NCBI GenBank assembly: GCA_902802905.1
Contig: CADCNT010000003.1
Coordinates: 24,354-88,353, forward strand
Direction: 5' to 3'
DNA length: 64,000 bases
From: an uncultured Erysipelotrichaceae bacterium
Lineage (GTDB): Bacteria; Bacillota_I; Bacilli_A; RFN20; CAG-826
Part shown: in pieces, positions 1-64,000 of the stretch
Position numbering within the stretch: position 1 is the first letter of the stretch
Layout: each line of letters starts with the position of its first letter
Translations under genes and position numbers: made by a program
The notes under the pieces: model-generated
The model's database searches: none
What the model was told of the DNA's origin: nothing
The model's input: the letters and a program-made list of their open reading frames with translations, nothing else

Positions 1-1802
1 TCACCTTTGGAACGGGAGCGATGAAATGTACACCTGCTCATGATCCAAATGACTTTAATATTGGTAAAAAATATGGCTTAGAAATGCCAACCATCTTTAA
101 TAAAGATGCCACAATGAATGAGAAGTGCGGCAAATATCAAGGTTTAGACCGCTTTGTCTGTAGAGAAAAGCTCATTGAAGATATCAAGAGTCGTGGAGAC
201 TTTATCAAGCAAGAAAAGATTATTCACGCGGTTGGCCATTCGCAAAGAAATAACTGTGTAGTGGAGCCAATGCTTTCTAAACAATGGTTTGTGAAAATGA
301 AACCACTCGCTGAAGAATCAATCAAAAACCAGCAAGGTAAAGATAGAGTTAATTTTGTTCCTCAAAGATTTGAAAACACCTTCCTTCAATGGATGAATAA
401 CATCGAAGATTGGTGCATATCTCGTCAATTATGGTGGGGACACAGAATTCCTGCCTATTACCATAAGGTAACCGGTGAAGTCGTGGTCAGCGAAAACCCA
501 CCAAAAGATATGGAAAACTATGTCCAAGATAATGATGTCTTAGACACATGGTTCTCTAGTGGTTTATGGCCATTTTCCACAATGGGTTGGCCAGAAAAGA
601 CTGATGATTTAGAAAGGTATTTCCCAACCAGCTGCTTAGTTACAGCATACGATATTATCTTCTTCTGGGTTTCTAGAATGATTTTCCAATCTTTAAATAT
701 TACTCATAGAAAACCATTTGATGATGTAGTTATCCATGGCTTAGTGCGTGACGAACTCGGTAGAAAAATGTCGAAGTCTTTAGGTAACGGAGTAGACCCA
801 ATAGAGGTTATTGATCAATATGGTGTTGATGCACTTAGATATTTCTTAACTACTAACTCCACACCTGGACAAGACATGAGATATATTGAAGAAAAAGTGC
901 AAAGTAGTGCTAATTATTTAAACAAGATTTGGAACTCAGCTCGCTATGTTTTAAGCTCAATTCCAGAAGGATTTGTAGAGGTCAAATTATCTAAAGATAA
1001 TTTATCTAACTTAGATAAGTGGCTCCTTAATCGTTTGATGATCACTATTAAGAATGTTACTAACAACATGGAGAAATATGATTTCAACGCTGCTAGTAAC
1101 CACTTATATAACTTTGTTTATGATGATTTCTGCTCACAATATTTAGAGATGAGTAAGGTTAAATTAAACGAAGAAGGATTATCACGTGATGTCACACGTA
1201 CCGTCTTATTAAAAACGCTTAAAACTATCATTCTTCTTATTTACCCATACACCCCATTTATTGCTGAAGAATTATACTTAAATCTACCAAACCACTTAGA
1301 AAGTGTAATGCTTGAAAGTTATCCAAAAGTGGAGAAAGAATTCTTGAGTGAAGACGGCAAAGAAGAAATGGATTTAATCTTTGATATCATTAGAGAAGTC
1401 CGTAACTATAAAATAGTTAATTCTTTGGCTCCTAACGCTAAACTTGGATTAAGTATCAATCTAAAGATTATAGTTAGTAGTGACTTTGCTTTATTAGTAA
1501 AAAGATTTACATTCTCTGATTTTGATATAGTGGATGATATGTCTTCTTTAAAAGGCGAATTATTCACATTTGACTATGGTTCAATGATGATCACCTCTGG
1601 AGTCAATAAAGATGAAATGAAAGAGAAATTAGAAAAAGAAATTGCTTTCGACAAGAGCGCAATTGCTCGTTCTGAAAACATGCTCAACAATCCAAACTTC
1701 ATCGCTAAAGCTCCAAAAGAAAAGGTGGAAAGTGAGAAAGCAAAACTCGAGCTTCACCTTGCTAAACTTAAAGAACTTGAAGAAAAGTTAAAAAATATTT
1801 AA
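1..1802 (+). CDS. valS: Valine--tRNA ligase, 3' portion (5' end lies outside the window)
   Basis: The frame is open to the window start (codons from nt 3: TFGTGAMKCTPAHDPNDF). KMSKS motif (RKMSKSLGN) is present. C-terminal coiled-coil tail is typical of ValRS. Confidence 0.95.
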   Translation, partial: TFGTGAMKCTPAHDPNDFNIGKKYGLEMPTIFNKDATMNEKCGKYQGLDRFVCREKLIEDIKSRGDFIKQEKIIHAVGHSQRNNCVVEPMLSKQWFVKMKPLAEESIKNQQGKDRVNFVPQRFENTFLQWMNNIEDWCISRQLWWGHRIPAYYHKVTGEVVVSENPPKDMENYVQDNDVLDTWFSSGLWPFSTMGWPEKTDDLERYFPTSCLVTAYDIIFFWVSRMIFQSLNITHRKPFDDVVIHGLVRDELGRKMSKSLGNGVDPIEVIDQYGVDALRYFLTTNSTPGQDMRYIEEKVQSSANYLNKIWNSARYVLSSIPEGFVEVKLSKDNLSNLDKWLLNRLMITIKNVTNNMEKYDFNAASNHLYNFVYDDFCSQYLEMSKVKLNEEGLSRDVTRTVLLKTLKTIILLIYPYTPFIAEELYLNLPNHLESVMLESYPKVEKEFLSEDGKEEMDLIFDIIREVRNYKIVNSLAPNAKLGLSINLKIIVSSDFALLVKRFTFSDFDIVDDMSSLKGELFTFDYGSMMITSGVNKDEMKEKLEKEIAFDKSAIARSENMLNNPNFIAKAPKEKVESEKAKLELHLAKLKELEEKLKNI

Positions 1803-1808
1803 TCAGTT

Positions 1809-1836
1809 AGACCTGCATTGCAGGTCTTTCTTTTTT
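1809..1836 (+). terminator. Rho-independent terminator of valS
   Basis: Hairpin AGACCTGC-ATT-GCAGGTCT followed by TTCTTTTTT, 7 nt after the valS stop. Confidence 0.75.
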
Positions 1837-1842
1837 CTAATT

Positions 1843-1904
1843 CACTTTTGAAAAATTTTTTAGCAAATTTTGAAAAAAATCGCCTCTTTATTATATGAGG
1901 GGGG
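1843..1904 (+). promoter_or_regulatory. Conserved promoter-like element, copy A (partner at 52439-52499 on the minus strand)
   Basis: About 60 nt nearly identical to the reverse complement of 52439-52499, with a ~42-nt identical core. It contains TTTTGAAAAA twice at 22-bp spacing (1846-1855, 1868-1877), TTGAAA (1870-1875), a 16-nt spacer and TATATG (1892-1897). Confidence 0.5.
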
Positions 1905-1973
1905 AATTCTATCCTCGATTATTATTGGCATTGTGAAACTCCTTATAAATTCTCCCCTCAGGAGGTACAAAAA

Positions 1974-2156
1974 ATGAAATATGAATTACTTTCTGAACAA
2001 GAAATGGAAAATCAAGTTAGTGGTGAAGCCTTAACTTTAACCGCAGTGATGGCGGTACTTGCGACAGCGATTATTGCCGTCATTGTCTATCGTATGTTCA
2101 TGTCTGACAAAGGGAGCGCAACCGTTCCTGGTGGTTGGAAATTCTCTTGGAATTAA
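1974..2156 (+). CDS. Small membrane-active peptide/protein with a double-glycine-like leader (60 aa)
   Basis: Strong SD AGGAGG lies 8 nt upstream of the ATG. The N-terminus MKYELLSEQEMENQVSG resembles an LSxxELxxIxGG leader. It has one hydrophobic helix and a GGWKFSWN tail. Its stop overlaps the radC ATG (TAATG). Confidence 0.6.
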   Translation: MKYELLSEQEMENQVSGEALTLTAVMAVLATAIIAVIVYRMFMSDKGSATVPGGWKFSWN

Positions 2157-2833
2157 TGGGCATTATTAAATCATTGCCTACACTTGAGCGCCCACGCGAA
2201 AAGGCGCTCAGGTATGGTTTAGATGAATTGAGCGATTATGAACTATTAGCGATCCTTCTTGGCAGTGGTTATAAAGGGGAAAATGTCATGGAGCTCGCCT
2301 TTAGTTTACTAAGTAAATATGGGGGATTAGAAAATCTAACAAACATACCTTTTTCAGAACTAAAAAAGAACAAAGGAATTAAAAATGCGAAAGCGCTTAA
2401 TCTAGAAGCGATATTCGAATTTCATCGACGCTTACTATTTAAAAAGTATGAGCAAAATGATGAAATAATTGATGCAGAGTATTTATTTAATAAATACTTT
2501 CCTATATTTGGGAGAGCAAATCAGGAGCAAATTGTCATCGTTATTTTGTCTAAATATAAAAAGATAATTCATGAGTCAATTCTTTTCAAAGGCGGTGAAG
2601 ATGGGGTTCAGATTTCTCTTAGTGAGATTATTAAAGAAGTGATGTCTTATGGGGGCAAATATTTCTATCTGATTCATAACCATCCAAATGGCAGTCACGA
2701 GCCTAGTAAACAAGACACAATGGCCACTAGTTATCTCTTTGCTGAGAGTCGAAGAATGAAGATTCCAATGTTAGATCACATCATCATATCTATAAATGGG
2801 TATTATTCATTTAAAAAAATGAAAAAAACTTAG
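2156..2833 (+). CDS. radC: RadC-family JAB/MPN domain protein
   Basis: N-terminal LERPREKALRYG and an HNHPNGSHEPSKQD JAMM-like motif. The start is placed at ATG 2156 (MGIIKSL...), with an alternative in-frame ATG at 2135. Position between valS and rplU matches Bacillus. Confidence 0.85.
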   Translation: MGIIKSLPTLERPREKALRYGLDELSDYELLAILLGSGYKGENVMELAFSLLSKYGGLENLTNIPFSELKKNKGIKNAKALNLEAIFEFHRRLLFKKYEQNDEIIDAEYLFNKYFPIFGRANQEQIVIVILSKYKKIIHESILFKGGEDGVQISLSEIIKEVMSYGGKYFYLIHNHPNGSHEPSKQDTMATSYLFAESRRMKIPMLDHIIISINGYYSFKKMKKT

Positions 2834-2841
2834 ATTTCTTG

Positions 2842-2981
2842 TTGAACTATATTTATAACTTATGTTATATTACTCACGTTGTCGCCTCACTAGCTACAAC
2901 CGCCTAGAAAAGGTTTTATAAAAACCTATGGTTACCTTAATAGCGAGTCCTTAGTGAATTTTAAAAAGAAGGAGGGACATT
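2842..2981 (+). promoter_or_regulatory. rplU operon promoter plus ~100-nt structured leader (possible L21-leader type autoregulatory RNA)
   Basis: TTGAAC (2842-2847), 18-nt spacer, extended -10 TGtTATATT (2863-2871). The leader has a local hairpin AGGTTTT-ATA-AAAACCT and long-range TCACTA/TAGTGA complementarity. Firmicutes carry an L21 leader at this position. Confidence 0.4.
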
Positions 2982-3290
2982 ATGTACGCAATCATCGAAA
3001 CTGGTGGAAAACAAATTCGCGTAGAAGTCGGCGCTAAAATTTTCGTTGAAAAGTTAGACGCTGAAGTTGGTTCAACTGTCACCTTAGACAAAGTTCTCCT
3101 CGTTTGTGACAAAAAAGCAAAAGTCGGAACCCCTTATGTTAAAGGCGCAAATGTAGTTGCTAAAGTTGAAAAACAAGGTAAATCCAAAAAAATTCGTGTT
3201 TTCACCTATAAGAATAAGGCTAACGAAAAACGCTGCTTAGGCCATCGTCAACCTTATACATGTTTAGTCATTGAAAGCATTAACGCTTAA
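2982..3290 (+). CDS. rplU: 50S ribosomal protein bL21
   Basis: [17 protein letters not shown]... is a typical L21 N-terminus. SD GGAGGG lies upstream. Confidence 0.95.
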
Positions 3291-3298
3291 TTGTAACT

Positions 3299-3607
3299 AT
3301 GATTAAAGTAGTTATCAAAAGAGACGAATCCACTGACAAAATTACTTCAATAGAGGTTAAAGGTCACGCTCACAAAGATGCCTATGGCAAAGATCTAGTC
3401 TGTGCTGCTATAAGCGCCATCATGACTGGAGGAATGAACGCCTTAGTTGATAAAGATTATCGCTTCATTCTCGAGGAAGGTCATGCCCTAGTGGAAGCCC
3501 TAGATATCCCAAGTGATTATGACGCAGTTGTCTTAAAGACAATTGAGATTCAATTAAAAACCGTTGAAGAAGCTGAAAAGGATTTCGTCCAAGTCAAGAA
3601 TTTATAG
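3299..3607 (+). CDS. prp: Ribosomal-processing cysteine protease Prp (YsxB family)
   Basis: Sits between rplU and rpmA. GHAH...DLVCAAISA motif (His/Cys dyad). Confidence 0.85.
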
Positions 3608-3612
3608 AAAGG

Positions 3613-3909
3613 ATGAATCACATTATGATGTTTAAATTAAACTTACAACTCTTCGCTTCTAAAAAAGGTGTTGGTTCTACTAAAAACGGTCGTGACTCTG
3701 CTGGTCGTAGGTTAGGTGCTAAAGTTGCTGATGGTCAATGGTGCCATGCTGGTAGCATTATCTATCGTCAAAGAGGTACAAGAATCTATCCAGGAGAAAA
3801 TACCAAGAGAGGCAAAGATGACACAATCTTTGCAACCGCTAACGGTATTGTCAAATACGAACGTTTAGGTAAAGACCGCAAACAAGTGAGAGTTATTGCT
3901 GATAAATAA
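3613..3909 (+). CDS. rpmA: 50S ribosomal protein bL27 with N-terminal propeptide
   Basis: [23 protein letters not shown] matches the Firmicutes L27 propeptide and Prp cleavage site. The true start may be ATG 3625 or 3628 rather than 3613. Confidence 0.9.
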
Positions 3910-3932
3910 TAGTTATCGCAAAATTCACAAAT

Positions 3933-3961
3933 AGACCACATTAAATTGTGGTCTTTTTTTA
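3933..3961 (+). terminator. Rho-independent terminator of the rplU-prp-rpmA operon
   Basis: AGACCACA-TTAAAT-TGTGGTCT followed by a T7 run. Confidence 0.8.
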
Positions 3962-3985
3962 TATTTTATTATAAAATATCCGTGT

Positions 3986-5263
3986 ATGTTTATTGACCGT
4001 GCTGTAATCGAAGTTAGAAGTGGTAAAGGTGGCGACGGAGCCATCGCTTTTAGACGCGAAAAATATGTACCTAAAGGTGGACCTGCTGGCGGTAACGGAG
4101 GACGTGGTGCTTCCATCATTTTAAAAGCGAACAGCAAGATCAATACATTGTTCAATTTCCGCCACTCCAAATGCTTCATCGGACCAGATGGAGAAAAAGG
4201 TGGTATCAAAAATCAATATGGACGTCATAGTGATGACATCATCGTTGAAGTTCCTGTCGGCACAATGGTGTTTGAAGAAAAAGATCACAAGTTTCTTGGC
4301 GACTTATCTGTTGACGGCATGACCCTAAAAGTTGCTAAAGGTGGAAGAGGTGGAAGAGGTAACACTTGTTTTAAAAGTTCCACAAATCGAGTTCCACGTA
4401 TTGCTGAAAACGGAGAGCCAGGAGAAACTAAACGTTTAATTTTAGAATTAAAATTACTCGCTGATGTTGGTTTAGTAGGTTTCCCAAGTGTTGGTAAATC
4501 CACGCTTTTATCTGTAGTTACTTCCGCAAAGCCAGAAATAGCTGATTATCCATTTACTACAATCATTCCAAATCTTGGTGTGGTCTATGTTAAAGATGGT
4601 AGAAGCTTTGTGCTAGCGGATTTACCAGGAATTATTGAGGGCGCTCATTTAGGAAAAGGTTTAGGCTTACAATTCCTACGCCATATTGAAAGATGTCGAA
4701 TCATCGTCCATGTTGTGGATATGTCAGAAAATGGAAGAGATCCAGTTGAAGATTACAAAGTAATTCAAAAAGAATTAAAAGAATACGGGTTTGGATTAGA
4801 TAAAAGACCTGTAATTGTAGTAGCTAGCAAAATGGATGAAGAAGGTTCTTTAGAAAGATTAAAAGCTTTCGAGAAGAAAACTAAAGTTAAATGCATCCAA
4901 GTTTCAGCTTTAACTGAAGAAGGCTTGGATGAACTTATTTATAAATGTGCTGATTTATTAGATCAAACTCCTGCGTTCCCATTATTCGATAAAGATGAAG
5001 AAGTGCTTGAAAATAAAGTTTATGAGCTTCCTGAAGAAGAAAACGAATTTGAAATCAAACATCCAACAAGCAATACTTGGGTTATCACTGGGGATAAAAT
5101 CATCAAGTTTTATCGCATGACAAACATCTCTACTGATGATGGCATGATGAAATTATTAACAAAGTTAAGAAAATTAAGAATCGATGATAAATTAGAAGAA
5201 ATGGGGGCAAAAGATGGGGATCTCGTCTATTTAGATGACTTCACTTTTGAGTATTATCGTTAA
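3986..5263 (+). CDS. obg: GTPase Obg/CgtA
   Basis: MFIDRAVIEVRSGKGGDG glycine-rich Obg fold, G1 GFPSVGKST, and a C-terminal Obg_CT-like domain. Confidence 0.95.
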   Translation: MFIDRAVIEVRSGKGGDGAIAFRREKYVPKGGPAGGNGGRGASIILKANSKINTLFNFRHSKCFIGPDGEKGGIKNQYGRHSDDIIVEVPVGTMVFEEKDHKFLGDLSVDGMTLKVAKGGRGGRGNTCFKSSTNRVPRIAENGEPGETKRLILELKLLADVGLVGFPSVGKSTLLSVVTSAKPEIADYPFTTIIPNLGVVYVKDGRSFVLADLPGIIEGAHLGKGLGLQFLRHIERCRIIVHVVDMSENGRDPVEDYKVIQKELKEYGFGLDKRPVIVVASKMDEEGSLERLKAFEKKTKVKCIQVSALTEEGLDELIYKCADLLDQTPAFPLFDKDEEVLENKVYELPEEENEFEIKHPTSNTWVITGDKIIKFYRMTNISTDDGMMKLLTKLRKLRIDDKLEEMGAKDGDLVYLDDFTFEYYR

Positions 5264-5265
5264 TT

Positions 5266-6003
5266 ATGAAATTAGAAGAATACCTCAAGGTAATTGAAAA
5301 ATTCTGCGCTGATTATTTAGTAAAGAACAACATGAAGCAATATGTTCTCGGCCTTTCTGGTGGAGTTGATTCTTCTTTGGTGACCGCTATTTTAAGAAAT
5401 GCAGTGGGAAAAGATAAATTAACTTGCATCATGATTCCGATTGATTCTCATCCAAGTGATTTAGAAGATGCTCTCGATTTAGTCAAACAACTAGATTTAA
5501 ATTACATCATCATTGATGGCAGTGAATCATTTCATAAAACCGTTGAGCAATTTACTTCTCAAGGTATCGAATTAGATAGAGGCACACTCTCTAATTTAAA
5601 AGTTAGAATTAGAATGACCGTTTTATACGCTTACGCTCAAAAAGTGGGCGGATTAGTGGTTGGCACTGACAATATGGATGAGAGATATACCGGTTACTTC
5701 ACTAAATATGGTGATGGCGCTGCTGATATCTTACCAATTGTCTATCTCACCAAAGGTGAAGTGGTGCAGGCTTGCAAAATGTATGGAGTATCCAAGCGTT
5801 TAGCGGAACGTACTCCAACCGCAGGCTTATTTGAAGGACAAACTGATGAAGGTGAAATGGGCGTTAAATACGCTGATTTAGATAGATATCTATTAGGCGG
5901 AGAAATCGACGAGACTAGCAGAGCTAGAATTGAACATCTCCATCGTATAAGCGAACACAAGCGCGCTCCAATCCCAACTCCAGAGGAATTTAAAAGAGAT
6001 TAA
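5266..6003 (+). CDS. nadE: NH3-dependent NAD+ synthetase
   Basis: SGGVDSS PP-loop motif; ~245 aa; typical NadE C-terminus. Confidence 0.9.
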   Translation: MKLEEYLKVIEKFCADYLVKNNMKQYVLGLSGGVDSSLVTAILRNAVGKDKLTCIMIPIDSHPSDLEDALDLVKQLDLNYIIIDGSESFHKTVEQFTSQGIELDRGTLSNLKVRIRMTVLYAYAQKVGGLVVGTDNMDERYTGYFTKYGDGAADILPIVYLTKGEVVQACKMYGVSKRLAERTPTAGLFEGQTDEGEMGVKYADLDRYLLGGEIDETSRARIEHLHRISEHKRAPIPTPEEFKRD

Positions 6004-6092
6004 TGAAAAAATTTGATATTGCATTTTTTTCTGGAGTATTAGCATCGGTTATTGCATTAGCAATACTGGTGGTATTTGTTTTGATTTATTAG
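6003..6092 (+). CDS. Candidate 29-aa hydrophobic mini-protein (MKKFDIAFFSGVLASVIALAILVVFVLIY)
   Basis: Not in the ORF track because it is below the length cutoff. Its ATG overlaps the nadE stop (TAATG). It has a single predicted TM helix. Its stop TAG is embedded in the ruvA SD (TAGGAGGG). Confidence 0.3.
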   Translation: MKKFDIAFFSGVLASVIALAILVVFVLIY

Positions 6093-6101
6093 GAGGGACA
6101 T

Positions 6102-6653
6102 ATGATTTATTTTTTAAGAGGAGTTATCCATCAAGTTAATTCTGATAGCGTCATTATTGACGTAAGAGACGTCGGCTATGAAGTTTTAGTGTCCCATATT
6201 GATGCTTATGAAGTGGGACAAAATGTACTTTTATATACATATAATGTCGTTAGAGAAGACGAGAATTATTTAATCGGCTTCATGGACATCGAAGAAAGAA
6301 ATGTTTTCATGTCTTTAATAAAAGTCAAAGGTCTTGGACCAAAGACTGTGATTAATGCATTAAGTGCAACCACACCACAAGATGTGATTAACGCGATTAG
6401 TTCCAATAATGTCGCTTTCTTAAAGAAGCTTCCTGGACTTGGTGCTAAAGCTGCCGGACAAATCATTTTGGACTTAAAAGGTGAACTTACCGGTTCTAAG
6501 GGTAATCCAAAACAATATGAAGAAGTGTATGATGCTTTAAAATCTTTAGGTTTTAAAGGAGCGGCGATTGATCGTGTTTTAGCCACCATTAATGAGCCAA
6601 ATGCTTCTACTGAAGATATATTAAGAATCGCTTTAAGCAGGTTAAAGAAATAA
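6102..6653 (+). CDS. ruvA: Holliday junction DNA helicase subunit RuvA
   Basis: MIYFLRGVI... N-terminus and HhH motifs ([17 protein letters not shown]). Confidence 0.93.
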
Positions 6654-6654
6654 C

Positions 6655-7659
6655 ATGAGTAGATTATTAGATGCAAAGCCAGATAAAGAAGAACAACTAG
6701 ATAACTCGCTTAGACCTTTAACTCTAAAAGAGTATGTCGGACAAACAGATTTGAAAGAGAATCTGAAAGTTTTTATTGGGGCTGCGCTTCATAGAGAAGA
6801 GCCACTTGACCATGTTTTACTATATGGTCCTCCAGGATTAGGAAAGACCACATTAGCGCATGTCATCGCCCATGAAATGGGCACTAATATTAGAGTGGTC
6901 ACCGGTACCACAATTGAAAAAACCGGTGATTTAGCCGCGATATTATCAGAATTAGAGCCGGGTGATGTTCTTTTCATTGATGAAATTCATCGTTTACCAC
7001 GAGTGGTAGAAGAATCTTTGTACTCCGCAATGGAGGATTTTAGATTTGATATCATCATCAATAAAGACACTTCAAGCAAATCGCTAAGTATCAATTTACC
7101 ACCTTTCACTCTTATAGGCGCAACCACAAGAGCAGGTGATCTTAGCGCACCATTGCGTGCTCGATTCGGTATTGTCGAAAAGCTTAATTTCTACACAGTT
7201 GATGAAATCAAAGATATCGTCAAAAGAACCGCTCGTGTGTTAAATACGAAGATTGATGAAGAAGCAGAATTAGAGATTGCCAAACGTAGTAGAGGCACAC
7301 CAAGAATTGCTAATCGCTTATTTAAACGTGTGCGTGATTTTGCTAACTATCAACACCGCGACGATATTTCTTATAGTGATGCAATTAACGCTTTAAATGC
7401 ATTAAAAGTAGACTCTATCGGCTTAGATGATGTCGATATTCGTTACTTATTGACACTCATCAACCGTTTCAAAGGTGGACCAGTTGGTCTAGATACTTTA
7501 GCTAACGCCATCGGCGAAGAAATAATGAATTTAGAAGATGTTTATGAGCCATATTTATTACAGATCGGGTTCATAGATCGTACTCCTCGAGGTAGGGTGG
7601 CTCGAGAGAAAGCATATAAACACCTAAACATCACTCACCAAATTAGTTTGATTGATTAG
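6655..7659 (+). CDS. ruvB: Holliday junction DNA helicase RuvB
   Basis: [12 protein letters not shown] and Walker [12 protein letters not shown]; AAA+ RuvB layout. Confidence 0.96.
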
Positions 7660-7768
7660 TGCATACACGTGTGCGCAATAATTTATTGAAATAAATTGGC
7701 GATTGTTGTATTTTATTTAATAGCGCGTAAACGCAGGATGATTTAGAAAGTACTGGAGGTATTCAGTT

Positions 7769-10495
7769 ATGAGAAGATTATGGGCATACTTGATTGTGGT
7801 CTTCACTGCATTAGTTGCAGTTTTTGCCTCATTCACACATGTGATTGGCGGAGTGACCACAAATGGCGAATTTGAAACACGTCGTGAATTTACATTCCAA
7901 CTCACAGAAAGAGCTAAAGAAGACGATGACGTCGATCCAAAAGCATTAGATGATAATAGTGCTAAGGATATGGCCGAGATTATGAAATCTCGTTTAGAAA
8001 AATATAATGTGTCATCTTATGATTTAAGAACATCAGGAAATGATACAGTTTATGTTTCCTTTAGCGCCGATAGCGATAGCAAATATCAACAAATTGTCAC
8101 TTACTTATGCTTCAGTGGTTCATTTGCTTTGGTTAATCAAAACGATGATATCGTTGAAGGAAAAGATTTCTTAAATGGTAATGCCTATACCAAATCATAC
8201 GCTGTTAACGAATACCCAACAGTCATCATCCCAATCAAAACTGAAAACTCCGATTATCAAGCAGTCATTCAAGGCGCAAAAGATAACCCTGAAACTAAAG
8301 AAGCCACCGAAGAAGGCGCAGAAGCAGAATCTGTTGGCCGAATCTACCTTCTTTACAACTGGCAAAAAGGCGAAACTTATCAAACCTTAAAAGCTGCTAA
8401 TACATTAGAAAGCAAAATCTTAATGCAAATTGACTTCACACCAGATGAGGAAGAAGAAGGTTTATATTATGACAGCAACAAGAATTCTTTCTTTAGAACT
8501 TGTGGCTTCCAAGATGCAAATGGTAATGGTGTAGCTGATCCTAACGAAGTCTCTGCAGCTTATGATTTAGCAGACTACTTTGTTAACTTATTCTCCGCTT
8601 CTGCATTAGATTACGAAGTAAAATGTATCCGTGGTCTTGCTAGTGGAACCGAAGTTTGGTTAGACGCCAAAACCGAAGAAGTCTTATCCTTAGAAGGTAA
8701 ACTCGTTTGGAATCGTACTTTAACCGCTGTTATCGCAGCTATCGTGATTCTCACTTTACTCTTAGTCTTCTTCTACAAGATGGGTGCTATCAGCACATTA
8801 ACAACCGCTCTTGTTTCTGTCTTCTTTGCCATCTTAGTTATGGTGAAATCCGGACTTGAATATAACGTCTTAGGCGTTGTTGGTCTTGTCTTAGTCGCTA
8901 TTTTATCCATTATCAGTGGCGTTATTTATTTAAATAAAATTAAAGAAGATTGCTATAAAGGACACACTATTAAGAAAGCTAATACCGAAGCTAGCAAGAA
9001 GAGTTTATTACCAATTTGTGATATTCACTTAGTCGCTTTAGTGGTTGGCGTTATGTGTTACGTCTTAGGTGGCGCCGCCTTAAGATCATTTGGCGCTATC
9101 TTAGGTATTGGTAGTGTTATCTCCTTTGTAATCAACACCTTAGGCTTAAAAGGCTTAATGTGGTTATTAACTAACGCTACATTCTTAAATAACAGATACG
9201 ATTTACTTGGTATCAACCCAGAAAATGTTCCAGACCATATGGCTGAAGAAAAACAAACATTCTATGGCGCATATACTGAAAAGAGCTTCTCCAAACATAA
9301 AAAAGCAGTTAGCATCTTTGCTTGCTTTGCATTCTTACTTTCTGTTGCTGGCATGATTAGCGCTGCCGCACTTAGAGGTGGAGATTTATTCAAGAACACT
9401 GGTTCTTCTAAACTTGGTAGCGAAATCTACATCCAAAATAGAATTATCGCCAATAACGATGAAAAATCTCCATTAGATGATAATTCCTTAGACACAATTT
9501 TAGATAACATCCTCATCCAAAAAACTGCAGGAGTGGATATCGACCAAAGCGAAGTAGTGGCTGAAGGTGAAAAGCCAACAACTTATGTTGTTTTAGCAGA
9601 TTACATTAGCAAGCGTGTCATTTTCGCCACAAGCGAATCTAAGATTGAAGAAGAAATTGCTAATAACTACGTTGATACTTATTTCTACTTAACCTTAAAT
9701 AAGAATTTAACTGGTGATGAAACCGCTGAAATTAGAGGTGTTGTTGGCAGTACAACTACATTATCTGAAGTCTTTGGTGAATATTTTGATGAAACATCTA
9801 CATTCACTCCAAAGAGTGATAAAGAATTCACCACAATGTCATTAAAGAGTGTTAGTACTGTCGCTAACGCTAGTAGTCCAAAATGGGACAAGATTGTTCT
9901 TGCTACTGCTGTTGCTATCTTAATTATTACTGTCTACTTAATGTTAAGATATCGCTTAAGCAGAGGCTTAGCATCAATTATCTTCCCAACTCTTGCCAGC
10001 GCTGTCATTTTAGGAATTATGTTATTATTTAATTTCTTCTTAACCATTCCAGCTAATGTAGCAATTGCAGTCCCAGTAGTGACCTTATTCTCTTATTTCT
10101 TCACGATTCAATTCTTCAATAGAGAAAGAGAATTACTCGCTGACGAGAAAGTTAAAGACAATTCTAAAGAACATCGTTCTGAAGTGGCAATGAGAGCCTT
10201 AGGCATAGCCTACACTCCAATTCTTGCTACTGCCGTTCTTGGAATTTACTGCTTAATTAACTTCTTTGGATTTGGTCCAAGCAATATCTCAGTTGCCTAT
10301 GTCGCAATGTTTGTGGGATCAATTATCGCTTTAGCGTTTATTAGCTGCTTAGTGGTTCCTTCCTGTAATTTATTATTTGGCTGGTTCTCTAAGGTCAAGA
10401 TTAATATCCGTCGTCCAAAGAAAAATAAGACTGGTAAACCTGTGCATAAATCAGCAGAACCTGAAGAAGCAATCTTTATCGGTATTAACGATTAA
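7769..10495 (+). CDS. secDF: Fused protein translocase subunit SecDF (unusually long, 908 aa)
   Basis: Two blocks of about six TM helices, each preceded by a large extracytoplasmic domain. Position between ruvB and recJ matches Bacillus. Confidence 0.7.
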   Translation: MRRLWAYLIVVFTALVAVFASFTHVIGGVTTNGEFETRREFTFQLTERAKEDDDVDPKALDDNSAKDMAEIMKSRLEKYNVSSYDLRTSGNDTVYVSFSADSDSKYQQIVTYLCFSGSFALVNQNDDIVEGKDFLNGNAYTKSYAVNEYPTVIIPIKTENSDYQAVIQGAKDNPETKEATEEGAEAESVGRIYLLYNWQKGETYQTLKAANTLESKILMQIDFTPDEEEEGLYYDSNKNSFFRTCGFQDANGNGVADPNEVSAAYDLADYFVNLFSASALDYEVKCIRGLASGTEVWLDAKTEEVLSLEGKLVWNRTLTAVIAAIVILTLLLVFFYKMGAISTLTTALVSVFFAILVMVKSGLEYNVLGVVGLVLVAILSIISGVIYLNKIKEDCYKGHTIKKANTEASKKSLLPICDIHLVALVVGVMCYVLGGAALRSFGAILGIGSVISFVINTLGLKGLMWLLTNATFLNNRYDLLGINPENVPDHMAEEKQTFYGAYTEKSFSKHKKAVSIFACFAFLLSVAGMISAAALRGGDLFKNTGSSKLGSEIYIQNRIIANNDEKSPLDDNSLDTILDNILIQKTAGVDIDQSEVVAEGEKPTTYVVLADYISKRVIFATSESKIEEEIANNYVDTYFYLTLNKNLTGDETAEIRGVVGSTTTLSEVFGEYFDETSTFTPKSDKEFTTMSLKSVSTVANASSPKWDKIVLATAVAILIITVYLMLRYRLSRGLASIIFPTLASAVILGIMLLFNFFLTIPANVAIAVPVVTLFSYFFTIQFFNRERELLADEKVKDNSKEHRSEVAMRALGIAYTPILATAVLGIYCLINFFGFGPSNISVAYVAMFVGSIIALAFISCLVVPSCNLLFGWFSKVKINIRRPKKNKTGKPVHKSAEPEEAIFIGIND

Positions 10496-10502
10496 TAACA
10501 AT

Positions 10503-10530
10503 AGCCGCACCACGCTGTGTGGCTTTTTTA
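10503..10530 (+). terminator. Rho-independent terminator of secDF
   Basis: AGCCGCAC-CACGCT-GTGTGGCT (one G-U pair) followed by TTTTTT. Confidence 0.7.
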
Positions 10531-10534
10531 TACA

Positions 10535-12091
10535 ATGAACAAGACTTTATTTGAACGCTTGCTTGATTACTATCAAATCAGTCAAGAAGAGTATGAAAGA
10601 ATTACTTCTGAAGTCTCTTTGACTACTTTTAGTAGTGGCCATCAATTTGACGAAATTGATAAAGCAGTTAATCTTGTTAAGGATGTTCTAAAAAGTGACG
10701 GCAAAATCCTTGTCTATGGTGATTATGATGCGGATGGAATAATGGGAACTTCTATCTTGGTAAAGATGTTCAACTATTTAGATAAAGAAATCGATTATTA
10801 CATTCCTAATCGTTACAACGATGGTTACGGGTTAAATGTTGAACACGCTAAAGAATATATTGAAGAAAAATACGATTTGATTATCACTGTAGATAACGGC
10901 ATTACCGCGTTTGAACCGATTGAGATGCTACATAATGCCGGCATTAAGGTCTTAATCTTAGATCATCATCAAAATCAAGATACAGTGCCTCTAGCAGACG
11001 CGATTTGTCATCCAATCTATTCTCATTTTGGAGAAACCCCTTCTAGTGGTGCGTTTACCGCTTTTATGTTCTCCATAACTTTATTAGGTAGAATTGATAA
11101 ATATTTGTCAGTACTAGCATCTATTTCTCTAGTGAGTGATATGATGCCTTTATTAGATTACAATCGCTCTTTATTAAGAGCGGTAATCGCTTCTTATAAA
11201 CATGACGAATTTTTAGCGGTCGATTTATTAGGTGATAAAGAAACATTTAACGAACAACTCATTGGTATGAAAATCGCTCCTAGAATCAACGCGATTGGAA
11301 GACTTTGCGATGATACTTCAATAAATGAAATTGTGAAATATTTTGTCAGCGATGATAAAGATTTTATTTTAAACTACCATTCCTATATTTTAGAGATGAA
11401 CACCGCCAGAAAAGAACTCTCCAAATTTGACATCGATAAGTCTAATTTTACCGGCGAAGAAAAGGCGATTGTGTTCATTGGAGATTTTAAAGAAGGAATC
11501 ATTGGACTTGCCGCTAATTCAATTATGTCGGCCTATCATATACCTGTCGTGGTTTTTACTGAAACTAGTGATGGAAGTTTAAAAGGTAGTGCACGTGCTC
11601 CAGAAGGTTTTGATATTGTGGAAGCCTTTTCTATGCTAGACGATATTTTACTCACTCATGGCGGTCACGCGATGGCGGGAGGCTGCTCGATTAAAAAAGA
11701 AGATTTTGATGAATTCAAGCGTCGTTTTATAAAGATTGCGGAAACAAAACCTTTAAAAAAGGTTGAGCACGCTTTTATTGATTTAGGGATTAGCGAATTA
11801 ACATTTGATAACTACGACTTAATTCAATCATTCTCTCCATTTGGTGAATCTTGGCCTGCTCCATTATTTAAATTAAAGCACATCAAGGTTAGTTCACTGA
11901 TGTATTCACGTGATCACAAGCATGTGATAACCAATATTGGCAATAGGCAAAAACTCGTCTATTTCAACTATCCAAAAGATAAGTTGGAAGGCGAAAACTT
12001 CATTGATGTTACTGGCTACATTTCTAAAAAATCATTCCAAGGATACATCTATTTAGAATTCAGCGTCAAAGAGATGTTTCCTGCCAAATAA
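10535..12091 (+). CDS. recJ: Single-stranded-DNA-specific exonuclease RecJ (short form)
   Basis: DHH family motifs (GDYDADGI, LDHHQ) and a DHHA1-like GGHAMAGG. The track start GTG 10517 lies inside the secDF terminator, so ATG 10535 is preferred. Confidence 0.85.
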   Translation: MNKTLFERLLDYYQISQEEYERITSEVSLTTFSSGHQFDEIDKAVNLVKDVLKSDGKILVYGDYDADGIMGTSILVKMFNYLDKEIDYYIPNRYNDGYGLNVEHAKEYIEEKYDLIITVDNGITAFEPIEMLHNAGIKVLILDHHQNQDTVPLADAICHPIYSHFGETPSSGAFTAFMFSITLLGRIDKYLSVLASISLVSDMMPLLDYNRSLLRAVIASYKHDEFLAVDLLGDKETFNEQLIGMKIAPRINAIGRLCDDTSINEIVKYFVSDDKDFILNYHSYILEMNTARKELSKFDIDKSNFTGEEKAIVFIGDFKEGIIGLAANSIMSAYHIPVVVFTETSDGSLKGSARAPEGFDIVEAFSMLDDILLTHGGHAMAGGCSIKKEDFDEFKRRFIKIAETKPLKKVEHAFIDLGISELTFDNYDLIQSFSPFGESWPAPLFKLKHIKVSSLMYSRDHKHVITNIGNRQKLVYFNYPKDKLEGENFIDVTGYISKKSFQGYIYLEFSVKEMFPAK

Positions 12092-12201
12092 CTTTTAAAC
12101 TACATACACTCATTTTCAACAAGATAACTTAAGCAAAATTATGAATAAAATAATTTTGTTTTTTATTAGGTGTATTCTTTATTTCTTTATAAAAGGAATA
12201 A

Positions 12202-14439
12202 ATGAGACTACAATATTCAAGTATGAGCAAAGAAAACAAGTCTTTAGTCAATGGTGGATATCCTTTACACACCTTCGAGCAACTCGAAGAAAGATATAAG
12301 GAGTATATTTCTAATGAGGCTGACATTCAAGCGATTAGAGATGCGTATCAATTCATCATCAAAAAGCATCAAGGTCAATTTAGAAAAAGTGGTGAACCTT
12401 ATTATCACCATCTTTTAGAAGTGGCTTTTATTCTTGCTTCTTTGCAAGCTGGTCCAATTACCATTATTGCCGGCTTGTTGCATGATGTTGTCGAAGACAC
12501 TGATACATCAATTGAAGATTTAAGAAGAAGATGGGGCGATGAAGTTGCTAAGATTGTCGACTCATTAACTAAGATTCAACGTTTAAAGCTATCTAAGATA
12601 AGCAGTGAAGATTTTGAAGCCGAAGATCATCGTAAGATTTTCATCGGCATGGCTAAAGATATCCGTGTCATTATCATCAAATTAGCGGATCGCTTGCATA
12701 ACATGAGAACACTAGGTTCTTTATCTCAAGAAAGACAGATTGCCTTATCAAAAGAAACCAGAGACGTTTTTGTGCCAATCGCACATCGACTAGGTTTAGA
12801 CAACATTAAGTGTGAGCTCGCTGATTTGTGTCTAAAATATTTAGAACCAGAAAAATATCAAGAGATTGTCTCATTGCTTTCTCAAAAAGAGAAAAAGTTA
12901 AAGAAATCTCTTAGTGTTTTCCAAAAGAAGTTAGCAGATATCATCTTTGAACACGGCATTCCTTTTGAAATCTCTTCAAGAGTGAAATCCATTTCTTCAA
13001 TTTATGACAAGATGTATATCAAAGGTCATCAATTTGATGAAATCTACGATATTCTCGCATTGCGTATCATTTGTGAAACCGAACTTCAATGTTATGAAAT
13101 CCTCGGTTTAATTCACCAAATATACACCCCAGTTCCAGGGAGATTTAAAGACTATATTGCCATGCCTAAACCAAACATGTATCAGTCTTTACACACCACG
13201 GTGATTTCTGGTGATGGAAACTTCTATGAAGTACAAATCCGTACCAAAGAAATGGATGAAGTCGCCGAATCTGGCGTTGCCGCTCACTGGGCTTATAAAG
13301 AACAAGCGGGATATAATCCAAAAGAAGAACAAAAAGAAATTGAAAATAAATTGCATTGGTTTAGAGACTTTGTCTCTATTAGTAGTGACAAAGACGCTAG
13401 CGCGAGCGACTATATGGATACGCTCTCGCACGACATTTTCGAAGCTAACGTTTATGTCTTTACCCCAACCGGTAAAGTTATTGAGCTTGCTAGCGGATCA
13501 ACTCCAATCGACTTTGCTTATCGTATTCACACCAAAGTTGGTGATAGTGCAGTCGGCGCCATCGTTAACGGAGTTATGGTGCCGCTTAATACCGTCCTTA
13601 AAACTGGCGACAAAGTGGAAATCAAAACTAGTAAGTCTTCTCCAGGCCCTAATGAAGGATGGCTTGAATTTGTTAAAACTGGTTTAGCCAGAAGCCAAAT
13701 CAAAAAATTCTTAGCCAAAAAGAACGCGGCCCTAGTTAGAGAAGAGAAAATTGCCAAAGGCAAACAATCAGCCTTAGATGCGTTTAAAGACCGTGGAATT
13801 GAAGAAGCAGAAATGTTAGAAATGCTTTCAAGTGACAAAGTTTTAAACGAATTTGGCTTTGATAATATAGATGAATTGTTTATCGGCATTTCGAATAGAA
13901 AACCGGTTCCAAGTGCAATTATTGAATTCTTAAAAATTAAAAAGCCAGTTGCTCTTCCTATTGGAAAAGCAAAGAGTAGAAGTGGCGATAATAGTGTTCC
14001 TGTCTACTGTAGAGGCGCTGATCGCATCGCGATATCGCTTGCAAACTGCTGTACGCCAATTCCAGGAGATAACATTGTTGGCTATGTGACACGCGGTAAA
14101 GGAATTCAAGTGCATAGAGCGAATTGTCCAAATGTTGCCGAGCAAAAACAAAGATTAATCGATGTTTATTGGAAAGAAGATATTGAATACGCGACATATC
14201 CAGTCGATGTCTCTTTAGAGGCTAATGACCGTTCCAATCTATTGATTGATATCATGAACACACTTAGCAGTGCAAAAGTGATGGTCTCTAGTTTGCATGC
14301 ACAAATTCAACATCATAATACCACTGTTGTTGTGGTCACTATGACCATTTATGTCAGTGATGCAAAACGATTAAATGATATTTTTAATATCATATTAAAT
14401 ATTAAAGGTGTTTATAACATCAAAAGAGTAATTCATTAA
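12202..14439 (+). CDS. relA: Bifunctional (p)ppGpp synthetase/hydrolase Rel
   Basis: HD hydrolase motif (LLHDVVEDT), synthetase domain, and TGS and ACT-like C-terminus; 745 aa. Confidence 0.93.
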   Translation: MRLQYSSMSKENKSLVNGGYPLHTFEQLEERYKEYISNEADIQAIRDAYQFIIKKHQGQFRKSGEPYYHHLLEVAFILASLQAGPITIIAGLLHDVVEDTDTSIEDLRRRWGDEVAKIVDSLTKIQRLKLSKISSEDFEAEDHRKIFIGMAKDIRVIIIKLADRLHNMRTLGSLSQERQIALSKETRDVFVPIAHRLGLDNIKCELADLCLKYLEPEKYQEIVSLLSQKEKKLKKSLSVFQKKLADIIFEHGIPFEISSRVKSISSIYDKMYIKGHQFDEIYDILALRIICETELQCYEILGLIHQIYTPVPGRFKDYIAMPKPNMYQSLHTTVISGDGNFYEVQIRTKEMDEVAESGVAAHWAYKEQAGYNPKEEQKEIENKLHWFRDFVSISSDKDASASDYMDTLSHDIFEANVYVFTPTGKVIELASGSTPIDFAYRIHTKVGDSAVGAIVNGVMVPLNTVLKTGDKVEIKTSKSSPGPNEGWLEFVKTGLARSQIKKFLAKKNAALVREEKIAKGKQSALDAFKDRGIEEAEMLEMLSSDKVLNEFGFDNIDELFIGISNRKPVPSAIIEFLKIKKPVALPIGKAKSRSGDNSVPVYCRGADRIAISLANCCTPIPGDNIVGYVTRGKGIQVHRANCPNVAEQKQRLIDVYWKEDIEYATYPVDVSLEANDRSNLLIDIMNTLSSAKVMVSSLHAQIQHHNTTVVVVTMTIYVSDAKRLNDIFNIILNIKGVYNIKRVIH

Positions 14440-14452
14440 AGGAGGAATAGCG

Positions 14453-15760
14453 ATGGAAGAAATCAAAAATGTCAAAGGCACTCATGACGTATATGCGGAT
14501 GAGAATAATGCCTATGAAAAAGTTGAAAACTTGATGAAATCAATTGCTGAGATTTATGCTTATCAGGGTGTTAGACCCCCAGTTTTAGAGCATAGTCCTG
14601 TCTTTGTACGTGGTGTTGGTGAAGGAAGCGACATCGTTAGAAAAGAAATGTATACATTCTTGGATAAAGGTGGTCGTGAATTGACCCTCCGTCCAGAATT
14701 TACCGCTGGTATCATGCGTTTAGTGGTGCAAAACAAATTGTATGCTACTAACGAATTGCCACTTAAACTCTACTATGTAGGTCCAGTATTCCGCTATGAA
14801 AGACCACAATTAGGTAGATATCGTCAATTCAACCAATTTGGTGTGGAATCAATTGGCCATAATTCTCCTTTAAATGATGTTGAAGTCATTGTTTTGGCTT
14901 ATACAATTCTCTGCTCTCTAGGATTAGAGAATGTGAAAATTAAAATCAATACATTAGGTGATGAAGAATCACGTAATAATTATAGAAATGCCTTAAAGGC
15001 ATACTTTGCTGGTCATATTGAGAATATGTGTGTGGACTGCAAGAGCAGATTTGAAATCAATCCACTCCGTATTTTAGACTGCAAAGTTCCTGAAGACCGT
15101 CCAATTATCGAAGGGGCTCCAAAAATCGGCGCTTACTTATCTAAAGACAGCCAAGAAAGATTTGATCAAGTTCTTGAAGCGCTCGAAGCTTTGCAGATTC
15201 CTTATGAAATCAATCAAAGTTTAGTTAGAGGCTTAGATTATTATTCAGAAACCGTCTTTGAATTCCATTATAAGAGCAAGGAAGGCAATGATTATGGCGC
15301 AGTTGGCGCTGGTGGACACTATGGCAAGCTCATGAGCGAACTTGGTGGACCAGATCTTCCGGGTGTTGGTTTTTCTTTCGGAATCGAAAGAATTGTCTCT
15401 GTTTTAAAAGATGATGGCTTATTAGAAGACGTAAAAAATCAATTAGATGCTTACATCATGCCTTTAGACAAGGAATCGATGATTTACGCTGAGGAAGTCG
15501 CAGTTATTTTACGTAATAGCGGCGGCTATAAAGTCGATATGTGCTTTGACAACGTCAAATTAGGCAACATGTTTAAGCGCGCAGCAAATAAAAAAGCAAA
15601 ATTTGCCATTATCATTGGCGAAAATGAAGTTAAAGAAGAATCAGTGGTTTTAAAAGATCTTGCAAAGCAAGAACAAATCACTGTCAAAGTTGAAGAGCTC
15701 GTCGATAAGTTCGACGAATTATATGAAGCGTCATATGGTGAAGAGGAGGAAGAATTATGA
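14453..15760 (+). CDS. hisS: Histidine--tRNA ligase
   Basis: Class II motifs (LRPEFTAG, FRYERPQLGRYRQF, GGGHY-like). SD GGAGG lies upstream. Confidence 0.95.
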   Translation: MEEIKNVKGTHDVYADENNAYEKVENLMKSIAEIYAYQGVRPPVLEHSPVFVRGVGEGSDIVRKEMYTFLDKGGRELTLRPEFTAGIMRLVVQNKLYATNELPLKLYYVGPVFRYERPQLGRYRQFNQFGVESIGHNSPLNDVEVIVLAYTILCSLGLENVKIKINTLGDEESRNNYRNALKAYFAGHIENMCVDCKSRFEINPLRILDCKVPEDRPIIEGAPKIGAYLSKDSQERFDQVLEALEALQIPYEINQSLVRGLDYYSETVFEFHYKSKEGNDYGAVGAGGHYGKLMSELGGPDLPGVGFSFGIERIVSVLKDDGLLEDVKNQLDAYIMPLDKESMIYAEEVAVILRNSGGYKVDMCFDNVKLGNMFKRAANKKAKFAIIIGENEVKEESVVLKDLAKQEQITVKVEELVDKFDELYEASYGEEEEEL

Positions 15761-17490
15761 AAAGAACCTGCTTCAACACAGAATTAAATGAAAAAAATGT
15801 CGGTCAAGAAGTGACCCTCATTGGTTGGGTTAGCAAGAAGAGAAATCTTGGCTCAATTGTCTTTATTGATTTACGTGATCGTAGTGGAATTATCCAAATC
15901 ACAGTCAATGAAGGAGTAGAAATTCCAGATATTCGTAACGAATATGTTATCTCAGTTACTGGTAAGGTTTCTCTAAAAGAGAAAGAGAACGTCAATTTAA
16001 AGACTGGTAAGATTGAAGTTGTCGCTAGCGAAATTAAAGTAATTAATACCGCGAAGACCACACCTTTAATCATTGCCGATGAAACCGACGCTCTTGAAGA
16101 TACAAGATTAAAGTATCGTTATCTTGATTTAAGAAGACCGATTATGCAATCTTACTTAGATGTTCGTCACCAAATCAAAATGGCAGTTCATGAATATCTT
16201 TCAAAAGAGCACTTCATAGAAGTGGAGACTCCTATTTTAACTCTTTCTACACCTGAAGGCGCACGTGACTATTTGGTTCCAAGTAGAGTGCATCACGGGA
16301 AATTCTATGCGCTGCCACAATCCCCACAAATCTTTAAGCAACTCTTAATGATCGGTGGCGTGGAAAGATATTATCAAATCGCTCGTTGCTTTAGAGATGA
16401 AGACTTAAGAGCGGACAGGCAACCAGATTTCACACAAATTGATATTGAAACCAGTTTCCTTGATCAAGATCAATTCCTCACTATGATGGAAGGATTAATC
16501 AAAGAAATATTTAAAAAAACTATCAACTATGATGTGAAGCTACCATTAAGAAGACTTCCATATAAAGAAGCCATGGATAATTATGGTAGCGATAAGCCAG
16601 ATACAAGATTTGATATCAAACTTCAAGATGTCAAAGACATCTTCTCCAAGAGTGAGTTTGGTGGTTTTAAAGATGTAGAAACCATTAAGGCTATTGTCGT
16701 CAACGGCGTTGCTGAACAAACCAGCAGAAAAGTTATTGATACATTAACTTTAGAAGCTAAGAAATTCGGTTTAGGTGGTTTAAGCGTGCTTAAGTATGAA
16801 GCTGATGAATTTACCGGATCATTCGTTAAATTCCTTTCTGAGGAAGAAAAAGCAGCTTTAAAAGCTAAATTGAACGTGAAGAACGATGACATAGTCATTA
16901 TCGCTGCCGGCAAATACAACCGTGTATGCCCACTTTTAGGCGCATTAAGACTAAGATATGGTAAAGAGCTAGGTTTAATTAAACCTAACACATTCGATTT
17001 ACTCTGGGTAGTTGATTTCCCACTCTTTGAAAGAGATGTGGAAAATGGGGCAATCACTTCTACGCATCACCCATTCACACGTCCAAGAGACGAAGATCTC
17101 AAATATTTAGATAGTGACCCAACAAGAATTTTAAGTTATGCTTATGATATAGTCATAAATGGTTATGAAGCTGGTGGTGGTTCGTTAAGAATTTACAATC
17201 AAGATGTCCAAAAGAAGATTTTTTCAGTGCTCGGCTTGAGCGATGAAGATATCAAGAGAAAATTTGGATTCTTTGTCGATGCATTCCAATATGGAACTCC
17301 TCCTCATGCAGGTATGGCCTTTGGCTTAGATAGATTAACCATGATTCTTGGTGGAACCGACAATATTAGAGATGTTATTGCCTTCCCTAAGAACCTTGCC
17401 GCAGTCTGTCCAATGTCCTTAGCTCCAAATGCGGTTGATGAAGCGCAATTACAAGAGTTAGGAATAGCGGTTACAGATTACGAAAAATAG
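15757..17490 (+). CDS. aspS: Aspartate--tRNA ligase
   Basis: CFRDEDLRADRQPDFTQIDIE and GLDRL motifs. Its start overlaps the hisS stop (ATGA). Confidence 0.96.
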   Translation: MKRTCFNTELNEKNVGQEVTLIGWVSKKRNLGSIVFIDLRDRSGIIQITVNEGVEIPDIRNEYVISVTGKVSLKEKENVNLKTGKIEVVASEIKVINTAKTTPLIIADETDALEDTRLKYRYLDLRRPIMQSYLDVRHQIKMAVHEYLSKEHFIEVETPILTLSTPEGARDYLVPSRVHHGKFYALPQSPQIFKQLLMIGGVERYYQIARCFRDEDLRADRQPDFTQIDIETSFLDQDQFLTMMEGLIKEIFKKTINYDVKLPLRRLPYKEAMDNYGSDKPDTRFDIKLQDVKDIFSKSEFGGFKDVETIKAIVVNGVAEQTSRKVIDTLTLEAKKFGLGGLSVLKYEADEFTGSFVKFLSEEEKAALKAKLNVKNDDIVIIAAGKYNRVCPLLGALRLRYGKELGLIKPNTFDLLWVVDFPLFERDVENGAITSTHHPFTRPRDEDLKYLDSDPTRILSYAYDIVINGYEAGGGSLRIYNQDVQKKIFSVLGLSDEDIKRKFGFFVDAFQYGTPPHAGMAFGLDRLTMILGGTDNIRDVIAFPKNLAAVCPMSLAPNAVDEAQLQELGIAVTDYEK

Positions 17491-17515
17491 AAAATATATA
17501 CTTTGTATATACAAA

Positions 17516-17544
17516 TACTAATCTATTACTAATTTAATACTAAT
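17516..17544 (-). repeat. Phased heptamer array (3 x TACTAAT on the plus strand, 11-bp period)
   Basis: TACTAAT at 17516, 17527 and 17538. It is preceded by the AT hairpin TATATAC-TTT-GTATATA (17495-17511). It lies between the aspS stop and the tkt SD. Confidence 0.85.
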
Positions 17545-17564
17545 CATAAACAAGGAGAAATAGT

Positions 17565-19538
17565 ATGAAAGAAATCGAAAAATTATCAGTCGCAACGATT
17601 AGAAGTTTGTGTATTGATATGATTAACAAGGCTAATTCTGGTCACCCAGGCATGGCTTTAGGTAGCGCCCCTATTATGTACGCATTGTTCGCAAATCATT
17701 TAGTGTCAGACCCAAAAGATCCTGAATGGATGAATAGAGACCGCTTTGTTTTATCTGCAGGACACGCCTCTAGCTTGCTTTATGCCATGCTTCATTTATG
17801 TGGTTACGAAGTAAGTTTGGATGATTTAAAACAATTTAGACAAATTAACTCCTTAACTCCTGGCCATCCAGAATATCACTGGACAAAAGGTGTTGATGCA
17901 ACCAGTGGTCCCTTAGGACAAGGTATTGCTCAAGCCGTTGGTATGGCGATTGCGGAAGCATCAATTGCCGCTAACTATACCGAAGGTAAGAAGATTATGA
18001 ACCATTACACATACGTATTATGCGGTGATGGCTGCTTACAAGAAGGCTTGTCTCAAGAAGCAATCTCCTTTGCCGGACACCAAAAATTAAATAAATTAAT
18101 TTTATTCTACGACGCTAACCAAGTTACACTTGACGGCGCCCTCGATCTTTCTTTCTCCGAAAGTGTAAAAAATAGATTCTTAGCCAGTGAATGGAATGTC
18201 TTAGAAGTGGAAGATGGCAATGATGTTGATGCAATCAACAAGGCTATCGTCGAAGCTAAGAAATCTAAAGACAAACCAACCATGATTCTTGTTCATACAG
18301 TTATTGGTTATGGTAGTGCTAAGCAAGGAACATGCAAAGTTCATGGTTCACCTTTAGGTGTTGAAGATGGAAAGCACGCCAAAGTCGATGTCTATGGTTT
18401 TGACCACGAAGATTTCTACATTCCAGAAGAAGTTAAAGGTCATTTCGAAGAAACATTCATGGCTCGTGGACAAAAAGCTCACGAACAATATAAGAAAGAT
18501 TTCGAAGAATATCGTGCAGCCCACAAAGCTGAAGCTGATAGATTCGAATCTTTAGCAAATTTAGATGTATCTAAATACTTGCCAGAAGAAATGCCAGAAT
18601 TCACTGCTGGAAGTTCTACAAGTACACGTGTTGCCAGCGGAAAAGCGCTCAACGATTACATGCTTAGCATTCCAATGTTAGTTGGTGGTTCAGCAGACGT
18701 TGCTGGTAGTGTTATGACCAAATTAAATGGTGGAGTGGATTTCACTCCAGAACACCGCGAAGGTCACAACGTGAACTGGGGTATTAGAGAATTCGCAATG
18801 GGATGTATGCAAAATGGTATGCTCCTCCATGGTGGCATCAGAAGTTATGTCGGCTGCTTTGCAGTTTTCTCAGATTACATGAAACCTGCTATTAGAATGG
18901 CGGCCTTATCTCACCTTCCAGGCATTTATCTCTTCTCACACGACAGCATCGCTGTTGGTGAAGATGGGCCAACTCACCAGCCAATTGAACAATTAGCTAT
19001 GCTAAGATCAATTCCTAACATGAGAGTTTTACGTCCAGCCGATGAAAGAGAAACCTATGCTTGTTGGAGAGAAGCCTTAAGAAGTACAAAAACACCTACA
19101 GCCTTGATATTATCAAGACAAAATTTGCCTTTACTCGAAGGTAGTTCTGCTGAAGGCGTAAAACGTGGTGCTTATATCGTTTCTAAAGAAAAGAAGAAAG
19201 CCGACTTAGTGCTTATCGCTACTGGTAGTGAAGTTGCTTTAGCAATTGAAGCTCAACAAAAGCTTATTGAGAAGCACATTGATGTTCGTGTTGTTTCTAT
19301 GCCATCTTGGGAAATCTTTGCCGAGCAAGCAAAAGATTATAGACGCGAAGTTCTCCTCTTGCCAAGTGAAAGAAGAGTGTCTGTAGAAATGCTTTCAACC
19401 TTTGGTTGGGGTAAATGGGCGAAGTATCACATGGGCATAGATGAGTTCGGCGCTAGCGCTCCTGCAAAAGATGTGATTAGCAAATTCAACTTTACCAGCG
19501 ATCGTTTAGTGGAACTCTGCGAATCCATATTTAAGTAA
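17565..19538 (+). CDS. tkt: Transketolase
   Basis: GHPG, the GDGCLQEG ThDP motif and HDSIAVGEDGPTHQP. Confidence 0.96.
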   Translation: MKEIEKLSVATIRSLCIDMINKANSGHPGMALGSAPIMYALFANHLVSDPKDPEWMNRDRFVLSAGHASSLLYAMLHLCGYEVSLDDLKQFRQINSLTPGHPEYHWTKGVDATSGPLGQGIAQAVGMAIAEASIAANYTEGKKIMNHYTYVLCGDGCLQEGLSQEAISFAGHQKLNKLILFYDANQVTLDGALDLSFSESVKNRFLASEWNVLEVEDGNDVDAINKAIVEAKKSKDKPTMILVHTVIGYGSAKQGTCKVHGSPLGVEDGKHAKVDVYGFDHEDFYIPEEVKGHFEETFMARGQKAHEQYKKDFEEYRAAHKAEADRFESLANLDVSKYLPEEMPEFTAGSSTSTRVASGKALNDYMLSIPMLVGGSADVAGSVMTKLNGGVDFTPEHREGHNVNWGIREFAMGCMQNGMLLHGGIRSYVGCFAVFSDYMKPAIRMAALSHLPGIYLFSHDSIAVGEDGPTHQPIEQLAMLRSIPNMRVLRPADERETYACWREALRSTKTPTALILSRQNLPLLEGSSAEGVKRGAYIVSKEKKKADLVLIATGSEVALAIEAQQKLIEKHIDVRVVSMPSWEIFAEQAKDYRREVLLLPSERRVSVEMLSTFGWGKWAKYHMGIDEFGASAPAKDVISKFNFTSDRLVELCESIFK

Positions 19539-19559
19539 TATCACCCAAATAAATAAGAA

Positions 19560-19589
19560 GTAATGGTTAATTCCATTGCTTTTTATTTT
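19560..19589 (+). terminator. Rho-independent terminator of tkt
   Basis: GTAATGG-TTAATT-CCATTGC followed by TTTTTATTTT. Confidence 0.6.
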
Positions 19590-19615
19590 GACTTGTTGAT
19601 ACGCTCATATATAAT
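19588..19615 (+). promoter_or_regulatory. Sigma-A type promoter of the nusB-xseAB-dxs cluster
   Basis: TTGACT (19588-19593), 16-nt spacer, TATAAT (19610-19615). Confidence 0.6.
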
Positions 19616-19636
19616 ATATGTGGGCTTTGAAAAACT

Positions 19637-20056
19637 ATGGAAATCACAAGAAATCAACAACATTACATTATCATGACTGCTATCTATAACGAGCTCACAG
19701 ATTTTACTTTTGGCGAGCAAAAAATGACTCGTGACGCTACCGATATTATTGCTAGCCTTTGTGAATGTGACATCAAAGATGTTGACCCATATGTGATTGA
19801 TAGTGTGATGGTCTCTTTGCAAAAATATGGCGAAGCGAGAACTGCTTTCACCCCATATTTAAAAAACTGGAAGTGGGAAAGACTCCCATTATTAACACAA
19901 GCCATTTTGTTAATGAGTTATACTCATTATTACTATATTGAAAAAGTAGAACGTGCTGTTGTTATCAATATTGCGGTAGAACTCGCCAAGAAATACATTG
20001 ACGACAAGCAAGCAAAGTTTGTTAACGCCGTGCTTGATGCTGGGGTGCTTAAATAG
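19637..20056 (+). CDS. nusB: Transcription antitermination factor NusB-like
   Basis: 139-aa helical protein directly upstream of xseA-xseB-dxs, matching Bacillus nusB-(folD)-xseA-xseB-(ispA)-dxs. The C-terminal KFVNAVLD motif is NusB-like. Confidence 0.65.
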   Translation: MEITRNQQHYIIMTAIYNELTDFTFGEQKMTRDATDIIASLCECDIKDVDPYVIDSVMVSLQKYGEARTAFTPYLKNWKWERLPLLTQAILLMSYTHYYYIEKVERAVVINIAVELAKKYIDDKQAKFVNAVLDAGVLK

Positions 20057-21199
20057 ATGTACGAATCAGCGCCTATCTTACTAGTAAGTGACATAAACAC
20101 TTACATCAAAAGCGTATTGACCACAGATGAAAGATTGAAATTCGTCCGAGTGAAAGGTGAGATTAGTAATTTCAAAGCCTATCCAAGTGGACATTTTTAT
20201 TTTTCACTTAAAGATCAAAATTCCGTGATTAGCGCCGTGATGTTTGCTAATTACGCAAAGCGTATTGCCTTTTCTCCTAAAAATGGAGATGAAGTAATCG
20301 TGTTAGCTAGTGTCGATGCATACGTTCCTCGTGGTAGTTATAATCTCAACGTCTTCGAAATGGAAGAAGTGGGATTAGGACAACAATTAGTGGAGCTTGA
20401 AAAGCTCAAAAAGCAATTGGCTAGCGAAGGTTTATTTGATGAATCAAGAAAAAGACCAATTAACATCTATCCAAAAGCAATAGGGGTTATCACCGCACCA
20501 AATGGGGCAGCAGTTAGAGATATCGTCACTAACATCAAAAGAAGATATCCAATCGCAGACATTTATGTCTTTCCATCATTAGTGCAAGGTGAACAAGCTC
20601 CTGAGAGACTATTAAAAGCATTTAATAAGTCACAGGAATATGACTTAGATACTTTGATTATTGGCCGTGGTGGTGGCGCTAGCGAAGACTTAAGTGCCTT
20701 CAATGACGAAACATTAGTCAGAGCGGTTGCTAAAAGCAAAATGCCAATTATTGCCGCAGTAGGACACGAAATAGACACGACTTTAATCGACTATATTGCT
20801 GATAAACGTGCTTCTACACCAACTGGTGCGGCTGAACTCGCTACTGTGGATCGAAGAGAAATAGAGCATTTCTTCTCACAATCAACGCTACTTATGGAAC
20901 AAGCACTTTATGAATATGTTGATGAACAAAAAGAGGATATTGCTTCTTTAAAAGAAGAACTCGATGAATCATTAAAAGATTTATTGGATTATCAAAAGCA
21001 AGAAGTGGAAAAATATTCTAAACAACTAGAGATTCTTAATCCAAAAGCAGTCTTATCTAGAGGGTATTCAATTTCTCTAGATGAAAATGGTAAACCAATT
21101 AGGTCGATAAAAGACATAAAAGAGCGTCAACAAATCAAAACTATATTAGAAAATGGTGAATTCACAAGTGAAGTGATTAAAATAGAAGGAGAGAAATAA
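20057..21199 (+). CDS. xseA: Exodeoxyribonuclease VII large subunit
   Basis: N-terminal OB fold (VRVKGEISNFK...SGHFYFSLKD), GRGGGA motif and a coiled-coil tail. Confidence 0.92.
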   Translation: MYESAPILLVSDINTYIKSVLTTDERLKFVRVKGEISNFKAYPSGHFYFSLKDQNSVISAVMFANYAKRIAFSPKNGDEVIVLASVDAYVPRGSYNLNVFEMEEVGLGQQLVELEKLKKQLASEGLFDESRKRPINIYPKAIGVITAPNGAAVRDIVTNIKRRYPIADIYVFPSLVQGEQAPERLLKAFNKSQEYDLDTLIIGRGGGASEDLSAFNDETLVRAVAKSKMPIIAAVGHEIDTTLIDYIADKRASTPTGAAELATVDRREIEHFFSQSTLLMEQALYEYVDEQKEDIASLKEELDESLKDLLDYQKQEVEKYSKQLEILNPKAVLSRGYSISLDENGKPIRSIKDIKERQQIKTILENGEFTSEVIKIEGEK

Positions 21200-21201
21200 C
21201 G

Positions 21202-21396
21202 ATGGAAAAAGAAATCAATTTTGAAAAAGAATTAGAGCGATTAAAAGAAATCGTTTCTTTAATCCAGCAAAAGAATCTCTCTTTAGATGAAAGTTTGAAG
21301 CTTTACGAAGAAGGTTCAAAAATCGTTAAAGTCCTCAACGAAGAATTAGAAAAGGCAGAAAAGAAAGTCGAGAAAGTTATCGATATCGATAAATAA
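21202..21396 (+). CDS. xseB: Exodeoxyribonuclease VII small subunit
   Basis: 64-aa helical protein (FEKELERLKEIV..LSLDESL.LYEEG) immediately after xseA. Confidence 0.9.
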   Translation: MEKEINFEKELERLKEIVSLIQQKNLSLDESLKLYEEGSKIVKVLNEELEKAEKKVEKVIDIDK

Positions 21397-21397
21397 T

Positions 21398-23251
21398 ATG
21401 GCCAAAAAAGAAATCAAGCACTTTGACATTGAGAAAATTGAAAACCCCGAGTTTTTAAAAGGCTTGTCCTATAAAGAACTCGATGTTTTAAGTGACGACA
21501 TTCGTGATTACATTATCGAAATGGTCTCAAGAAACGGTGGGCATTTATCCGCTAACTTAGGCACCATCGACTTCACAATCTCCTTATGTCGTAATTTTGA
21601 TTTTACTAAAGACAAGATTGTCTTCGATGTCGGACACCAATGCTATACATACAAGATTTTAACCGGAAGAAAACTTGACACTTTAAGAAAGAAAGATGGC
21701 ATTAGTGGCTTCCAAAAGATGGACGAATCTCCATATGACCATTTTGAAGCCGGGCATTCATCAACTTCCATTAGTGCGGTTTCTGGAATGGCAATCGCTA
21801 GAGACCTCAAAGGCGAAAAATATGACGTTATTGCCTTTATTGGTGATTCCGCAATCCAAAATGGTTTAGCTTTTGAAGCTTTAAATAACGCAGCCCAAGC
21901 AAATCATAAAGTGATTATCATTTTAAACGATAACGGTATGTCCATCTCCCAACCTGTTGGCGGAATGAGCAAATTATTTAGAAGATTATCCGGTTCCGCA
22001 TTCTACTTAAAAAGTAAAAATGTCTTCCGCCGCATCTTCTGGGTCACTAGATTTGGTAGATGGATATGGGTCAAATTCACTAAGATTAAAAACTGGTTTA
22101 AACGCAAAGTTATTAACTTAACAATTTTTGATAGATTGGGCTTTGACTATATTGGCCCAATAGACGGGCATTACATCCGCCACTTAGATAAAGCCTTAAA
22201 AAGAGCGAAAAAGTCTCCAAAATCGGTTGTTTTGCACATTAAAACCATTAAGGGCAAAGGCTATAGCTATGCTGAAGAAGATGTTGAAGGCGAATGGCAC
22301 GGCGTTGGCAAGTTTAACAAAGAGACTGGTGAGATTGCTATTAAAGACGCAGTGGTCTCTTGGAGTGAGCAGTATAAAGTTCTTTTAAGAAACGAAATGG
22401 AACTCAATCCAAATATCGTTACCATTGTTCCTGCAACTGGGCATGGATCTGACTTAGATTCAATGTTTAAAACATTCCCGACAAGGATGATTGATGTTGG
22501 TATTGCCGAAGAACACGCCTTCACTTTAGCTGGTGGTCTTGCTGCGAGCGGCATCCATCCTGTAGTGTCAATTTATTCCACCTTCTTGCAAAGAAGTTAT
22601 GACGAATTATTCCATGATGTTGCCAGAATGAATTTTGATATGACTATTCTTATTGATAGAGCTGGACTTGTGGGAAGTGATGGAGATACCCATCAAGGTG
22701 TTTATGATGAAGCCTTCTTATACACAATCCCTAATGTCACCATTGCAATGGCGTCAAAAAGCAATGAAGCGCTTTCGTTGATGAAAGAATCTTTGTGCCA
22801 CCATGGTGTATTCGCGATTAGATATCCACGTGAATCGTTCCAAAACAAAGTTGATGAAGTCAAAAAGATTCCTTATGGCACTTGGAAAGTAGAAATTGAA
22901 AGCTCATCAAAAGATACCGCTATCGTTTCTGTTGGTCCAATCACTGTGGGATTAAAAGAAAAACTCTTAGAGTTAAATAAAAACGTGACTTTATATAATG
23001 CGGTCTATGTAAAACCATACGACACCGCTAAGGTCAAAGAGTTACTTAAATTCAAGAAAGTCATCATCTATAACGCTTATGCCACCAAAGAAGGTTTCGC
23101 TAATGCTTTAGTTGCTGATTTAATGGAGCAATCATATGCTGGCGAAGTTATTGTTAAGACTGTTCCAACCATCTTTGTTAAGCAAGCCTCAATTGATGAA
23201 CAAAGGGAAGAATTTGGACTAAGAATCGATGATATCATCGATTTGTTATAA
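21398..23251 (+). CDS. dxs: 1-deoxy-D-xylulose-5-phosphate synthase
   Basis: GGHLSANLG and the GDSAIQNG ThDP motif; transketolase-like domains; 617 aa. Confidence 0.93.
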   Translation: MAKKEIKHFDIEKIENPEFLKGLSYKELDVLSDDIRDYIIEMVSRNGGHLSANLGTIDFTISLCRNFDFTKDKIVFDVGHQCYTYKILTGRKLDTLRKKDGISGFQKMDESPYDHFEAGHSSTSISAVSGMAIARDLKGEKYDVIAFIGDSAIQNGLAFEALNNAAQANHKVIIILNDNGMSISQPVGGMSKLFRRLSGSAFYLKSKNVFRRIFWVTRFGRWIWVKFTKIKNWFKRKVINLTIFDRLGFDYIGPIDGHYIRHLDKALKRAKKSPKSVVLHIKTIKGKGYSYAEEDVEGEWHGVGKFNKETGEIAIKDAVVSWSEQYKVLLRNEMELNPNIVTIVPATGHGSDLDSMFKTFPTRMIDVGIAEEHAFTLAGGLAASGIHPVVSIYSTFLQRSYDELFHDVARMNFDMTILIDRAGLVGSDGDTHQGVYDEAFLYTIPNVTIAMASKSNEALSLMKESLCHHGVFAIRYPRESFQNKVDEVKKIPYGTWKVEIESSSKDTAIVSVGPITVGLKEKLLELNKNVTLYNAVYVKPYDTAKVKELLKFKKVIIYNAYATKEGFANALVADLMEQSYAGEVIVKTVPTIFVKQASIDEQREEFGLRIDDIIDLL

Positions 23252-23269
23252 AATATTTCGATAAATAAG

Positions 23270-23298
23270 TTAACATAATCTATTCGCGCGTTTATAAT
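23270..23298 (+). promoter_or_regulatory. Sigma-A type promoter placing the TSS on the dinB ATG (leaderless mRNA predicted)
   Basis: TTAACA (23270-23275), 17-nt spacer, TATAAT (23293-23298). Only 6 nt separate the -10 from ATG 23305, and there is no SD. Confidence 0.5.
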
Positions 23299-23304
23299 TA
23301 AAAC

Positions 23305-24486
23305 ATGGCAAAAGTTATTGTTCATATTGACTTAAACGCGTTTTTTGTTAGAGCGGAAGAAATTCGTAATCCGGATTTAGAAAACAAAGCTGTCGCTATC
23401 GGGCATTTAGGTAGAGGCGGTATTGTTTCCACTTGCTCTTATGAAGCACGTAAATTTGGGGTGAGAAGTGGAATGCCAATGAATAAAGCGGTGAAGCTAT
23501 GCCCACATTTACTCATTGTTCCACCTGATTATCGTTTTTATATCACCTTGTCACATGAATTCAAAAAATACATCCGCCATATTACTCCGAAAGTAGAATC
23601 CGCTTCCATCGATGAGCTTTTCGCTGACTTTACTGATGTGGTCAAAGGTAAAAGAAATGTTGAGACTTATTTTAGAGAAATCCAGGCTGGATTATATAAA
23701 AAGACCAAACTTAAATGTTCAATTGGTGTTGGGCCTACTAAGTTTTTAGCTAAGATGGCAAGTGATTATCGTAAGCCAATGGGTTTAACCATTATCAGAA
23801 GAAAAGATATTGAAGAGATTTTATATCCTTTACCAATCGAGGATATGTTTGGTGTTGGCAAGAAAAGCGCTCCGAGATTAAGACATATTGGTATTAACAC
23901 AATTGGTGATTTAGCTAAGAAATTAAATGATAATGACCCTACAACCCTTTCCTTGTTAGGAAAAGGAGCAGAAGAGCTCCATAAATGGCTTAAGGGTTAT
24001 GGCTCTGATGAGATTATCACTGAGTATGACGATCCAAAATCAATCGGTAACTCAACTACTTTGGTAAAGGACACATCAGAATATGAGTACATTAAGCAAA
24101 CATTTGAGATTCTTGCTGAAGAAGTATCAATGCGCGCTAAAAAGGAATCGATGATTGGTAGCACTATTCAAATCATGGTAAAAGACACTAATTATCAAGC
24201 ACATAATAAGTCAGTGGCGATTAATCCACCCACAAATAACGCCAAAGATATTTTTACTACTGCCATAAAACTATATGAGAAGAACTATCTCGATATGACC
24301 ATTAGAGCGGTGGGAGTGACTTTACAAAACTTAATTAACATCAAAGATGTTGCTGTGCAAATGACTTTCTTTGATTACGAGATGCACGAAGAAGAAAACA
24401 AAACCAAACTCATCATTAACGAAATCAATCGTAAAATCAAAGGAGCGCCGCTAAAAAGAGCGAGTGAAATCAAAAAGAAATGCTAA
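23305..24486 (+). CDS. dinB: DNA polymerase IV (Y-family)
   Basis: HIDLNAFFVRAEE and SIDELF catalytic motifs; little-finger domain. Confidence 0.92.
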   Translation: MAKVIVHIDLNAFFVRAEEIRNPDLENKAVAIGHLGRGGIVSTCSYEARKFGVRSGMPMNKAVKLCPHLLIVPPDYRFYITLSHEFKKYIRHITPKVESASIDELFADFTDVVKGKRNVETYFREIQAGLYKKTKLKCSIGVGPTKFLAKMASDYRKPMGLTIIRRKDIEEILYPLPIEDMFGVGKKSAPRLRHIGINTIGDLAKKLNDNDPTTLSLLGKGAEELHKWLKGYGSDEIITEYDDPKSIGNSTTLVKDTSEYEYIKQTFEILAEEVSMRAKKESMIGSTIQIMVKDTNYQAHNKSVAINPPTNNAKDIFTTAIKLYEKNYLDMTIRAVGVTLQNLINIKDVAVQMTFFDYEMHEEENKTKLIINEINRKIKGAPLKRASEIKKKC

Positions 24487-25361
24487 TTAATGACGCCGTG
24501 GAATTATTTGCACAATATTTGCTAGTAGAAAAAGGTCTGTCCAAGAAAACGGTGGAAGCCTATCTAGCAGATCTCAAGCAGTTTTTCGCTTACTATAAAG
24601 ACAAGCAAGAAGTTAGTGATTTAAGTCCATATGATTTACAGTCCTTTGTGATTTATGGCTCTAGCATTGGAGTAACACCTGCAACCACATTAAGAAGAGC
24701 GTCTTCTATTAAACAGTTTTATCTCTTTCTAAAGAAAGATGGATATTATGAGGACGAGATTCCTGATATTGAAAGTATTAAAAAACCAAAGCATTTACCA
24801 ACATGTATTTCTGTTGAAGAAGTTGAGGCATTATTGAACGCTCCAAACATGAAATCGTTAAGTGGAATTAGAGATCGCGCTATGCTGGAACTCATGTATG
24901 CAAGCGGACTCCGTGTTAGTGAACTATTAGCGTTAGAACTTGGTAACATCAATCTTAAAAGAGGAATTGTTACTGTATTTGGTAAAGGGGCCAAGGAAAG
25001 AAAAGTACCGATTGGAGACTACGCTTTAGAATATGTAATCAAATATCTAAATGAAGTTAGAGATAAATTCAATGGAAGAAACTCTAAATATCTTTTCTTA
25101 AATAGAAAAGGAAAGCCAATTAGTCGTATATATTTCTTTAAACAAATTAAGAAGTATGCAAAAGAAGTGGGAATTATGGAAGAGATTTCCCCACACACTC
25201 TTAGACACTGCTTTGCTACCCACTTATTAGAAGGTGGAGCGCAGCTAAGAACTGTGCAAGGAATGCTTGGTCACAGCAACATTGCAACTACACAAATCTA
25301 CACTCATGTATCTAGAGAAAGAATTGCCAGTGCATATGATTTGTTAATGAATAAAAAATAG
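24480..25361 (+). CDS. xerD: Tyrosine recombinase XerD/XerC type
   Basis: HTLRHCFATHLL...GHSNIATTQIYTHV catalytic R-H-R-Y motifs. Position upstream of deoB matches Bacillus ripX-drm. Confidence 0.88.
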   Translation: MLINDAVELFAQYLLVEKGLSKKTVEAYLADLKQFFAYYKDKQEVSDLSPYDLQSFVIYGSSIGVTPATTLRRASSIKQFYLFLKKDGYYEDEIPDIESIKKPKHLPTCISVEEVEALLNAPNMKSLSGIRDRAMLELMYASGLRVSELLALELGNINLKRGIVTVFGKGAKERKVPIGDYALEYVIKYLNEVRDKFNGRNSKYLFLNRKGKPISRIYFFKQIKKYAKEVGIMEEISPHTLRHCFATHLLEGGAQLRTVQGMLGHSNIATTQIYTHVSRERIASAYDLLMNKK

Positions 25362-25388
25362 TATATTATTTTTATCGAGGTAAAAAAT

Positions 25389-26606
25389 ATGTCATATCCA
25401 TACAAAAGAATCTTTGTTGTGGTGGCCGATTCAGCAGGAATTGGTTATGAACCAGACGCAGATAAATTTTTCAATGCCGGACATACTGACTGGGGTAGTA
25501 ATACCTTTGTCCATATCGCCGAGAAAATGCCTAATGGATTAAATATTCCAAACATGGAAGCTATTGGTATTGCTGATTTAGCGGATATCCGTGGCACTAA
25601 AAAAGTGAGTCACCCACATTCATTCGTTGCTCGCGCTAGAGAAGTTAGTAATGGCAAAGACACCATGACTGGTCACTGGGAAATGATGGGTATAAATACC
25701 CAAGTTCCATTTAAAACCTTTACTGATACCGGATTCCCAAAAGAATTAATGGATGAATTAGAAAAAAGAACTGGTCATAAATTAATCGGTAACTGTGCTG
25801 CTAGTGGTACCGAAATTATCAAAGAATTAGGTGAAGAACAAATTAGAGATAACTCCTTAATTATTTATACATCTAGCGACTCTGTTTTACAGATTGCCGC
25901 TAGCGAAGAAGTCACAGGCTTACAAGAATTATATCGTTGCTGCGAAATCGCTAGAGAAATATGTATGAAGCCAGAATGGATGGTGGGAAGAGTTATCGCT
26001 CGCCCGTACGTTGGTAAAACTCCTGAAACATTCAAAAGAACATCCAATAGACACGATTTGGCTTTAAAGCCAACTCATCCAACTGCGATGAATGTTTTAC
26101 AAGATAACGGCTTTATGACAAGCTGCGTTGGTAAGATTGGTGATATCTTTGATGGATATGGCGTCGAAAAAACCCAAAAGACCGTTTCTAATGAAGACGG
26201 GATGGATAAAACCATTGATGAATTATTGCATCACGATTTCACTGGTATGTGCTTTGTTAACTTAGTGGAATTCGATAGTGAATACGGCCATAGAAGAGAT
26301 CCAATTGGATATGGTGAGGCTCTTGAAAGATTTGACAAGAGAGTTGGCGAATTCATGTCTAAAATGAGAGATGATGATTTATTAATCATCACCGCCGACC
26401 ACGGTAACGATCCAACCTGGCCAGGAACCGATCACACTAGAGAAAAGATTCCTCTACTTATGTACTCACCAAGTATTAAAAACGGTAGATATTTAGAAGA
26501 AAGAGAATGCTTCGGTGATATCGGCGCAACAGTACTTGAAAACTTCAACTTAAAGTTGCCAAATAATCTAGTTGGCAAACCAATGGTGGAAGTCTTAAAG
26601 AAATAA
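25389..26606 (+). CDS. deoB: Phosphopentomutase
   Basis: VVADSAGIG and TADHGNDPT metal-site motifs; ~405 aa. Confidence 0.93.
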   Translation: MSYPYKRIFVVVADSAGIGYEPDADKFFNAGHTDWGSNTFVHIAEKMPNGLNIPNMEAIGIADLADIRGTKKVSHPHSFVARAREVSNGKDTMTGHWEMMGINTQVPFKTFTDTGFPKELMDELEKRTGHKLIGNCAASGTEIIKELGEEQIRDNSLIIYTSSDSVLQIAASEEVTGLQELYRCCEIAREICMKPEWMVGRVIARPYVGKTPETFKRTSNRHDLALKPTHPTAMNVLQDNGFMTSCVGKIGDIFDGYGVEKTQKTVSNEDGMDKTIDELLHHDFTGMCFVNLVEFDSEYGHRRDPIGYGEALERFDKRVGEFMSKMRDDDLLIITADHGNDPTWPGTDHTREKIPLLMYSPSIKNGRYLEERECFGDIGATVLENFNLKLPNNLVGKPMVEVLKK

Positions 26607-26611
26607 CAAAC

Positions 26612-26647
26612 AAAAAAAGAAGCTTGGGCTAATTGCTCAAGCTTTTT
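26612..26647. terminator. Bidirectional terminator between convergent deoB and the ABC permease gene
   Basis: A-run, then AAGCTTGGGC-TAATT-GCTCAAGCTT, then a T-run. It overlaps the last codons of the permease gene. Confidence 0.7.
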
Positions 26648-27414
26648 AAATCGATGTGAAATGCTTTCTTTATTATCCAAATAATTAAAGAAACAATAAG
26701 CATTACCAAGATGGCGATAAAAGCATAAGCAAAAGTGGAGATTAATCCATTGGTCTGATTAGAGAAAGCAACGCTTATTGCTCTACCTAAGCCGTATGAT
26801 TCACTACTGGAAGTTAGTGCTTCCGCCATAATCTCTATCTTAAATGATAGAGCAAAGCTAGTAGTGAGGCCAACAGCGATATAAGGCATGCTTAATGGCA
26901 ATTTAACTTTGAAGTTGTTTCTGAATGCATTAGGGCTGTCTACACGCATTGCCATAATTACATATTTATCGATGTTTTGATAACCGCTTACTGTGGCTTC
27001 ATAGACCATTGGGAAAACGATAATCATCACAATATATAAAGAAGCGTTCTTAAAACCAACAAGCACTAAAAGAAGGAACACAAGCGCAGCAGTAGGTACG
27101 CTTCTTAAGGCAATCATTGTTGGATTAAAGACATATTTCATCTTCGTGAAATTACCAACAAGCATTCCTAAAGCAATTCCTAGAATTGAAGCTACGGAAA
27201 AGCCTATTAACATACGATATAAAGAACCCCATATACACTTGTATAAGTATGGCTTTCCGAAGTAGGAGAAGGCCTCTTTTATAACGCTGATTGGATCTGG
27301 AAAAATATAAATACTGCTACCCGCTAATATAAATATTAGATACCATAGCAAAAAGAAGAAAATGATTCCTAAAATAGTTAGCGTATAACGATTAATAATA
27401 TACTTCTTCATCAA
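26629..27414 (-). CDS. ABC transporter permease (NitT/TauT/SsuC-like family)
   Basis: About six TM helices. The LRSVPTAALVFLLLVLVG segment resembles the conserved TauC/SsuC-type loop. It overlaps the upstream binding-protein gene by 23 nt. Confidence 0.8.
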   Translation of the reverse strand: MMKKYIINRYTLTILGIIFFFLLWYLIFILAGSSIYIFPDPISVIKEAFSYFGKPYLYKCIWGSLYRMLIGFSVASILGIALGMLVGNFTKMKYVFNPTMIALRSVPTAALVFLLLVLVGFKNASLYIVMIIVFPMVYEATVSGYQNIDKYVIMAMRVDSPNAFRNNFKVKLPLSMPYIAVGLTTSFALSFKIEIMAEALTSSSESYGLGRAISVAFSNQTNGLISTFAYAFIAILVMLIVSLIIWIIKKAFHIDLKSLSN

Positions 27415-28330
27415 GTGTTAAGCCTGAGTTGAGAATGGTGTTAACAAAATATTCAACTTCATTTTTTGCAGTTTTTGCTCTTAAATAGCCAAGGCCAAGG
27501 CCATTATGACCTTTCATACATTTTGAAATAATATCAGCATTAACACCAAATTTATTTGCTTGTTCATCTACATCTCCAAATAGATTGAAGGTGTTAACAA
27601 TATTTTTTGGATTCTTGACAGCGTCGTTTAAGTCTTTCTCTAAAAGAGAAAGGAAGTTATCAACTTTTGATTTTTCAAGAGTTTTTTTAACGAAAACAGC
27701 AGCCTGAATAATTCTTTTTCCATCAGATTTTTCTTTAAACGTGTCAGAGGCCCATTCTTTTACTTGGGATACCTTATTCAAGTTGGAAATAAGTGGTTCA
27801 GCAGAGAAAACATAGTCAAGTTGAATGGTGGTGGTTTCGTCAACTTTATAAGTTCCAGTATTTAATGCGGTAGCTGTAGCATTTACAGCGTCAACTGAAT
27901 AAGTCGTGAGACCTAAATCACCATATAAATATTCAAATGTCTTTCCTGGAATATCGTTTGGTTGGAAATATAATACTTTATCACCTGCATTAAGCTCTCC
28001 GTCATCATCATTTCCAGTAGCAACAAGGCCAAAGTTACCAAAGGTAACTACCGCCGCCATTTGAAAATTAGCAGATTGTTTTACGATGGTGGTCAAACCA
28101 CCTTTTGCAGGGGCAACAATAATGTCGTAATTATCTTGCTTGAATTGTGGAATTAACTCTGTTTGTGGGTTTGTTACAGTTGTTAAACCGTTAACAAAGT
28201 TATACAAAGCAACCGCAGGAGCTCCTTGTGGCGCTAAAATTTTTAAATCAGTCTTCCTTAAAGATGGGTTTGAACCTCCACATCCTGTTAATAAAGCTGT
28301 AAGTGTGATTAATAATAATGCCTTTTTCAT
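27392..28330 (-). CDS. ABC transporter substrate-binding lipoprotein
   Basis: Lipoprotein signal MKKALLLITLTALLTGC (lipobox LTGC). 312 aa, co-oriented and overlapping with the permease. SD GAGGA lies upstream. Confidence 0.75.
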   Translation of the reverse strand: MKKALLLITLTALLTGCGGSNPSLRKTDLKILAPQGAPAVALYNFVNGLTTVTNPQTELIPQFKQDNYDIIVAPAKGGLTTIVKQSANFQMAAVVTFGNFGLVATGNDDDGELNAGDKVLYFQPNDIPGKTFEYLYGDLGLTTYSVDAVNATATALNTGTYKVDETTTIQLDYVFSAEPLISNLNKVSQVKEWASDTFKEKSDGKRIIQAAVFVKKTLEKSKVDNFLSLLEKDLNDAVKNPKNIVNTFNLFGDVDEQANKFGVNADIISKCMKGHNGLGLGYLRAKTAKNEVEYFVNTILNSGLTLDEEVYY

Positions 28331-28343
28331 TTTTTTATCCTCG

Positions 28344-28372
28344 TTGATATTTTAAGCATAGACTCATATAAT
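28344..28372 (+). promoter_or_regulatory. Sigma-A type promoter of the Crp/Fnr-family regulator gene
   Basis: TTGATA (28344-28349), 17-nt spacer, TATAAT (28367-28372). The predicted TSS falls inside the TGTGA box. Confidence 0.6.
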
Positions 28373-28375
28373 AAA

Positions 28376-28391
28376 TGTGATTCAAATCACG
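28376..28391. promoter_or_regulatory. Crp/Fnr-type operator TGTGA-N6-TCACG
   Basis: TGTGATTCAAATCACG fits the TGTGA-N6-TCACA consensus with one mismatch. It lies in the 64-bp divergent region between the ABC operon and the regulator gene. Confidence 0.6.
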
Positions 28392-28394
28392 AAA

Positions 28395-28988
28395 ATGGAA
28401 AAAATAATAAATATTATATTAAGAAGATATAAAGAGACATTTGAGTCTAAATCGTTTAAAGCCAACGAAACTATTTTTTATGAACACGATAAATGCGATC
28501 ATATCGGAATAGTCAAAAATGGAGAAATAAGCATCAAATCTTATTTTGCAGATGGCAAGGAAGTCACATATAACACGCTAAAAACTGGTCAGATGTTTGG
28601 AAACAACCTGATTTTTTCTTCAAGACCATTTTATAGAGGCGACGTCATCGCGGAAAAAGATAGCGAAATCATCTTCATCAGCAAAGAAACGTTGATAGAC
28701 TTGTTAATGAATGACCAAGAATTTCTGATGGCGTATCTTTCCGAGCAATCAGATTTTTCTAAGACACTAAATTTTAAAATCAAATTATTAACAATTTCAG
28801 GTGCAGAAGATAGATTTGTGTATTATCTTACATTTAACAATAATAAAATCAGTTTTAAGTCAGTTACAAAACTCGCAAACGAGCTATACATGACAAGAGA
28901 ATCTTTGAGTCGTACAATCAAAAAATTGAAAGACTCAGGAAGAATTTTAGTAGATCAGAAAACCATAACATTGATGGTGGAAAAATAA
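28395..28988 (+). CDS. Crp/Fnr-family transcriptional regulator
   Basis: cNMP-binding-like beta-roll plus a C-terminal HTH (MTRESLSRTIKKLKDSGRI). The start is moved from GTG 28377, which lies inside the operator, to ATG 28395. No Fnr-type Cys cluster is present. Confidence 0.8.
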   Translation: MEKIINIILRRYKETFESKSFKANETIFYEHDKCDHIGIVKNGEISIKSYFADGKEVTYNTLKTGQMFGNNLIFSSRPFYRGDVIAEKDSEIIFISKETLIDLLMNDQEFLMAYLSEQSDFSKTLNFKIKLLTISGAEDRFVYYLTFNNNKISFKSVTKLANELYMTRESLSRTIKKLKDSGRILVDQKTITLMVEK

Positions 28989-29006
28989 ATTAGTAGATAA
29001 TTAGTA
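28989..29006 (+). repeat. Phased heptamer array (2 x ATTAGTA, 11-bp period)
   Basis: ATTAGTA at 28989 and 29000, starting on the nucleotide after the regulator stop codon. The second unit forms the left arm of the terminator stem. Confidence 0.8.
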
Positions 29007-29026
29007 GGTGGAAATCTACTGTTTTT
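29003..29026 (+). terminator. Weak rho-independent terminator of the regulator gene
   Basis: AGTAG-GTGGAAAT-CTACT followed by GTTTTT. Confidence 0.5.
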
Positions 29027-29162
29027 GTGGATAAAAGAGAAATGTCCACAATAAGATAATAATCATTTTGATAATGTAGAAAGTTCGTTCCACATATTTA
29101 GAATTGCATTTTTTATATCGTTTAGTTAACATAATGACAATTATGCGAAGTTATTGTATTTT

Positions 29163-29192
29163 AATAAAAACACCCACATTGATGTGTGGATG
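29163..29192 (-). terminator. Rho-independent terminator of the yqeG...nadD/yqeK operon
   Basis: On the minus strand: CATCCACA-CATCAA-TGTGGGTG followed by TTTTTATT, 19 nt after the nadD/yqeK stop. Confidence 0.7.
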
Positions 29193-29210
29193 TTAATTCT
29201 TTAGTTTTGT

Positions 29211-30296
29211 CTATTTAAGATATTGATTAAGGCACGCCATCTGTAAATCGTTACGATAATCTATGTTTCTTTTTGTGTAATAATCAATGTTAGATTTTAA
29301 GACTTCTGCAAAACCATCAATTACACTACTTTTTAGTGCATTTATTAGTTCTGTTGAGTCAAATCCACGTGTTGGTTCTATCTTATCAACACAGTGCACT
29401 ATTATTCCAACATCTGTCATATTGCTATTAGCGGTTGTGTGGAACATAATAGCATCCAGTATAACTGGATCATGTATATCAAAGTCTCTTTCAACTAGAT
29501 AAACACCTATAAATTGATGATAAATGGCCGGTGGATAATTCAAATAATCCCTAAAATGCTCTGCCATTACTTCTCTTTGTTCGCTCATTGGCATTTCTTT
29601 TCCAATATCATGTAACAGTGCTGCAATTAGAGCCTTTTTAGCATCTTTTAGATTATTTGCTATAGCAACTTCATAAGATAACTTTGCGGTACTTATAACA
29701 TGTAATAAGCGTTTTTCTGACATATAGCCAGCAATTCTTTGCATAAAGTAGAGACGGTGATCGATGATGTAATCAATTACAGAATCAGGCGTCTCAAGGC
29801 TCTTTAGATTGCGAATATCTGTTGAGCTGACATCAACTTCGCCACCACTAATCTCTTTCATTTTGAATCTTTTGATGTTTTCATCGCTCAATTCTAAATC
29901 GGGGCGTTTAAAGTAAACGATTGTCGCTAATTCCGCCAATTCATCAGCGTCTTTCCACTTGTGGAAGCTGTTAACTTGGTCGGCACCAATTAAAAAATAC
30001 AGTCTAGAATCTTTATAAGATTCTTTGAAGTGTTTGACTGTATCAATCGAATAATTAACTTCTTCTTGTGAGTCAGCCTCGTATCTTGATAGATGAAATC
30101 TCTTTTCACCTTCGATGGCGAGTTGAATCATATTGATTTTGTCTTCAATGGGTGAAGAATCATTTTTCCAAACCGCAATCTTAGCAGGTATGAAAAAAAT
30201 ATCGGCATCTAATTGTTTTGATGCTTCCTTTGCCATATTAATATGGCCGAAATGAATAGGATCAAATGCACCACCAAAAAGAACGATATTTTTCAT
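29211..30296 (-). CDS. nadD: Fused nicotinate-nucleotide adenylyltransferase (NadD) and HD-domain YqeK
   Basis: The N-terminal half has GGAFDPIHFGH (HxGH). The C-terminal half has the HD motif LLHDIGK. The start is placed at MKNIVLFGG (ATG 30296), 1 nt after the yhbY stop, rather than at the track start 30401. Confidence 0.85.
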   Translation of the reverse strand: MKNIVLFGGAFDPIHFGHINMAKEASKQLDADIFFIPAKIAVWKNDSSPIEDKINMIQLAIEGEKRFHLSRYEADSQEEVNYSIDTVKHFKESYKDSRLYFLIGADQVNSFHKWKDADELAELATIVYFKRPDLELSDENIKRFKMKEISGGEVDVSSTDIRNLKSLETPDSVIDYIIDHRLYFMQRIAGYMSEKRLLHVISTAKLSYEVAIANNLKDAKKALIAALLHDIGKEMPMSEQREVMAEHFRDYLNYPPAIYHQFIGVYLVERDFDIHDPVILDAIMFHTTANSNMTDVGIIVHCVDKIEPTRGFDSTELINALKSSVIDGFAEVLKSNIDYYTKRNIDYRNDLQMACLNQYLK

Positions 30297-30297
30297 C

Positions 30298-30588
30298 TTA
30301 TTTAAGTTTGATTTTTGGATTTTCTTTGTTCTTGCGATATAGAACAATGGTTCTTCCCACCACTTGAACGACATCAGCGTGTAATTTTGAAGAGAGATCA
30401 AGTGTTAGTTCCATGATTGGAGTTGTTGAGCTCTTCAAAACTTCAATTTTGATTAATTCTCTAGCAGTTAATGCTTTATCTAATACGTCTAAAAGCGAGT
30501 TTGTGACCTCACTCTTACCAATTTGATATTTTGTTTTGTCTAAGGCAATTATTGCTCGTAATTGCTTCTTTTCGCTTTGTGATAGCAT
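30298..30588 (-). CDS. yhbY: RNA-binding CRM-domain protein YhbY/YqeI
   Basis: 96 aa (LSQSEKKQLRAIA...GRTIVLYR). Position between yqeH and nadD matches Bacillus. Confidence 0.8.
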   Translation of the reverse strand: MLSQSEKKQLRAIIALDKTKYQIGKSEVTNSLLDVLDKALTARELIKIEVLKSSTTPIMELTLDLSSKLHADVVQVVGRTIVLYRKNKENPKIKLK

Positions 30589-30591
30589 ATT

Positions 30592-31728
30592 TTATCTAAT
30601 CTTGGACAATGATTCTTTAACAGCGGCGCCTTTTGGTAGCAAGACACGGATTGTTTGTCCTTTACCTCTCATAGAGAACCAGCATAAGCCTTCAACAGAA
30701 ATATCATGTCTTAAGCCATCACTTTCTAAGTCGTATTCAAACATGTCGTAGTCTCTAAATGAGGCGTATCTAGTGGATACTGGTTTAACACTTTTTTTCT
30801 TAAGATTATGAGCTAAGAATTCATCAACTCTATCGTTATCAACCACTTTGATTTCCACTTTTTCACTAGTGAAAACACGGATTGAAGTGTGATGGCCTTT
30901 GATTACGTATAAGCATGCAAGGTTGCCCACAACGATCGCGCTTCCGGCGCCGATAAAGCGTCTTGTCATGTTCACTTCCTTTTTAGGAGTGATGATTTTT
31001 TGAATTGCAGGTTCGACTCTAGAATACACAGATGTATTATTGCTCAAATCAGGCAATTCATAGAAGAACGAGGAGTTAGTTAAAGGAATTTCTAACACGT
31101 TAGAATTGGTTCCTGGATATAATTCAGATTTAACTTGCCATCTAGTGTTGTTTTCATAATCTTTCAACATTTTATTAACAAATGTTGTTTTTCCACTATT
31201 GAGTTCGCCTAATAAATAGACATCTCTACCTTTACGGTATTCACCAAATTGTTTTAATTTTTCTTTGATGTTAATTGAATCTTCGCTACCAATTAAGTCG
31301 ATGGCGATTGGATTAATTCCCACATCAGCAAATCTCTCATCAAGATATCTGATGAGCATTTCGTCCGTCGCTAATGAAGGCATTAAATCTCTCTTGGAAC
31401 CAATAACAACAACATTAAGCTTTTTAACTTTCTTAACAATCTCTGGATTTAATGTGCCATTAAATGTAAACAAATCAACCATCCAGACGATCAAGGAATC
31501 AGTAGCGACTGCATCTTTAAGGATTTTTAAAATATCCTTATCGGTTTCGTGATCTAAGGAACTGCTATTGAGTGACAACATTTTTCCATAACATGAGTTA
31601 CAATATGGAATCTTTGGCACTCCGTTTTCAATGATTGCTCTAGAAATAAAGCCTGGTTTGTTTTTTGAATCTGCTTGCAAAATTGCTCCGCAACTTTGAC
31701 ATCTGATTACTCTTTTTGCACTTGCCAT
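30592..31728 (-). CDS. yqeH: Ribosome biogenesis GTPase YqeH
   Basis: N-terminal zinc finger (CQSCG...CNSC) and circularly permuted GTPase motifs (IGSKRDL ... GELNSGKTTFVN). Confidence 0.85.
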   Translation of the reverse strand: MASAKRVIRCQSCGAILQADSKNKPGFISRAIIENGVPKIPYCNSCYGKMLSLNSSSLDHETDKDILKILKDAVATDSLIVWMVDLFTFNGTLNPEIVKKVKKLNVVVIGSKRDLMPSLATDEMLIRYLDERFADVGINPIAIDLIGSEDSINIKEKLKQFGEYRKGRDVYLLGELNSGKTTFVNKMLKDYENNTRWQVKSELYPGTNSNVLEIPLTNSSFFYELPDLSNNTSVYSRVEPAIQKIITPKKEVNMTRRFIGAGSAIVVGNLACLYVIKGHHTSIRVFTSEKVEIKVVDNDRVDEFLAHNLKKKSVKPVSTRYASFRDYDMFEYDLESDGLRHDISVEGLCWFSMRGKGQTIRVLLPKGAAVKESLSKIR

Positions 31729-31729
31729 A

Positions 31730-32251
31730 TTATTTGTTCCTCCAGTCCACGAGATTTCCTTTTTTTCTATGATATCTTCTTATTGGTCGATCCATCAATC
31801 TATTGATGTGAGTTGTCCATTGGTCTTCTTTCACAACCTTTTCCGTAAGAACAACCCTGATTTTCGCTCCATGCGAAGCGAGCACGTCTGTCATCATTTG
31901 GTCGCCCACTAGCATCACTTCGTTATTAGTTAAGCCTCTTCTAGCAATTTCTGCTTTTATCTTCTTGCTGAACGGCTTTCTTGCGCTTGCGAGATACTCA
32001 ACGCCTAACTTGTCTGCATAGATGCACACTCTGCGTGCCTTATTATTCGAGATAATTACCGGATTAATACCAACATCTCTAAGTTTCTTGATAAGAACAA
32101 TTGTTCTTTCTTGAGGCTCGGTAGCACGATAGCTATCAAGCGTGTTGTCTAAATCGATGAATAAAGTTTTAACGCCATTCTTAAGAAAAAAGTCCACTTC
32201 AATTTCATAAATTGATTGAGCATGGGCGAAGGGAATAAAACTTTTAAACAT
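31730..32251 (-). CDS. yqeG: HAD-superfamily phosphatase YqeG
   Basis: DLDNTL and GDQMMTD HAD motifs; 173 aa; upstream of yqeH as in Bacillus. Confidence 0.85.
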   Translation of the reverse strand: MFKSFIPFAHAQSIYEIEVDFFLKNGVKTLFIDLDNTLDSYRATEPQERTIVLIKKLRDVGINPVIISNNKARRVCIYADKLGVEYLASARKPFSKKIKAEIARRGLTNNEVMLVGDQMMTDVLASHGAKIRVVLTEKVVKEDQWTTHINRLMDRPIRRYHRKKGNLVDWRNK

Positions 32252-32336
32252 TTTTCAACCACAAAATAGTTTATACGAAAAAGTCTTATTTTTATAGACT
32301 TTTATAAAAAAGTTGATTGTAGCTTTCTTATTTAAA

Positions 32337-32363
32337 GAAAAAAGTAGTCAATTATTAACTACT
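32337..32363 (-). terminator. Rho-independent terminator after parC
   Basis: Minus strand: AGTAGT-TAATAATTG-ACTACT followed by TTTTTT. The left arm is the last heptamer unit. Confidence 0.65.
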
Positions 32364-32388
32364 AATCAACTACTAATTTTCTACTATA
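32360..32388 (-). repeat. Phased heptamer array (minus strand TATAGTA, ATTAGTA, ATTAGTA; 11-bp period)
   Basis: Plus strand: TACTAAT at 32360 and 32371, TACTATA at 32382. The AT hairpin ATATAAC-TTT-GTTATAT (32399-32415) lies between the parC stop and the array. Confidence 0.85.
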
Positions 32389-32414
32389 TTTTTAATGTAT
32401 ATAACTTTGTTATA

Positions 32415-35039
32415 TCAGTCAAGATCATCGAAGATTGAAATCTGTTCGAACGATACTTCTTTCTTTTCTTCCTCTTCTTCCTTAGTTGATTCATCAGATT
32501 CAGCAGGAGTTTCTTCTAGAGCTTCCACTTCTTCAATCTTAGGTTCTTTAACTAATATCGGATGAGAAATATTGTGTTTACCAATATTTACGATTTCAGT
32601 ATCAAAGACAAATGAGATTTGTTGTTTTAATGTTATTTCATCAATGTTCTTCTTAGCATATTGTGCTTCTGTATTTCTGAAATCGTTAACAAGGATTTGC
32701 TTATAGGTTCTATCATTTAAATATAATACTATATTTAATTCCTCGTCACGGCTTGCTTTCATTGCGCAGACAATATTGTGTGGCTCACCTTTAAATGATT
32801 GAAGAATGGTTTGCACTTTGCCCAAACGAGCGGTTTTGAAGAATTTATTAATATCTGTTACGCGTAGGTGTCCTTTGTTAGTAAATAATAGAATCTTGCT
32901 TCTTTCTTCGTGCTCAAAGGCTAATAATCCAGCGGTTGAGTTGCTTCCTAAGCCAGATACAGATTTAACGCCTCCAGCTTTGTTTCCTAAGACGGTTAAT
33001 TCGTTCTCATTAAAGAATGTACAATTACCATTATTAGTTATAACTAATAAGTCACTATCACCTGACACTAATTGGATGCCAGTAATAGAATCGTTTGGCA
33101 AAAGTTTCATGCATTTAGTTGGGCGGGAACGTTTAGCTAACTCTAAAGTTGAAACAGCCATACGCTTAATTTGACCAATTTTTGTTAAAATGACTAAATA
33201 TAAGTCATTTCTCATTTCGCTCAACGACATGACCTTTATGATCTTCTCACCGCTACTTAGCATGGTGAAATCATTGATGTGGGTTCCTTCATCTTTCCAT
33301 TTGGTATCGGTTAAAGAGTGAACTGGAATGGTTGTATAATTACCATAATTTGTAAAACAAATTAAGTAATCGGTTGTCATTGCTTTTCCACTAGCAACAA
33401 GCATATCGCCATCTTTTAAGCCAGGAAGTTCGCCGTTACTGCTGCTAAAGCTTCTAATAGAGCTTCTTTTGAGGTAGCCATCATAGCTAACAGCAATAGC
33501 AACTTCTTCCTTAGCGATAAGATCTCTCTTATCAATTTCTTTGGTTTCGCCTTTTTCGATAATTTGAGTTCTACGATCATCACCATATTTGTTGGAAAGA
33601 TTTTTTAAATCTTTAATGATGACTCGATTCAATTTATTAGGATCTTCAAGAATCTCTTTGAGATTTGTGATATCCTTTTCTAGTTGTTCTTTTTCTTTCT
33701 CTAAAATTAACTCATCAGTGTGACTTAATTTGTATAAAGGCATAGTAACGATAGCTTCAGCTTGTTTGTCTGATAATTCATATTGTTTCATCAAGTTGGT
33801 TTTGGAATCGTTTTTATCCTTACTTTTGCGAATGATATCCACTACTTCATTAATATTTAGCGAAGCTAAAAGTAAGCCGTTAACGATGTGCAAACGTTCG
33901 GAATATTTGCTTAAATCAAATTGACATTTTCTAGTGACAACATCGACTTGATGCTCAATATAAGCATCAACATAGTCGAGTAATGATAAGGTCTTTGGTC
34001 TACCATTAACAATCGCCACCATATTAGCGGTATAGCCTGTCATTAAGTTGGTTTTCTTCATTAAATATTGAAGAATGAGATCAGTTTTTGCGTTCTTTTT
34101 GATGTCGATTGCAATTCTAATTCCTTTATAATCAGACTCATCTCTCACTTCGATAATGCCGTCGATAGCTTTAGAATGCCTAATTTTGTCTATTTCATAG
34201 ACAAGCTGAATTTTCACCACTTTATAAGGTACTTCAGTGATAATAATTTGGTTTATGTCCTTTTTTTCAACGATTTCCGCTTTGCCAGAAATTTCAATTC
34301 TTCCACGGCCTGTTTGATAGATTTGCTGAAGTCCTGGAGAGTTATAAATATATCCTCCAGTAGGGAAATCAGGGCCCTTAACGAACATCATTAAATCATC
34401 CACTGTCGCTGTTTTATGGTTAATGCGGTAAATGACAGCGTCAATTACTTCTCTAAGATTATGAGGTGGGATTTCAGTTGCTAAAGCAACTGCGATACCT
34501 TCAGTGCCGTTAACTAATAGATTTGGGAATCTCGCTGGAAGAACGATTGGCTCTAATTCTGTATCATCAAAATTGAACTGCATATCCACAGTTTTCTTTT
34601 CGATGTCCGCAATTAATTCGTTAGATAATTCGCTTAATCTGCTTTCGGTATAACGATAAGCAGCAGGTGAGTCGCCATCAATAGAACCATTGTTACCTTG
34701 GAAGTCGATAAGTGGGTATCTAACTTTCCAATCCTGGCTCATTCTCGCTAAAGCTTCGTAAATCGAAGTATCGCCATGTGGGTGATAAGTTCCCATAACT
34801 GCACCAACAGTATGAGCACATTTTTTAGTTGGCTTATTAAAAGTGTTACCACTTTTATACATGGAGAAAATGATTCTTCTTTGAACTGGTTTTAAGCCGT
34901 CCCTGACATCAGGAATAGCACGATCTTGGATGACATACTTTGCATAGGTTGCATAACGATCACCCATTACATCTTCAAGGGGCTCAACAGAAATATTTTC
35001 TTCAATAATTTCTTCGACTACTTCTTGTTTTTTCGCCAT
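32415..35039 (-). CDS. parC: DNA topoisomerase IV subunit A
   Basis: Active-site AAYRYTESRLS. No GyrA-box (QRRGGKG-like) seen in the C-terminal domain. The parE-parC pair is divergent from plsY, as in Bacillus and Staphylococcus. Acidic C-terminal tail. Confidence 0.8.
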   Translation of the reverse strand: MAKKQEVVEEIIEENISVEPLEDVMGDRYATYAKYVIQDRAIPDVRDGLKPVQRRIIFSMYKSGNTFNKPTKKCAHTVGAVMGTYHPHGDTSIYEALARMSQDWKVRYPLIDFQGNNGSIDGDSPAAYRYTESRLSELSNELIADIEKKTVDMQFNFDDTELEPIVLPARFPNLLVNGTEGIAVALATEIPPHNLREVIDAVIYRINHKTATVDDLMMFVKGPDFPTGGYIYNSPGLQQIYQTGRGRIEISGKAEIVEKKDINQIIITEVPYKVVKIQLVYEIDKIRHSKAIDGIIEVRDESDYKGIRIAIDIKKNAKTDLILQYLMKKTNLMTGYTANMVAIVNGRPKTLSLLDYVDAYIEHQVDVVTRKCQFDLSKYSERLHIVNGLLLASLNINEVVDIIRKSKDKNDSKTNLMKQYELSDKQAEAIVTMPLYKLSHTDELILEKEKEQLEKDITNLKEILEDPNKLNRVIIKDLKNLSNKYGDDRRTQIIEKGETKEIDKRDLIAKEEVAIAVSYDGYLKRSSIRSFSSSNGELPGLKDGDMLVASGKAMTTDYLICFTNYGNYTTIPVHSLTDTKWKDEGTHINDFTMLSSGEKIIKVMSLSEMRNDLYLVILTKIGQIKRMAVSTLELAKRSRPTKCMKLLPNDSITGIQLVSGDSDLLVITNNGNCTFFNENELTVLGNKAGGVKSVSGLGSNSTAGLLAFEHEERSKILLFTNKGHLRVTDINKFFKTARLGKVQTILQSFKGEPHNIVCAMKASRDEELNIVLYLNDRTYKQILVNDFRNTEAQYAKKNIDEITLKQQISFVFDTEIVNIGKHNISHPILVKEPKIEEVEALEETPAESDESTKEEEEEKKEVSFEQISIFDDLD

Positions 35040-35040
35040 A

Positions 35041-36975
35041 TTACTTCGCCTCCTTTAAGAATGTATCCACAGTGTTGAAATCAACATTTTCTTCAACCCA
35101 TTTTCTTCTTAAGCTGGCATCTTTGCCCATTAAAACGTTAACACGTTTTTCTACTAAGAATGGGTCGTTGATATCAACTTGAATTAAGAATCTTGTTTTT
35201 GGATCCATGGTTGTTTCTTTAAGCTGAATTGCATCCATTTCACCAAGACCTTTGTATCGATTAATTTTTGGGCTTCCACCGACTTTTTTCTTTGCTTCTT
35301 GTAAGCCAGCGTCATCCCAAGCATATTCTTGGATGAGCTTTTTGCCATCTTCTCTATATATTCTATATAGAGGCGGGACAGCAATATAAACATGCCCGGT
35401 GGTAATAAGGGTTCTCATGTAGTGATAGAAGAAAGTGAGTAAAAGAGTTTGAATGTGAGCACCATCGGTATCAGCATCGGTCATGATGATGATTTTTCCA
35501 TAATGGATGTCATTGATATCAAATGTTTGTCCAAATCCAGCACCAATTGTGTTGATGATGGTTGCAATTTCTTCATTATGCACTAATTTATCAAGTGAGA
35601 TTGAATCTGTGTTTAGTGGTTTACCACGTAGTGGTAGAATCGCTTGATGGATTCTATCTCTGCCTTTTTTAGCAGTACCACCAGCGGAATCACCTTCGAC
35701 GATAAATAGTTCGTTTTTGAGATAGTCTTTTGATTGAGCTGGAGTCAATTTGTCGGAAAGGATAACCTCTTGTTTAGCTTTTTTACTACTTCTAGCTTCA
35801 TCTTTTGCTTTTCTTGCAGCAATACGAGCTTGTTGAGAATCCATGCACTTCTTTATGATGCGCATGGCGTTTTCTTTGTTTTCAGTTAGATAATAAGTAA
35901 ACTTATTATAGATTAAATTTGAAACGACAGGAGCAGCGGCAGGTGTACCTAATTTGCCCTTTGTTTGTCCTTCAAATTCCAAAAGCTCTTCTGGGATCTT
36001 AAGTGAGATGATTGCAGTTAAACCTTCACGGATATCGCTTCCTTCAAGTTTTTTGCCTTTCAGAAGACCTTGGGCTTCTGCGAAATCGTTAACAGCACGG
36101 GTAATACCGGTTCTAAATCCAGATTCATGGGTTCCACCATCACCTGTTTTGACGTTGTTAACATAGGAGTAAATGGTTTCGTTATAGTCTTCATAGCAAT
36201 ATTGAAGTGCGATTTCAGTTTCAATTTGTGTTGAAGGATCGACTTCATCAAATTCCACTACAGGGATAATCTCTTTTTTGTCTTCGTTAAGAATTGTGAC
36301 GTATTCAACTAAGCCATTTTGATAGAAAAATTCTTGTTTTTCATTGATTCTTTCATCAATGATGATGAAACGAACCCCTTTCATCAAGAATGCAGATTCT
36401 CTAAGGTGACTGGAGATTGTGTCGTATTTAAATTCCACGGTAGAGAAAATGAGTGGATCAGGTTTAAAACGAACAAGGGTACCGTGTTTTTTAGTTTCTC
36501 CAACTCTTTCAAGTGGAGTAACTAAGTGACCACCATTTTCAAATCTGAGGTGATAGATTCCACCATTTTGATAAACGGTAACATCGCACCATTCAGAAAG
36601 AGCATTGGTTACAGAAGCACCAACACCATGAAGACCACCAGCACTCTTATAGACTGCTGAATTGAACTTTCCGCCAGCATGTAATTCGGTAAAAACGATT
36701 TCCACACCAGGTCTACCTGTTTCTTTATTTATACCGACAGGAATACCACGTCCTTCATCTAAAACAGAGCAGCTTCCGTCTTTGTGCAGAGTGACAGTTA
36801 TGTTTTTTCCATAGCCAGAAAGAGCCTCATCGACCGCGTTGTCAACTACCTCCCAAACGAGGTGATGCAAACCGCTGGCGTTAGAGCTACCAATGTACAT
36901 AGCTGGTCTTTTTCTAACACCCTCGAGGCCTTGCAAAATTTGGATATCATTTGCTGTATATTGTCTCTCTGCCAT
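35041..36975 (-). CDS. parE: DNA topoisomerase IV subunit B
   Basis: GHKL ATPase N-terminus (GLHHLVWEVVDNAVDE) and TOPRIM EGDSAGG, PLRGKPLN. It lies immediately upstream of parC. Confidence 0.8.
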   Translation of the reverse strand: MAERQYTANDIQILQGLEGVRKRPAMYIGSSNASGLHHLVWEVVDNAVDEALSGYGKNITVTLHKDGSCSVLDEGRGIPVGINKETGRPGVEIVFTELHAGGKFNSAVYKSAGGLHGVGASVTNALSEWCDVTVYQNGGIYHLRFENGGHLVTPLERVGETKKHGTLVRFKPDPLIFSTVEFKYDTISSHLRESAFLMKGVRFIIIDERINEKQEFFYQNGLVEYVTILNEDKKEIIPVVEFDEVDPSTQIETEIALQYCYEDYNETIYSYVNNVKTGDGGTHESGFRTGITRAVNDFAEAQGLLKGKKLEGSDIREGLTAIISLKIPEELLEFEGQTKGKLGTPAAAPVVSNLIYNKFTYYLTENKENAMRIIKKCMDSQQARIAARKAKDEARSSKKAKQEVILSDKLTPAQSKDYLKNELFIVEGDSAGGTAKKGRDRIHQAILPLRGKPLNTDSISLDKLVHNEEIATIINTIGAGFGQTFDINDIHYGKIIIMTDADTDGAHIQTLLLTFFYHYMRTLITTGHVYIAVPPLYRIYREDGKKLIQEYAWDDAGLQEAKKKVGGSPKINRYKGLGEMDAIQLKETTMDPKTRFLIQVDINDPFLVEKRVNVLMGKDASLRRKWVEENVDFNTVDTFLKEAK

Positions 36976-37060
36976 ACTATATTTACCTTTTCGGCGTTTA
37001 TTATAAACGGAAATTGTTGCAAAATTAAAGTTATTTAGTAAAATAAAATGCAGGTCAAAA

Positions 37061-37825
37061 ATGGATATTATTTTATATAATATATTGGTTGCAATTAGTG
37101 TCGTAATAATTGGGTATGTCTTCGGATCAATCCCAAATGGTATTTGGATTGGAAAGATATTTTTTCACAAGGATCCTCGCGATTTTGGTTCGGGAAATCC
37201 AGGTGGGACAAATGTTGGAAGACTATTTGGAAAAAAGATTGGTGTTTTAGTCATTTTTCTTGATGGATTAAAGGTGGCTGCCCCGCTTTATGCTTGTTGG
37301 GCAATCTTAACTTTTGTGCCAATGAGAAATGGTTTACCACTCATGCCAACAGTTCAAATCAAGTATTATGGCGATCCTTCAATGTACACAATTCAATGGC
37401 CAGTTTACTTTTTGACACTTGTCGGATGTAGCTTTGGACATTGCTGGCCTATATTTTCTGGGTTTAAAGGCGGTAAAAATGTCTCTTCGTTCATGGGATT
37501 TATTTGTTTTGCTTCTTGGCTATTAGGATTTATCCCAGCATTTTTATATCTCGCACTCTTGAAATGGAAAAAGATGGTCTCGTTAGCAGGAATTGCCATC
37601 AGTTGGATTATTTCTCTTATTTCCTGGATTTGGGCAATCCTAATGCTTACCGGTGTAATTCAAGGTTGGGTTAACTGGTTACCATCTTATGGACCATTAT
37701 TTGATTATGGATATGTCTATGCATCAGTAGTCACTTTTGCCGCTGCAATTTTAACCATCAGACATCACGAAAACATCAAACGAATAAAGGCAGGTACGGA
37801 AAGAAAAATTACATGGATGAAATAA
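37061..37825 (+). CDS. plsY: Glycerol-3-phosphate acyltransferase PlsY (with internal insertion)
   Basis: GSGNPGGTNVGR motif and multiple TM helices. At 254 aa it is longer than the usual ~200 aa. Confidence 0.8.
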   Translation: MDIILYNILVAISVVIIGYVFGSIPNGIWIGKIFFHKDPRDFGSGNPGGTNVGRLFGKKIGVLVIFLDGLKVAAPLYACWAILTFVPMRNGLPLMPTVQIKYYGDPSMYTIQWPVYFLTLVGCSFGHCWPIFSGFKGGKNVSSFMGFICFASWLLGFIPAFLYLALLKWKKMVSLAGIAISWIISLISWIWAILMLTGVIQGWVNWLPSYGPLFDYGYVYASVVTFAAAILTIRHHENIKRIKAGTERKITWMK

Positions 37826-37828
37826 TCC

Positions 37829-37857
37829 ATTAGTAATAAATTAGTAGAAAATTAGTA
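37829..37857 (+). repeat. Phased heptamer array (3 x ATTAGTA, 11-bp period)
   Basis: ATTAGTA at 37829, 37840 and 37851, starting 3 nt after the plsY stop and upstream of the plsY terminator. Confidence 0.9.
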
Positions 37858-37882
37858 ATTGATACTAGTTGTGAATTGAATT

Positions 37883-37913
37883 ATCCACATACGAGTGAAA
37901 TGTGGATTTTTTT
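37883..37913 (+). terminator. Rho-independent terminator of plsY
   Basis: ATCCACAT-ACGAGTGAA-ATGTGGAT followed by TTTTTT. Confidence 0.8.
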
Positions 37914-37997
37914 ATGATTGTATCAAATGTTTTTAATTGACTTTACAATCAATTTAAGACTCAAATAAGTAAAAGCACTACTTTTACTATAATTGTA

Positions 37998-38032
37998 ATA
38001 AAAAACGCCACAATCGTTTGATTTGTGACGTT
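37998..38032 (-). terminator. Rho-independent terminator of the efp-yneF transcription unit
   Basis: Minus strand: AACGTCACAA-ATCAAACGA-TTGTGGCGTT followed by TTTTTTATT. Confidence 0.75.
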
Positions 38033-38053
38033 ATTTGTTAACCTATAAGACTG

Positions 38054-38275
38054 TTATTTTTGTTGTCTTCTAACAGCAGCCATTGTACGTTGAATATCGG
38101 CTTCAGAAGGCTTTCTTCCAACACTTTGATACAAGGCTCTGATCATGCCTTCATTGATTGGAGGATTCTTTTCGAGTTGTCTCTTGAAGAACCATCTGGC
38201 TCCAAAGAAACCGACAATTAGTCCAACCACTAATGCTGCGATTGCGATACCAACAACTGCACCTGTAGCTAACAT
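38054..38275 (-). CDS. yneF: UPF0154 small membrane protein (YneF family)
   Basis: N-terminal TM helix followed by RQLEKNPPINEGMIRALYQSVGRKPSEADI, the conserved YneF signature. Confidence 0.8.
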   Translation of the reverse strand: MLATGAVVGIAIAALVVGLIVGFFGARWFFKRQLEKNPPINEGMIRALYQSVGRKPSEADIQRTMAAVRRQQK

Positions 38276-38285
38276 TTTCTACCTC

Positions 38286-38843
38286 CTAGGCTCTTCCATC
38301 GTAGTCGCCGTTGTCGGTTCTAACTAAGATGACTTCGCCTTCTTCAATGAATAATGGGACACGGACTTTTAGTCCGGTTTCTAATTCAGCGTCTTTCATT
38401 GCTTTGTTAACTGTATCACCTCTAATGGCTGGCTCACAGTGTGTAATCTTTAAAGCAACCTTGGCTGGTAAGTTGATACCGATGACTTCGCCTTCGTAGC
38501 TTGTGATTTCAACAATTTCTTCGCCCTTCAAGAATTGAACTTCCCATTTTAATCTATCTTTTGAGATTTCAATTTGTTCATATGTTTCTTGATCCATGAA
38601 GCAAAGAGCATCACCAGTATCATAAAGATACTGCATTTGGCGTTTTTCTAATCTGATAGTTTCGATTGCGTATCCACTATTACGGGCCATTTCTGTAATA
38701 GCACCAGTACGTAAGTTCTTAGCTTTGACTTTAGCAACCATTTTTCTCATCGCGGTTTTATTTAACAAGATATCTAAAACTTGGTAGATATTACCCTCTT
38801 CGATGAAATAGTTTCCTGGTCTTAATTCAGTAACATTAACCAT
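38286..38843 (-). CDS. efp: Translation elongation factor P
   Basis: MVNVTELRPGNYFIEEGNIYQVLD; 185 aa; three OB-like domains. Confidence 0.95.
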   Translation of the reverse strand: MVNVTELRPGNYFIEEGNIYQVLDILLNKTAMRKMVAKVKAKNLRTGAITEMARNSGYAIETIRLEKRQMQYLYDTGDALCFMDQETYEQIEISKDRLKWEVQFLKGEEIVEITSYEGEVIGINLPAKVALKITHCEPAIRGDTVNKAMKDAELETGLKVRVPLFIEEGEVILVRTDNGDYDGRA

Positions 38844-38889
38844 ATTTATAATCCTTTCTTTAAATGTTCTTTGGTATTATACCAAATTA

Positions 38890-39525
38890 TTAAAATATTA
38901 AAAAGTTATTTAGCAATAGCTCACTTTCCAGGACAGTGTTAGGACCATGACCTGGGTAGATTTTTGTTTCTTTTGGCAAACTTTTGATTTTGTTTAAAGA
39001 AACGCGAGTTTGACTTGGATCTGCATGTGGTAAATCATCTCTGCCAATTGATTGTTTGAACAGTGTATCGCCACTAAATAGCAATTTATTATTTATAAAA
39101 TAATAGCATGTGCTTCCTTTTGTGTGGAAAGGAGTGTGGATTATCTTAATCTTATCTTCGCTAAGTAAATCGAGGACCTGCCCATCATCTAAAGCAATCA
39201 CTTCTGCATCTAATTGAAATGTGGCACCCAGCTGATGCGAAAGGTTTAATTTGGAATTATAGAGCATATCTTCGTCTAATCTATTAATATAAACAGGAAC
39301 TTTATATAGTTTTGTAATTCTATTGATTCCCCCTATATGATCGTAGTGCCCATGCGTGAGCAAAATAGCGCATGGTGTGAGATTGTTCTTGCTAAGATAA
39401 TTGACAATGCCATAATCATCTTTGCCTGGATCAACCACCACGCATTTTCCACTAGTTTCGCTTATCACGTACGTATTAGAAACTAGTTCATCGATACTAT
39501 TATAGTTAAATTTTTCAACATGCAT
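38890..39525 (-). CDS. Metallo-beta-lactamase fold hydrolase
   Basis: LLTHGHYDHIGG zinc-binding motif; 211 aa. Confidence 0.8.
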   Translation of the reverse strand: MHVEKFNYNSIDELVSNTYVISETSGKCVVVDPGKDDYGIVNYLSKNNLTPCAILLTHGHYDHIGGINRITKLYKVPVYINRLDEDMLYNSKLNLSHQLGATFQLDAEVIALDDGQVLDLLSEDKIKIIHTPFHTKGSTCYYFINNKLLFSGDTLFKQSIGRDDLPHADPSQTRVSLNKIKSLPKETKIYPGHGPNTVLESELLLNNFLIF

Positions 39526-39554
39526 ATTTTTATAAAATAAAAATAGGTTTTACC

Positions 39555-39722
39555 CTATTTCTTTTTCTCTTTGTGGAGAGTTTTCTTTTGACAGCGTGGG
39601 CAATATTTTAATTTTTCCAAACGATCTGGATTGCTTTTTTTATTTTTGGAAGTGAGATAATTCTCTTCACCACACTCTGTGCATTTTAATGTAATTGAGA
39701 TTCTGTCTTCTTTTTTTGCCAT
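39555..39722 (-). CDS. rpmG: 50S ribosomal protein bL33 (zinc-ribbon form)
   Basis: [22 protein letters not shown]...[19 protein letters not shown] lies upstream of ATG 39722, so the track start 39758 is rejected. Confidence 0.9.
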
Positions 39723-39817
39723 AACTAATTCTCCTGAATTGCTATGATATGTTACCATAATGTCAAAAATAATAAAAGTATATTTTTATTAGTTCTAATG
39801 TTAGAATAACAAGCGAA

Positions 39818-40867
39818 ATGAAAAGAACAGAAACTAGACAAGTTAAAATCGGTAATTTGTTGATTGGCGGACAAAACAAAGTTGTCATTCAATCGATGTG
39901 CAACATCAAAACAGAGAATTTTCTCGCTGTAAGCGAGCAGATTAATGAATGTGCAAAGATGGGTGCTGAACTCATGCGTGTTTCTGTGATGGATGAAAAA
40001 GACGCTGCCGCCATAAAAGAAATTAAAAAAAGAATATCAATTCCACTAGTGGCTGATATTCATTTTGATTACCGTTTGGCATTATTAGCCATGGAAAACG
40101 GCGTTGATAAAATTAGAATCAATCCTGGAAACATTGGCGATATCGAAAATGTTAAAAAAGTTGTCGATATGGCTAAATCCAAACATATTCCAATTAGAAT
40201 TGGCGTTAACTCAGGATCATTAGATAAAACAATCCACGATTATTCCAGTCAATATACAGCAGAAAAGTTAGTAGCTTCTGCTAAAAAGCACGTTGAGATT
40301 CTTGAGAATCTTGGCTTTTATGACATAGTCATATCTTTAAAAGGTTCAAATATTTTAGAAACCATTGCGGCTTATGAGCTCGCATCAAAAACATTTAAAT
40401 ATCCACTTCATTTAGGAATAACTGAGGCTGGGTTTAAAGAAATATCAATGGTCAGGAGTTCTGCTGGATTAGCCCCTCTTCTTTTAGAAGGAATTGGTGA
40501 TACAATCCGTATTTCCATCTCTGGAGATCCAAAAGATGAAATTCGTGTGTGTAAATTATTGCTCCATGATTGTGGTTTGTATCCTAATTATCCAACTTTA
40601 GTTGCCTGCCCAACTTGTGGAAGAACTCAAGTCAATGTCGAAGAGCTTGCTAGAAAAGTCATGACTTATCTAGAAACAATCAATAAGCCAATTCATGTTG
40701 CTGTCATGGGATGTGTAGTTAACGGACCAGGTGAAGCTAAAAACGCAGACATTGGCATCGCCGGCGGGCATCATGAATATGTTATCTTTAAAAAAGATAA
40801 AGTTATTAAAAAAGTCCCAGAAGCAGAAGCTTTCGAGACTTTAGTTGAAGAGATTAATAAATTCTAA
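39818..40867 (+). CDS. ispG: 4-hydroxy-3-methylbut-2-en-1-yl diphosphate synthase (MEP pathway)
   Basis: RQVKIGNLLIGGQNKVVIQSMCN N-terminus and C-terminal Fe-S cysteines (CPTCGR ... GCVVNGPGE). Confidence 0.92.
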   Translation: MKRTETRQVKIGNLLIGGQNKVVIQSMCNIKTENFLAVSEQINECAKMGAELMRVSVMDEKDAAAIKEIKKRISIPLVADIHFDYRLALLAMENGVDKIRINPGNIGDIENVKKVVDMAKSKHIPIRIGVNSGSLDKTIHDYSSQYTAEKLVASAKKHVEILENLGFYDIVISLKGSNILETIAAYELASKTFKYPLHLGITEAGFKEISMVRSSAGLAPLLLEGIGDTIRISISGDPKDEIRVCKLLLHDCGLYPNYPTLVACPTCGRTQVNVEELARKVMTYLETINKPIHVAVMGCVVNGPGEAKNADIGIAGGHHEYVIFKKDKVIKKVPEAEAFETLVEEINKF

Positions 40868-41745
40868 TCACGCCAATTATCAACGTATTTACCGCTCCTT
40901 AGCATTTCAATTTCTTGCTTATAAGGAGCTTTTTCATTGTAATAAGGTGTTTCAAGAATCATCGGAATTCCTTTTAATAATGGATGATGAACCACATCAT
41001 AGAGAGTTTTAAAGCCTAAATAACCATAGCCAATGTTTTCATGGCGATCTTTATGAGCACCAATTGGGTTCTTAGTGTCGTTGACATGGACCACTAATAA
41101 TCTAGACAAGCCAATCACATCATCAAATTCTTTCAAGACTTTATTAAAGTCTTTGACATCATAGCCAGCGTCAGAGATGTGACATGTATCCAAACATACT
41201 CCCAATCTGTGTTTGTTCTTGCAGTGGTCAATAATCGACGCAATCTCTTGAAAAGAGATGCCAATTTCATGACCTTTTCCTGCCATTGTTTCAAGAGCAA
41301 TCTTAACATTGGTACCATCACATGCCAATGCAACATCTAGTGCCTTTGCTAAAGCAATGATGCCATTCTCTGCACCCATACCAACATGGCTTCCTGGATG
41401 AAGAACGAGGATTTGTGCGCCAAAGCCAGCAGTTCTTTTTAGTTCACTAACAATTGTGTTTATGGACATTTCATACAAATCTGGTCTTGTGTAATTTGCA
41501 GCATTGATAATGTAAGGAGCATGAACAATTAGTTTGCTTTCATCAAATCCAGCTTCTAGTAGAAGCTTTCTCCCCTCTTGAATCTTTAATTCGGAAAGAG
41601 GTTTTCTAAAAGAGTTTTGTGGTGCACCAGTATAGAACATGAACGTGTTAGAGCCATAAGATATAGCTTCTTTAACACTTCCTAAATAAAAGTCAGGAGC
41701 GTTCATGCTGACATGACTACCTAAATATATCCCATCGTTTTTCAT
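40864..41745 (-). CDS. nfo: Endonuclease IV
   Basis: YLGSHVS, HAPYIIN and HxND motifs of the TIM-barrel AP endonuclease. The start is set at MKNDGIYLG (ATG 41745), which has an AGAGGA SD. Confidence 0.9.
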   Translation of the reverse strand: MKNDGIYLGSHVSMNAPDFYLGSVKEAISYGSNTFMFYTGAPQNSFRKPLSELKIQEGRKLLLEAGFDESKLIVHAPYIINAANYTRPDLYEMSINTIVSELKRTAGFGAQILVLHPGSHVGMGAENGIIALAKALDVALACDGTNVKIALETMAGKGHEIGISFQEIASIIDHCKNKHRLGVCLDTCHISDAGYDVKDFNKVLKEFDDVIGLSRLLVVHVNDTKNPIGAHKDRHENIGYGYLGFKTLYDVVHHPLLKGIPMILETPYYNEKAPYKQEIEMLRSGKYVDNWRD

Positions 41746-41781
41746 ATTTTGATATCCTCTTGAATATGTTAACATATTTTT

Positions 41782-42645
41782 ATGCACGTAAGTCTAATAA
41801 AACCTCAAGGATTTTGTTCCGGAGTAACAAAAGCAGTATCAATTGCTAAGCAAGCAAAGAAAGAACACCCAAACGAGAATGTCTATATTTTAGGTATGCT
41901 TGCGCATAATCAAACATTGATTGACGATTTAACTAAAGAAGGACTTATCACATTAAGTGATGAGAATGAAATTAAAGCGTTAGAAAAGTTACAAAAAGGT
42001 GATGTTGTTATTTTTACCGCGCATGGACACAGTGAAAAGGTAGAGCAGAAAGCAAAAGATTTAGGCTTAATTATATACGATGCAACATGCTTTAAAGTGA
42101 AAAGCAATCTCGAGAAGATTAAAGAAGAAATCAACGCTGGACATCAAGTGATTTACATCGGACAAAAGGGTCACAAAGAAACAAATGCAGCGTTATCAGT
42201 TTCAAACAATGTATCATTATATGATACAAAACTACTAATAAACTACTATTTAATTACTGATAAAAATCCTTATGTTATAAACCAAACAACCCTTAATTTT
42301 CAAGAATTAAATAAGCTTCACGAAGATATTTTGAGTCATATTCCAGGTGCTAGAATCGAAAATGAGATATGCGCCGCCACAAGATTAAGACAAGAAGCTG
42401 TCGGCAAAATTGAACGCGATACTGATTTAATCATTATTGTTGGTCATCAAAAATCAAGTAACTCAAATAGATTATTTGAAATTGCGAGCAATCTTTTCCA
42501 TAACGCCACAGTCATTATGGTTAACGATTTAGATGAATTAAAGAAGCATGACATTGAAGCAAAGAAAAAAGCCGCTGTTGTTTCAGGGGCTTCTACTCCA
42601 CAATACGTGGTTGATGAAATATATAAATATTTGCTTAGCAAATAA
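41782..42645 (+). CDS. ispH: 4-hydroxy-3-methylbut-2-enyl diphosphate reductase (MEP pathway)
   Basis: PQGFCSGV, INQTTL and SSNSNRL motifs of IspH/LytB. Confidence 0.92.
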   Translation: MHVSLIKPQGFCSGVTKAVSIAKQAKKEHPNENVYILGMLAHNQTLIDDLTKEGLITLSDENEIKALEKLQKGDVVIFTAHGHSEKVEQKAKDLGLIIYDATCFKVKSNLEKIKEEINAGHQVIYIGQKGHKETNAALSVSNNVSLYDTKLLINYYLITDKNPYVINQTTLNFQELNKLHEDILSHIPGARIENEICAATRLRQEAVGKIERDTDLIIIVGHQKSSNSNRLFEIASNLFHNATVIMVNDLDELKKHDIEAKKKAAVVSGASTPQYVVDEIYKYLLSK

Positions 42646-43405
42646 CCTTTGGCATTTTTTCGTGATCAACGGTTACAATCTCTAAATCGCTATCTAATTC
42701 AAGTAGCAACTTCTTCATGGTCGGCATGAAGATTTTTTCTACTTCATGAGGAACATCTAAGTAATTGTATTTGCTATCAACAATATCCCTTCTAACGTGA
42801 TGTGGAACATCACCTGAGATAAAAATATCATATCCAGCATCTTTAGCAATAATGAAGTTCCCAGATCCTGCTCCACCAATAATAGCAGCAGATTCAACTA
42901 CTGGCTTGCCGTATGCAGTTAATAATGCATAATCAACGCCGAGAGTTTTCTTGGCGTATTCTGCAAACTCTTTAACTTCCATAGGCTTTTTAAGCCTACC
43001 ACCACGCATCATAATATTTGCTTCAACGATTTTGATATCTTCTAGGCCAAGCGCTTCTGCTAATGCATCATTCATTCCGCCACATCCTGTATCAAAGTTT
43101 GTGTGCATACTATAAACAGGAATATTTAAAGATTCTAGTTTCTCCGAAAGTGCTTTTTTGCTTGGATAACGCTTGAATACAAAACTTTTAGTTCCGTAAA
43201 TAAATGGGTGATGTGTTAAAACTAAATCTGGTTTAGCTTTTTCTATTTCTGGAAAAACCTCCCAGTCGCAATCGAGGCACAAGAAAATCTTGTGAACTTC
43301 TTCAGGCAACTTGCCACACATCAAACCAACATAGTCGTGATTCATCTTTGCGTATCGCTTAGGGAATCTATTTGCGAGTTTTCTCAAAAGAATTTTGGTT
43401 TTCAT
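42635..43405 (-). CDS. yqfO: Nif3-family dinuclear metal center protein (YqfO)
   Basis: LTHHPFIY motif; 256 aa. It follows trmK downstream of rpoD, as in Bacillus. Confidence 0.8.
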   Translation of the reverse strand: MKTKILLRKLANRFPKRYAKMNHDYVGLMCGKLPEEVHKIFLCLDCDWEVFPEIEKAKPDLVLTHHPFIYGTKSFVFKRYPSKKALSEKLESLNIPVYSMHTNFDTGCGGMNDALAEALGLEDIKIVEANIMMRGGRLKKPMEVKEFAEYAKKTLGVDYALLTAYGKPVVESAAIIGGAGSGNFIIAKDAGYDIFISGDVPHHVRRDIVDSKYNYLDVPHEVEKIFMPTMKKLLLELDSDLEIVTVDHEKMPKVIC

Positions 43406-44061
43406 AAAACTTTAATGATCCTTTCTTTCTCGTTATTAAGTGTTGCAATTCTCTCTGGAGAAAGTTTTTCTTTTGATAATAAATTATCAATTTCTTCGAT
43501 TCTTGTTTTATATTTTGCTTTAAAGGTTAGCGACTTCTCGCTTCTTAAAACTGGGCCAAATTCATAATCAGGATCATCAAGATACGCACATTCACCAGTA
43601 ATGAACTTGATTATTTCATAATATTTGCCAGCATCATTAACAATGTCTTCATCTGCAATAATGTACCCCATCTTGCAAACTTGTTTACGCAATTCAGGAA
43701 TAGCGTTATGTGCATCGACGATTATTGTTCTAACATTCTTTAACTTTTGAGGATGAGCTTTTAAAATTTCAACTATGTTGAATCCGCCCATTCCCGCAAT
43801 GATTACTGTATCAACATCACTAGGAAGTTCGCTTATGCCATCAGAAAGCATTGGGATAACATTATCCGCAACACCAGCTTCTTGTATGGCTTTTTCTAAT
43901 CTAGAAAACGGTCCTTTTTTATTCTCAATTGCATATCCTTTAGTGATTACACCATTTTGAAATAAGGAAATTATTAATTTCCCATGGTCACTACCAACAT
44001 CGGCAGCGACGCCAGTAGGAACCATATCATAAATGGCTTGTAATCTCTTGGATAATTTCAT
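43402..44061 (-). CDS. trmK: tRNA (adenine22-N1)-methyltransferase TrmK
   Basis: ADVGSDHGKL SAM-binding motif. It follows rpoD with a TAATG overlap. Confidence 0.8.
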   Translation of the reverse strand: MKLSKRLQAIYDMVPTGVAADVGSDHGKLIISLFQNGVITKGYAIENKKGPFSRLEKAIQEAGVADNVIPMLSDGISELPSDVDTVIIAGMGGFNIVEILKAHPQKLKNVRTIIVDAHNAIPELRKQVCKMGYIIADEDIVNDAGKYYEIIKFITGECAYLDDPDYEFGPVLRSEKSLTFKAKYKTRIEEIDNLLSKEKLSPERIATLNNEKERIIKVL

Positions 44062-45350
44062 TATGAATTACGATAATCTCCTAATTTTTTACGTCTTGTT
44101 GGATGTTTAAGCTTTTTAATAGCTTTAGCTTCGATTTGACGAATACGTTCACGGGTAACGCCAAATTCTTTACCAACTTCTTCAAGAGTTCTTGGTCTGT
44201 TGTCATCAAGACCATAACGTAAACGAAGGACTCTTTCTTCTCTGTCGGTTAACTCTGTAAGGATTGCGTCCAATTCTTCTTTGAGCAATCTCTTAGTAGT
44301 ATATTCGACAGGTGACTCATTGTCCTTATCTTCGATAAAGTCAATTAAGTGTGAATCATCTTCTTCGCCAATTGGGGTTTCAAAAGAAACTGGTTCCAAA
44401 GCGATTCTTTGAATTTCACGAATTCTTTTTGGAGTCAATTCTCCGCCCATAGCCTCAGAAATTTCTTCAGCTGTTGGTTCTCTATCTAAGTCTTGGACTA
44501 ATTGTCTTTGGACTCTGGTCATCTTATTGATAGTTTCCACCATGTGGACAGGGATACGAATGGTTCTAGCTTGGTCAGCAATAGCACGTGTGATAGCTTG
44601 ACGAATCCACCATGTGGCATAAGTTGAAAACTTAAATCCTTTAGTGTAATCAAATTTATCAACGGCTTTCATCAAACCAAGGTTACCTTCTTGGATAAGA
44701 TCAAGGAAAAGCATTCCACGACCAACGTAATGTTTGGCAATGTTGACAACTAACCTAAGGTTAGCGTTAATCAATCTTTGCTTAGCTTCTTCATCGCCTT
44801 CTAAGATTTTAGCGGCGAGGATTGGCTCTTCTTCTGGCTTTAAAAGTTCGAATTTACCGATTTCTTTAAGATAAATCTTAACTGAGTCGTTAACTTTGAC
44901 ATCTCCACCAATTGAAGTATCAAGATGATCAATATCAAAATCTAAATCTTCTTCTTCGCCAGTTTCATCGGTTTCGTAAAAATCATCGTCATCTTCTTCT
45001 AACGACATTTTGGATTCATCGAAATCCTCATCGTCATCGAGATCTTCTTCTTCTTCGTCATCAGTGATAACTTCGATATTTTGCTTTGCAAAGTATTCAA
45101 TTAAATCATCGATAACATCATCATCGAGTTCATAATCGCTTAAAGCATCATAAATATCGCTTTGATCAATACAATCACCATTGTTTCTGGCTTTCTTAAG
45201 AAGTTTAGCTTCGATTTCTGCTAAAGTTGCTAAAGTTTCGTTGCTTCTTTTCTTTGCAGCTGGTTTCTTTGCTTTCTTTGGTTCGGCAGCAGCTTTTTCT
45301 TTCTTTGCTGCTGGTTTTTTAGCTTCTTCGTTTTTCTTTGGTCTTCCCAT
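44061..45350 (-). CDS. rpoD: RNA polymerase primary sigma factor
   Basis: Regions 2-4 ([27 protein letters not shown]; [17 protein letters not shown]). It lies downstream of dnaG. The N-terminus is unusually basic and then hyper-acidic. Confidence 0.95.
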
Positions 45351-45387
45351 TGTTTTGTTCTCCCTTCAAATCAATAAGATTTAGTTT

Positions 45388-47205
45388 CTATTTGTCTTCG
45401 TCATCATTAGGATTTTTATTCAACATCATTCGTCGATTGTAATCACTGATAATGCGCGCTTTTTCTAATTCACTCTTGCCCTCAAGCGATTGTTTGAGTA
45501 CATCCTCTTCACTAATGCGCTTTCGTTCGCTAAGGATTGTTTCAAGCAAGTTATTCAATAATTCGTCTGTACATTCACCTGGGTGCGTTTCCATGTAAAT
45601 GGCAATCAAATCATTTATGATTTTTTGTTTGTTCTCGATGTCACTTTCTTCAAGTAACATCATAAGGCCAGTGTCATTCATCGCATCATGACTTGCGGCG
45701 TATTCAATGATGTAATTTGCAATTGTACGGTAGATATCATCATAGAATCCTGGCACCTTTTGCTCATAAAAGGCCACTGCAGCTTTGTTTTGGCTCATTT
45801 GGTATAAAAGTTCGCGTTCGGCTGTTAATAGCTTCTGGAGAGCCTTTCTTTCAGGATGGAAGTCCTCGATAACTTCCTTAACTGTAGCAGTTTCCCCACC
45901 ATTAACTTTGTTTTTTGCTTTTTTAACAACGTTACGGATGTCTTCAACATCAAAGCCAGTTGCTTTTGAGAGCTTACGTAAGTACGTATCTAATTCTAAT
46001 TGTTCCTCAATCCTTACTAAGAACGGCAAAAATTCTTTGATTAAGGTTCTTTTTTCTTCGATTGTTTTAAGAGGATTAGATCTTAAATAATAATTTAAGA
46101 CAAAATCCATTTTTGGTAAAAGCTTGTTTAGGTACGCTTCCAAGGCCTCTTTTCCATCTTCGTTTAAGATCTCATCAGGGTCTTTAGAGCTTCCTTGATT
46201 ATCAACAACTACATATTTGAGTCCAGCTTTTGATAATTTTTGCGAAGCTTTCATCATCGCACTTTGTCCTGGCAAATCACCATCAAGACAAAGTCTTATT
46301 TCAACATTAAGCGATCTTAATAATTGAATATGCTCGTCAGTAAGCGCTGTACCCATAGTAGCCACTGCGGCATCAACACCGATTTTACTTAGTGCATACA
46401 CATCCATGAAACCTTCACATATGTAGAGGTAGCCTTTCAACTTAGCGGCACTTTTTGCAATGTGAATGTTATATAAGTTGTTGGTTTTATGAAACAAATA
46501 TGTTTCAGGCGTATTCATATACTTAGCGGTATCGTCATTTACTAATCGACGAGCGCTGAAGCCTATGACATTGCCGTCAATGTCGCAAATTGGGAATATT
46601 ACACGACCTTCATTCATGTCGGTGTATTCACCATTTTTAAGCATTTTAGCGATGCCAGCATTTTCAATTGTTATGATGGAATGTCCTTTCTTTTGCAAGA
46701 ATGCAATTGTGGATTTTCCATCTTTGTAGGCATAGCCTAACTTATACTTATTTCTAATAGAAGCATCTAACTTACGGCTCTCAAAATAATCTAATCCCTC
46801 TTTTCCCTCAGGTGTATTGAGTGCGAACTGATAGTAAAGAGTTAAATCGTGTAAACACTTAAGTATGGCTTCTTTTTTCTCATCCACTTTCTTAGGTTTA
46901 GCGATTGATTCCAAACCTTCTGGGTGATAATTCATGATCTCCGCTACTTTTTTAACAGCTTCTCCAAAGGAGCATTTATCATATTTTTGTACAAATGAGA
47001 TTGCTGTTCCACCAGTACCGCAAACAAAGCATTTAAAGAATTGTTTTTCTGGAGACACAACTAAAGAAGGATTTGTGTCATCATGGAATGGGCAAACTGC
47101 CTTATAGTTCTTACCTTGCTTGATTAAAGGAAGATAAGAAGAGATGACTTGAACAATATCCGCATGTTTTAATACATCTTCAGCTAACGAATTGTTAAAT
47201 GCCAT
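45388..47205 (-). CDS. dnaG: DNA primase
   Basis: Zinc finger CPFHDDTNPSL...CFVCG and TOPRIM EGFMDV. Confidence 0.95.
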   Translation of the reverse strand: MAFNNSLAEDVLKHADIVQVISSYLPLIKQGKNYKAVCPFHDDTNPSLVVSPEKQFFKCFVCGTGGTAISFVQKYDKCSFGEAVKKVAEIMNYHPEGLESIAKPKKVDEKKEAILKCLHDLTLYYQFALNTPEGKEGLDYFESRKLDASIRNKYKLGYAYKDGKSTIAFLQKKGHSIITIENAGIAKMLKNGEYTDMNEGRVIFPICDIDGNVIGFSARRLVNDDTAKYMNTPETYLFHKTNNLYNIHIAKSAAKLKGYLYICEGFMDVYALSKIGVDAAVATMGTALTDEHIQLLRSLNVEIRLCLDGDLPGQSAMMKASQKLSKAGLKYVVVDNQGSSKDPDEILNEDGKEALEAYLNKLLPKMDFVLNYYLRSNPLKTIEEKRTLIKEFLPFLVRIEEQLELDTYLRKLSKATGFDVEDIRNVVKKAKNKVNGGETATVKEVIEDFHPERKALQKLLTAERELLYQMSQNKAAVAFYEQKVPGFYDDIYRTIANYIIEYAASHDAMNDTGLMMLLEESDIENKQKIINDLIAIYMETHPGECTDELLNNLLETILSERKRISEEDVLKQSLEGKSELEKARIISDYNRRMMLNKNPNDDEDK

Positions 47206-47223
47206 ATAATAAAATTATAAACC

Positions 47224-47252
47224 TACTAATTTTTTACTAATTTTATACTAAT
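47224..47252 (-). repeat. Phased heptamer array (3 x ATTAGTA on the minus strand, 11-bp period)
   Basis: Plus strand: TACTAAT at 47224, 47235 and 47246. The unit at 47246 contains the glyQS TAG stop codon. The array fills the glyQS-dnaG spacer. Confidence 0.9.
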
Positions 47253-48621
47253 AGAATACCTTGACTCCTAAGTACTTCACCAAGTCAATAATCGGGATTC
47301 TAATTTGATTCATAGAATCTCTTTCACGAATTGTAACTTGGTTATCTTCTAAAGAATCGAAGTCCACTGTGATACAGAATGGAGTTCCCACTGCATCTTG
47401 ACGACGATATCTCTTACCGATACTACCAGTGTCGTCATAGACGACAGGCATATATCTGGATAAAAGATTTTGAATATCTCTAGCCTTGTCTTCAAGTTTC
47501 TTGGATAAAGGCAAGATGGCAGCTTTAATTGGGGCTACTAATGGAGATAAGTGCATGACAATTCTACTGTCTCCATTTTCTAATTGTTCTTCATCATATG
47601 CATCACATAACACCATAAGTGTTAATCTATCAAGACCAACTGATGGTTCAATACAATATGGAACATATTTCTCATTGGTTTCTGGATCAAGATACTCTAA
47701 GGACTCACCACTATAGGACATATGACGTTTTAAATCGTAATCTGTTCTATCAGCGATACCCCAAACTTCACCCCAACCAAATGGGAACATAAATTCGATG
47801 TCGGTTGTAGCTTTTGAATAGAATGCTAATTCTTCTGGATCATGGTCGCGATAACGAAGATTCTCGTTCTTAATACCTAAGGTATTAATGAAAGACAAAC
47901 ATTCTTTCTTCCAATGTTCAAACCATTCTAAGTCAGTGCCTGGTTTGCAGAAGAATTCCATTTCCATTTGTTCGAATTCACGCATTCTGAATGTCATTTG
48001 ACCAGGAGTGATTTCGTTTCTGAATGCCTTACCAACATTACAAATACCTAAAGGTAATTTTCTTCTTGTGGTACGAACAACATTCTTAAAGTTCACAAAC
48101 ACGCCTTGAGCGGTTTCTGGTCTTAAATAAACTGTGGATTTGCTATCTTCGGTAACACCAATATGTGTTTTAAACATCATATTGAATTGACGAATATCAG
48201 TGAAATTCTCGCTGCCACAATTTGGACAAGCAATGTGATGACCACGGATATATTCCATCATTTGGTCATTTGTCATTGATGTCACTGGAGCGTTTGGATC
48301 AGCTTCTTCAATTAATTGATCAGCTCTAAAACGTTGCTTACACTTCTTACAATCAATTAAAGGATCGTTAAATGCTTGCACGTGTCCAGTTGCTTCCCAG
48401 ACTCTAGGATTCATCAAGATTGCCGCATCAATTCCAACATTGGTTGGGCTTTCTTGAACGAATTTTTTCCACCACATTCTACGAATGTTTGATTTGATTT
48501 CCGCACCTAAAGGACCATAATCCCAAGTGTTTGATAAGCCACCATAAATTTCGCTTCCTTGGAAATAATATCCAGAAGAAATTAAATGGCTACATATTTT
48601 TTCAAAACTATAATCACCCAT
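47248..48621 (-). CDS. glyQS: Glycine--tRNA ligase (homodimeric GlyQS type)
   Basis: [14 protein letters not shown] and class II motifs. The start is set at MGDYSFEK (ATG 48621), which has a GGAGG SD, rather than the track start 48642. Confidence 0.93.
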
Positions 48622-48649
48622 GTGACTACCTCCAAAAAACACGAGTAAA

Positions 48650-48678
48650 AGTATATGGTCTCATTGATATCTTGTCAA
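48650..48678 (-). promoter_or_regulatory. Sigma-A type promoter of glyQS
   Basis: Minus strand: TTGACA (48678-48673), 17-nt spacer, TATACT (48655-48650). The short leader leaves no room for a T-box. Confidence 0.65.
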
Positions 48679-48705
48679 CCCATTATCAGTGTACTTTTTA
48701 ATTAA

Positions 48706-49422
48706 TTATTTTAATAAAAGATCAAAAGTTCTTAGATTCACGCCTATAGTGTTATCAACAAACTCTTTTAATTTTTTCAAAATTAATTTCTTATCTTCAA
48801 GTGAATAATTCTCGATTTTAAGACATGAATAATCTGGTGATTTAAAGATATATCTAATTAATTTCATCTGCGATTTTGCTAAATCACGCACAATTCCATC
48901 ACGCATACAATTTGTGCAAACAAACCCACCATTTTCAAAAGAGAATGTGGCAATGCTCGTTGTGCCTCCACAGAATACGCAATGATCAACTTCAAACTCT
49001 ACACCACTAAATTTCAATAATCTACTTAAGTAGATTAAGACAACCATGTAGCAGTCTTTACCATTCTTCAGTGCCTTGATTGCTGCTAATAAATCGTTAA
49101 ACGCTAAATGCTTTTCTTCGTCTTGTAAAACGTTATTGGAAATCTCAATTAGTGCGTTTACCGCTGCTAAATATTCCAAGGTATAGTCGTTATTCAATGC
49201 AAAAGCTACCGGCATGGCGTTTTTTAATAAACTATGTTTATAGCGGCCATCTTCCATAAACTCAACATCCGCAATTGTTAATGGGTTGTTGAGCCAAATA
49301 AATTTTCCTTTAGGATCTTGCGCTCCTTTTGCTTGAAAGGAAATAAATCCATCTTTACTGATTGCATTAAAAATGCAGTCTTTTTCTTTATACTTGCTGA
49401 CTGATAGTATAATAACTTTCAT
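48706..49422 (-). CDS. recO: DNA repair protein RecO
   Basis: N-terminal OB fold and a C-terminal zinc motif (CVFCGG...CTNC). It lies downstream of era, as in Bacillus. Confidence 0.85.
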   Translation of the reverse strand: MKVIILSVSKYKEKDCIFNAISKDGFISFQAKGAQDPKGKFIWLNNPLTIADVEFMEDGRYKHSLLKNAMPVAFALNNDYTLEYLAAVNALIEISNNVLQDEEKHLAFNDLLAAIKALKNGKDCYMVVLIYLSRLLKFSGVEFEVDHCVFCGGTTSIATFSFENGGFVCTNCMRDGIVRDLAKSQMKLIRYIFKSPDYSCLKIENYSLEDKKLILKKLKEFVDNTIGVNLRTFDLLLK

Positions 49423-49424
49423 TT

Positions 49425-50312
49425 TTACTTCTTTTTGATTTTATATCCGTATGCTTCTAAAGAAGCTTCGTCGTTTCGCCAATCTTCTTTGACTTTCACA
49501 AACAATTCTAAGAAGACGTGCTTTCCTAATAGTTTTTCAATACTATTACGTGATTTTTGGCCAATCTCTTTAATCATTTTGCCGCCTTTTCCAATCACTA
49601 TTCCCTTCTGGGAATCTTTCTCAACAATAATTGAGGCGACGATGTGGATTGGTTTGGCTTCCCAGTCAATGCTATTAATGTAAATAGCAATACTATGTGG
49701 GACTTCATCTCTTAAGATTTTGAGTGCCTTTTCTCTAATAATTTCTTTGATTTGGAAAATCTCATCCTTGTCAGTGATTTCTTCACCAGGATAATATTCT
49801 GGGCCCTCTGGCAAGAGTTCTTCCACCATTTTGATCAATAAGTCTAAATTGAATCTTTCGCTCGCTACAGTGTCAATAAAATGGCTTTCTGGGAGTTTTT
49901 CATGATAGATTGCCTTTAACTTTTCTACTTTATCAAGTCGAGCTTGGTCAATTTTATTAAATACGATGATTAAAGGGGCATTTTTAATATCAAGATGTTG
50001 CAAAAGATATTCGTCCCCTTCTCCAAATGGTTTAGAAGCATCGACCACTAAAATATTCACATCCGCATCATGTGCAGAGGAATAAGCCATGTTATTCATT
50101 TCCTCGCCAAGTTTAGCGTGAGGTTTATGAATACCAGGAGTGTCGATGAAAATAATCTGTGAATTCTCACCGCGATAAATGCCTTTAATCACATTACGAG
50201 TGGTTTGGCTTTTATCGGTGACAATGGAGATTTTTCTATTGATAATGCCATTTAAAATGGTAGATTTGCCAACGTTTGGATGACCTAAGATGGTAACAAA
50301 CCCGGATTTCAT
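49425..50312 (-). CDS. era: GTPase Era
   Basis: GHPNVGKSTILN, DTPG, NKID and a C-terminal KH domain. Confidence 0.95.
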   Translation of the reverse strand: MKSGFVTILGHPNVGKSTILNGIINRKISIVTDKSQTTRNVIKGIYRGENSQIIFIDTPGIHKPHAKLGEEMNNMAYSSAHDADVNILVVDASKPFGEGDEYLLQHLDIKNAPLIIVFNKIDQARLDKVEKLKAIYHEKLPESHFIDTVASERFNLDLLIKMVEELLPEGPEYYPGEEITDKDEIFQIKEIIREKALKILRDEVPHSIAIYINSIDWEAKPIHIVASIIVEKDSQKGIVIGKGGKMIKEIGQKSRNSIEKLLGKHVFLELFVKVKEDWRNDEASLEAYGYKIKKK

Positions 50313-50713
50313 TACTTTAAGTCATCTCCTGAGAAAGCAAAGGGGAGAAGTTCGTCAATATTAGTCTCTTGCTCGTCCCCTTTCAAATTGCTCATATAAA
50401 TTGGAGCTTTGCGAGGAAATAATTCACTTATCACTTGACGACATGCTCCGCATGGAGAACATGGTTGGTCAGTGTCTGCTGATAAGGCTAAAGCGACAAA
50501 GTCATCTTTTTTATAACCATGCATCATCGCGTTGTATAATGCATTTCTTTCTGCGCACATGCATAGAGGATAGGAAGAATTTTCGATGTTTGCCCCAACG
50601 AAAACTTGTCCATCCTTTGTTAATACAGCCGCTCCGACTGCGAAATGGCTATAGGGAGAATAAGATAACGCTCTTGCTTCTTTAGCTTTAATAATCAGTT
50701 CTTTTTTGTCCAT
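50312..50713 (-). CDS. cdd: Cytidine deaminase
   Basis: CAERNA and PCGACRQ zinc motifs; 133 aa. Confidence 0.93.
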   Translation of the reverse strand: MDKKELIIKAKEARALSYSPYSHFAVGAAVLTKDGQVFVGANIENSSYPLCMCAERNALYNAMMHGYKKDDFVALALSADTDQPCSPCGACRQVISELFPRKAPIYMSNLKGDEQETNIDELLPFAFSGDDLK

Positions 50714-50716
50714 GAG

Positions 50717-51172
50717 TTATATTCCTTTCGCTGATAAGATTTCATCTTGTAAACTAAACATTATTTTTTCATCTTCTTCTTTCATGTGATCAAACCCTAG
50801 TAAATGAAGCAACCCATGAATGAAGAGAAATGATAATTCCCGGTGGAGACTATGTCCATATTCTTCAGCTTGCTCTTTTGCTTTATCAATTGAGATATAA
50901 ATATCTCCTAAAACAACAACACCTGGGGAAGAAAGTATTTTATCATAGTTTCCTTCCGCGTCAACAAAAGCAAAGCTGATGACATCAGTTGGGCGATCAA
51001 TACCGCGGTACTTCTTATTGATTTTATGGATGTATTTGTTGTCCACAAAGGAAACAGAAACAATTGGATCACACTTAATGTCCAACCTTTTAAGCGTGAA
51101 CGCCATTAAATCTAAATAATGTTCTTCGTATTGATCGAATTCCGGAAATTTTGAATTAAAATCTAATTCCAT
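50717..51172 (-). CDS. ybeY: rRNA maturation endoribonuclease YbeY
   Basis: HGLLHLLGFDH metal-binding motif; 151 aa. Confidence 0.93.
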   Translation of the reverse strand: MELDFNSKFPEFDQYEEHYLDLMAFTLKRLDIKCDPIVSVSFVDNKYIHKINKKYRGIDRPTDVISFAFVDAEGNYDKILSSPGVVVLGDIYISIDKAKEQAEEYGHSLHRELSFLFIHGLLHLLGFDHMKEEDEKIMFSLQDEILSAKGI

Positions 51173-51199
51173 ATGAATATCTTATCATAGATAATTAGC

Positions 51200-52417
51200 T
51201 CATACTATTGAATTGTTACTCACATTTAAATCGAGGCAATGGAGTAGTTTCACTAATTGGTTGTCGAAGTCCTCGCTCTGCGAAGAACATTCGAGCAAAC
51301 GGATGAAATTATCTTTAAGATAAACTGATATACAAAGATAAAAGACAACATAAATCACACTGACGACATGAGATAGAGACATGATGGTAACCGCTGACAT
51401 CAATAAAACGGCAACTTCAATGTAAGAGAAAGTGTTTCTAAATAAACCTAACTGATACGCCGCGTCATGAGTGTTATTCACTACTGCGCGAAATTGAAAT
51501 TGATTGGCTACTGTCTTGATTTTTAGTTCTTCTTCTGCGAGTTCATTGCTCTTTCTTTTATGATAAGGAAGATAAACATAGACATGAATAATGGCTAAAA
51601 CTAGTGCTAAAAGCACATAGATAACATTAATTGCCCCATTCATGACTAAAAGCACTGTCATAAAGATAGAAACTAAAGCCGCATAGATGAAATTAGGAAT
51701 CGTCGACAATGCCACGTAGCGGTATTTTTCTTCAACTTTATAAAATTCGTATAGCTCGCTAGGTTCTACGGTGATTTTATAGTTGAAAATGTTGTCATCC
51801 ATTCTTTTTAAAGCATTAATCAAACCTTTACGAAATATAATTTCGAAGATGAAGAATAACGCAAAGAGAATGATCGGAACGAAGAAATAGGAGCTGGAAT
51901 TAATGAAATAGACAGCAAGCAAAAGTGAAACTCCACTAGCGAGCTGCCAGATAGGAAGAGCGACCTTGTCTTTCTTGCTGATGAAATCAATGGGCTCAAA
52001 ATCACATTCTACGTGCACGTATTCTTGCTCTTTTTCAATAATTAACGCCCGTAAATCCCATTGTTCATATAAAGTATCCAATGGAATCCTTCTTTTTCCA
52101 ACTTCTGGATCATAAACTTTGACATATTTTTTAGTTGCTTTAAGCAAAAGAACACTATGTCTAATTCCTTTGCCTTTATCAAGAGTTATCATAAATGGAA
52201 ATTCTTTACTTCCAATTAACTCCTGCACACTTTTGATTTTGATGCCTAATGTGTTCATATGATATTTTGAAGCAATATCTTTGAGTTCTTTAAAACTGTA
52301 GGCATCTTTCTTTCCGGGTAAGAAAAGATAATTCTTGTCGTGATGATAATTAGCCAACATCATCTTTAGACAAGCAAAGGCACAATCATGTTGGCCGACT
52401 TGAGATATAAAATACAT
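51200..52417 (-). CDS. Peptidase C39 (bacteriocin-processing type) domain fused to a multi-pass membrane domain, with no ABC ATPase domain
   Basis: The N-terminal ~130 aa carry the full C39 signature: Q6/Q9, C12 in GQHDCAFACLKMML, H87 in IRHSVLLL, D103 in VYDPEVG. About 5-6 TM helices follow. The protein ends at 405 aa without Walker motifs. Strong SD AAGGAGG. Confidence 0.75.
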   Translation of the reverse strand: MYFISQVGQHDCAFACLKMMLANYHHDKNYLFLPGKKDAYSFKELKDIASKYHMNTLGIKIKSVQELIGSKEFPFMITLDKGKGIRHSVLLLKATKKYVKVYDPEVGKRRIPLDTLYEQWDLRALIIEKEQEYVHVECDFEPIDFISKKDKVALPIWQLASGVSLLLAVYFINSSSYFFVPIILFALFFIFEIIFRKGLINALKRMDDNIFNYKITVEPSELYEFYKVEEKYRYVALSTIPNFIYAALVSIFMTVLLVMNGAINVIYVLLALVLAIIHVYVYLPYHKRKSNELAEEELKIKTVANQFQFRAVVNNTHDAAYQLGLFRNTFSYIEVAVLLMSAVTIMSLSHVVSVIYVVFYLCISVYLKDNFIRLLECSSQSEDFDNQLVKLLHCLDLNVSNNSIV

Positions 52418-52438
52418 TTGACCTCCTTTGTAGAGTAT

Positions 52439-52499
52439 CCCCTACATATAATAAAGAGGCGATTTTTTTCAAAATTTGCTAAAAAAATTTTCGAAAGTG
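52439..52499 (-). promoter_or_regulatory. Conserved promoter-like element, copy B (partner at 1843-1904)
   Basis: The reverse complement reads CACTTTCGAAAATTTTTTTAGCAAATTTTGAAAAAAATCGCCTCTTTATTATATGTAGGGG. This has 2 substitutions over the first 57 nt relative to copy A. Confidence 0.5.
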
Positions 52500-52504
52500 A
52501 TGTT

Positions 52505-52532
52505 AGTAAAAGAAAAGACCCATTAGGGTCTT
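52505..52532 (-). terminator. Rho-independent terminator of the hrcA-grpE-dnaK-dnaJ operon
   Basis: Minus strand: AAGACCC-TAAT-GGGTCTT followed by TTCTTTT. The hairpin overlaps the dnaJ stop. Confidence 0.7.
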
Positions 52533-53661
52533 ATTTTTTGAAATTTTTTTTGAATTTGTTATAAGGGTTATCACTGTCTTTGGTGTTGTCCTTATATTGT
52601 TGCAAGGCTTCTTTTTGCTTGCGATTAAGGGAGGTTGGAGACTTGATGTCGAGATGAACATATTGGTCGCCAGGCTTACCAGTACGCAAATCTTTAATAC
52701 CCTGCCCGCGCATTCTCAGTGTTTGTCCAGGTTGAGTGCCTTCTGGAATGGTAAGTAAGACATCACCGTTCACTGTTGGGACTTCAATCTTAGTTCCTAA
52801 GATAGCGTCAACAAAGTCGATTGGAATGTCGATATGAATATCGTTTCTTTCGCGTTTGAAGTATGGATGTGGTTTGACATTGATTTCAATATAGAGATCG
52901 CCGTGTTCTCCACCATTGCTTCCAGCACCACCCATTCCTTGTAGACGAATTTGTTGTCCGCTTTGAATACCGACTGGAATATGAATCTTCATCGTCTTCT
53001 TAACGCGCTTATGGCCGCTACCACCACAGACTGAACATTTCTTTGAAATGATACGGCCGCTACCACCACAATCTGGACAGACTGTTTCCGTATTCACCAT
53101 ACCAAACAAGCTTCTTTGTTGTCTAATAATTGAGCCTTTACCACCACACTTAGAACAGGTTTTTACATCGCTTGGTGTATCAGCACCTGTACCGTGACAA
53201 TGTGGGCAATCATCATCAAAGTCGAATGATACTTCTTCATCTTTGCCGTTCACCACGTCCATAAATTCGACGCGATGCTTCATCAAGATGTCGTCTCCTC
53301 TTTGAGGACCGGTTCGATGTGCACTACGACGTGAACCGCCTCCAAAGAAGCTTGAGAAGATGTCACCTAAGTTGATATCCTCTCCAAATCCAGAGAATCC
53401 ACCAAATGGATTGCCTCCAGCAGGGCCTCCTCCGGTTTGTTCAAAGGCAGCATGGCCAAATTGATCATAGGCTGAACGTTTTTGGTCATCATATAAAATA
53501 TCGTATGCTTCCTGAACCTCTTTAAATTTCGCTTCATCACCAGTTTCTTTATTGTCTGGATGATATTTTTTCGCTAATTTACGATAGGCAGATTTGATTT
53601 CATCTTTAGATGCACTTTTAGAGACACCTAGAACTTCATAATAATCTCTTTTTGTTGCCAT
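52531..53661 (-). CDS. dnaJ: Chaperone DnaJ
   Basis: J domain (HPD in KKYHPDNK), a G/F region and four CxxCxGxG zinc repeats. Confidence 0.96.
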
Positions 53662-53685
53662 ACTCGTCCTTTCTATTCCGCCTAA

Positions 53686-53703
53686 AGAGGGCCGAAGCCC
53701 TCT
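53686..53703 (-). other. Intercistronic stem-loop between dnaK and dnaJ
   Basis: Minus strand: AGAGGGC-UUCG-GCCCUCU (UUCG tetraloop) with no strong U tract. Likely an mRNA stability element or attenuator. Confidence 0.4.
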
Positions 53704-53734
53704 AAAGAAAGGAAATTAGATTTATGATTTTCAA

Positions 53735-56125
<2,391 letters not shown>

Positions 56126-56139
<14 letters not shown>

Positions 56140-57157
56140 TATCTCCTTTGTCGTTAAAGTATTTTTCTAATTCTTGGGCCAAATATTCTAGAGCAGACAT
56201 CGCTTTGTCATAATCCATTCTTTTTGGTCCCACTAATGTGATGGTGTTTTCACTATCCTCGCCAACCTTGATGGTTGCGGTCACAAGAGCGACATCAGGA
56301 TTACCTTCGATGTCACCAATGCTGACGACTGGTTCATCGCTTTCGATTGCTTGACGATCAACCTTTTTAAATAGCGAAGCATCTTCTAATAGTTTCATGA
56401 CACGAATTAAAGCTTCAGTATCATTTTTGAATTCTGGATGGGTGAACAATTCTTCTCTTCCGTATAATGAGAGTCGATCACCTGCGAATCTTACGAATGT
56501 TTCAAGTAAAGCTTGATACACAGCGTCATGGCTTACTACGTAATCAGACAAGACTGGTTTTAAGGCTTCCATCTTTTCGATTAATTCGGTAACTGGTGTG
56601 CCTTTTAAACGGTCATTGAGTAAGTTTACGCATTTGACTAGGTCATCCGCTTTAATATTTTCTTCTAGGATGAAGGTTTTGTTTTGTACATAACCTTTAT
56701 CAGTAATGAAGATTGCAGTAATTGTGTTCTCATTAATTGGTACGAGTTGCACCGAGAGCAGTCTTTCTTTTTCTTCTTCTGGTTGAGAGACTACGCTAAC
56801 AAGTTTTGTCATATGAGATATAATCTCACAACTCTGTTTAATCACTTCTTCAATACTTTGTACCTTGCTAGATAACACGTTTTGAATGGAATAACGGAGT
56901 TGGTCATCAACATCCTTATCACGTAAGTGCTCACAATAATATGCATAACCTTTAGAAGAAGGAATTCTACCTGCGCTTGTATGAGGCTTTTCAAGATATC
57001 CCATCTTTTCAAGAGCACTCATCTCGTTTCTGATAGTGGCACTACTATAAGGGAGATTATATTGTTCGATTAATGTTTGGCTTCCAACTGGTTCGGCAGT
57101 CTTGATGAAATATTCCACAATCATCTTGAGAATAGTTTCACTTCTAGTTAACGACAT
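56126..57157 (-). CDS. hrcA: Heat-inducible transcription repressor HrcA
   Basis: N-terminal wHTH (PVGSQTLIEQYNLPYSSATIRNEMSALEKMGYLEKPHTSAGRIPS). It is the first gene of the dnaK operon, preceded by CIRCE elements. Confidence 0.95.
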
Positions 57158-57172
57158 AATAACAACCTCCTT

Positions 57173-57199
57173 TTAGCACTCTTCAGCTTTAATTGCTAA
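57173..57199. promoter_or_regulatory. CIRCE-like operator (proximal, degenerate)
   Basis: TTAGCACTC-N9-AATTGCTAA between the -10 and the hrcA SD. The right arm has two mismatches to GAGTGCTAA. Confidence 0.6.
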
Positions 57200-57203
57200 T
57201 ACT

Positions 57204-57231
57204 ATTATAACTTCTTTGTTAGCACTGTCAA
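57204..57231 (-). promoter_or_regulatory. Sigma-A promoter of the hrcA operon
   Basis: Minus strand: TTGACA (57231-57226), 16-nt spacer, TATAAT (57209-57204). Confidence 0.7.
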
Positions 57232-57245
57232 CACATTAGTGCTAA
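57219..57245. promoter_or_regulatory. CIRCE operator (distal, near-perfect)
   Basis: TTAGCACTG-N9-TAGTGCTAA overlapping the -35 hexamer. Confidence 0.85.
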
Positions 57246-57271
57246 TTTTTTTATTTACAAAGTAAGTTGCA

Positions 57272-57294
57272 CAAAAAAAGACGCTTTCGCGCCT
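57272..57294 (-). terminator. Rho-independent terminator after hemW
   Basis: Minus strand: AGGCGC-GAAA-GCGTCT followed by a T7 run. Confidence 0.7.
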
Positions 57295-57318
57295 ATAAAT
57301 CCTTATTAATAATTATAT

Positions 57319-58419
57319 TTAAAGGGCTAAATAGATGGTGTCTAGCATCATCATTCCTTCAAAAGTCGCCACGATTTCCCCATCGACTTTTTTGAGTAAT
57401 TTGCTTTCAACAAAATGATCAATGTTAGCTTTGTGCTCTTCGTAAAAATCAACACCAAACTTATCTTTAAATTCTTTCAAGTTGATGCCATATTTAGTTC
57501 TTAATCTTAGCATCACTTCATAGTCTTTTTCATCCTTTGGAGTCACTATTTCTTCTTCTTTTTCATTTTTAAATGAAATGTAGTCTTGGAAGTTAGTTGT
57601 ATTTTTGTATCTGAGGTTGCCTATATACCCGCTAGCGGCAAGTCCTACCCCATAATATCTTTCGTTTTTCCAATATGTGAGGTTATGCTTACTTTCAAAG
57701 CCATCTTTAGCCCAATTAGACACTTCATAATGGCTGTAGCCATTTTCTTGTAAAATATCGTTTATTTCTTTATAGGCTTCAAAGGCAAAATCATCATCAG
57801 GTTCCACTATTCCATCAAGATAAAACTTAGTGTGCTCATGAACAGTCAAACTATAAGCAGAGATATGGTTAGGATTTAATGATAAGATATTTTTAATATC
57901 TTTCATAAGCATATTTTTGCTGACATTTGGTAGGCCGATGATAAGATCGAGATTGATATTTTCAATTCCGTTTTCCCTTAAATTTTTAACTGCGGATTTT
58001 ACATCGTTAAATGTGTGCTTGCGGTTAATAGCTATTAAGATATTGTCATCTGTTGACTCCACACCGATAGAAACACGGTTAACATGGTATTTCTTCATCA
58101 ATTTTATCTTTGATAAAGTTAATGATTCTGGGTTAGCTTCTACTGTGAACTCAATTACCTTTTGAGCGTATGGCTTTACCATGGCTAGGAGTTTTTCGAA
58201 TTGATCATCACTCAAAGAAGATGGAGTACCTCCGCCTATATAGATGGTTTTTAATTCCTTATTGTCCACTACTTGGATTAGTTCTTTTTCTAAGGCGATA
58301 AGATAAGATTCTGCGAAATTATGAAAATACTGCAACTTTGCAAAGTCACAGTAATTACATATGGATTCACAGAAAGGAATGTGAATATATAAAGCACTAA
58401 TTTGATTAGTCTTCTTCAT
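57319..58419 (-). CDS. hemW: Radical SAM heme chaperone HemW (HemN-like)
   Basis: CESICNYCDF radical SAM motif in YIHIPFC... The start is set at MKKTNQISALYIHIPFC (ATG 58419). It lies between lepA and hrcA, as in Bacillus. Confidence 0.88.
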   Translation of the reverse strand: MKKTNQISALYIHIPFCESICNYCDFAKLQYFHNFAESYLIALEKELIQVVDNKELKTIYIGGGTPSSLSDDQFEKLLAMVKPYAQKVIEFTVEANPESLTLSKIKLMKKYHVNRVSIGVESTDDNILIAINRKHTFNDVKSAVKNLRENGIENINLDLIIGLPNVSKNMLMKDIKNILSLNPNHISAYSLTVHEHTKFYLDGIVEPDDDFAFEAYKEINDILQENGYSHYEVSNWAKDGFESKHNLTYWKNERYYGVGLAASGYIGNLRYKNTTNFQDYISFKNEKEEEIVTPKDEKDYEVMLRLRTKYGINLKEFKDKFGVDFYEEHKANIDHFVESKLLKKVDGEIVATFEGMMMLDTIYLAL

Positions 58420-58639
58420 CCTTATAATTTTCAACTGCCTTAGCAGTTTCTTCGTCTTCAATTGGTTTTAAGACACGATTCATTTCTTCTTGAACAACTT
58501 GCTCATCGGTTGGTTTATCGTCTTTTTTTAGTTTTGGTTTTAAGTATAAGTGAATCAAAAATGCGACTAAACCAATAACGAATGCAGCGCCGATAACAAT
58601 TAAGATTACGAGTAAGTTTGTATTAATCTCTAAAATCAT
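58406..58639 (-). CDS. Small single-pass membrane protein with an acidic C-terminal tail (77 aa)
   Basis: N-terminal TM helix (LLVILIVIGAAFVIGLVAFLIHLYL), then KPKLKKDDKP and an acidic tail. It starts 10 nt after the upstream Fic-like gene ends and overlaps the hemW start by 14 nt. Confidence 0.55.
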   Translation of the reverse strand: MILEINTNLLVILIVIGAAFVIGLVAFLIHLYLKPKLKKDDKPTDEQVVQEEMNRVLKPIEDEETAKAVENYKDEED

Positions 58640-58649
58640 ATTTTAAGTC

Positions 58650-60089
58650 TCACTTTCTTTTAACTGGCGTATAAACGAATTTCTTGCCAACTAAAGTTTT
58701 TTCATAGTATCCATATTCCACTAACTTATCCATCGAAGTTCTGGCGGTTTCATAGACACATTTTACAGCTTTACGATATTGCTCAATTGTGTAGTACATG
58801 CCTAGTGTACAGTGGCGAGCATAGAAGTAAGCTTGACCTTTTTTAAGTCTGACATCTAGTTCAATTAGATGTCTTTCAAGCCTTTGAGCAGTCTTTTCAT
58901 CGAGCTCTTCAGGAATATAAGATACAGCAAGTCCTACTGGTTTTTCAATAACAGGTGAAGTTTTTACTTCAACTTTCTTTTCTTCTACTACTGGAGCAGG
59001 TTCTGGTTTTGCTTCTTCAACAGGTTTTCCTTCAACAACTGGATCTTGATGTACTTCTTCAACAGGTGCAGGAGCTGGTTCAGGTTCTTCTTTTGGCTCT
59101 TCCTCGTCTAACTTAAAGAAATCTTCTTTAATGACTTTGGATGAATACTCCGCTAAAGAATCAAGCATCTTATCAAACTCTTTGTTGATAAATCTTAATG
59201 CAAAGTTTAAGAAATAAGTGACATCAGAACTTGATTGAACGTCATTGAATATCTTTGATATTTCAGTTTCATTTTCATTAAGAATCGCTTCTAAAGGAAT
59301 ATAAATTGCAAAATCTCCAAGTGAATAATGCGCTAACACTGATTTAGCGAATAAAACAGCGATTTCATTATTGAATTCAGGGAATGGTTTAACAAATTGA
59401 ATGTAATAATAGGTAATCAAGGAACGACAAAGTGGGCTAACTGTACTCTTTTCAACAAAGTTGAATAATGAATCCATCATCGATTCGATAAGTTGTGCAG
59501 GTGCGCTCTTATAGACACGGGAGACAACTGCGGCAACATTAGAATCTTCTAAATCTCTTGTACGATAAAATGAGGTTAATTCATTGTTTCCTGTTACTTT
59601 GCTATAGAGTTCCGCTAAGAAATCTTCATTTACGTTATTAACGTAACGTTCCTTAATGTAATTTAATGCGTCAAGGTAATGTGCTAATTTAGGATCTCTA
59701 GCAGAACCAAGAACGACTGCTCTAACATGTTCTTCATCAGATAAAGACATGTTTGCTAAAGCAACATTTTGTAATGACTTAATAATGCATGATTGACGGA
59801 AGTATTGTTTATCGCTATTAACAGAATCAAGTTTGTTTGCTTCGCTAACAACTCTAAGTAATTTCCCTTCAACTGTATTGAGTTTTGCAGAGATTGTTGG
59901 ACATAAACAGACTCTTAATTGATTTTTATCAATTCCTCTAATAGACAAATAATGGCAAAAAGGTGCACGATAAGATAAAATCTTATCCCAAACGCCATCA
60001 ATGATTGAAATCTTTAGTTCTTTAGAAACTTCATTTTTAGTTGCGTAATTGGTTTCAGTAAAACGCACAGCGATATCATTAACACCCAT
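58650..60089 (-). CDS. Fic/Fido-fold-like protein with degenerate active-site motif, Pro/Glu-rich linker and C-terminal winged-helix-like domain
   Basis: The segment FYRTRDL...SPLCRSLITYYYIQFVKPFPEFNNEIAVLFAKSVL aligns to the Fic core (GxFR...hPlxxAaxxHxxFxxIHPFxDGNGRxxR), but HPFxDGNGR is replaced by KPFPEFNNE. A linker EEPKEEPEPAPAPVEE...KPEPAPVVEE follows. The C-terminal ~80 aa look like a wHTH. Confidence 0.5.
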   Translation of the reverse strand: MGVNDIAVRFTETNYATKNEVSKELKISIIDGVWDKILSYRAPFCHYLSIRGIDKNQLRVCLCPTISAKLNTVEGKLLRVVSEANKLDSVNSDKQYFRQSCIIKSLQNVALANMSLSDEEHVRAVVLGSARDPKLAHYLDALNYIKERYVNNVNEDFLAELYSKVTGNNELTSFYRTRDLEDSNVAAVVSRVYKSAPAQLIESMMDSLFNFVEKSTVSPLCRSLITYYYIQFVKPFPEFNNEIAVLFAKSVLAHYSLGDFAIYIPLEAILNENETEISKIFNDVQSSSDVTYFLNFALRFINKEFDKMLDSLAEYSSKVIKEDFFKLDEEEPKEEPEPAPAPVEEVHQDPVVEGKPVEEAKPEPAPVVEEKKVEVKTSPVIEKPVGLAVSYIPEELDEKTAQRLERHLIELDVRLKKGQAYFYARHCTLGMYYTIEQYRKAVKCVYETARTSMDKLVEYGYYEKTLVGKKFVYTPVKRK

Positions 60090-60112
60090 ATGAATTCTCC
60101 TTAAGTGTTTAC

Positions 60113-60141
60113 ATTATAAAAAATAATGTTTGGCATTACAA
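60113..60141 (-). promoter_or_regulatory. Sigma-A type promoter of the Fic-like/small membrane protein pair
   Basis: Minus strand: TTGTAA (60141-60136), 17-nt spacer, TATAAT (60118-60113), then SD AAGGAG. Confidence 0.6.
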
Positions 60142-60157
60142 TACTAAAACTAAAAAC

Positions 60158-60187
60158 CTACTAATTTTATACCAATTATTTATTAAT
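60158..60187 (-). repeat. Degenerate phased heptamer array at the lepA stop
   Basis: Plus strand: TACTAAT (60158), TACCAAT (60169), TATTAAT (60181, containing the lepA TAA stop). Spacings are 11 and 12 bp. Confidence 0.6.
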
Positions 60188-61997
60188 CTTCATCATCGTC
60201 AATCGATAAGATTGACATAAATGCTTCTTGAGGAACTTCAACAGATCCGACTTTTTTCATTCGTTTCTTGCCTTCTTTTTGCTTCTCTAAAAGCTTCTTT
60301 TTACGAGAAATGTCACCACCATAACACTTGGCTAAGACATCTTTTCTTACTGCTTTTACATCGACACGAGCAATAATCTTCCCACCAATAGCGGCTTGAA
60401 TTGGAATTTCAAATTGTTGACGTGGAATAACAGTTTTAATTCTACGAATTATACCTAGGCCTCTGTTGTATGCTTGAGGTCTATAAACAATGCTACTTAA
60501 AGCATCTACTACTTGCCCATTAAGTAAAACGTCCATCTTAATTAAGTCGCTAGAACGATAAACAGATGGTTCATAATCAAACGAAGCATATCCTTTCGTG
60601 CAGCTCTTTAACTTATCAAAGAAATTGTATACAATTTCCGATAAAGGTAATTCATACACAAGAATCATTCTTGTATCATCAAAATATTGTAAATCAATAT
60701 AAATGCCACGTTTCTCTTGGCAAAGTTCCATAATTGGACCAACATACTCCTTTGGAGTCATGATGTTGGCTTTAACATATGGCTCTTCAATTCTATTAAT
60801 CTTGGATGAATCAGGAAGTTTAGATGGGTTATCGATTGGTGTCATACTGCCATCAGTGAGATAAACATGATAAATCACCGAAGGTGCAGTTAAGATTAAA
60901 TCGATATTATATTCTCTTTCTAGTCTCTCTTGGATGACATCCATGTGAAGCAATCCTAAGAAGCCACATCTAAAGCCAAAGCCTAATGCTTGGGATGTCT
61001 CTGGAACAAATTGCAAAGAGGCATCATTCAAAGATAGCTTTTCTAAAGCATCTTTTAAGTCTTGATAATCATCACTATCAACCGGATAAAGCCCGCAGAA
61101 AACCATTGGATTGATATCGCGATAACCAGGTAAAGCTTTACTTGCTGGATGATCAAAGCTTGTCACAGTGTCACCTGGACGCACGTCGCGGATGTCTTTA
61201 ATCTGTGCACAAATAAAACCAACTTGACCACATCTAAGCTCTCTGAGCTTTAATTCATCAGGAGTTCTGATTCCAAGTTCGGTGATAACGTAATCCTTGT
61301 TGGATTGCATTAACTTAATATGGTCCCCAGCTTTCACAGAGCCTTCTTTAATTCTAACAAGAATTACTACACCACGATATGGGTCGTAATAAGAGTCGAA
61401 TATCAAAGCCTTGAGTGGAGCATTTTCATCTCCGCTTGGAGCAGGAATTTCTTTAATAATTGCTTCCAGCAATTCGTGGATGTGATAACCGGTTTTAGCA
61501 GATACATCAACAGCATGTTCGCTGGAAATACCAATGCGCTTTTCAATTTCTTCGCGCGCCCAATCAGGCATAGCGCTAGGTAAATCAACTTTGTTGATAA
61601 CTGGTAAAATTGCTAAATCATTATCAACCGCTAAATAGACATTAGCGAGAGTTTGTGCTTCAACTCCTTGAGTTGCATCCACTACTAAAACCGCTCCTTC
61701 ACATGCAGCAAGCGATCTAGATACTTCGTATGTAAAGTCGACGTGCCCAGGAGTGTCAATCAAATTGAAGATATATGTGTTTCCGTCATCACTTAAGTAG
61801 GATAATGTGACTGCATTTAACTTAATGGTGATTCCTCTTTCCCTTTCAAGATCCATGGAATCAAGGATTTGTTCCTTCATTTCCCGGGCAGAGATTGCGC
61901 CAGTCAACTCTAAAATACGATCTGCAAGTGTAGACTTGCCGTGATCGATATGAGCGATGATAGAGAAATTTCGTGTATATTTTTGATCAAAATCCAT
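60183..61997 (-). CDS. lepA: Translation elongation factor 4 (LepA)
   Basis: [27 protein letters not shown] and the LepA-specific C-terminal domain. Confidence 0.97.
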
Positions 61998-62023
61998 ATT
62001 TGCCTAGCATTATAACATTTATG

Positions 62024-64000
62024 TTACGATTTGAAAAAGTTTTGTAGTGTCTGTCTTAAATCTTCTTCATTGAGCACTACTTCATATTTACTCCACTCTT
62101 TTTTAAAAAGAGAACGGTAGTCATTCCACATATATCTTTCATCAATTAACAAGGCTACACCACGGTCTTTTTCAGTTCTGATGAGTCTACCTACTGCTTG
62201 CATAACTTTGTTCATGCCTGGATATGTATATGCATAATTAAAGCCGTTGATGTCGTTTTCTTTGTAATATTCCACTACTTGGTCGCTTTCAAAATTTATT
62301 TTTGGAAGACCAATACCAACAATGGCAACGCCAATAAGGGAATCACCAACAAGGTCAATGCCTTCTCCAAAGGCTCCACCAATAATTGCCAAACCAACTG
62401 TAGTTTTTTCATTATCTGCTTTGAAATGACTTATTAAGTCATTCTTCTCTACTTCACTCATATCTCTTTTTTGGATAAATAGATTAACCTCGTCATCAAA
62501 TTCAATGAGAGGTAAGAGATTATCGAGATATTCATAACTTGGTAAATAGATAAAGTAATTGCCCTTTTTAGAAGAGACAAACGTTCTTAAGTAATTTGCA
62601 ACCGTTTGATAGCTCTTTTCTCGATTCTTATATCTTGTAGATATTTTAGGAGCAATTAATAGCTTTAGGTTCTCGCTTGGGAATGGAGATTGTAACACTA
62701 AACTTGGATCTTTATCTTTATTTCCTCCTAAAACATCCATGTAATAGGATAGAGGCGATAATGTGGCAGAGAAAAACACTGCAGAATTCAAGCTTAATGC
62801 AGTTGCAGACAAAAATCTTGAAGCGTCTAAGCAGTATGCTTTCAAAGCGATATTGTCCTCGGATTTATCAACATATAAAAGGAATCTTTCTGAAAATAAT
62901 TCAGAAATCTTGATAAATTTATTAAGTTCTATGTATAAATTGGTGAGTTCTTTAGTTATGTCTTTATTGTTTTCTTTACTCACTTCTTGATACGTAGTGA
63001 TGAAATGGTTGAATTCTTTATAAGTGTCATCAGTGAAATCTTCCACTTTGGTTTGACCAACTTCAAAACTATCTTCATAGTAAATAAATAATTTATTTAT
63101 TCTTGCTAATGCATTTTTGATTTTTCTATTTGGAATGCTTTTCTGAGCAAATTTAGCGTCTAAATAAAGTTGCTTATTAATTGTGGCGGAATACATTTCT
63201 TTAGAACGTTCCACTAAGTTGTGGGCTTCATCCACTAACGCTAGATAATGAGTAGAATCCTCATCAAAATAACGCTTCATATATGAAATTGGATCAAAAA
63301 CATAGTTATAGTCACACACGATGACATCGCAGAAAAGCGATAAGTCGAGTTCCAATTCAAAAGGACAAACACTATATTTATTTGCAATATAGCAAATTGT
63401 TTCTAAATCGAAGTCATCATAACGAATGATTGATTCCTTGATGATGTTTTTAATTTTGTTGTAGTAGCCCTTGGTGAATGGGCACTCATCAGGATTACAG
63501 TTTTTTCCTTTACAAAAACATATCTTTTCTTTAGAGGTGATGATGACATCGCTAATATTGAGTCCGTTATCTTTTAAGATAGATAAGGCTTTATGAGCGT
63601 TTTCTTTTCCAGTCGCTTTCGCGGTTAAATAGAATATTTTGCTTTGTTCATCTTCTGCTAAATATTTGATGCTCGGGAAAATGGTAGACATAGTCTTGCC
63701 AATGCCTGTAGGCGCTTCAATAAAGAGCTTTCCTTTATTTTTAGCGACGCTATAGACGTATTTAGAGAGCTCTTTTTGTCCTTTACGATAATCTTCAAAT
63801 GGGAACTTTAATTCGGCAATAGAAGCGTTTCTAGCCTCAGTTAAACGCATAACAACGTGATAGAACTCTAAATAATTATCTAAGTAGCCATAAATATCTT
63901 TTTCTAACTCGGAAATATGGAAGGTGTATTCGTCAATTAGCTTCTTGCTGCCTTTACCTTGTTTGATGTAAGTGAGTCTAACCCCAATTGTTTCTAACTT
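62024..64000 (-). CDS. DinG/XPD(Rad3)-like Fe-S DNA helicase, N-terminus beyond the window edge
   Basis: Walker A APTGIGKT, DEAH-like VDEAHN, and a Cys cluster (CFCKGKNCNPDECPF...CPFE) in the DEAD_2-type insertion. The minus-strand frame stays open from 63850 to nt 64000, so the real start is probably outside the window. Confidence 0.75.
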   Translation of the reverse strand, partial: KLETIGVRLTYIKQGKGSKKLIDEYTFHISELEKDIYGYLDNYLEFYHVVMRLTEARNASIAELKFPFEDYRKGQKELSKYVYSVAKNKGKLFIEAPTGIGKTMSTIFPSIKYLAEDEQSKIFYLTAKATGKENAHKALSILKDNGLNISDVIITSKEKICFCKGKNCNPDECPFTKGYYNKIKNIIKESIIRYDDFDLETICYIANKYSVCPFELELDLSLFCDVIVCDYNYVFDPISYMKRYFDEDSTHYLALVDEAHNLVERSKEMYSATINKQLYLDAKFAQKSIPNRKIKNALARINKLFIYYEDSFEVGQTKVEDFTDDTYKEFNHFITTYQEVSKENNKDITKELTNLYIELNKFIKISELFSERFLLYVDKSEDNIALKAYCLDASRFLSATALSLNSAVFFSATLSPLSYYMDVLGGNKDKDPSLVLQSPFPSENLKLLIAPKISTRYKNREKSYQTVANYLRTFVSSKKGNYFIYLPSYEYLDNLLPLIEFDDEVNLFIQKRDMSEVEKNDLISHFKADNEKTTVGLAIIGGAFGEGIDLVGDSLIGVAIVGIGLPKINFESDQVVEYYKENDINGFNYAYTYPGMNKVMQAVGRLIRTEKDRGVALLIDERYMWNDYRSLFKKEWSKYEVVLNEEDLRQTLQNFFKS

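Follow-up and report, generated by a model that had tools for sequence, protein, structure and literature searches.

Leader cleavage that is strictly coupled to ATP-driven export has its textbook case in the peptidase-containing ABC transporters (PCATs). Without ATP, PCAT1 of Clostridium thermocellum faces inward and its peptidase docks at the lateral opening, and cleavage by PCATs needs the transporter core (PMC6959990, PMC6363468). The PCAT1 substrates follow the consensus L(-12)xxxE(-8)L(-7)xxxxG(-2)G(-1), and its peptidase has a cleft that was described as narrow and specific for Gly (PMC6959990). The cargo of a PCAT can also be an abundant, conserved component of the cell envelope and not a bacteriocin, as in Faecalibacterium duncaniae, where a PCAT handles the GG-leader protein MAM (PMC12184118).

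The protein studied here, C39TM, resembles PCAT1, ComA, LagD, LahT and NukT in its N-terminal C39 peptidase with Gln, Cys, His and Asp, in a six-helix exporter domain placed in the same relative arrangement, and in the existence of a substrate-like peptide, pep60, with L(-12), E(-8), L/M(-7) and G(-1). It differs from this group in that it has no nucleotide-binding domain (NBD), being 405 residues long versus about 700, and in a membrane domain too diverged for the Pfam ABC_membrane model. The candidate substrate gene lies 50 kb away and forms no operon with C39TM, position -2 of pep60 is mostly V, T or S, and the candidate cargo is a conserved transmembrane (TM) peptide instead of a variable secreted one.

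Results

The C39TM coding sequence (51200..52417, minus strand) starts at the ATG at 52417, preceded by a Shine-Dalgarno (SD) sequence, GGAGG, at 52426-52422. Pfam, residue conservation and structural matches all identified residues 1-131 (52025..52417, minus strand) as a C39 cysteine-peptidase domain. Peptidase_C39 (PF03412, MEROPS C39) aligned with residues 2-131 at 60 bits, the gathering threshold being 22 (E=2.8e-16), over the whole model (positions 3-132 of 133), and it was matched by all 49 aligned members of the family. The four functional residues are in place on the minus strand, namely the oxyanion residue Gln6 (52400-52402), the catalytic Cys12 (52382-52384) and His87 (52157-52159), and the orienting Asp103 (52109-52111). 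Each was kept in 130-132 of 133 sequences (98-99%), a set composed of the window protein and 132 representatives; the window is the whole 64-kb stretch of DNA analysed. The catalytic completeness proposed in the first-pass annotation was therefore confirmed for these four residues, whereas the Gln9 that it also listed is not conserved and is irrelevant. In structural comparisons with Foldseek the domain matched the peptidase domains of ComA, LahT and PCAT1, and a search of PDB sequences with C39TM returned marginal matches to the ComA peptidase domain only. PADLOC gave no match for C39TM or pep60, and literature searches turned up neither NBD-less PCATs nor C39 proteins of Tenericutes.

Two groups of proteins with a related architecture are set apart by these data. 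The C39-like domains (CLDs) of type 1 secretion ABC transporters such as HlyB share with C39TM the C39 fold and the exporter domain and match it structurally (7sgr, 8dck), but they are non-proteolytic and have no catalytic Cys, whereas Cys12 is 98% conserved across the C39TM family, which in turn has no NBD. FapD, from the Pseudomonas amyloid system, and the excised LahT150 are C39 peptidases without an ATPase, as C39TM is predicted to be; however, both lack the six-helix exporter domain, and the score of C39TM with the NCBIfam model C39_FapD was 22 bits, short of the 330 required.

Downstream of the peptidase, AlphaFold2 (pLDDT 87, pTM 0.78) predicted a membrane domain (residues 148-393; 51239..51976, minus strand) whose six helices carry long cytoplasmic extensions and span residues 148-173, 179-211, 219-259, 262-302, 306-349 and 354-393. 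The best Foldseek matches were PCAT1 chains, aligned over peptidase and membrane domain alike (E=5.7e-14, TM-score 0.62-0.65). Generic ABC exporters came next; HlyB was also among the matches, and MsbA, McjD and TM287/288 matched the membrane part. The resemblance to a PCAT membrane domain noted in the first-pass annotation was thus borne out by Foldseek, although not by ABC_membrane (PF00664), which matched none of 49 C39TM members at E<=1. Judging from the predicted model, the exporter fold of this membrane part is visible by structure only. The residues D207, K/R233, N260 and E297 are conserved in it.

C39TM also resembles the PCATs of Mollicutes. The best NCBIfam match of C39TM was NF045998 (the Mbov_0121-family PCATs), which extended into the membrane domain (residues 6-296); the score was 28.8 bits where the curated cut-off is 500, so that C39TM is not a member of that family. 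The C39TM family profile was collinear with a Spiroplasma PCAT encoded before ybeY-dgkA-cdd over the C39 domain and TM1-TM2 (E=8e-14). The difference lies in the NBD, which the Mollicutes proteins possess (Walker A GRSGSGKTT, signature LSRGQRQ).

In C39TM the protein ends at residue 405 and ybeY is the next gene, just as the first-pass annotation had it; ybeY begins 27 nt downstream. Pfam ABC_tran did not match C39TM, and no ABC ATPase was encoded in the 64-kb window, as judged with a Walker A plus ABC-signature regular expression and with tblastn using the Spiroplasma NBD. A length of about 400 residues is also the norm of the family, and no NBD gene was noticed beside C39TM in the loci examined, where the six genes downstream are always ybeY-cdd-era-recO-glyS-dnaG. 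Of the two options originally put forward, a stand-alone peptidase or half of a transporter with a borrowed ATPase, the evidence is somewhat more in line with the first.

The second option, in which C39TM would be one half of a split ABC exporter whose NBD is encoded elsewhere and would export processed pep60 or other peptides at the expense of ATP, is nevertheless the alternative with the most in its favor, and we regard it as unlikely. The proteins nearest to C39TM in structure and in gene position are complete PCATs, and our view of the genome is restricted to 64 kb, which leaves room for a separate ATPase or for other substrates. The long, full-length cytoplasmic extensions and the conserved loop residues D207 and E297 are moreover what a transporter in contact with an NBD would keep, and they count against an ATP-free protein. 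Exporters of this fold, however, almost always have the NBD fused, in addition to the lack of ABC ATPase genes just described. The model also shows short strands, one at residues 213-215 in the first cytoplasmic loop and one at residues 395-400 at the C-terminus, the latter near the point where an NBD would begin. Finally, the cytoplasmic extensions are needed for docking of the peptidase too (PMC6959990).

The search for a substrate pointed to a single candidate. The only small open reading frame of the window resembling a GG-leader precursor was pep60 (1974..2156, plus strand), which encodes a 60-residue peptide about 50 kb from C39TM and whose identification rests on its leader profile, AlphaFold2 and synteny. 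Its predicted leader comprises residues 1-17 (1974-2024, plus strand), with cleavage predicted after Gly17, and the predicted mature part of 43 residues (2025-2153, plus strand) combines a TM helix with a beta-hairpin tail, PGGWKFSWN. AlphaFold2 placed a helix at residues 8-43 and the hairpin at residues 47-59; the C-terminal PGG, considered as a second cleavage site, was discarded, as it is the turn of this predicted hairpin. Across the family the leader is followed by a TM helix and by an invariant PGGWKF tail, and the gene order is always valS-pep-radC. In a profile of 69 sequences, the leader showed L/M(-12) in 100%, E/D(-8) in 94%, M/L/C(-7) in 97% and G(-1) in 100%, in agreement with the PCAT1 consensus at -12, -8, -7 and -1 (PMC6959990). 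Position -2 was mostly V, T or S, with G in only 3 of the 69, and a true GG is found in some members (e.g. LDDVELQEIKGG in L107). Neither Pfam nor NCBIfam gave a significant match for pep60, and a search of protein databases with its profile retrieved close relatives only, adding little.

In other genomes no pep60 homologue adjoined C39TM, and none of 62 loci contained a GG-leader reading frame within 10 kb of this gene. Both genes were present in the five genomes (5/5) where both could be looked up; examples of assemblies that carry the two are GCA_017635565.1, GCA_045132035.1 and GCA_024712465.1. One pep60 locus, L080, resides on a contig of 263,085 nt, and the contig listed for the C39TM family member P0033 is also of 263,085 nt.

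What connects the two unlinked genes is a common 5' element, recognized by pairwise match, co-variation and RNAfold. Its copies, upstream of pep60 (1827..1911, plus strand) and of C39TM (52431..52515, minus strand), are 85 nt long and 85% identical with an identical 40-nt core, and these two occurrences in the window compare with 0 expected from shuffled sequences. The C39TM copy contains an AAAATCG box (52466-52460), an anti-SD sequence, GCCTCTTT (52460-52453), and a -10-like TATTATATG with a G-run, all on the minus strand. RNAfold placed the SD region in a helix with GCCUCUUU (-16.8 kcal/mol, z=-3.4). In the pep60 copy the anti-SD is GCCTCT at 1882-1887, and a further 5'-leader hairpin (1897..1965, plus strand), in which RNAfold paired GAGGGGGGAATT (1897-1908) with AATTCTCCCCTC (1948-1959), is nested inside the helix between the anti-SD and the SD (AGGAGG, 1960-1965); compensatory versions of this hairpin occur in other genomes. 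The constant feature of the element is the pairing of the anti-SD (CCUCY) with the ribosome-binding site.

The two copies change together within a genome in four of five genomes: the local-alignment scores of the pep60 and C39TM upstream regions were 108-120, 86, 69-80 and 83 (two runs) within the same genome and 12-74 between genomes, and in the fifth pair the two regions have only short boxes in common. When 1.46 Mb were searched for the exact anti-SD/SD hairpin, 58 occurrences were at the C39TM and pep60 families, about 33 further matches looked by eye like opposite-strand readings of these, and only about eight were located elsewhere. The mean probability of the SD being paired was 0.87 for C39TM, 0.78 for pep60 and 0.41 for control genes. 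A hairpin match in L125-L127 was ruled out as a third member of the regulon, since the gene that carries it encodes an IS3-type transposase. Rfam did not match the shared element; the sole Rfam match in the window was an L21 leader.

A terminator-like hairpin, a 7-bp stem followed by a T-run (52515..52532, minus strand), is situated after dnaJ, and from its sequence it is predicted to insulate C39TM from the dnaK-dnaJ operon. The terminator-insulated, promoter-like element that had been proposed as common to both genes consequently stands as an element and as a terminator-like hairpin, but its assignment as a sigma-70 promoter is ambiguous: the -10-like box is part of the hairpin loop, and there is only a weak -35. 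The association of C39TM with the peptide, suggested initially from the sequence, became in turn much stronger through the co-varying 5' element, the conserved leader signature and the near-exclusive hairpin.

These same data bear on the idea that C39TM is a general membrane-anchored GG-leader peptidase acting on variable bacteriocins or signals, pep60 being an unrelated small membrane protein with a promoter of similar type. C39 domains classically handle bacteriocin or pheromone precursors, no substrate gene adjoins C39TM, and position -2 of pep60 is atypical; but the co-varying element and its hairpin are nearly exclusive to these two families, the pep60 family as a whole keeps the leader signature and G(-1), and C39TM is a fixed single gene within a housekeeping block, outside any variable bacteriocin island. 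We thus consider this possibility rather improbable.

The C39TM family comprised 127 full-length homologues with 38-99% identity and at least 218 clusters at 50% identity (E<1e-30), the 150 clusters listed being of about 390-415 residues, fragments aside. The SD and the upstream regulatory element are conserved as well. C39TM was found directly upstream of ybeY (50717..51172, minus strand, given as context) in about 45 loci of metagenome-assembled genomes (MAGs) from separate GTDB species, down to 24% identity, with a gap of about 30-140 nt. Its place, with dnaJ or rpsU on one side and ybeY on the other, does not vary, and a fragmented full-length PCAT, with its NBD, precedes ybeY in two Spiroplasma genomes. 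The initial description of the gene as an insertion into the housekeeping block was accordingly abandoned, as all the related genomes examined have C39TM as a fixed resident of this place. The gene is inherited vertically in a clade of Bacilli from rumen and gut that are uncultured and whose MAGs are labeled Bacilli, Erysipelotrichaceae, Mollicutes or Ca. Onthovivens.

Such an invariant position might indicate a role tied to the neighbors, that is, to ribosome maturation by YbeY and Era or to DnaK-DnaJ, for instance as a heat- or stress-controlled membrane protease whose hairpin would act as an RNA thermometer, hairpins that sequester the SD being familiar from such thermometers. However, synteny with ybeY is common to the full PCAT of Spiroplasma, which suggests positional inheritance and not functional coupling; a terminator-like structure separates dnaJ from C39TM, and the same hairpin is present on pep60 in the valS-radC neighborhood, so that we give this explanation very little credence. 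The remaining one, a decaying, functionless remnant of a full PCAT, could be argued from the missing NBD and from the fragmented PCATs that Spiroplasma endosymbionts carry at this locus, but it is effectively refuted by the conservation of the length, the catalytic residues, the SD and the regulatory element. For the same reason, because the length is uniform and the catalytic residues are kept, the truncation or frameshift that the first-pass annotation had contemplated does not apply, 405 residues being the family norm.

Discussion

Our results are best explained by a PCAT descendant that probably lost its NBD and kept an active C39 peptidase docked on the six-helix exporter domain. In our opinion the balance tips, if modestly, towards C39TM acting as a dedicated leader peptidase and as an ATP-independent, membrane-embedded delivery platform for pep60, its likely substrate. 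Cleavage of pep60, the cleavage site, the independence from ATP and the function of the hairpin are what we infer from these comparisons. In the proposed mechanism, the amphipathic N-terminal leader of pep60 (L-12, E-8, M-7) would bind the groove of the C39 domain, and C39TM would cut the peptide after Gly17. The hydrophobic core helix would meanwhile be held in the inward-facing membrane cavity or at the lateral opening of C39TM, from which it could partition into the bilayer with no need for alternating access driven by ATP. The two genes, although unlinked, would be co-controlled through their common 5' element.

The retention of a membrane domain in a protein without NBD could be explained by the behavior of PCAT1, as cleavage needs the transporter core and the peptidase docks at the lateral opening. 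The PCAT that handles MAM differs in being a complete ATP-driven transporter with a larger surface protein as cargo (PMC12184118). The identification of pep60 as a substrate is weakened by its position -2, mostly V, T or S, given the Gly-specific cleft of PCAT1 (PMC6959990).

A more detailed scenario, which we advance only tentatively, is that the PCAT scaffold was repurposed: the acidic leader might keep a zipper-type, single-pass peptide insertion-incompetent until C39TM cleaves it and passes the helix sideways into the bilayer, while two housekeeping operons might be synchronized by a previously undescribed, co-evolving anti-SD riboregulatory element.

If our reading is true, the PCAT scaffold would be useful without alternating access, be it for substrate capture, for activation of the protease or for lateral release into the membrane, and the C39TM family would represent a naturally inward-locked PCAT for structural work. 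Furthermore, pep60 would be a pointer to a conserved small membrane peptide in a poorly known clade of uncultured animal-gut Bacilli, and the co-evolving anti-SD element joining two unlinked genes would offer a compact, testable example of post-transcriptional co-regulation.

The C39TM protein and its predicted fold

The C39TM gene (51200..52417, minus strand) encodes a 405-aa protein with a C39 peptidase and a membrane domain. It starts at an ATG with a ribosome-binding site (AAAGGAGG) a few bases upstream and is flanked by dnaJ (52531-53661) and ybeY (50717-51172) in the run hrcA-grpE-dnaK-dnaJ-C39TM-ybeY-cdd-era-recO-glyS-dnaG, with a terminator-like hairpin after dnaJ. The Pfam Peptidase_C39 profile matched residues 2-131 over its whole length (E=2.8e-16), and Gln6, Cys12, His87 and Asp103 showed the spacing expected for the peptidase domains of peptidase-containing ABC transporters (PCATs), which bears out the catalytically complete domain proposed in the first-pass annotation. 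Its claim that no ABC ATPase is encoded also held for the window: neither ABC_membrane nor ABC_tran matched C39TM, and no ORF anywhere in the 64 kb carried both a Walker A motif and an ABC signature. Our view of the genome covers these 64 kb. The main alternative is a split transporter in which C39TM works with a distantly encoded nucleotide-binding domain (NBD); we regard it as unlikely.

A confident AlphaFold2 model of C39TM built from 49 homologues (pLDDT 87, pTM 0.78) places after the C39 domain six long helices (residues 148-173, 179-211, 219-259, 262-302, 306-349 and 354-393) and a short C-terminal strand. When this model was compared with the PDB by Foldseek, PCAT1 chains ranked first (E=5.7e-14 to 1e-10), with TM-scores of 0.60-0.65 on the query over about 460 aligned columns covering both the peptidase and the membrane domain, followed by HlyB, by isolated C39 domains (ComA, LahT) and, for the membrane part, by the generic exporters MsbA, McjD, TM287/288 and TmrAB; structure prediction, suggested earlier as a check, thus returned an ABC-exporter fold. 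Since the PCAT1 match extends over the peptidase and membrane domains with no ATPase, C39TM is, as modelled, a PCAT without its ATPase, and it takes structure to recognise its membrane domain, which Pfam sequence profiles miss. That C39TM is an active NBD-less PCAT derivative we consider highly probable.

The candidate substrate pep60

Among the small ORFs of the 64-kb window, only that of the 60-aa peptide pep60 (1974-2156, plus strand; MKYELLSEQEMENQVSG followed by EALTLTAVMAVLATAIIAVIVYRMFMSDKGSATVPGGWKFSWN) is GG-leader-like. The peptide's close homologues, 65-100% identical, number more than 200, and it is better conserved than C39TM within the same genomes (e.g. 70% vs 49% identity in MAG RGIG9216; 85% vs 61% on a 427-kb contig). 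A metagenome scan yielded 80 further loci, with peptides down to 48% identity, in which pep60 was always immediately upstream of radC and, wherever the contig reached, downstream of valS; this invariant pairing suggests translational coupling between pep60 and radC. Because of its high conservation and fixed synteny, we favour a housekeeping role in the membrane for pep60 over that of a bacteriocin or pheromone.

The leaders of 69 distinct sequences, aligned on the invariant Gly, had L/M at -12 (100%), S/T at -11 (90%), E/D at -8 (94%), M/L/C at -7 (97%), H/I at -4, V/T/S/G at -2 and G at -1 (100%). This profile agrees with the PCAT1 substrate consensus, L(-12)xxxE(-8)L(-7)xxxxG(-2)G(-1) (PMC6959990), except at -2, and a few members are fully canonical (LDDVELQEIKGG in locus L107, IVGG in locus L109). 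The mature peptide comprises a small-xxx-small TM helix, a basic stretch and an invariant PGGWKF(S/T)W tail, predicted by AlphaFold2 to form a beta-hairpin. We favour pep60 as the substrate of C39TM, with some reservation; that C39TM is instead a general leader peptidase for other peptides seems improbable.

According to a mechanical ORF call, the 3' end of pep60 overlaps the radC start by 22 nt (2135-2156, plus strand), and in other genomes the pep60 stop and the radC start abut or overlap. The rplU-ysxB-rpmA operon directly follows radC, with no mreBCD genes between, and is preceded by an Rfam L21_leader (RF00559; 2888-2961, plus strand; 40.9 bits vs a gathering score of 36).

Synteny, age and probable origin of the C39TM family

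A synteny scan with one genome per GTDB species gave 66 C39TM loci. They belong to MAGs of rumen, gut and digester origin that carry the labels Bacilli, Erysipelotrichaceae, Mollicutes or Ca. Onthovivens. Contrary to the earlier view of a gene inserted into a housekeeping block, C39TM stood directly upstream of ybeY-cdd-era-recO-glyS-dnaG across about 45 loci reaching far enough, at identities down to 24%, and the only breaks seen between C39TM and ybeY were gaps of 4-6 kb in L042, L046 and L055. The dnaJ gene precedes C39TM in closer genomes and lies about 4.5 kb away in more distant ones (mtaB, deoC and rpsU intervene in L042). The neighbours of C39TM would suggest a role linked to stress or the ribosome, to which we assign very little likelihood. 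The L042 gap (11270-14838) consists of four extra ORFs, inserted metabolic genes, three of which, judged by eye, resemble nickel-pincer cofactor (Lar) proteins; L046 has the same gap of about 4 kb.

A word-indexed search found 127 relatives of C39TM (38-99% identity), nearly all of 393-413 aa and, where named at all, annotated 'hypothetical protein'. An exhaustive profile search gave 218 clusters at 50% identity (E<1e-30); among the 150 listed, lengths were about 390-415 aa, obvious fragments aside. In 133 sequences (the window protein and 132 representatives), Q6, C12, H87 and D103 were kept in 130-132, and D207, K/R233, N260 and E297 of the membrane domain were at least 95% conserved. C39TM is a real, old family and not a broken gene: the uniform length and retained catalytic residues speak against the truncated pseudogene that the first-pass annotation had considered, and decay into a pseudogene is effectively excluded by the data.

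When two Spiroplasma endosymbiont genomes were read with code 4, their C39 match proved to be part of a PCAT just upstream of ybeY-dgkA-cdd, fragmented but of the complete type, with C39, membrane domain and an NBD carrying GRSGSGKTT and LSRGQRQ. The C39TM family profile is collinear with it across C39 plus TM1-TM2 (E=8e-14). The position upstream of ybeY is common to both, whereas the NBD is present in Spiroplasma and absent from C39TM; the simplest history would be an ancestral PCAT at this position that lost its NBD in the window's lineage. With code 4, the Spiroplasma genes (L064, 9980-12990; L066, 9989-12050) fall into 3-4 separate ORFs and appear to be decaying.

A shared upstream element

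An element common to both genes, already recognised in the first reading, was confirmed as 85-nt copies upstream of pep60 (1827-1911, plus strand) and C39TM (52431-52515, minus strand), with 85% identity and an identical 40-nt core; no other repeat in the window is as long or matches as well. Both loci were available for five genomes, and in four of these the regions upstream of pep60 and C39TM were closer to each other than to their own orthologues elsewhere (local-alignment scores, two runs: 108-120, 86, 69-80 and 83 within genomes, 12-74 between genomes); in the fifth they have only short boxes in common. Over the whole phylogenetic range, both families have an anti-SD resembling CCTCC, a loop rich in A/T that contains a -10-like hexamer, and a Shine-Dalgarno sequence (SD; GGAGG) just before the start codon. 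Exact matching against 1.46 Mb of retrieved sequence gave 58 occurrences of this hairpin at the starts of pep60 or C39TM; a further 33 or so matches, judged by eye, are apparently the same palindromes on the other strand, and about 8 lie elsewhere, one at an IS3 transposase. The computed probability of SD pairing with upstream sequence was 0.87 for C39TM and 0.78 for pep60, against 0.41 for controls (81 genes). In the window, RNAfold paired GCCUCUUU with the SD region of C39TM (-16.8 kcal/mol, z=-3.4) and GCCUCU with the SD of pep60, enclosing an inner hairpin for which other genomes have compensatory changes. No Rfam family matched the element. As transcription could start either before the anti-SD or within the loop, the element could act on translation, as a brake or sensor, or insulate the genes from read-through transcripts.

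The IS3 hairpin was rejected as a third target gene, as it belongs to an insertion-sequence orfA: in one lineage (L125-L127, about 2660-3790, minus strand) an IS3-type element (orfA + orfB) immediately precedes pep60, and its orfA bears a separate anti-SD/SD hairpin. By inspection, an AAAATCG box (52460-52466 and 1880-1886), a few bases upstream of the anti-SD and some 10-25 nt before the -10-like hexamer, recurs upstream of both genes in many genomes; it may serve as a binding site for a regulator or as the -35 site of an alternative sigma factor. Elsewhere in the window, seven sites, mostly lying between ORFs (17516-17544, 28989-29006, 32360-32388, 37829-37857, 42233-42261, 47224-47252 and 60148-60187), each hold two to three copies of the heptamer TACTAAT spaced at an 11-nt period, with 14 matches at up to 2 mismatches vs 1.08 expected from shuffles. 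They may represent phased binding arrays for a protein or an intergenic repeat specific to the lineage.

Proposed mechanism

The ATP-free state of PCAT1 is inward-facing, with the peptidase docked on the lateral opening, its groove occupied by the leader and the cavity by the cargo; efficient cleavage needs the transporter core, and ATP binding disengages the peptidase (PMC6959990). The same is cited for NukT in PMC6363468. An NBD-less C39TM would remain fixed in the equivalent of this cleavage-competent state, where it would bind the pep60 leader, cut after Gly17 and let the hydrophobic core pass into the bilayer with no need of ATP. Such ATP-independent lateral delivery is a tentative proposal, possible but short of an even chance. 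More speculatively, since the stretch after the TM helix is basic and five acidic residues lie in the leader, the leader might block premature insertion and the mature peptide might end N-out, C-in.

Full-text literature searches gave no description of NBD-less PCATs or of pep60, and neither NCBIfam nor Pfam has a family describing the full C39TM protein. What we rate as new here is a PCAT scaffold minus its motor, together with a conserved, unlinked substrate candidate and a riboregulatory motif common to both.
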